Under the pieces are notes generated by a model. That model saw nothing but the letters and a program-made list of their open reading frames with translations. It made no database searches and was not told where the DNA came from. This document shows positions 1-13,246 of a stretch of 13,246 bases of DNA, one piece after another. The position numbers and the translations under genes are program-made. Location: IMG/VR virus record IMGVR_UViG_2541047805_000002. One strand, given 5' to 3'. Source of the DNA: a virus (taxonomy: Duplodnaviria; Heunggongvirae; Uroviricota; Caudoviricetes). How positions within the stretch are numbered: the stretch's first letter is position 1; every line of letters begins with the position of its first letter.

Positions 1-258
1 ATGCAAACCGTTATTTTTGGTCGTTCGGGTTGCCCTTACTGTGTGCGTGCAAAAGATCTGGCTGAGAAATTGAGCAATGAACGCGATGATTTTCAGTATC
101 AGTATGTAGATATTCGTGCGGAAGGGATCACTAAAGAAGATCTACAACAAAAGGCAGGTAAACCCGTAGAAACCGTGCCGCAGATTTTTGTCGATCAGCA
201 ACATATCGGCGGCTATACCGATTTTGCTGCATGGGTGAAAGAAAATCTGGACGCCTGA
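1..258 (+). CDS. grxA: Glutaredoxin 1 (85 aa); window begins at its start codon, so the promoter is not visible
   Basis: 85-aa ORF with the CPYC active-site motif; translation is near-identical to E. coli GrxA as I recall it. ATG at position 1, TGA at 256-258. Confidence 0.93.
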   Translation: MQTVIFGRSGCPYCVRAKDLAEKLSNERDDFQYQYVDIRAEGITKEDLQQKAGKPVETVPQIFVDQQHIGGYTDFAAWVKENLDA

Positions 259-267
259 TCGTCTGAC

Positions 268-300
268 AAGCCCTCGCGTTGAGGGCTTTACTGATTTTTT
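268..300 (+). terminator. Putative rho-independent terminator downstream of grxA
   Basis: Inverted repeat AAGCCCTC / GAGGGCTT (268-275 and 281-288, 5-nt loop) followed by TACTGA and a T6 run (295-300). The U-tract is not directly adjacent to the stem, so this is tentative. It overlaps the 3' end of convergent ybjM. Confidence 0.4.
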
Positions 301-665
301 CTGTGCTGTGGTTTAAACAAACTACTGATAAATAAGAAACACAGTGCCCCCAGCGCACACCAGAACACCGCGCTTAGTAACCATGCCAGCTCTTGCCAGA
401 ATGAGCGCGTCGGTGAAAAAAACAGCCGCATAATGAGCATCGAACAGGGTGCCGCCAGCATTGCGCCAAACAGAGGTTTCAGGACTTCTCTACGCTGTGA
501 AAAGAAGCTGGCGACTGCTCCAGGAAGAATGAAAAATAGCAAGCCGATTTCAGGATGCCCGGCAGCCCGAAAAGCGCCTTTCATGTGCGTCGCCAGAAAA
601 AGGCACACCACAATGAAGAGGACAAAACAGCAGATTGCCCCCGCCCAACGTTGTTTATGTTTCAC
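288..665 (-). CDS. ybjM: Inner membrane protein YbjM (125 aa)
   Basis: 125-aa hydrophobic ORF matching E. coli YbjM by recall; GTG start at 665-663 preceded by AGGAGG at a 5-nt spacing; convergent with grxA as in K-12. Confidence 0.88.
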   Translation of the reverse strand: MKHKQRWAGAICCFVLFIVVCLFLATHMKGAFRAAGHPEIGLLFFILPGAVASFFSQRREVLKPLFGAMLAAPCSMLIMRLFFSPTRSFWQELAWLLSAVFWCALGALCFLFISSLFKPQHRKNQ

Positions 666-934
666 TCGTTCCTCCTGACACTGCGTCTATCGAACACATT
701 TTTCGCCAGTGTGGCGTTCAGTAAGATAAAGCCGCTTCGCATTCCATGCTAATATAGGCCAACGCAATTCATATAGCCGTTGATACCTAATGTGATTACA
801 CTAGTAAAATATATTGTTACTTTACTATCGTTTAGGTGCGCTGAATGAATCTGCGCCCTGAATTCTGGTAAAAAACATTATCGTAAATTACCATTTCTTT
901 CAACAGCTTACTAGTAAACAAGAAGTTAGCCTCC

Positions 935-2620
935 GTGAATATAAACGTCGCCGAATTGTTAAATGGGAATTACATTCTGTTATTATTTGTGGTCCTCGCG
1001 CTTGGGCTATGTCTCGGAAAGTTACGACTTGGTTCGATCCAACTGGGTAATTCCATTGGCGTTTTAGTCGTATCGCTGTTATTAGGCCAACAACATTTCA
1101 GCATTAACACCGATGCGCTTAATCTTGGCTTTATGCTGTTTATTTTCTGCGTCGGGGTCGAAGCCGGACCGAACTTTTTTTCCATTTTTTTTCGCGATGG
1201 GAAAAATTACCTAATGTTAGCACTGGTGATGGTTGGCAGTGCGCTGGTGATCGCCTTAGGGTTAGGTAAGCTGTTTGGCTGGGATATTGGCCTGACGGCC
1301 GGTATGTTAGCAGGCTCTATGACGTCGACACCGGTTCTGGTCGGTGCTGGCGATACACTGCGTCATTCCGGCATGGAAAGCAGGCAGCTCTCACTGGCAC
1401 TGGATAATCTGAGCCTCGGGTATGCCTTAACCTATTTAATCGGTCTGGTGAGTTTGATTGTTGGTGCGCGTTACTTGCCGAAATTGCAGCATCAGGACTT
1501 ACAGACCAGCGCCCAGCAAATCGCCCGCGAACGTGGCCTGGACACTGATGCCAACCGTAAGGTTTATTTACCGGTGATCCGCGCCTATCGCGTCGGCCCG
1601 GAACTGGTGGCCTGGACCGACGGCAAAAATCTGCGTGAACTGGGTATTTATCGACAAACCGGCTGCTACATTGAACGTATTCGACGTAACGGGATTCTGG
1701 CAAATCCAGACGGTGATGCCGTGCTACAAATGGGCGATGAAATAGCGTTGGTAGGCTATCCCGACGCCCATGCCCGACTCGATCCCAGCTTCCGTAACGG
1801 TAAAGAAGTTTTCGATCGTGACCTTCTCGACATGCGTATCGTCACTGAAGAAGTGGTCGTTAAAAACCATAACGCTGTAGGTAAACGTCTCGCACAACTG
1901 AAGTTGACCGATCACGGTTGCTTCCTTAACCGCGTCATTCGTAGCCAGATTGAGATGCCGATAGATGACAACGTCGTGCTTAACAAAGGTGACGTTTTAC
2001 AAGTCAGCGGCGATGCCCGCCGCGTAAAAACCATCGCCGATCGCATCGGCTTTATCTCGATTCACAGCCAGGTCACTGACCTGCTGGCATTCTGCGCCTT
2101 CTTTGTTATTGGGCTGATGATCGGGATGATCACCTTCCAGTTCAGCACATTCAGTTTCGGCATGGGGAACGCTGCCGGGTTGTTATTCGCCGGAATTATG
2201 CTGGGCTTTATGCGTGCTAACCACCCGACCTTCGGTTACATTCCGCAGGGTGCATTAAGCATGGTGAAAGAGTTCGGCTTGATGGTGTTTATGGCAGGCG
2301 TTGGTCTGAGCGCCGGTAGCGGTATTAATAACGGCCTGGGCGCGATTGGCGGTCAGATGTTGATTGCCGGATTGATTGTCAGTCTGGTGCCCGTGGTTAT
2401 CTGTTTCTTGTTCGGTGCTTATGTATTGCGAATGAACCGCGCGCTGTTGTTCGGCGCAATGATGGGCGCACGTACCTGCGCACCGGCAATGGAGATCATC
2501 AGTGATACAGCTCGCAGTAACATCCCGGCGCTGGGCTATGCGGGCACCTATGCAATCGCCAACGTCCTGCTGACGCTGGCAGGGACAATCATCGTCATGG
2601 TATGGCCAGGATTAGGATAA
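935..2620 (+). CDS. ybjL: Putative transporter YbjL (AAE-family permease, 561 aa)
   Basis: 561-aa ORF with GTG start at 935; hydrophobic N- and C-terminal membrane domains flank a soluble central region; matches E. coli YbjL by recall in sequence and length. Confidence 0.92.
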
Positions 2621-2732
2621 AACTGAAGTTGCCCTGAAAATGAAATTTTTTTGCACAACCGCAGAACTTTTCCGCAGGGCATCAGTCTTAATTAGTGCCA
2701 CTGCTTTTCTTTGATGTCCCCATTTTGTGGAG

Positions 2733-2776
2733 CCCATCAACCCCGCCATTTCGGTTCAAGGTTGATGGGTTTTTTG
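2733..2776 (+). terminator. Rho-independent terminator, probably terminating ybjL transcription
   Basis: Perfect 10-bp inverted repeat CCCATCAACC (2733-2742) / GGTTGATGGG (2760-2769) followed directly by TTTTTT (2770-2775). It is functional only on the + strand; the minus strand has no T-run after the stem. Confidence 0.6.
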
Positions 2777-2855
2777 TTGCCTGAAATTTAAGATGTTTAA
2801 AATCATGATGTTAGAAGCACTGTTTTTTAACGATGGCGACAAAATGGCGGCAGCG

Positions 2856-3074
2856 TCAAAGAGAGAGCGCCACCTGTCCTGATTTCATTGGATGCGGCTG
2901 AACTGGATTCGACTCTTTTGGTGTTGCAATCGAACGAACAAAAGTTTCATGGGTAACAAAAGTATGGCTGCAGTTAATGTTCTGGCACTGGTTATAACGC
3001 TCTTTGGTCAATGAAGATACCTGAAAACTGCTGCGAGTATGGGCGGCACTTCCACACAGTGGGCAAATCATCAT
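2856..3074 (-). CDS. ogr: Ogr/Delta-family zinc-finger late transcription activator (72 aa)
   Basis: Cys4 motif C-x2-C-x22-C-x4-C (CPLCGSAAH...CQNINC) and overall similarity to P2 Ogr by recall. I chose the ATG at 3074-3072 because GGGGAGA lies about 9 nt upstream; the track's GTG at 3107 would add 11 residues. Sits immediately downstream of D, as in P2. Confidence 0.85.
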   Translation of the reverse strand: MMICPLCGSAAHTRSSFQVSSLTKERYNQCQNINCSHTFVTHETFVRSIATPKESNPVQPHPMKSGQVALSL

Positions 3075-3104
3075 TTTTCGAGTTCTCCCCATTTTTGCTA
3101 AATT

Positions 3105-3140
3105 CACAACAATGATACCGTATTATTCCATTTTGCAAAC
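3105..3140 (-). promoter_or_regulatory. Candidate sigma70 promoter for ogr
   Basis: On the minus strand, TTGCAA (-35-like), a roughly 15-nt spacer, then TATCAT (-10-like), placed about 30-60 nt upstream of the ogr ATG. The spacer is short, so this is weak. Confidence 0.25.
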
Positions 3141-3164
3141 TTAAAAGTTCTCCATTGCGAAGAA

Positions 3165-4265
3165 TCATTCCATTTCGAAATCATCAATCCTCACTTCAAG
3201 CTCCAGACTGGTCGTAAAACCGTTATCCGGGCTGACGGTATGTGTCAGGGTGGTAATGGTCCATTCCGCATCATCTATCGGCTGTTTAAAACCACTGACC
3301 TTCACAGACATTTCCGTGTAGAGATCTGCCCGCCCTTCTGCCAGTTGTAGAGAAAATGACGCAACGCCGCGTTGCAGGCGTTCCCACTGCATTTTCGCCG
3401 CTCGTTCGGCGTTGCTCCGGTTGGCATAGGTGCGATTAAGTACCAGCACGTTTTCATCCGTACCCACCAGGTAATCGCCCTGCTTCGCTTCTGGCTCTTT
3501 CTTCTGCTTCTTAGTTCTGCGCTTACGCTTCACCGTGGTGCTTTCTTTCTTCGCAGGTTCGCGGGTATGCAACCAGCTGGCAATTACGCCCGTGTAGGCT
3601 CCGCGATCTGCCAGGGTAAATCGGTGACTGTCGCCGTCCTTGCGTGTGATAGTGATCACTGGCAGAGGTTTACCAGTGGCGCTTTTGCCCTGCCCCTGCC
3701 GGATGAATAACAGATTGCCATTTTTCACCGACGCGATGGCACCGTACTGTCTCGCCAGCCGCATCAGAAAACTGCCGTCACTCTCATTAGTCTGGTCTAT
3801 ATGCTCCACGGGCTTATCCGACAGGTCTTTACCCAGTGCCATCTTCAGCTTGTGCCGCGCGGCAATTTCCTGCACCACTTCCCCGACGGTGGTCTTATGC
3901 CACGATTTTTCACGGCGGGTATTCAGCGTTTCCCGAAAATCAGCACTTCGCGCCCGGATAGTCAGGCGGTCCGGTGCGCCAGTGTGTTCAATCTCGTCCA
4001 CTGTGAATGCCCCTTTCGGGAAAAGCGGCTGCCCCTTCCAGCCCAGCGCCAGCGTAATGACCGCACCACGGCGCGGCAGCACGATTTTTCCGTCAGCGTC
4101 ATCCAGCTCCAGATCAAGCTGGTCCGCTTCAAAGCCCCGGTTATCCGTCAGCGTCAAACTCATCAGGCGGTTATCCAGCACAGTGGTGATATCCCTGCCC
4201 TCAATACTGATGCTGAATGCGGGAGTTTTGTTGCCTTTGTTAAGCAGTTCAGAGCTGAAATTCAC
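3165..4265 (-). CDS. Phage late control gene D protein (tail protein gpD, 366 aa)
   Basis: Translation resembles P2 gpD-family tail proteins and the gene is in the U-D-ogr position. The only start that gives translational coupling is GTG at 4265-4263, which overlaps the U stop (GTGA). Confidence 0.85.
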   Translation of the reverse strand: MNFSSELLNKGNKTPAFSISIEGRDITTVLDNRLMSLTLTDNRGFEADQLDLELDDADGKIVLPRRGAVITLALGWKGQPLFPKGAFTVDEIEHTGAPDRLTIRARSADFRETLNTRREKSWHKTTVGEVVQEIAARHKLKMALGKDLSDKPVEHIDQTNESDGSFLMRLARQYGAIASVKNGNLLFIRQGQGKSATGKPLPVITITRKDGDSHRFTLADRGAYTGVIASWLHTREPAKKESTTVKRKRRTKKQKKEPEAKQGDYLVGTDENVLVLNRTYANRSNAERAAKMQWERLQRGVASFSLQLAEGRADLYTEMSVKVSGFKQPIDDAEWTITTLTHTVSPDNGFTTSLELEVRIDDFEME

Positions 4266-4747
4266 GACAGCAGCCCTCCCACCGTTTTACTGATATCGCT
4301 TAAGGCAGACGTTGCCGTGTCCTGCAGATTATTCAGTTGCGCACTGAGATCACCGAACATATCGGACAGGGATTCATCCACTCGTTTGAGCGACAGGGTG
4401 AACTCAATCCGGCGCGGCATACCGTCGCGGAAAAACTCCGTTTTAGTCTGATTCAGTCCCTCAATCACATACATACCGTAAATCGTGCCGCTGCCTTCAA
4501 TCAGGGGCCATGCTTTCCCCTGTTCTGCCATCTGCTCCAGTGCCAGCAACGACAGCCTGCCGCCTGTTATCTCCGGCATAAGAACACCGGAAAGCGTCAG
4601 CATGTCGTTTTCCGGTCCCAGAAACTGCGTGGACGGACGTCGGTTTACCCGACTGTTTGCCGCATGTCGCCAGCTGCGTTGATACTGCAGTTCCTGATAC
4701 GGCACGGTGCGCAGCATAAACACGTACAATCCCAGCACCATCATCAT
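4262..4747 (-). CDS. Phage tail protein U (gpU, 161 aa)
   Basis: Translation (MMMVLGLYVFMLRTVPYQELQYQRSWRH...) is similar to P2 gpU by recall; the ATG at 4747-4745 overlaps the stop of the T fragment (ATGA). Confidence 0.87.
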   Translation of the reverse strand: MMMVLGLYVFMLRTVPYQELQYQRSWRHAANSRVNRRPSTQFLGPENDMLTLSGVLMPEITGGRLSLLALEQMAEQGKAWPLIEGSGTIYGMYVIEGLNQTKTEFFRDGMPRRIEFTLSLKRVDESLSDMFGDLSAQLNNLQDTATSALSDISKTVGGLLS

Positions 4748-5685
4748 GCGTCGTATCCCCCCTGATCGCTGTAGTTACTCCTGGCTTTTGCCTTCAGCCT
4801 GCGTTCACGTTCATCAAGCTGGCGTGCCACCTCCCGAGCAATATCCTGCGCACTTTGTCCTGGCTGCGTCTGAATGATGATCTGCGTCGGTACCTCAATC
4901 CGTTGAACGAGCGGCACAGTGGCTGCGCGACTCACAATTGCTTCTCCACCTTTCGCGGGGAGTGCCAAAGGGTGCAACGGTGGAAGCTCTGCTGGCGCGG
5001 CAGCAACGCCCATCATTCCGGCAACAACGGCAGCCAGTGCAGCTGTATTTCTCCGGCTGGTCACATTTGCCGGGCCGTTAACAATTTCCGGCCCGTTTTC
5101 ACCGACGATGCCAAACTGCCCGCGCGGGATATACCCGCCGCTGTCATACATCCCCGCAAAGCCATACCCCCATGACGGAAAACCACCCGATGGCATCATC
5201 ACTTTACCGTCTGCATTCACCGTCGCAGGTTGCTGACGCGTCACGCTTTCCGGCAGTTTTGCCTTTGCGGCCTCTTTACTGACAATGCCAAGTTTCTCCA
5301 GCAACCAGGAAACGCCGGATTTCAGGGAGTCCAGCGGATGCATGACCATATTCAGCCCTTCCGCCAGTGCCTCTCCGAATCGCCGCCCCATTGCCGCTGC
5401 ACTCTGCAGTTCGGCAGAGGTCGACTTAACGGGCGTCAGCAGATCAGTAAACCAGCCCCACAGCGCCTGTACTTTGTCGCCAATCCACTGGAACACGGGC
5501 TTAAGCGGTTCGAACGCTGCACTGACGGGACCTGCCGCCGCTTTGAATCCTTCCACCACGCCACCAAGAAATGCGGTGATGGGTTGCCAGTATTTCCAGA
5601 CAACCAGCGCCACGCCCGCCAGTGCAGTAACCACAAGACCTATCGGACTGAGCAGAGCACCTAACAGACCAGATAGGAAGCACCA
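4744..5685 (-). pseudogene. Tail tape-measure protein gpT, C-terminal fragment only (about 300 of roughly 800 codons)
   Basis: The T frame is open from the stop at 5700-5698 down to 4744 and encodes a hydrophobic segment ([27 protein letters not shown]) followed by a Gly/Ala-rich tape-measure-like C-terminus. There is no N-terminal two-thirds and no native start; upstream sequence switches abruptly to terminase coding sequence. Confidence 0.8.
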
Positions 5686-6352
5686 TCGGATCGCCTTTCA
5701 GCTCCACCTCCACTTCTTTGGCGAAGTCGATGATGTACTGCTTAAAGACGTGGGCCTGTGCCTTACTGGCGGAAAGGAAAATCTGGTTACGCCCGGTTAG
5801 CAGGGCGTCAATCAGGGCTTCACGGGCAAAATAGAAGGTCGCGCCGATCTGGCGTGACTTCAGCAGGTTGCGGATGCGGTTGGTTTTTCCGGCTTCCCAC
5901 CAGTGGCGCTGGTAGTTGAACATGGAGGAATGGAAGATTTCTTCCAGCTTCTCAATCTGTTCATCGGTGAAAACGTTCTTTTCCGGCTGACGGCGCGGGC
6001 CTTTGTTGCGGTTGGCGACGTTAGGGTTTAAGTCGGCTTCGTTGCCGCCATTGTTAAACTTGCCGATCCGCGCATGGCGCTCCGACTGGCGCGCCAGCAG
6101 GTCAATCTCTTTGAAATCTTTCCCTTCTTTGTGCTCCTTCATAATGAGCTGGCAGTAGCGTGCGGCGGTGGTGAGCTGCATCTGATCCAGCGGCCCATAG
6201 TCACCCCACTTGTCGCGTTTTTTCCAGCTGTGAACGGTTGCAACTTTCTCGCCCAGCATTTCAGCAATGCGGGCTACGCGGTATCCCTGAAAGTACAGCA
6301 GCATGGCCTGCCGACGGGGATCGAGATCTGCGGGTGTCAGTGTGGTGTTCAT
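5678..6352 (-). pseudogene. Terminase large (ATPase) subunit gpP, N-terminal fragment only (about 225 of roughly 590 codons)
   Basis: ATG at 6352-6350. Residues 1-225 align with P2 gpP by recall (…[12 protein letters not shown]…HSWKKRD…[21 protein letters not shown]…GDPMVL). After about 5678 the frame runs through out-of-frame T-derived sequence to a stop at 5501 (track ORF 5501..6352). Confidence 0.83.
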
Positions 6353-6396
6353 GGCACAAACCTACAGCCTTGAATGAAGGCTTTCCCCGCCTGCGG

Positions 6397-6418
6397 TTTG
6401 TGTGGTTGTCGGTACAAA
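6397..6418. promoter_or_regulatory. Candidate Ogr/Delta activator-binding dyad of the late promoter for the O-N-M-L operon
   Basis: TTTGT-N12-ACAAA dyad with TGT at 6399-6401 and ACA at 6414-6416. Its centre is about 87 bp upstream of the O start codon, so roughly -55 to -60 if the transcript starts near the weak -10-like CATAAG at 6454-6459. P2 late promoters are known to carry a TGT-N12-ACA element at about -55. Confidence 0.5.
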
Positions 6419-6494
6419 TACCGCGCATTGTTTCACTGCCCCCATCACCGCAACCATAAGGCTCCAGTAAGTTTTTTCTAACGGAGCACGGCTC

Positions 6495-7328
6495 ATGACA
6501 GTGAAAGCAAAGCGTTTTCGCATCGGGGTGGAAGGTGCCACCACCGACGGACGCGAAATCCAGCGTGAATGGCTGGAACAGATGGCAGCCAGCTACAACC
6601 CGGCGGTGTATACCGCGCTGATTAACCTTGAGCACATCAAGTCTTATCTGCCGGACAGCACCTTTAACCGCTACGGCAAGGTGACGGCGCTGTTTGCTGA
6701 AGAAATCACGGAAGGTCCGCTGGCAGGCAAGATGGCGCTGTATGCCGACGTTGAGCCAACGGAGTCCCTGGTGGAACTGGTGAAAAAAGGCCAGAAATTA
6801 TTCACCTCTATGGAAGTCAGCCCGAAGTTCGCTGATACGGGCAAAGCCTACCTGGTCGGCCTGGCTGCCACTGATGACCCTGCCAGTCTGGGTACGGAAA
6901 TGCTGACATTCAGCGCCAGTGCAGCCCATAACCCGCTGGCAAACCGCAAGCAGAATCCTGCCAATCTCTTTACCGCTGCAGAGGAAACGGTGATCGAACT
7001 GGAAGAAATCCAGGACGACAAACCGTCCCTGTTTGCCCGCGTCACGGCGCTGTTTACCAAAAAAGAGCAGTCCGATGACGCCCGGTTCTCTGATGTGCAT
7101 AAGGCCGTGGAGCTGGTCGCCACTGAGCAGCAAAACCTGAGCGCACGCACCGAAAAATCCCTGTCTGAGCAGGAAGAACGCCTGTCTGAGCTGGAGACTG
7201 CCCTGCAGGCACAGCAAACCGCCTTTAACGAACTGGTGGACAAGCTGAGTCATGAAGACAGCCGCCAGGACTACCGCCAGCGTGCAACAGGCGGTAACGC
7301 CCCCGCTGACACTCTGACCAATTGCTGA
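6495..7328 (+). CDS. Capsid scaffolding protein gpO (277 aa)
   Basis: Clear similarity to P2 gpO by recall (RIGVEGATTDGR…INLEH…YLVGLAATDDPASLGTE…ATGG…TNC); GGAG about 10 nt upstream of the ATG; divergent from P as in P2. Confidence 0.9.
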   Translation: MTVKAKRFRIGVEGATTDGREIQREWLEQMAASYNPAVYTALINLEHIKSYLPDSTFNRYGKVTALFAEEITEGPLAGKMALYADVEPTESLVELVKKGQKLFTSMEVSPKFADTGKAYLVGLAATDDPASLGTEMLTFSASAAHNPLANRKQNPANLFTAAEETVIELEEIQDDKPSLFARVTALFTKKEQSDDARFSDVHKAVELVATEQQNLSARTEKSLSEQEERLSELETALQAQQTAFNELVDKLSHEDSRQDYRQRATGGNAPADTLTNC

Positions 7329-7344
7329 TGGAGCACAAAACCCG

Positions 7345-8403
7345 ATGAAGAAGAATACCCGCTTTGCTTTTAACGCTTACCTGCAGCAGCTGGCGCGTCT
7401 GAACGGTGTGGCAGTTGAAGAACTGTCCAGCAAGTTCACCGTGGAGCCGTCTGTACAGCAGACGCTGGAAGACCAGATCCAGCAGTCCGCCGCTTTCCTG
7501 ACGCTGATTAACGTCACGCCAGTGACTGAGCAGTCCGGTCAGCTGCTGGGGTTGGGTGTTGGCAGCACCATTGCCGGAACTACTGATACCACCGCGAAAG
7601 AGCGTGAACCTGTCGATCCGACGCTGATGGTCGATGTGGAATACAAATGCGAGCAGACCAACTTTGACACGGTGCTGACCTACGCGAAGCTGGACCTGTG
7701 GGCGAAATTTCAGGATTTCCAGGTGCGTATCCGTGACGCCATCGTGAAACGTCAGGCACTGGACCGCATCATGATCGGCTTTAACGGCGTGAAGCGTGCG
7801 AAAACCTCCAACCGTAGTGAAAACCCGCTGCTGCAGGATGTGAACAAAGGCTGGCTGCAGAAAATCCGTGAGGATGCACCGGATCACGTCATGGGCAGCA
7901 CCACCACAGGCGGTGAAACCACACCGGGCGCGGTGAAAGTCGGTAAAGGTGGCGAATATGCCAACCTGGACGCCGTGGTGATGGATGCCGTCAATGAGCT
8001 TATCGACGTGGTCTACCAGGACGATGACGATCTGGTGGTGATTTGCGGTCGTGAACTGTTGTCTGACAAGTATTTCCCACTGGTCAACAAAGAGCAGGAA
8101 AACAGTGAAAAACTCGCTGCCGATATGATCATCAGTCAGAAACGCATGGGTGGCCTGCAGGCCGTGCGTGCGCCGTTCTTCCCGCCGAATGCACTGCTGA
8201 TCACCCGTCTGGATAACTTGTCCATCTACTGGCAGGAAGACACCCGCCGCCGTTCAGTTATCGACAACCCGAAACGTGACCGGATTGAAAACTTTGAATC
8301 CGTTAATGAAGCCTATGTGGTTGAGGACTACCGCTGCGCCGCACTGGTGGAAAACATCCAGATTGGTGATTTCAGCGCCGCCGCAGCAGAAGCCGGAGCG
8401 TAA
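7345..8403 (+). CDS. Major capsid protein gpN (352 aa)
   Basis: 352-aa ORF called as P2 gpN-family major capsid protein from its size and position immediately after O in the conserved O-N-M-L order. Confidence 0.9.
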   Translation: MKKNTRFAFNAYLQQLARLNGVAVEELSSKFTVEPSVQQTLEDQIQQSAAFLTLINVTPVTEQSGQLLGLGVGSTIAGTTDTTAKEREPVDPTLMVDVEYKCEQTNFDTVLTYAKLDLWAKFQDFQVRIRDAIVKRQALDRIMIGFNGVKRAKTSNRSENPLLQDVNKGWLQKIREDAPDHVMGSTTTGGETTPGAVKVGKGGEYANLDAVVMDAVNELIDVVYQDDDDLVVICGRELLSDKYFPLVNKEQENSEKLAADMIISQKRMGGLQAVRAPFFPPNALLITRLDNLSIYWQEDTRRRSVIDNPKRDRIENFESVNEAYVVEDYRCAALVENIQIGDFSAAAAEAGA

Positions 8404-8406
8404 ACC

Positions 8407-9057
8407 ATGAGCCTGAGTCCCGCACGGCAGCATCGCCTGCGCGTTCAGGCTGAACAGGCCGCCCGTGAGGGCGGCAGTGTTCGCCACGCGTCGGGCTATG
8501 ACCTGATGCTGCTGCAGCTGGCGGAAGACCGCCGCCGTCTCAAGGGCGTTCAGTCCACGGTGAAAAAAGCGGAAATAAAGGTGGAGCTGCTGCCGAAATA
8601 TGCCGCCTGGGCGGAGGGCGTCCTGGCTGCCGGAGGCGCTCAACAGGATGACGTGCTGATGTACGTGATGCTGTGGCGCATTGATGCCGGAGATTATGCC
8701 GGGGCGCTGGAGATCGGGCGTCATGCCCTGCGTCATGGCTGGGTGATGCCTCTGGGTAACCGCAACGTGCAGACCGTGCTGGCAGAGGAAATGGCAGATG
8801 CAGCGCAGAGCGCAATGCTTGCCGCTACCGGCTTTGATGCCGATCTGTTGCTGCAGACGCTGGAGCTGACAGACGGTCTGGATATGCCGGACCAGTCACG
8901 GGCGCGTCTGCATAAAGCGATTGGCGCTGTCCTGAGTGAAAGCAATCCGGCTTCCGCCCTTAATCATCTCAACCATGCGTTACAGCTCGATCCCCGCTGT
9001 GGCGTGAAAAAAGACAAACAGCAGCTGGAGCGCAGACTGCGCAATGACAGCCGCTGA
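8407..9057 (+). CDS. Terminase small / endonuclease subunit gpM (216 aa)
   Basis: Similarity to P2 gpM by recall (…QDDVLMYVMLWRIDAGDYAGALEI…LELTDGLDMPD…); position N-M-L. Confidence 0.87.
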   Translation: MSLSPARQHRLRVQAEQAAREGGSVRHASGYDLMLLQLAEDRRRLKGVQSTVKKAEIKVELLPKYAAWAEGVLAAGGAQQDDVLMYVMLWRIDAGDYAGALEIGRHALRHGWVMPLGNRNVQTVLAEEMADAAQSAMLAATGFDADLLLQTLELTDGLDMPDQSRARLHKAIGAVLSESNPASALNHLNHALQLDPRCGVKKDKQQLERRLRNDSR

Positions 9058-9152
9058 CAGAACGTGCCCCCGCGCACGGGCGGCACGGGGTGGCGAAAGG
9101 CATAGCCACATCAAAATCCCGTCCACCGCCCTCTATTTCAGGAGAAAGCAGC

Positions 9153-9617
9153 ATGAAGTTTGTTGCGCCAGAACAGGCACCGGAACAGGCGGAAATCATC
9201 AGAAATACGCCGTTCTGGCCTGATGTGGACCTGTCGGAGTTTCGCAGCGTGATGCGCACTGACGGCACGGTGACGCAGCCGCGTTTAAAGCAGGTTGCCC
9301 TGTCGGCAATTTCGGAGGTCAACGCAGAGCTGTATGAGTTTCGCAGACGTCAGCAGATGCTGGGATATGCCTCGCTGGCAGAGGTTCCGGCGGAACAGCT
9401 GGACGGCAAAAGTGAGCGCATTCAGCACTATTTCAACGCGGTTTACTGCTGGGCACGCGCCATGCTCAACGAACGATACCAGGACTATGACGCCACGGCA
9501 TCCGGTGTGAAGCGGGGCGAAGAACTGGCAGAAGCCAGCGGTGATTTGTGGCGTGACGCCCGCTGGGCCATCAGCCGGGTACAGGATGCGCCGCACTGCA
9601 CAGTGGAGCTTATCTGA
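9153..9617 (+). CDS. Head completion/stabilization protein gpL (154 aa)
   Basis: ATG at 9153 with GGAGA 7 nt upstream, preferred over the track start at 9090. C-terminus ends …TVELI, as I recall for P2 gpL. Its stop overlaps the X start (ATGA). Confidence 0.83.
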   Translation: MKFVAPEQAPEQAEIIRNTPFWPDVDLSEFRSVMRTDGTVTQPRLKQVALSAISEVNAELYEFRRRQQMLGYASLAEVPAEQLDGKSERIQHYFNAVYCWARAMLNERYQDYDATASGVKRGEELAEASGDLWRDARWAISRVQDAPHCTVELI

Positions 9618-9820
9618 TGAAAGTGCGTGCGCATCAGTATGACACGGTGGACGCGCTTTGCTGGCGTCATTACGGGCGCACGCAGGGTGTCACGGAGCAG
9701 GTACTGAAGGCAAATCCGGGGCTTGCCGAATACGGCCCCTTTTTACCTCACGGGCTGCAGGTGGAGCTGCCGGACATTCCGACCACCACCACCGTGCAGA
9801 CCGTCCAGCTATGGGACTGA
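9617..9820 (+). CDS. Tail protein X (gpX, 67 aa)
   Basis: 67-aa ORF similar to P2 gpX by recall (…DTVDALCWRHYGRT…ANPGLAE…LPHG…VELPD…); translationally coupled to L. Confidence 0.85.
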   Translation: MKVRAHQYDTVDALCWRHYGRTQGVTEQVLKANPGLAEYGPFLPHGLQVELPDIPTTTTVQTVQLWD

Positions 9821-9823
9821 ATT

Positions 9824-10039
9824 ATGACGCTTGAGCGAATCAGCGCCTTTATCACGTATTGCATCGCCGTCGTGCTGGCCTGGCTGGGCGATTTGTCCAT
9901 CAAGGATGCCTCAACGCTGGGCGGCCTGATGATTGGTGTGCTGATGCTGGCTATCAACTGGTACTACAAACACAAAGCCTACCAGCTTCTGCGCGACGGG
10001 CAGATCTCGCGGGAGGACTATGAATCCATCAATCGTTAA
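9824..10039 (+). CDS. Putative class II holin, pinholin-like (71 aa)
   Basis: Two predicted transmembrane segments (ISAFITYCIAVVLAWLG and TLGGLMIGVLMLAINWYY) followed by a charged C-terminal tail; sits between X and the endolysin where the P2 holin Y lies; architecture resembles the phage 21 S21 pinholin. Confidence 0.6.
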   Translation: MTLERISAFITYCIAVVLAWLGDLSIKDASTLGGLMIGVLMLAINWYYKHKAYQLLRDGQISREDYESINR

Positions 10040-10373
10040 ACGCTGCCTTGTCGGGGCCGTGCTGGCTATTGCTGCCACGCTGCCGGGTTTTCAGCAGCTT
10101 CACACCTCCGTGGAGGGGCTGAAACTGATTGCCGATTACGAAGGTTGTCGTCTGCAGCCGTATCAGTGCAGCGCGGGTGTCTGGACCGACGGCATTGGTA
10201 ATACATCTGGCGTCATTCCAGGCAAAACCATTACGGAACGACAGGCAGCGGAAGGACTGATCTCCAACGTGCTGCGTGTGGAGCGGTCACTGGAAAGGTG
10301 TGTGAAGCAACAGCCACCGCAACCGGAGGCCCGGTATGACGCTTTATATCGGGATGAACAATACCAGCGGTAA
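10020..10373 (+). pseudogene. SAR-type endolysin (T4-lysozyme/P1 Lyz-like), truncated after about 100 residues
   Basis: N-terminal signal-anchor-like segment (KRCLVGAVLAIAATLPGF) followed by the lysozyme catalytic-region motif EGCRLQPYQCSAGVWTDGIGNT, which closely matches P1 Lyz by recall. The C-terminal lobe is missing; the ORF ends 37 nt into gene W. Confidence 0.75.
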
Positions 10374-10695
10374 AGCCATTACTGATATTGACCATCTGCG
10401 TCAGTCGGTGCGGGACATTCTACTGACACCGCAGGGTTGCCGCATTGCCCGTCGTGAATATGGTTCCCTGCTGTCGACACTGATAGACCAGCCACAAAAT
10501 CCGGCATTACGCCTGCAGGTCATGTCGGCAGTGTATGTGGCGCTGAGTCGCTGGGAGCCACGGCTGACGCTGGATTCCATCACCATTAAAAGCAATTTTG
10601 ACGGTTCAATGGTGGTGGGGCTGACCGGGCGGCGTAATAACGGTGTGCCTGTTTCCCTTTCCGTATCAACAGGAGCAGAGAATGGCAGTGATTGA
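10336..10695 (+). CDS. Baseplate assembly protein W (gpW, 119 aa)
   Basis: Similarity to P2 gpW along its length by recall (…YGSLL…IDQPQ…PAL…WEPR…FDG…LTG…); GGAGG 6 nt upstream of the ATG. Confidence 0.88.
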   Translation: MTLYIGMNNTSGKAITDIDHLRQSVRDILLTPQGCRIARREYGSLLSTLIDQPQNPALRLQVMSAVYVALSRWEPRLTLDSITIKSNFDGSMVVGLTGRRNNGVPVSLSVSTGAENGSD

Positions 10696-11590
10696 CCTTT
10701 CGCAGTTGCCTGCGCCGCAGATTGTCGATGTGCCGGACTTTGAGACGCTGCTTGCCGAACGCAAGGCCGAATTTGTTGTGCTTCATCCGAAAGATGAGCA
10801 GGAAGCCGTGATCCGCACGCTGGAACTGGAATCTGAACCCGTCACCAAATTGCTGCAGGAGAACGCTTACCGTGAGTTGCTTCTGCGCCAGCGCATTAAC
10901 GAAGCCGCGCAGGCTGTGATGGTGGCTTACGCGATGGGCGGCGATCTTGACCAGCTCGCTGCCAACTACAACGTGAAACGCCTGACGGTGACGCCTGCTG
11001 ATAATGACGCTGTGCCACCCGTTGCGGCTGTGATGGAAAGCGATGAAGCGTTACGCCTGCGTGTGCCTGCAGCCTTTGAAGGGCTTTCTGTTGCGGGGCC
11101 AACTGCCGCTTATGAATTTCATGCCCGAAGCGCCGACGGTCGGGTGGCGGATGCCAGTGCAACCAGTCCGGCACCTGCAGAGGTGGTACTGACTGTCCTG
11201 AGTCGTGAAGGCGACGGAACAGCAGAAAAAGACTTGCTGGATGTGGTGGAGAAAGCCCTGAACAGTGAGAACGTCCGCCCGGTGGCTGACCGTCTGACGG
11301 TTCGCAGCGCAGAAATCATCCCGTACCGTGTGGAAGCTACCATTTTTCTTTATCCGGGACCGGAAGCAGAGCCGGTAATGGCAGCGGCAAAAGTCAGCCT
11401 GCAGAGGTACATCGCCAGTCAGACGCGGCTCGGTCGGGATATTCGCCGTAGTGCTATTTTTGCCGCGCTGCATGTTGAGGGTGTTCAACGTGTGGAGCTG
11501 GCTTCACCGCTGGCTGATGTGGTCCTGAACAAAACGCAGGCGGCATCATGTACGCAGTGGAGCGTGACCAACGGGGGAACGGATGAATAG
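10682..11590 (+). CDS. Baseplate assembly protein J (gpJ, 302 aa)
   Basis: ATG at 10682 with AGGAG upstream, preferred over the track start at 10643. Called as P2 gpJ-family baseplate protein from its length and its W-J-I-H position. Confidence 0.87.
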   Translation: MAVIDLSQLPAPQIVDVPDFETLLAERKAEFVVLHPKDEQEAVIRTLELESEPVTKLLQENAYRELLLRQRINEAAQAVMVAYAMGGDLDQLAANYNVKRLTVTPADNDAVPPVAAVMESDEALRLRVPAAFEGLSVAGPTAAYEFHARSADGRVADASATSPAPAEVVLTVLSREGDGTAEKDLLDVVEKALNSENVRPVADRLTVRSAEIIPYRVEATIFLYPGPEAEPVMAAAKVSLQRYIASQTRLGRDIRRSAIFAALHVEGVQRVELASPLADVVLNKTQAASCTQWSVTNGGTDE

Positions 11591-12188
11591 TCTGCTGCCA
11601 CCGGGTTCAACGCCACTGGAGCGCCGACTGGCGCAAACCTGTAGCGGGATTTCTGATCTGCAGGTGTCACTGCGTGACTTGTGGAATCCGGCAACCTGTC
11701 CGGTCAGTTTCCTGCCTTATCTCGCCTGGGCGTTCTCTGTGGATCGCTGGGACGAGGGCTGGACAGAAAGCGTCAAACGCCAGGTAGTGAAGGATGCTTT
11801 TTATATTCATCAGCACAAAGGAACCACCAGTGCCGTACGGCGGGTGGTGGAGCCGTTCGGCTTCCTGATCCGCATTATTGAGTGGTGGCAGACCGGAGAA
11901 ACACCGGGCACGTTTCGTCTGGACATTGGTGTGCAGGACCAGGGCATCACTGAAGATACCTATCTGGAACTTGAGCGACTGATAAGCGATGCCAAACCAT
12001 GTAGCCGTCACATGATCGGCATGTCCATCAATCTGCAGACCAGCGGCCCGCATTGGGTGGGAGCCGCCAGTTATCTTGGCGAAGAAATCACGATCTATCC
12101 GTATATCAACGAAACAATTATTTCCGGCGGCACCGCGCATGAAGGCGGGGCGGTCCATGTTATTGACACAATGAGAGTGAATCCATGA
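11583..12188 (+). CDS. Baseplate/tail protein I (gpI, 201 aa)
   Basis: Assigned from its position between J and H and from 8-nt overlap with the J stop; consistent with P2 gpI-family proteins. Confidence 0.83.
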   Translation: MNSLLPPGSTPLERRLAQTCSGISDLQVSLRDLWNPATCPVSFLPYLAWAFSVDRWDEGWTESVKRQVVKDAFYIHQHKGTTSAVRRVVEPFGFLIRIIEWWQTGETPGTFRLDIGVQDQGITEDTYLELERLISDAKPCSRHMIGMSINLQTSGPHWVGAASYLGEEITIYPYINETIISGGTAHEGGAVHVIDTMRVNP

Positions 12189-13246
12189 GCACAAAATTTT
12201 ATACCCTGCTGACGGATATTGGCGCGGCGAAACTTGCCAGCGCCGCCGCGCTCGGTGTGCCGCTAAAAATTACCCATATGGCGGTGGGCGATGGCGGCGG
12301 AGCATTGCCGACGCCGGACGCAAAGCAGACTGCACTGGTAAATGAGAAACGCCGGGCTGCGCTGAATATGCTCTATATCGACCCGCAGAACAGCAGCCAG
12401 ATTATTGCTGAACAGGTGATCCCTGAAAATGAGGGTGGTTGGTGGATACGTGAAGTGGGTCTGTTTGATGAGTCCGGGGCATTGATTGCCGTAGGCAACT
12501 GCCCGGAAAGCTATAAGCCGCAACTGGCTGAAGGCAGCGGGCGCACCCAGACCGTGCGCATGGTGTTGATTACCAGCAGCACGGACAATATCACCCTGAA
12601 AATCGACCCTGCCGTCGTGCTGGCAACCCGCAAGTATGTGGATGACAAGGTACTGGAGCTGAAGGTGTTCGTGGATGATAAGATGGCAAAACATCTTGCC
12701 GCACCGGACCCGCATTCACAGTATGCACCCAAAGAAAGCCCGACATTGACCGGAACACCCAAAGCGCCAACGCCAGCGGAGGGGAATAACACCACGCAGA
12801 TTGCGACCACCGCGTTTGTTCAGGCGGCACTGATGGCCCTTATTAATGGTGCGCCAGCCACACTGGATACGCTGAAAGAAATTGCCGCTGCCATTAATAA
12901 TGACCCGAAATTCAGTACCACTATTAACAATGCGCTGGCACTGAAAGCGCCGCTGTCAAGTCCGGCACTCACCGGAACGCCAACAGCCCCCACTGCCGCA
13001 CAGTCGGTTAACAATACACAGATTGCCACTACGGCTTTTGTGAAATCGGCGATTGCGGCAATGGTGGGTTCTGCACCTGCGGCACTGGATACACTGAACG
13101 AACTGGCGGCGGCGCTGGGGAATGACCCGAACTTTGCCACGACAATGCTTAATGCACTGGCAGGTAAACAACCGCTGGACAATACGCTGACTAATTTGAG
13201 TGGAAAGGATGTAGCTGGTCTTCTCGCATACCTTGGTTTGGGAGAA
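12185..13246 (+). CDS. Tail fibre protein H (gpH), 5' partial: 354 codons, runs off the window end
   Basis: Absent from the ORF track because there is no stop in the window. ATG at 12185 overlaps the I stop (ATGA). The N-terminal region (MSTKFYTLLTDIGAAKLASAAALGVPLKITHMAVGDGGGALP…) resembles P2 gpH by recall, followed by fibre-type repeats. Confidence 0.85.
   Translation, partial: MSTKFYTLLTDIGAAKLASAAALGVPLKITHMAVGDGGGALPTPDAKQTALVNEKRRAALNMLYIDPQNSSQIIAEQVIPENEGGWWIREVGLFDESGALIAVGNCPESYKPQLAEGSGRTQTVRMVLITSSTDNITLKIDPAVVLATRKYVDDKVLELKVFVDDKMAKHLAAPDPHSQYAPKESPTLTGTPKAPTPAEGNNTTQIATTAFVQAALMALINGAPATLDTLKEIAAAINNDPKFSTTINNALALKAPLSSPALTGTPTAPTAAQSVNNTQIATTAFVKSAIAAMVGSAPAALDTLNELAAALGNDPNFATTMLNALAGKQPLDNTLTNLSGKDVAGLLAYLGLGE
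12737..13180 (+). repeat. Two tandem divergent repeats of about 222 nt (74 aa) inside tail-fibre gene H
   Basis: Protein repeat units start at H residues 185 and 259: SPTLTGTPKAPTPAEGNNTTQIATTAFVQAALMALINGAPATLDTLKEIAAAINNDPKFSTTINNALALKAPLS versus SPALTGTPTAPTAAQSVNNTQIATTAFVKSAIAAMVGSAPAALDTLNELAAALGNDPNFATTMLNALAGKQPLD. Confidence 0.7.

Follow-up and report, generated by a model that had tools for sequence, protein, structure and literature searches.

The boundary between host and phage DNA at position 2778 of the window (by which we mean the whole 13,246-nucleotide stretch analysed here, IMG/VR record IMGVR_UViG_2541047805_000002) is, as judged by alignment, the ogr-proximal attachment junction of a P2-like phage that integrates into rybB, a small RNA (sRNA) gene in the interval between ybjL and rcdA. 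We consider it very likely that positions 2765-2778 are the product of site-specific integration into the 3' end of rybB, this end being attR by the convention used for P2 and 4LV2017. The original prediction had described a P2-like prophage abutting ybjL and had expected the attachment junction somewhere within 2621-2855. Both statements hold: the junction was found at 2765-2778, and the first gene on the phage side encodes an Ogr_Delta protein, followed by D, U and a truncated T. The rybB attachment site is already known; the feature is real but ordinary.

The host side of the junction

Positions 1-2778 of the window are 99.96% identical to Escherichia coli K-12 MG1655, and grxA (1-258, + strand), ybjM (288-665, - strand) and ybjL (935-2620, + strand) are in K-12 gene order, as stated in the original prediction. 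The gene upstream of the site is annotated as ybjL in K-12, H2 and UMNK88 alike and encodes a protein of the aspartate:alanine antiporter family (Pfam Asp-Al_Ex and TrkA_C). It was also correctly anticipated that K-12 has no prophage at this locus: there, rcdA comes directly after ybjL in the gene order, with no phage genes between the two.

Downstream of ybjL lies an intact rybB sRNA gene (2697-2778, + strand, the 5' GCC included). The Rfam model for RybB (RF00110) matches positions 2700-2778 on the + strand over its entire length (model positions 1-79 of 79), scoring 105.3 bits where the gathering score is 40, and RybB is the sole Rfam family found in the whole window; the 5' seed of the sRNA is GCCACUGCUUUUC. 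The gene ends in a terminator on the + strand, with a stem at 2733-2742/2760-2769 and a U-tract at 2770-2778, and the hairpin together with the U-tract folds with -25.2 kcal/mol (z = -3.3). A + strand terminator at 2733-2776 had been noted before, with the suggestion that it may be host sequence or have been rebuilt by the phage arm. It is the terminator of rybB, which had not been recognized, so that the target is a gene and not a nameless terminator between genes. The stem is host DNA; only its last five bases and the U-tract lie in the core shared with the phage. Upstream of the gene there are promoter-like motifs of the sigma-E type (2664-2690, + strand: GAACTT at 2664-2669, a 15-nt spacer and GTCTTA at 2685-2690), which we take to be a putative sigma-E promoter from the known regulation of rybB. 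As a class, RybB sRNAs are transcribed in a sigma-E-dependent manner and repress outer-membrane protein mRNAs with the help of Hfq. A target of the tRNA type was also considered and rejected: ARAGORN gave no tRNA or tmRNA in the window.

The attachment core

We aligned, in register, the K-12 attB, the attP of the free phage KP12, the window, and the prophage junctions of UMNK88 and H2. Collinearity with the empty K-12 site stops at 2778, weak similarity continues to 2790 and phage homology begins at the core, so the interval 2621-2855 is not fully collinear with the uninterrupted host region; full collinearity was the outcome that the original prediction had named as speaking against integration at this place.

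The core, ATGGGTTTTTTGTT (2765-2778, no strand assigned), consists of the final 14 nt of rybB; found a single time in the window, it is identical in attB, in attP and in both prophage junctions. It is composed of the five terminal bases of the RybB terminator stem and the U-tract, so that rybB is regenerated unchanged. To the left of the core the window has attB sequence (rybB), and to the right it has attP sequence (GCCTGAAATTTA and onwards, into ogr). The window holds the ogr-side end only, and the int-side end was read in the near-identical relatives UMNK88 and H2, not in the source scaffold. In these two, attP sequence (...AACCCGTTTACATAA) is on the left of a repeat of the core and attB sequence (ATCTAAAACTTATCTACTACC, the end of rcdA) is on the right, beside rcdA; the int-side junction of UMNK88 reads phage-ATGGGTTTTTTGTT-ATCTAAAACTTA-rcdA, and that of H2 is alike. 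In the free Klebsiella phage genome KP12 the attP is contiguous, int-...CATAA-ATGGGTTTTTTGTT-GTCTGAAATTTA...-ogr. The junction pattern (B-O-P / P'-O-B') is that of conservative site-specific recombination, and the crossover must lie inside the 14-nt core.

The core can be extended to 26 nt, ATGGGTTTTTTGTTGCCTGAAATTTA (2765-2790, no strand assigned), of which the last 12 nt are phage-derived in the window. Compared with the K-12-type attB, this attP-type sequence is identical at 22-23 of 26 positions (22 of 26 for the window), and four of the last 12 nt differ. On the phage side, the U-tract is preceded by a modestly stable hairpin (AACCCGUUU/AAAUGGGUU; -9 kcal/mol, z = -2.0), which plausibly serves as the terminator of int.

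We propose that the phage, temperate and P2-like, was inserted at the 3' end of rybB by its tyrosine integrase. Its attP carries a copy of the last 14 nt of rybB, and in most enterobacteria it matches the next 12 nt too. Strand exchange within the identical segment would keep rybB intact and place the phage arm behind it (the IHF-like site, the arm repeats and ogr), and at the other end the int-terminator hairpin of the phage would be joined to the same U-tract, followed by rcdA. The int-side end in the source genome would then be expected to show int, ...CGTTTACATAA-ATGGGTTTTTTGTT-ATCTAAAACTTATCTACTACC and rcdA.

The phage arm and ogr

Three elements of an attachment arm are recognizable between the core and ogr. 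An IHF-consensus-like site, AATCATGATGTTA (2801-2813, + strand; 12 of 13 positions match WATCAANNNNTTR), placed as is the annotated IHF site in the P2 attP, lies between the core and two tandem arm-type repeats, TGGCGACA (2834-2841) and TGGCGGCA (2845-2852), both on the + strand, with a consensus of TGGCGRCA and a spacing of 11 bp. The TGGCGACA/TGGCGGCA pair is also found on the int side of the KP12 attP, about 95 bp from the core (a 20-nt repeat with 95% identity), and on the int side of H2 and UMNK88 as well. By analogy with P2, the repeats at 2834-2852 are candidates for the integrase-binding sites of the ogr-side arm; we likewise infer binding of IHF at 2801-2813, and the exact cut positions within the core are to be understood in the same way. 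A variant of the int side was seen in UMNK88 (locus L028, 1700-3316), where a small gene of unannotated function (1859-2191) separates the arm-type repeats from the integrase gene; of the int 3' end that is usually found next to the core, it leaves a remnant of about 45 nt, and it gives the integrase a different C-terminal tail (338 versus 350 a.a.).

The att-proximal phage gene is ogr, encoding the late-gene activator (2856-3074, - strand; 72 a.a., ATG start; Pfam Ogr_Delta, E-value 5e-22). Its stop codon (TGA, 2856-2858, - strand) is 235 bp after the stop codon of ybjL, exactly the distance given in the original prediction. The gene is most likely 2856-3074, as annotated in H2 and UMNK88, and a GTG open reading frame extending to 3107 is probably not the ogr gene. 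There is a sigma-70-like promoter match upstream of ogr (TTTGCA-16-TATCAT; 3112-3139, - strand), in the position of the P2 ogr promoter. A terminator scan of 2560-3200 found none, and hence none between ogr and rybB, whereas P2 has a terminator after ogr; the loop limit of the scan excludes the RybB hairpin, which the scan misses too.

One functional consequence can be imagined, namely that ogr or late transcription reads antisense into rybB in lysogens, with the state of the prophage tuning the sigma-E/RybB envelope-stress circuit. We regard this as highly unlikely. If it were true, selection, not accident, would explain why decayed prophages keep their ogr-proximal end beside an sRNA gene; two such cases are the window (rybB) and the ogr-D' remnant of K-12 (cyaR).

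Occupancy and host range of the site

A survey of other genomes, as had been suggested, found the contiguous junction ybjL-rybB-ogr-D in 1,114 out of 5,426 complete E. coli genomes (20.5%) and the uninterrupted arrangement ybjL-rybB-rcdA in 4,294 (79.1%). The junction region has a 97.8% match in E. coli B derivatives.

The site is not confined to E. coli. In a scan covering one genome per species, the 26-nt string ATGGGTTTTTTGTTGYCTGAAATTTA was found at 17 loci, which belong to Enterobacter, Citrobacter, Atlantibacter and several Escherichia species. In 13 of them the end of RybB coincides with the 26-nt core, and four of the 17 are int-side junctions. As many of these loci are unoccupied, the 12 nt directly after rybB (GCCTGAAATTTA) are native host sequence in Citrobacter, Enterobacter, Atlantibacter and other Escherichia, where the match between attP and attB then spans 26 nt. 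K-12-type E. coli has ATCTAAAACTTA after rybB instead of GCCTGAAATTTA, and thus offers a partly mismatched attB. With the Klebsiella phages 4LV2017 and KP12, the int and ogr arms share 94-97% identity, and the 4LV2017 record annotates its att as ATGGGTTTTTTGTTGCCTG. We also came across a 724-bp contig (L014) in the assembly of Actinoallomurus acaciae with an E. coli-type rybB (RybB, 105 bits) and the end of rcdA; this contig is almost certainly an enterobacterial contamination of that assembly.

The integrase and a secondary site

H2 and UMNK88 each encode an integrase of the tyrosine recombinase type, with the Pfam domains Int_N and Phage_integrase. The two integrases share 98% identity with each other and 35% with P2 Int, and it is on these two proteins, not on the integrase of the source genome itself, that the comparison rests. 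The 27-nt P2 core, AAAAAATAAGCCCGTGTAAGGGAGATT, has no match with three or fewer mismatches anywhere in the window, in agreement with the original prediction, in which no P2-type core had been recognized.

The same phage type is found at a different place in E. coli Z226-7, where it splits a gene encoding a FAD-binding protein (L003, 2990-3030; L027, 6520-6600). The Z226-7 junctions share AATGG only, and the left half of the host site (TCAAGGTTAATGG) matches the left half of the rybB site (TCAAGGTTGATGG) at 13 of 14 positions. This insertion looks like a true secondary site, and hints that the integrase may read the bases just left of the 14-nt core.

Rearrangement of the prophage

The window is 100% identical to scaffold KE700470.1 (assembly GCA_000458495.1), in which a gap of 1,930 N starts at the window end, 13246; the gap (L040, 13229-15158) falls in the tail-fibre/invertase region, which is variable between relatives. 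The nearest intact relative that we found is the UMNK88 prophage at the same locus, with 99.75-100% identity to the phage DNA of the window. Intact relatives of this phage have control genes of the 186/Fels-2 type (CI, CII and Fil). Late genes recognized by Pfam in the window are those for Ogr_Delta, Phage_GPD, GpU, the terminase gpP and GPW, and their order is as in H2 and UMNK88.

After ogr come gene D, for the tail/baseplate hub (3165-4265, - strand; Pfam Phage_GPD), the tail gene U (4262-4747, - strand; Pfam Phage_P2_GpU) and a 3' fragment of the tape-measure gene T (4744-5675, - strand), which is collinear with T of UMNK88 and H2 until it is cut at 5675. Here, at the first rearrangement junction (5674-5675, no strand assigned), T' is joined to the inverted 5' part of the terminase gene P with a 2-bp microhomology. 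The inverted block (5675-10320, + strand) corresponds to UMNK88 L028 17091-21738 at 99.9% identity and contains P' (5675-6352, - strand), followed on the + strand by O, N, M, L, X, the holin gene and a truncated lysozyme gene K' (P' and K' being supported by Pfam). At the second junction (10320-10321, no strand assigned), a 2.6-kb deletion has taken out the missing part of K together with lysA/B/C, R, S and V. The remainder of the window (10336-13246, + strand) holds W, J, I and the 5' part of the tail-fibre gene H, and is 100% identical to UMNK88 L028 24347-27273. Compared with UMNK88, a block reaching from inside P to inside the sheath gene is thus inverted; the inversion is accompanied by a deletion of 86 bp of P, and a 3.7-kb deletion has taken the remaining sheath sequence along with the tube gene, E/E' and the 5' part of T. 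A third junction (sheath'/P') is at L040 16551 of the source scaffold. We rejected a mosaic of two prophages, as the single prophage of UMNK88 matches all three window segments at 99.75-100%.

Neither of the first two junctions has an identical counterpart in the 5,426 complete E. coli genomes, and a 36-nt probe for the first is absent from the one-genome-per-species collection. In the window copy, P, T, the sheath gene and the lysis genes are not intact, and by its gene content it is predicted to be unable to form particles or to move. As the prophage cannot make particles, integration predates the decay; we place it in an ancestor of the source strain, and because the prophage is scrambled, integration in the source strain and inheritance are not distinguishable. 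The attachment junction itself is untouched by the inversion and the deletions; the junctions at 5675 and 10320 are far from it.

Several observations concern other copies. In L030 (GCA_052765945.1, CM127648.1), a prophage at the same site has also decayed: several tail genes are missing and V-W is inverted with respect to the adjoining genes, with ogr-D-U still beside ybjL, so prophage decay at rybB is not unique to the source genome. A P2-type lysozyme segment of NZ_CP026085.1 (3123416-3123537) is 100% identical to the window; this 4.83-Mb genome is labelled as E. coli DH5alpha, and the segment, unexpected in a K-12 derivative, suggests that the strain is mislabelled. Cargo of the defence type occupies fixed positions outside the window and differs among members: UMNK88 (L028, 13156-14937) and the source scaffold (L040, 18618-20354) have a GmrSD-type endonuclease, H2 (L004, 1940-5046 and 12149-13480) has PIN and HEPN proteins and a KAP NTPase, and Z226-7 (L027, 7741-9488) has DUF4276 and an AAA ATPase. 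This variable cargo fits the published picture of hotspot #29 (see below).

Alternative explanations

The original prediction had raised the possibility of a secondary or lineage-specific site; on this reading, a P2-type integrase would have acted here while preferring another place. P2 Int is known to act at several sites that match its core in part, the K-12-type attB matches attP at only 22-23 of 26 positions of the extended core, and the Z226-7 insertion is a genuine secondary site of the same phage type. This reading is nevertheless very improbable, being already contradicted by the integrase, only 35% identical to P2 Int, and by the absence of the P2 core, from which it follows that rybB is not a secondary P2 site. 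Moreover, the attP has a perfect copy of the rybB 3' end, 20.5% of the complete E. coli genomes (1114/5426) are occupied at exactly the same position, the same position is used in Klebsiella and Citrobacter, and the literature lists rybB as a dedicated site. Going by the sequences compared, rybB is the primary site of a distinct integrase, used in several genera.

It could also be argued that the boundary is not an attachment junction at all, the phage DNA having arrived through a larger rearrangement or through homologous recombination of the flanks. The inversion and three deletions mark the region as prone to rearrangement, and the entire locus could have been passed on, by inheritance or by transfer, together with its flanks. 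We give this very little credence, as the boundary agrees to the base with the attB/attP identity and is the same in more than 1100 genomes with intact prophages, the internal junctions are far away and leave it untouched, and acquisition along with the flanks would still mean an attachment junction made earlier. A doubt of a different kind touches the internal structure only, namely that the inversion and deletions are assembly artefacts and the prophage is intact: the source is a gapped scaffold with the run of 1930 N right after the window, no complete E. coli genome has junction 1 or 2, and P2-like prophages are known to confuse assemblers (PMC3032704). We find this unlikely, though less so than the two preceding alternatives. 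Junctions 1 and 2 lie within contigs, each at a unique, non-repeated position and with a 2-bp microhomology, and the three junctions give one coherent inversion-plus-deletion structure. Junctions 1 and 2 are also present in a Logan assembly of run SRR958310, which was built independently (the part of its contig covered here stops before the third junction); this argues against an assembler artefact. Site-specific integration into the 3' end of rybB, followed by decay of the prophage, is the reading that we retain.

Comparison with known systems

We found no literature that pairs P2-like phages with ybjL; the site is indexed under rybB. In the paper on the E. coli W genome, the prophages Rybb*W, Rybb*B and Rybb*Cr of E. 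coli W, B and Crooks, all of the P2 type, are listed with the rybB ncRNA as their insertion site, and cyaR is given as the site of P2-type elements including the K-12 ogr-D' remnant (PMC3032704, Table 2). In a pan-genome survey, defence hotspot #29 contains only Felsduovirus prophages integrated within rybB, in 109 genomes (PMC10121019). The island Kpn38RybB is described as lying precisely within the RybB gene (PMC4048246), and NC-MV of strain NC101 is between ybjL and rcdA (PMC12803456). In the Phollow study, the prophage of E. coli HS between rcdA and ogr was deleted and attB was rebuilt, and the cured strain was the recipient in assays of phage transmission and lysogenic conversion (10.1101/2024.06.12.598711); according to the literature, phages at the rybB site are thus functional, excising and re-lysogenising.

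As an annotation point, rybB, located in the ybjL-rcdA interval, is a standard site in heavy use by one integrase type of P2-like phages, and prophages at rybB are already known as carriers of defence systems. What is added here is the base-level 14-nt core, the 26-nt extended core, the P2-like layout of the arm, one secondary site and one example of decay; no question is made testable that was not testable before.

The Rybb*, Felsduovirus hotspot #29, NC-MV and HS prophages share with the window the rybB site between ybjL and rcdA and the structural genes of the P2 type; the window differs from them in being a degraded copy, and cargo genes vary between members. The Klebsiella phages 4LV2017 (Elveevirus) and KP12 and the island Kpn38RybB have the same core, but in a different host genus, and the Klebsiella attB shares at least 19 nt with attP (ATGGGTTTTTTGTTGCCTG) compared with 14 perfect nt in K-12-type E. 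coli.

Elements that integrate at the 3' ends of tRNA and tmRNA genes, such as the P4-type ones at leuX and ssrA (PMC3032704, Table 2), follow the same principle: their attP has a copy of the 3' end of a gene for a small structured RNA, so that integration restores the gene and leaves a short direct repeat. Here, in contrast, an Hfq-dependent regulatory sRNA is targeted, most of the shared segment is the terminator U-tract, and the integrase gene comes to lie at the opposite end of the prophage from the regenerated RNA gene.

The closest architectural parallel is the attP of P2 itself. The P2 record gives the order ogr, terminator, Int P-arm site, IHF site, 27-nt core, Cox sites and P'-arm site, the last lying within the 3' end of int, and each P2 arm has two TGTGGACA-like repeats 11 bp apart. 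As the original prediction had assumed from P2, ogr is the gene nearest to att. Both systems have ogr, tandem arm repeats, an IHF site, a core, an excisionase-binding side and repeats at the int 3' end; both have a target beside or in an sRNA gene (P2 locI adjoins cyaR) and an integrase of the same tyrosine-recombinase family. They differ in the core sequence, in the arm repeat (TGTGGACA in P2 versus TGGCGRCA here) and in immunity, which is C/Cox in P2 and 186-like CI/CII/Fil in the intact relatives here.

Follow-up and report, generated by a model that had tools for sequence, protein, structure and literature searches.

A probable internal inversion with deletions joins tape-measure and terminase gene fragments in a P2-like prophage of Escherichia coli HVH 164

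Cryptic or 'grounded' prophages such as e14, Rac and DLP12 have been immobilised by deletions and inversions, and they may keep cargo genes as well as an active invertase (PMC6379469; PMC4272514). Inversions within the P2-like prophages of EPEC E2348/69 have been described as well (PMC4272514). One prophage of this strain (NC_011601.1, 866–886 kb; here L001) occupies a locus reading ybjL-ogr-D-U-T and carries V-W-J-I-H in inverted orientation (L001 20063–23535 versus 25698–29170 of the UMNK88 locus introduced below), with a truncated S gene and about 174 bp lost. As one end of this inversion lies exactly at the centre of a cix-like crossover site (L002 29170), it was plausibly driven by the invertase acting at a secondary site. 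A prophage at the same rcdA/rybB/ybjL site is found in strain UMNK88 (NC_017641.1, 914–949 kb; L002) and served as our unrearranged reference. It shows the canonical P2 order with P and T about 17 kb apart on opposite strands. The prophage of E. coli HVH 164, which is the subject of this work, shares with that of UMNK88 the integration site, the gene set and order and an identity of 99.9–100% over every retained segment, but differs from it by a 13.4-kb inversion and three deletions, whereas in UMNK88 the genes P (588 aa), T (1,025 aa), FI, FII, E, K, lysA, lysB, lysC, R, S and V are all full-length. With E2348/69 it has in common the locus and the fact of being internally rearranged; in E2348/69, however, P and T are intact, and the breakpoints in HVH 164 have no relation to cix sites.

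The stretch of DNA analysed here (the window, 13,246 nucleotides) comes from E. coli HVH 164 (4-5953081; NCBI GCA_000458495.1, scaffold KE700470.1 of 3.41 Mb), a short-read assembly from 2013 in which 7.5 kb separate an N gap from the tape-measure/terminase junction (J1). We compared it, together with 20 kb of the same scaffold (L014; window coordinate = L014 + 19) ending within a GmrSD gene, with both loci named above and with a Logan contig (L015) of run SRR958310 that was made with a different assembler from NCBI's. Genes and domains were assigned using an ORF listing, megablast, blastn against UMNK88, Pfam, PHROGs and Rfam.

The window starts with the chromosomal flank (1–2620) containing grxA (1–258, plus strand), ybjM (288–665, minus strand) and ybjL (935–2620, plus strand), all found as ORFs and with equivalents annotated in E2348/69 and UMNK88. 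The RybB sRNA gene follows (2700–2778, plus strand; Rfam RF00110, full length with 105 bits) and abuts the prophage. Its last 14 nt (2765–2778, ATGGGTTTTTTGTT) match the 14-bp direct repeat present at both ends of the UMNK88 prophage, and therefore represent the att core at the right prophage end (attR), with prophage DNA beginning just right of 2778. Since this core is the 3' end of rybB, the phage family probably integrates into the 3' end of the sRNA gene and thereby regenerates it.

Tested against the late-gene modules of the P2 family (Q/P, O-N-M-L-X-Y-K, V-W-J-I-H and FI-FII-E-T-U-D-ogr), the prophage proved to be P2-like (Peduoviridae), as an earlier note on this DNA had proposed. The Pfam domains Phage_GPO_N, Phage_cap_P2, Phage_term_smal, Phage_GPL, Phage_tail_X, GPW_gp25, Baseplate_J, Tail_P2_I, Phage_P2_GpU, Phage_GPD and Ogr_Delta were found on called genes, and deposited P2-family phages, among them Escherichia phage 500465-1, are about 97% identical at the nucleotide level. 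Compared to UMNK88 only 7 differences were counted in about 15,670–15,700 bases of prophage DNA, and thus all pieces belong to one prophage lineage. The chromosomal flank (1–2482) shows 13 mismatches in about 2.5 kb, as against 7 in about 15.7 kb for the prophage. Such a much greater similarity of the prophage than of the chromosome would be consistent with a recent horizontal spread of the same phage.

The left part of the prophage lies on the minus strand. It comprises the intact late-gene activator ogr (2856–3074; Ogr_Delta on a 72-aa gene, gapless against UMNK88), the intact tail genes D (3165–4265; Phage_GPD) and U (4262–4747; Phage_P2_GpU), and T' (4744–5675), a 5'-truncated pseudogene consisting of tape-measure codons 717–1025 (309 codons) that is identical to T of UMNK88. 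Directly next to it and on the same strand is 'P (5674–6352), which contains codons 1–226 of gpP and the Pfam domains Terminase_5 and Terminase_6N. PHROGs also identified the two partners as terminase large subunit (4e-98) and as tail tape measure (phrog_28, 6e-37; phrog_5690, 4e-127). The earlier note had described a gpP-like minus frame that runs into out-of-frame sequence next to a gpT-like frame open from 5697, and had placed the junction between 5670 and 5690. Minus-strand translation confirmed both frames. The first 226 residues of a 283-aa ORF (5501–6352; EQS86464.1, annotated as 'hypothetical protein') are those of UMNK88 gpP (WP_001098438.1), ending in KGDPMVLP, after which the ORF continues out of frame through tape-measure sequence to its stop. 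The other frame, open from 5697 behind a stop at 5698–5700, encodes residues S717 to 1025 of the UMNK88 tape measure (WP_001282735.1).

Using blastn against UMNK88, window 1–5675 was assigned to the reverse complement of L002 41840–36166 (14 mismatches, 13 of them in the chromosomal flank) and window 5674–10321 to L002 19001–23648, which puts J1 at 5674/5675 and hence inside the proposed bracket. A three-way alignment with both parents fixed the breakpoint to the base, namely to T codon 717 and P codon 226, and revealed a clean join with a 2-bp microhomology (TA) at 5674–5675 and zero inserted bases. J1 is a true structural junction rather than a chance pattern.

To the right of 'P all genes of the window are encoded on the plus strand, and the opposite strands of ogr-D-U-T' and O to H that had been noticed before are borne out by the gene map. 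The head and early lysis genes O (6495–7328), N (7345–8403), M (8407–9057), L (9153–9617), X (9617–9820) and the holin gene Y (9824–10039) are intact according to ORFs and Pfam, and the whole block (6495–10039) aligns to UMNK88 without gaps and with 4 mismatches. It is followed by K' (10020–10373), in which codons 1–100 of the lysozyme gene K are fused to 3' V sequence, giving a 117-aa ORF (EQS86471.1). This second junction (J2, 10320–10321), which the earlier note had missed, marks a 2,608-bp deletion (L002 23649–26256) with a 2-bp microhomology (CA) and the loss of the K C-terminus, lysA, lysB, lysC, R, S and nearly all of V. Pfam identified the baseplate and tail-fibre block behind it as W (10336–10695), J (10682–11590), I (11583–12188) and the constant N-terminal part of H (12185–13246), and this block (10336–13246) is 100% identical to L002 26257–29183. 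Window and contig end with a cix-like crossover site (13221–13246, TTCTCGCATACCTTGGTTTGGGAGAA), the boundary of the invertible tail-fibre segment.

The next contig begins exactly on the partner site CTTCTCCCAAACCAACGTTTAAGAAAA (L014 15159–15185). With both contig ends on crossover sites, the 1,930-N scaffold gap between them (L014 13229–15158) corresponds to the invertible tail-fibre segment, which has 1,863 bp in UMNK88. The position of the contig ends and the intact invertase gene nearby suggest that both orientations of the segment were present in the sequenced culture, and the segment may still be able to flip in the defective prophage.

Right of the gap we found the intact gene of the Cin-like invertase (L014 15241–15807), a 252-aa fragment of the sheath protein FI, a 280-aa C-terminal fragment of gpP (Terminase_6N/6C, plus strand), the portal gene Q (plus strand) and GmrSD (minus strand). 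The two accessory hotspots therefore lie outside the window as had been predicted, with the invertase at the G-FI position and GmrSD at the cos-proximal one. The latter gene, of the GmrSD type (type IV restriction), adjoins Q as cargo (L014 18618–20354; L002 15066–16847) and appears to be kept in HVH 164, where the sequence obtained runs off the end of the locus. About 10.9 kb right of J1, at L014 16551/16552, codons 1–201 of FI join gpP from codon 256 onwards. This third junction (J3) is again clean, with a 2-bp overlap (AT). All three fusions are out of frame, and an in-frame chimeric protein would thus not be made.

Taken together, the HVH 164 locus reads, in UMNK88 coordinates, L002 41821–36166 (reverse complement), 19001–23648, 26257–29184, the N gap, 31048–32441 and 18914–15111 (reverse complement), with each segment present at most once and 99.9–100% identical to this one reference. 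J1 and J3 have a complementary topology and bound a single block (L002 19001–32441, 13.4 kb) that is inverted relative to both prophage ends, its contiguity across the tail-fibre gap resting on the scaffolding and on colinearity with UMNK88. Its two ends are gpP codon 226 and FI codon 201, and the genes in between are O, N, M, L, X, Y, K', W, J, I, H and that of the invertase. An internal inversion thus accounts for the gene order, as suggested in the earlier note. The inversion is not the single clean one between T and P that had been envisaged there, as 86 bp of P (L002 18915–19000) are lost at one end of the block and 3,724 bp (L002 32442–36165) with the FI C-terminus, FII, E, E' and T codons 1–716 at the other. 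Accordingly, the map beyond the window was foreseen correctly for the P C-terminus on the plus strand followed by Q, whereas FII, E, the T N-terminus and the FI C-terminus are absent; in place of the expected reciprocal joint of T N-terminus and P C-terminus, the second junction connects FI and P.

At all three junctions the join is clean and the microhomology is exactly 2 bp long (TA, CA and AT). According to the standard formula (k+1)(1/4)^k(3/4)^2, an overlap of at least 2 bp is expected with a probability of about 0.156 per random blunt join and of about 0.004 for three of three. IS elements, foreign or inserted DNA were not present at J1, J2 or J3, and a repeat scan near J1 detected no repeat of at least 20 nt with at least 90% match. 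Clean joins, a microhomology of a few bp and the absence of long homology agree with microhomology-mediated illegitimate recombination, as do the loss of DNA at both block ends and the independence from repeats. We are therefore rather confident that J1 is one of the two ends of an internal inversion, accompanied by deletions, that arose by illegitimate recombination in a single defective P2-like prophage. Each of the three joins would then be independent of homology, with about 2 bp of microhomology involved. The inverted block could have been produced by two double-strand breaks, degradation of the ends and rejoining in the reversed direction, or by a comparable template switch during replication, or a reciprocal inversion might have been followed by a 3.8-kb deletion erasing one junction. 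J2 would be a separate deletion that took the K C-terminus and lysA to V.

E. coli alternative end-joining, for which RecBCD and LigA would be the relevant enzymes, and FoSTeS/MMBIR template switching, which would involve replication restart, give deletion-inversion-deletion patterns. It could also be, though we regard it as improbable, that all three junctions with their six breakpoints within 17 kb were formed in one event. This might have been a template-switching excursion of the FoSTeS/MMBIR type giving the deletion-inversion-deletion pattern, or a multi-break end-joining perhaps set off by abortive prophage induction or by nuclease attack on the prophage. The pattern in HVH 164 is equally attainable by two or three sequential simple events, and no intermediate genome with a partial rearrangement was found among 5,426 complete E. 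coli genomes. If true, the single event would represent a natural, localised complex rearrangement in a bacterium that inactivated a prophage in one step.

Much less probable is a role of the prophage's own Cin/Gin-type serine invertase, acting at secondary (quasi) crossover sites and leaving 2-bp cores. Its gene is intact and lies inside the inverted block, all three overlaps have exactly the size of a serine-recombinase stagger, and the E2348/69 prophage at the same site, with an inversion from V to H ending at the centre of a cix-like site, indicates that invertase-linked rearrangements do occur in this prophage family. We therefore scored all six parental breakpoints against the crossover consensus TTCTCNNAAACC-NN-GGTTTNNGAGAA; crossover sites of these invertases are 26 bp long, with 12-bp inverted half-sites around a 2-bp core. 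While the natural sites (L002 29158–29184 and 31048–31074) reached 18 and 19 of 20, the breakpoints scored 1–5 and so did not exceed the background mean of 5.0, and an origin from quasi-sites was rejected. Moreover, a conservative site-specific inversion loses no DNA, but HVH 164 lacks 86 bp and 3,724 bp and has two different breakpoints in P, and J2 is a deletion between directly oriented points.

The Logan contig stops in gene W (L014 10467, window 10486), 165 bp past J2, where the NCBI contig continues. A second P2-like prophage located elsewhere in the genome, with the same sequence from W onwards, may be the reason for this stop. Such a second prophage, and also the lack of a strictly reciprocal junction between T N-terminus and P C-terminus, would fit the idea of two P2-like prophages in head-to-head arrangement that decayed independently, with a deletion that fused T' of one to 'P of the other. 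The earlier note had regarded a missing reciprocal junction as speaking against the inversion and had named two separately decayed prophages as the alternative. The junction is indeed missing, but the two-prophage alternative is unsupported, with all segments occurring at most once, and we consider its chance to be very small. Under this reading the locus would have to consist of three pieces in alternating orientation (ogr-T' reversed, 'P-FI' forward and P'-Q-GmrSD reversed). None of the genes occurs twice, the two P fragments complement each other except for the 86 bp, every piece is 99.9–100% identical to a single reference prophage, and no second att core or integrase was found between the pieces within 20 kb.

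Similarly small is the chance that J1 is a chimera of the assembly or library that did not exist in the cell. The scaffold from 2013 is built from short reads and has an N gap 7.5 kb away, and neither J1 nor J3 was found in any complete genome (0 of 5,426 from E. coli). Against a chimera, both junctions are located inside contigs and away from the scaffold gap, and each of them independently implies the same inverted block. The Logan contig is 100% identical over 10,467 bases spanning J1 and J2 and is unbranched despite the different assembler, so that the parental arrangement is not detectably present in these reads; the NCBI and Logan assemblies may go back to one short-read data set. In addition, three contigs are reported that contain both strain-specific ORFs, the chimeric one and K'. 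Based on short-read assemblies, the contig-internal position of the junctions and the agreement with Logan, an assembly artefact at J1 or J3 is unlikely. Finally, although inversions of the E. coli chromosome most often arise by recombination between prophages, IS elements or rrn operons (PMC6379469), an inversion by homologous recombination or by IS elements, with inverted repeats in P and in T, was rejected as the least probable explanation of all, as the parents share only 2 bp at each breakpoint, no IS or extra sequence is present at the junctions and the short imperfect arms of 13–20 nt detected around J1 do not lie at the breakpoint, where the earlier note had suggested looking for short inverted repeats.

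With J1 and J3 absent from the complete genomes, the rearrangement, which we attribute to illegitimate recombination, is specific to the strain or lineage. Consistent with this, the exact 46-nt J1 pattern had zero matches in the GTDB representative genomes, the exact J2 was also absent among the 5,426 complete E. coli genomes, and a literature search yielded general context only, with the rearrangement itself undescribed. In five complete E. coli genomes (N196, N169, N137, N73 and 01G17CRGN001) K and V/W have been brought close to each other by deletions of different extent. The loss of the lysis/R/S/V region thus seems to recur independently in this prophage family. Tail protein I was found in at least ten other genomes. 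In an E. coli with the same tail protein I (GCA_052765945.1, CM127648.1; L004, 7000–16600) the prophage has V and W on the other strand, lacks gene calls for J, H, sheath and T as well as lysA, lysB and lysC, and represents a further, independently scrambled prophage copy.

Judged by gene content, the genes for the terminase large subunit, tape measure, sheath, tube, E/E', endolysin and spanins as well as R, S and V have been destroyed in HVH 164, and the prophage should therefore be unable to package its DNA, assemble tails or lyse the cell, so that it probably persists as a locked-in remnant. As the retained ogr, D, U, head, baseplate, invertase, Q and GmrSD genes are essentially identical to those of UMNK88, this decay must be very recent. 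The HVH 164 prophage resembles the grounded prophages in accumulating deletions and inversions but differs from them in its very early stage of decay. The rearrangement adds a new case to a well-known kind of event, ordinary prophage decay, and the junction reveals no new gene, system or mechanism.

In summary, the HVH 164 locus provides a base-resolved example of the very early inactivation of a prophage by homology-independent rearrangement, and it shows that an inversion need not be dismissed because its reciprocal junction is missing. For annotation it follows that the 'hypothetical proteins' EQS86464.1 and EQS86471.1 of HVH 164 are artefacts of pseudogene fusion, and that this prophage should be counted as defective even though it is almost perfectly identical to a relative that looks functional.

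Follow-up and report, generated by a model that had tools for sequence, protein, structure and literature searches.

The inverted repeat between the divergent late genes P and O of this P2-like prophage remnant is very probably a single binding site for an Ogr-type activator, common to the leftward promoter PP and the rightward promoter PO, as it is in phages P2 and 186. The remnant lies in a 13,246-nt stretch of DNA (IMG/VR virus record IMGVR_UViG_2541047805_000002), hereafter called the window. The site is conserved in relatives, keeps a fixed geometry to the -10-like elements on both sides, stands at the head of late operons that have no good -35 hexamer, and recurs at the other late operons of a relative; a gene of the Ogr family is present in the window itself. 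From homology and conservation we predict binding of the activator, activation by it and the positions of both transcript starts. By itself, such a dyad only extends the textbook late promoter architecture of P2 and 186 to another lineage and matters little. More value lies in a by-product of the analysis, which is the prediction of a leaderless terminase mRNA across a wide clade. The new element is that the P start codon is placed exactly where the P transcript should begin, while the rest is known architecture.

A gap of 142 bp separates the start codon of P (CAT at 6350-6352, minus strand) from that of O (ATG at 6495). An initial annotation of this DNA had described a dyad with five-base arms, TTTGT-N12-ACAAA at 6397-6418, in this gap, and its sequence was confirmed as TTTGT-GTGGTTGTCGGT-ACAAA. 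The site, the two genes that flank it and the candidate activator gene are as follows.

6398 to 6417, centre 6407.5: predicted activator (Ogr/B/Delta-type) dyad TTGT-N12-ACAA, common to PP and PO.
5674 to 6352, minus strand: truncated large-terminase gene P', 226 N-terminal codons, with Pfam domains Terminase_5 and Terminase_6N.
6495 to 7328, plus strand: gene O, capsid scaffold/protease (Pfam Phage_GPO, E=4e-113, and the annotation of a relative), first gene of the rightward late operon.
2856 to 3074, minus strand: ogr-like gene, 72 aa, candidate activator on the dyad, with a C4 zinc finger CX2CX22CX4C (Pfam Ogr_Delta, E=5e-22).

Motif counts within the window cannot settle the function of the dyad. 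TGT-N12-ACA was seen four times versus 3.6 expected, and the longer TTGT-N12-ACAA once versus 0.26 expected, with at least one match in 46 of 200 shuffles; the form with five-base arms and at most one mismatch was seen three times versus 0.47 expected. The chance-level frequency of the short motif and the return of the longer one in the shuffles would both suit a chance palindrome without function. Since the window counts alone are unremarkable, the significance of the dyad must come from its context, and the case for the proposed function is made by position and conservation. The other three TGT-N12-ACA matches were set aside as chance occurrences. Two of these, at 302 and 957, fall within host genes; the third, a perfect match at 6341-6358 that runs over the P start codon, is probably fortuitous, its ACA being unconserved (A6356 in 17 of the 52 relatives' sequences described below). 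A terminator-like stem at 6410-6423 (CGGTA/TACCG followed by a T-rich tail), which falls in the right half of the dyad, was rejected because both predicted starts lie downstream of it and the relatives do not conserve it. A consensus scan of both strands from 6250 to 6600 returned no sigma-70-type promoter. This agrees with the earlier observation that a good -35 hexamer is missing, and such an absence fits activator dependence of PP and PO.

Comparison with the annotated activator sites of P2 and 186 demonstrated that the window dyad aligns with both in position and in half-sites (window, GGTTTGTGTGG; 186, CTGTTGTGTGG). The P2 record (NC_001895) lists one 'activator binding site; pO, pP promoters' at 3057-3087; the annotated transcripts begin at 3016 for P (minus strand) and at 3127 for O. 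The core of that site, TGTGTCAGTGATAAGCCA, is a TGT-N12-CCA at 3063-3080 with its centre at 3071.5, 55.5 nt from each start. In P2, as in the window, the large terminase gene P is read leftward and the scaffold gene O rightward from one dyad, which in P2 is partial and lies midway. The P2 starts are 111 bp apart, 55.5 bp to each side of the dyad, and the same spacing is proposed for the window. The -10 offsets from the dyad are identical in the two systems (P side, TAGCCT in P2 and TAGGTT in the window; O side, GAAACT in P2 and CAACCA/AACCAT in the window), and neither system has a -35 consensus. The two differ in that the P2 site is the imperfect TGT-N12-CCA whereas that of the window is a perfect TTGT-N12-ACAA, and in the length of the intergenic region, which is 173 bp in P2 and 142 bp in the window.

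The 186 record (NC_001317) likewise carries one protein_bind feature for both divergent promoters, a B-protein site at 3798-3817 annotated with 'activation of pV and p12 promoters'. Its left arm and adjoining bases are nearly identical to those of the window (TTGTGTGG), and the distance from the site to the ATG of the O homologue is 87.5 in both by the same measure. In contrast to the window, 186 has TGT-N12-CCA and a leader of ~22 nt on its P homologue. P2 PF and 186 pJ also carry TGT-N12-CCA, with the centre at -56.5 to -58.5 (P2 PF) and at -57.5 (186 pJ) from the annotated starts. All four P2 late promoters are reported to carry the consensus TGT-N12-ACA and to depend on the zinc-finger protein Ogr (PMC3931495). 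The same report assigns one TGT-N12-ACA-like site (4381-4398) of the Stenotrophomonas P2-like phage Smp131 to both PP' and PO'. Smp131 thereby resembles the window in having one site for both promoters, and it also encodes an Ogr-like CX2CX22CX4C protein (PMC3931495), although its host and lineage are distant and that assignment is likewise a prediction only. The often-quoted N12 spacing is not universal, as the dyad of P2 PV (10243-10259) is TGT-N11-ACA and the P/O sites of Rahnella prophages also have N11.

To follow the dyad in relatives, genome contigs were scanned by gpO alignment with one genome per species, which yielded 80 loci with gpO 46-99% identical, and the P and O starts were located at each of the 80 by tblastn. 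A gpO scan of viral contigs had also given 80 loci, but these were 99-100% identical and therefore useless for conservation, and the genome-contig scan with alignment replaced it. The conservation set was confined to the window lineage. It comprised 52 distinct sequences of the P/O gap, with gpO 57-99% identical, and covered Escherichia, Citrobacter, Enterobacter, Klebsiella, Raoultella, Pantoea, Erwinia, Tatumella, Rosenbergiella, Buttiauxella, Plesiomonas and further genera. Each of the 52 contains a perfect TGT-N12-ACA. TTGT (6398-6401) and ACAA (6414-6417) are invariant and at the same position throughout the set, and the inner N12 varies. The outermost bases are not conserved (T6397 in 32 of 52, A6418 in 8 of 52), so the conserved core has arms of four bases rather than five. 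The initial annotation had staked its reading on conservation of the dyad in related P2-like prophages; that conservation was found, and the dyad it described is real with each arm shortened by one base. Together with the constrained promoter positions of a P2/186-type architecture, the eight constrained bases of the site make an unusually clean phylogenetic footprint. A palindrome arising by chance is excluded by these data, and we leave it practically no probability: its eight core bases would not stay invariant in 52 of 52 sequences while flanking and inner bases vary, nor would it keep a fixed distance to conserved -10-like elements on both sides, nor recur in an intact relative only in front of other late operons.

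That relative is Escherichia phage 500465-1 (~36 kb), in which TTGT-N12-ACAA occurs exactly three times: in the P/O gap, before V and before the sheath gene FI. The dyad centre precedes the V ATG by 55.5 nt and the FI ATG by 85.5 nt, and the three sites correspond in position to the four late promoters of P2. The window itself has lost the V and FI promoters. A host factor such as CRP, rather than a phage activator, could be imagined on the site, which begins with TGTG and whose palindromic TGT...ACA resembles CRP half-sites. The CRP consensus TGTGA-N6-TCACA, however, amounts to TGT-N10-ACA and not to N12. The N12 motif, moreover, marks exactly the late operons of phage 500465-1 and matches the sites annotated for Ogr and B, which makes binding by CRP or a similar protein highly improbable. 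Position, half-sites, conservation and the presence of ogr in the window all point instead to the architecture of an Ogr-activated P2 late promoter, as the initial annotation had proposed.

On the O side, the following elements were assigned.

6428 to 6433, plus strand: TTGTTT, weak -35-like element of PO, its TTGT at +20.5 from the dyad centre in 52 of 52 sequences.
6452 to 6457, plus strand: AACCAT, predicted PO -10 (A at -11, T at -7), inside the conserved block GCAA[A/C]CATA.
6463 to 6466, plus strand: predicted PO start range, with the dyad centre at -55.5 to -58.5, by homology with the annotated P2 PO, P2 PF and 186 pJ.

The spacer between TTGTTT and AACCAT is 18 bp, and in -35 terms only TTG (6428-6430) is present. 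The role of the invariant TTGT at 6428-6431 is uncertain, since the equivalent TTGT is found at +24.5 in PF of phage 500465-1. AACCAT has the same offset from the dyad as GAAACT in P2 and 186, which we read as their probable -10 hexamer from its position relative to the annotated P2 start. The CATA of the conserved block begins at +47.5 from the dyad centre in 46 of the 52 sequences and at +46.5 in the other 6. CATAAG (6455-6460) was considered as an alternative PO -10; it lacks a T at -7 and would need a 21-bp spacer, and AACCAT is tentatively preferred. The predicted O leader is ~29-32 nt long and carries the Shine-Dalgarno (SD) sequence GGAG at 6483-6486, and an SD-like 4-mer was found in 24 of 24 distinct O upstream sequences. 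Among relatives the distance from the dyad centre to the O ATG ranges from 81.5 to 100.5, and such variation is expected of a gene with a leader. A placement of the dyad near -55 of the O transcript, as suggested in the initial annotation, would fit the homology with the annotated P2 starts.

The leftward promoter is defined by two predicted elements.

6359 to 6364, minus strand: TAGGTT, predicted PP -10, at -12 to -7 relative to the A of the P ATG.
6352, minus strand: predicted PP start on the A of the P start codon, from promoter geometry.

None of the 52 sequences needed a gap in the P-side alignment. Within TAnnnT the bases T, A and T (plus-strand columns 6364, 6363 and 6359) are invariant in the whole set, and the distance from TAGGTT to the dyad equals that of P2 TAGCCT, which occupies -12 to -7 of the annotated P2 P start at 3016. 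In 52 of 52 sequences a distance of 55.5 nt separates the dyad centre from the A of the P ATG, and the only exceptions to this spacing were two Yersinia prophages with a 28-nt insertion. The P ATG and the C at -1 (plus-strand G6353) are likewise invariant in 52 of 52, giving a C(-1)A(+1) start context. The -55 placement would accordingly hold on the P side as well, with +1 on the A of the ATG, a coincidence that had gone unnoticed.

Having seen no equivalent dyad for P, the initial annotation left a choice between a degenerate P site and shared regulation. The lack of such a dyad is no anomaly, because the records of P2 and 186 also give a single site to the two divergent promoters, and shared regulation is the alternative that stands; a degenerate site is not needed. 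We consider it quite unlikely that the dyad serves PO only and that PP has its own degenerate activator site to the right of it. The invariant TTGT at 6428-6431 and a four-of-six match, TGT-N12-ATC at 6429-6446, could be taken for such a site, but a centre near 6437 is ~85 bp from the P ATG and would put the P start ~30 nt upstream of it, in a region that has a conserved TAnnnT and no SD. There is, in addition, no second conserved dyad, since matches of five in six occur nearby in only a few relatives, and the common site of the P2 and 186 records again argues for a single site here.

With the one common site as the reference point, the P mRNA of the window lineage is predicted to be leaderless. 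The prediction follows from the fixed 55.5 nt between the dyad centre and the A of the ATG, from a TAnnnT that ends 7 nt upstream of the ATG, and from the lack of an SD: an SD-like 4-mer at -18 to -4 of P was found in 0 of 27 distinct upstream sequences of the window class, whereas the same test was positive in 13 of 13 of the leadered P2/186 class. A -10 hexamer in place of an SD directly upstream of the start codon has been used as a criterion for leaderless genes, and leaderless initiation in E. coli requires an AUG start codon (PMC4633059). The P genes of the set have TAnnnT at -12 to -7, no SD-like 4-mer, and ATG in 52 of 52. On balance we judge it probable, with the odds somewhat in its favour, that the terminase mRNA of this lineage would be leaderless and that its transcription would start on the A of the P ATG. 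A shift of the P start by 1-3 nt is possible, because the annotated centre-to-start distances in P2 and 186 extend from -55.5 to -58.5.

The main competitor, to which we give roughly a one-in-three weight, accepts the common activator site and supposes that the P mRNA has a short or ordinary leader, that it starts elsewhere, or that P is translated from a downstream codon. The 3-nt spread of the annotated distances in P2 and 186 speaks for it, as do the 23-28-nt leaders of the two Yersinia relatives and of the P2/186 class. Leaderless translation in E. coli is also inefficient, at ~10% of the leadered level (PMC4633059), which would be odd for an essential terminase. Against a leader in the window lineage, there is no room for one between the ATG and a TAnnnT at the exact P2 distance from the dyad, and the SD-like 4-mers are missing. 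Initiation downstream is disfavoured because the ATG is invariant while the codons that follow it vary, and because the next in-frame ATG of the window P is codon 17, where P2 has Ala.

A documented counterpart for transcription from the start codon exists within the same family. In the P2 record the V transcript starts on the first base of V, and PMC4633059 refers to Christie and Calendar 1985 for a P2 gene without a leader. P2 PV resembles the PP proposed here: it depends on Ogr, and its transcript is annotated to begin with the first base of the start codon. In the window lineage the ATGs of V (in phage 500465-1) and of P are both exactly 55.5 nt from the centre of TTGT-N12-ACAA. The two cases differ in that P2 PV drives another gene and has an N11 dyad, and in that the leaderless V is documented whereas the leaderless P is only predicted.

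The same short arrangement was observed in a second group of prophages, of P2 type, from Serratia, Rahnella, Sodalis, Pectobacterium and Yersinia, where the dyad centre lies 54.5-57.5 from the P ATG wherever a dyad was detected and SD-like 4-mers were found in 0 of 10. The P genes of P2 and 186, by contrast, have a leader of ~22-23 nt with an SD (GAGG) after the annotated start; P2 has 23 nt, GAGG and an inverted repeat, whereas the window has no such leader and its P ATG falls on the predicted +1. Leaderless genes are rare in E. coli-like hosts, and the few mRNAs of this kind listed for enterobacteria include lambda cI, P2 V and Tn1721 tetR. We lean slightly towards the broader proposal that a large clade of Enterobacterales P2-like prophages (Fels-2/SopEPhi, Wadgaonvirus, Dagavirus and many others) would express the essential terminase from a leaderless mRNA whose AUG is locked at +1 of an activator-dependent promoter. 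The 23-28-nt, SD-containing, hairpin-forming leaders of P2, 186, PSP3 and a few Yersinia prophages would then represent an alternative state of the same promoter. If true, the family would supply natural pairs of one essential gene, leadered and leaderless, for comparison in E. coli-like hosts, and confirmation would make a widespread essential gene an addition to the short list of enterobacterial leaderless mRNAs. The leadered P genes have leaders of 22-28 nt with an inverted repeat around or beside the SD (CCCTCG-N9-CGAGGG in one; CCGTG-N7-CACGG in P2, 2994-3016), and this repeat may form a hairpin for translational control.

The late activators of the P2 family are small C4 zinc-finger proteins, namely Ogr in P2, B in 186 and Delta in P4, and a defining trait of P2-type late promoters is that they require both the activator and the C-terminal domain of the alpha subunit of RNA polymerase (the rpoA109 phenotype). 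In the mechanism that we propose for the window, the activator would bind the symmetric site midway between two divergent sigma-70 promoters with a weak or no -35, the centre of the site being ~55.5 bp upstream of each start. Once bound, it would switch on the leftward P operon (terminase/portal) and the rightward O operon (scaffold, capsid, lysis) together, presumably through contact with the C-terminal domain of the alpha subunit, as described for P2.

The window Ogr is intact and 54% identical to 186 B, and its counterpart in E. coli E2348/69 is annotated as ogr/Delta-like. Its identity to the Ogr of phage 500465-1 (14212-14430), a phage with which the window shares its P/O region, is only 63%, and for this reason it may not be the cognate activator of the P/O segment. 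Late activators of the P2 family are able to cross-activate each other's promoters.

The surroundings of the dyad are those of a degraded element. The window comprises host chromosome (grxA, ybjM, ybjL) followed by a scrambled P2-like prophage remnant (2621-13246). Positions 1-5675 are colinear with E. coli E2348/69, where a prophage adjoins ybjL, and on the minus strand this left segment carries ogr, D, U and the C-terminal portion of T, the tape-measure gene. A first junction at ~5674 leads to the N-terminal 226 codons of P, also on the minus strand; beyond them, on the plus strand, O, N, M, L, X and Y are intact and K is truncated. A second junction at ~10320, where K is cut, leads into V, of which only the final 20 nt are left, and then into W, J, I and H. 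The open frame of P' runs on into unrelated sequence as far as 5501, and similarity to intact phage P genes stops at 5674, the intact homologue being 1767 bp long. The portal gene, most of P, lysA/B, R, S, V and the sheath and tube genes are missing. With P ending after 226 codons and no portal gene left, the leftward promoter has become vestigial in this window. A search of 5,426 complete E. coli genomes found neither junction (~5674 or ~10320).

The middle segment is 98-99.9% identical to prophages of the Wadgaonvirus type (phage 500465-1, UMNK88) and ~92-94% identical to SopEPhi, RE2010 and SEN8, and positions 6200-6700 are 100% identical to phage 500465-1. The contrast between this identity across the P/O region and the far lower identity of the two Ogr proteins indicates that the left segment was probably derived from another P2-like phage than the middle segment, and the remnant has the appearance of a fusion. 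The record of Escherichia phage 500465-1 (NC_049342), given as a 'complete' genome, contains the host genes smpB, ratA, bamE, recN, nadK, grpE and ffh and IS fragments as well as split portal and terminase coding sequences, and it represents a prophage region with its flanks rather than a clean phage genome.

Follow-up and report, generated by a model that had tools for sequence, protein, structure and literature searches.

A deletion junction between endolysin gene K and baseplate gene W in a P2-like prophage of Escherichia coli HVH 164

In E. coli HVH 164, a truncated endolysin gene (K) runs directly into baseplate gene W of a P2-like (Peduoviridae) prophage that lies beside ybjL. From sequence comparison, we read this arrangement as the scar of a 2,608-bp deletion in the prophage and put the probability of this reading at roughly 0.93. 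The two points joined, codon 101 of K and a site 20 nt short of the V terminus, are non-homologous, and both are placed exactly by alignment to an intact relative. The joined state is derived and rare. Taken as a whole, the feature is an instance of the ordinary, recent, strain-private decay of a resident P2-like prophage, an already known kind of event that will not surprise a specialist.

The source element and the missing interval

The window (the whole stretch of DNA analyzed, 13,246 nucleotides in length) was assigned by an exact-protein match to scaffold KE700470.1 of assembly GCA_000458495.1, from E. coli HVH 164 (4-5953081). According to the list of open reading frames (ORFs), it starts with the E. 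coli genes grxA, ybjM, and ybjL, which are followed by P2-type phage genes. The minus strand carries ogr, D, U, a shortened T, and a shortened terminase gene P, and the plus strand carries O, N, M, L, X, a 71-aa holin, a 117-codon lysozyme ORF, W, J, I, and the start of H. Membership in the P2-like group is evident from synteny and from the homologous genes O, N, M, L, X, W, J, I, D, U, and ogr. Pfam matches in the window comprise Phage_tail_X, GPW_gp25, Baseplate_J, and Tail_P2_I, while precomputed Pfam annotation of the source scaffold includes GPO, P2 capsid, GPL, GPD, GpU, and Ogr_Delta. Relatives of the K/W region are found in 1,047 of 5,426 complete E. coli genomes. The ogr end of the prophage (window 2856-3107) abuts ybjL (935-2620), a site common to the intact UMNK88 prophage and many others.

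Three loci served for comparison: the intact UMNK88 prophage locus (NC_017641.1; L005), a 20-kb segment of the source scaffold (L006), and a Logan contig stretch (L007). The closest intact relative is the UMNK88 prophage, which occupies the identical chromosomal site beside ybjL. When compared to L005 using blastn, the window maps onto the UMNK88 prophage in three blocks with identities of 99.75-100%:

Window 1-5675: L005 41840-36166, reversed, 99.75% identity
Window 5674-10321: L005 19001-23648, forward, 99.91% identity
Window 10320-13246: L005 26257-29183, forward, 100% identity

The features on either side of the boundary between the second and third blocks are as follows (window coordinates):

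9824-10039, plus strand: intact HP1-family holin gene in the gene Y position, 71 aa (PF16080, E = 4.3e-9; labeled 'HP1 family phage holin' in UMNK88)
10020-10321, plus strand: retained 5' part of K, codons 1-101 of 170, with an N-terminal signal-anchor (SAR-like) segment and the E41/C50/T56 motif (identity to the UMNK88 lysozyme through Q101; end of the blastn block)
10320-10321, no strand: deletion junction, a 2-nt 'CA' common to both parents with no inserted bases (three-way alignment with the left and right parents of Cartapus, CP019275, and UMNK88)
10320-10339, plus strand: V remnant, the last 20 nt including the stop codon, overlapping the start of W as ATGA (the window from 10320 on equals L005 from 26257 on; the V coding sequence is L005 25698-26276)
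10322-10373, plus strand: out-of-frame K tail of 16 codons, PEARYDALYRDEQYQR, plus a stop codon, spanning the V remnant and the beginning of W (protein alignment; sequence)
10325-10329, plus strand: GGAGG ribosome-binding site of W, native to the V-W boundary (sequence; present in 121 of 121 IMG/VR matches)
10336-10695, plus strand: intact baseplate wedge gene W, 119 aa (PF04965, E = 2.7e-13; 119/119 identity to UMNK88 W by tblastn)
10682-11590, plus strand: intact baseplate gene J, 302 aa (PF04865; gene call in L006; 100% DNA identity to UMNK88)
11583-12188, plus strand: intact baseplate/tail gene I, 201 aa (PF09684, E = 2.5e-54)

The interval absent from the window, L005 23649-26256, is 2,608 bp long and lies at positions 933,738-936,345 of UMNK88. 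It takes from K the last 211 nt of the gene, corresponding to the C-terminal 69 residues of the endolysin, and further holds a lysA-position gene (encoding a 125-aa membrane protein), lysB, lysC, R, and S, followed by the intergenic region between S and V and the first 559 nt of V (579 nt in all). LysB and LysC are spanins, R and S are tail-completion genes, and V is the spike gene. In the UMNK88 annotation, the same interval reads as lysozyme, a DNZ54_00345-family protein, lysB, lysC, two tail proteins (in the R and S positions), and baseplate V. In P2, the region between S and V contains the late promoter from which V is transcribed, and its counterpart would fall within the deleted block. 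Using tblastn, the UMNK88 lysA-position protein, LysB, LysC, R, S, and V gave no match in the window or in the 20 kb of source scaffold.

A preliminary description, made from the sequence of the window alone, had placed the junction at 10310-10335, just upstream of the W ribosome-binding site, and had proposed that the P2 genes lysA, lysB, lysC, R, S, and V were lost between K and W. Both proposals agree with the alignment, in which the joint falls at 10320/10321. The comparison with intact P2-like prophages that it suggested finds UMNK88 collinear with the window on either side of the joint, with the full block present.

The late genes of P2 are ordered Y K lysA lysB lysC R S V W J I H G. Intact relatives of the HVH 164 prophage keep this order of functions, and the missing interval corresponds gene for gene to P2 lysA through V. 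Unlike P2 Y and K, as these are commonly described, the lysis pair here comprises a small holin of the HP1 family and a Lyz-type signal-anchor endolysin.

The same comparison extends to isolated phages. In Cartapus, 500465-1, 4LV2017, and KP12, the left and right flanks of the joint occur at 97-98% identity and stand 2.6-2.8 kb apart. Because both flanks keep 97-100% identity to their parents right up to the joint in several phages, the junction is not a product of chance similarity. The window shares with the UMNK88 prophage, Cartapus (Elveevirus), Klebsiella 4LV2017, and KP12 both a DNA identity of 97-100% on the two sides of the junction and the gene order O N M L X, holin, endolysin ... 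W J I H. Unlike these four, each of which has the full block of 2.6-2.8 kb, the window is devoid of the block, and its prophage additionally has an inversion with breakpoints in P, FI, and T. DNA identity to Elveevirus cartapus is 97.6%, and the KP12 endolysin DNA is 97.5% identical to the left flank of the window. The KP12 endolysin has been described as Lyz-like, with a conserved SAR domain, in a P2-type lysis cassette (PMC9902359).

An 8-mer, TATGACGC, is present in both parents 9-13 nt downstream of the junction (window 10333-10343; L005 23657-23664). It was considered as a recombination substrate and rejected, as the joint was made elsewhere. Its presence in both parents does explain why 'YDA' recurs, by coincidence, in the native protein and in the frameshifted K tail.

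Truncated endolysin and intact W

The lysozyme ORF spans positions 10020-10373 and encodes 117 aa. Alignment to the UMNK88 protein resolves it into residues 1-101 of a 170-aa endolysin followed by 16 unrelated residues. The preliminary description had called the gene a truncated SAR endolysin of the P1 Lyz type that keeps the anchor and catalytic region, and this assignment is borne out: identity to the 170-aa protein continues through Q101, intact relatives are 170-171 aa in length, and the best solved homologue of the intact endolysin is phage P1 Lyz (1XJT, E = 1.5e-26). The motif of GH24/T4-type lysozymes is Glu-8 aa-Asp/Cys-5 aa-Thr. Its residues, E41, C50, and T56, all fall within the 101 retained codons and can be aligned with the matching block of P1 Lyz. 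A full-length GH24/T4-type lysozyme domain is lacking, with PF00959 (Phage_lysozyme) matched at profile positions 2-72 of 125 only. Since T4-type lysozymes have a two-lobed architecture, the remaining 60% of the fold is probably inactive.

The N terminus, MNPSIVKRCLVGAVLAIAATLPGF, is weakly hydrophobic, and the alignment to 1XJT begins at residue 13, inside this segment, as would be expected of a SAR endolysin of the P1 Lyz type. Like P1 Lyz, the prototype SAR endolysin (PDB entries 1XJT and 1XJU), the intact protein contains the block EGCR..PY.C.AGVWTDGIGNT, with the Glu, Cys, and Thr positions, and a Cys in or beside the N-terminal hydrophobic segment. Unlike P1 Lyz, the window copy has none of the C-terminal part of the fold beyond residue 101, and the Cys of its SAR region is at position 9, not aligned with Cys13 of P1. 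The cysteines of the endolysin are Cys9, Cys43, and Cys50; membrane release or disulfide control through these residues is at most putative.

The 117-aa product is recorded as EQS86471.1, 'hypothetical protein G822_02391', an entry better annotated as a truncated endolysin pseudogene that overlaps intact W. Only two records contain the exact protein, namely, the HVH 164 assembly and a contig assembled by Logan from run SRR958310. Lysozyme fragments of ∼85-117 aa also form a cluster in the databases, from which a natural short form of the endolysin might be proposed. We rejected this candidate because the cluster consists mostly of contig-end partials grouped by length. One ENA member of the cluster, protein P0002 on a 1.8-kb metagenome contig, is a 117-aa truncated form of the HVH 164 endolysin that diverges after residue 96 into the unrelated sequence HCRFTFTKSRENLQTTLFPEK, which points to a separate disruption of the endolysin gene in another sample.

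The deletion leaves W whole. The encoded protein is a gpW/gp25-type baseplate wedge protein by its GPW_gp25 domain, full-length ORF, and translation start, with GGAGG standing 6 nt upstream of the ATG. The preliminary description had likewise placed an intact gpW with its own GGAGG at 10336, inside the tail of the lysozyme ORF, and identity to UMNK88 gpW is 100%.

Rarity and origin of the K/W adjacency

A short endolysin gene directly upstream of W might in principle be native, that is, a lineage could naturally have this order and encode R, S, and V elsewhere. To be counted as covering the junction, a single place in a record had to span 80% of the query (window 9600-10800). In a megablast search of 50,697 phage records, this was the case for none of the 58 matching records. 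Among the 25 matches listed, the left 722 bases (window 9600-10321) aligned at 97-98%, with the remainder in a separate place, such that these relatives hold both halves apart. In annotated intact relatives, including Cartapus and the circular CP019275, the endolysin is 170-171 aa long, and its gene is separated from W by, in order, lysis accessory genes, R, S, and V. Using a 120-nt probe over the V/W boundary (at least 80% covered), V was found to run straight into W in 1,026 of 1,027 E. coli records. Likewise, each of the 121 IMG/VR matches to the ribosome-binding region of W has the 3' end of V upstream. The exact 40-mer across the junction had no match in IMG/VR viral contigs, and the junction was found in one piece in none of the complete E. 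coli genomes. It thus appears private to one isolate.

These surveys argue against a native arrangement, as do the flanks, which are 99.9-100% identical to a prophage with the full block, and the absence of tblastn matches to R, S, or V in the 20-kb locus. No evidence in favor of a native arrangement was found, and the idea, to which we give a vanishingly small probability, is already refuted for practical purposes. The preliminary description had itself named two findings that would speak against a deletion, namely, related phages with a ∼117-aa endolysin next to W and copies of R, S, and V elsewhere in the prophage. The first was sought in the 58 phage records and the second within 20 kb of scaffold, and neither came to light. 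A second prophage elsewhere in HVH 164, outside the 20 kb examined, could supply R, S, and V in trans.

The rarity of the junction is also what one would expect if an assembler, or a chimeric library molecule, had made it while the prophage in the cell is intact. In line with this, the window comes from a draft scaffold that has a gap of N 2.9 kb downstream, and no complete genome shares the junction. Assemblers, however, err at repeats and not at unique points sharing 2 nt, and this junction joins unique, nonrepeated sequences with only 2 nt in common. The gap, moreover, sits exactly at an invertible tail-fiber segment, a place at which assemblies can be expected to break. The Logan contig of SRR958310 was assembled with different software, and the 10.5 kb of it that was compared (L007) is identical to the scaffold, including the K/W junction and a second junction described below (T/P). 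The reads of SRR958310 are probably from the HVH 164 isolate itself, and so the contig rules out assembler error while being compatible with an artifact at the level of the sample. Overall, we regard an artifact as highly improbable, and a deletion in the HVH 164 prophage is the reading carried forward.

Further junctions, mechanism, and independent deletions

The K/W deletion is accompanied by two other junctions, as follows:

Window 5674-5675, no strand: second junction, at which T (C-terminal part) meets terminase gene P (N-terminal part), both on the minus strand and with a 2-nt 'TA' overlap (blastn blocks; junction alignment)
L006 16551-16552, on the source scaffold 3.3 kb past the window end: third junction, at which the first 252 codons of sheath gene FI run into P (C-terminal part), the 2 nt 'AT' being common to both sides

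The T/P junction is one end of an inversion and yields a chimeric 283-codon ORF (minus-strand ORFs 4744-5634 and 5501-6352). In the inversion of the P-to-FI segment, 86 bp of P was lost, as was a further 3,724 bp comprising the 3' end of FI, FII, E, E', and the 5' part of T. The set of virion genes in the prophage is thus incomplete: it lacks R, S, V, the lysis genes, FII, E, and E', its P is in two pieces, and its FI and T are cut short. The simplest history would be sequential, with a reciprocal inversion between L005 19000/19001 and 36165/36166 followed by a 3.8-kb deletion over one of the joints, plus the 2.6-kb K-V deletion. A single multibreak event is equally compatible with the data. 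Outside these junctions, identity to an intact prophage is 99.9-100%, which makes the damage recent.

The preliminary description had held that the loss of R, S, and V together with the broken endolysin would disable tail building and efficient lysis. The gene losses stand, with the qualification that the last 20 nt of V survive, and the damage was understated, the deletion being only one of three junctions. The prophage is predicted to be unable to make tails or lyse. Given its expected inability to make tails, package DNA, and lyse normally, the HVH 164 prophage should not be counted as an inducible phage.

The overlaps at the three junctions (TA, CA, and AT) are exactly 2 nt each, with no filler. 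Microhomology-mediated illegitimate recombination leaves joints with 1-9 nt shared and no inserted DNA, and the joints found here, with flanks that are otherwise unrelated, have this form. Under random blunt joining, we calculate the probability of an overlap of at least 2 nt to be ∼0.16 per junction and ∼0.004 for all three. The uniform 2-nt overlaps lend modest support to the use of microhomology; a single junction alone would lend weak support. Microhomology-mediated illegitimate recombination is the most likely mechanism judging from these footprints. In such a scheme, RecA-independent illegitimate recombination at microhomology would have joined K to the end of V, either through end joining after double-strand breaks or through a replication template switch, and would be expected to depend on RecBCD/LigA or on replication. 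The shared 2-nt overlap suggests that one process may lie behind the deletion, the inversion, and the further deletion. Kilobase deletions at very short microhomologies without filler are described for alternative end joining in E. coli (PMC4872102, citing Chayot et al. 2010), and the HVH 164 joint resembles them in sequence footprint alone. With flanks of 99.9-100% identity and a uniform 2-nt footprint, the prophage offers a clean, datable case of early prophage decay.

Three other defective prophages provide a point of comparison. Two of them came from a search with the junction sequence: the N196 clone carries an independent K-W deletion (L005 23899/25825), as does 01G17CRGN001 (L005 23812/26253, with a GATA overlap at L003 9383-9386). 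The latter has a second deletion (T/D; L003 18029-18031). In AHB21 (L128), a T breakpoint lies near L005 36199. Like the HVH 164 prophage, these three have independent deletions of lysis and tail genes, two of them at the same chromosomal region; unlike it, they have other endpoints and junction sequences, and none has the HVH 164 junction. The HVH 164 deletion could serve as one data point on how E. coli inactivates P2-like prophages; alone, it raises no new biological question.

Two of the endpoints in 01G17CRGN001 nearly coincide with those in HVH 164. Its K-W deletion has a right end 4 nt from the HVH 164 right end, and the T end of its second deletion, at L005 36179, is 13 nt away from the T breakpoint of HVH 164 at 36166. 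A rough, post hoc estimate gives a chance of about 1e-4 for the two coincidences, and a purely random-breakpoint model does not predict the near-coincident endpoint. The AHB21 breakpoint is ∼20 nt past the one in 01G17CRGN001, although it was found by probing that very interval. From such independent deletions in an unrelated strain, with ends 4 nt and 13 nt away from two HVH 164 breakpoints, one may propose that the V/W boundary and a ∼35-nt tape-measure stretch are recurrent fragile sites in this phage type. Alternatively or in addition, the three joints, each with exactly 2 nt of overlap in a prophage otherwise 99.9-100% identical to its intact relative, might stem from a single event of shattering and rejoining (e.g., during abortive induction). 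We consider these readings unlikely. The coincidences could reflect fragile sites or could be coincidence plus ascertainment, and are best treated as a lead rather than a finding. Breaks were seen at the V/W boundary in 1 of 1,027 records and in the T interval in 17 of 1,010 (records not dereplicated). A frequent hot spot at V/W was rejected given the intact boundary in all but one of the E. coli records and in every IMG/VR match.

Serine invertases cut with a 2-bp stagger, and a 2-nt overlap at three of three junctions could accordingly be the mark of a site-directed event, in which a prophage serine DNA invertase (Cin/Hin-type) or another site-specific activity acted on secondary sites. The prophage does encode a resolvase-family recombinase and has cix-like sites at L005 29158-29184 and 31048-31074 (TTCTCGCATACC TT GGTTTGGGAGAA and TTCTCCCAAACC AA CGTTTAAGAAAA). 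One of the events is an inversion, and the 01G17CRGN001 endpoints close to the right and T endpoints would also fit. However, when scored against the half-site consensus of the native sites, the six parental breakpoints reach only 2-7 of 24, compared with a background mean of 6.0 and with 20-22 for the native sites themselves. Nor were the events conservative, in view of the 86 bp lost from P, the 3,724 bp lost from FI-T, and the 2,608 bp lost at K/W. The 01G17CRGN001 junctions overlap by 4 nt and 3 nt rather than 2, and a breakpoint within the 120 nt around V/W occurs in a single E. coli record, which is not the pattern of a frequent hot spot. Recombination by a serine invertase at secondary sites was rejected for want of likeness to a 12-2-12 crossover site and in view of the DNA lost, and a site-directed event of any kind is very unlikely. 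Illegitimate recombination at microhomologies remains the preferred mechanism for the K/W joint.

At its native sites, the invertase may still be at work. The window ends (13221-13246) in a 26-bp cix/hix-like crossover site, the first of the two given above, which belongs to the invertible tail-fiber segment. Beyond the window end, the scaffold has a gap of 1,930 N that corresponds to the 1,863-bp invertible segment of UMNK88. That the window stops exactly at a crossover site, with a gap matching the invertible segment behind it, suggests that the culture used for sequencing contained both tail-fiber orientations and that the invertase has stayed active.
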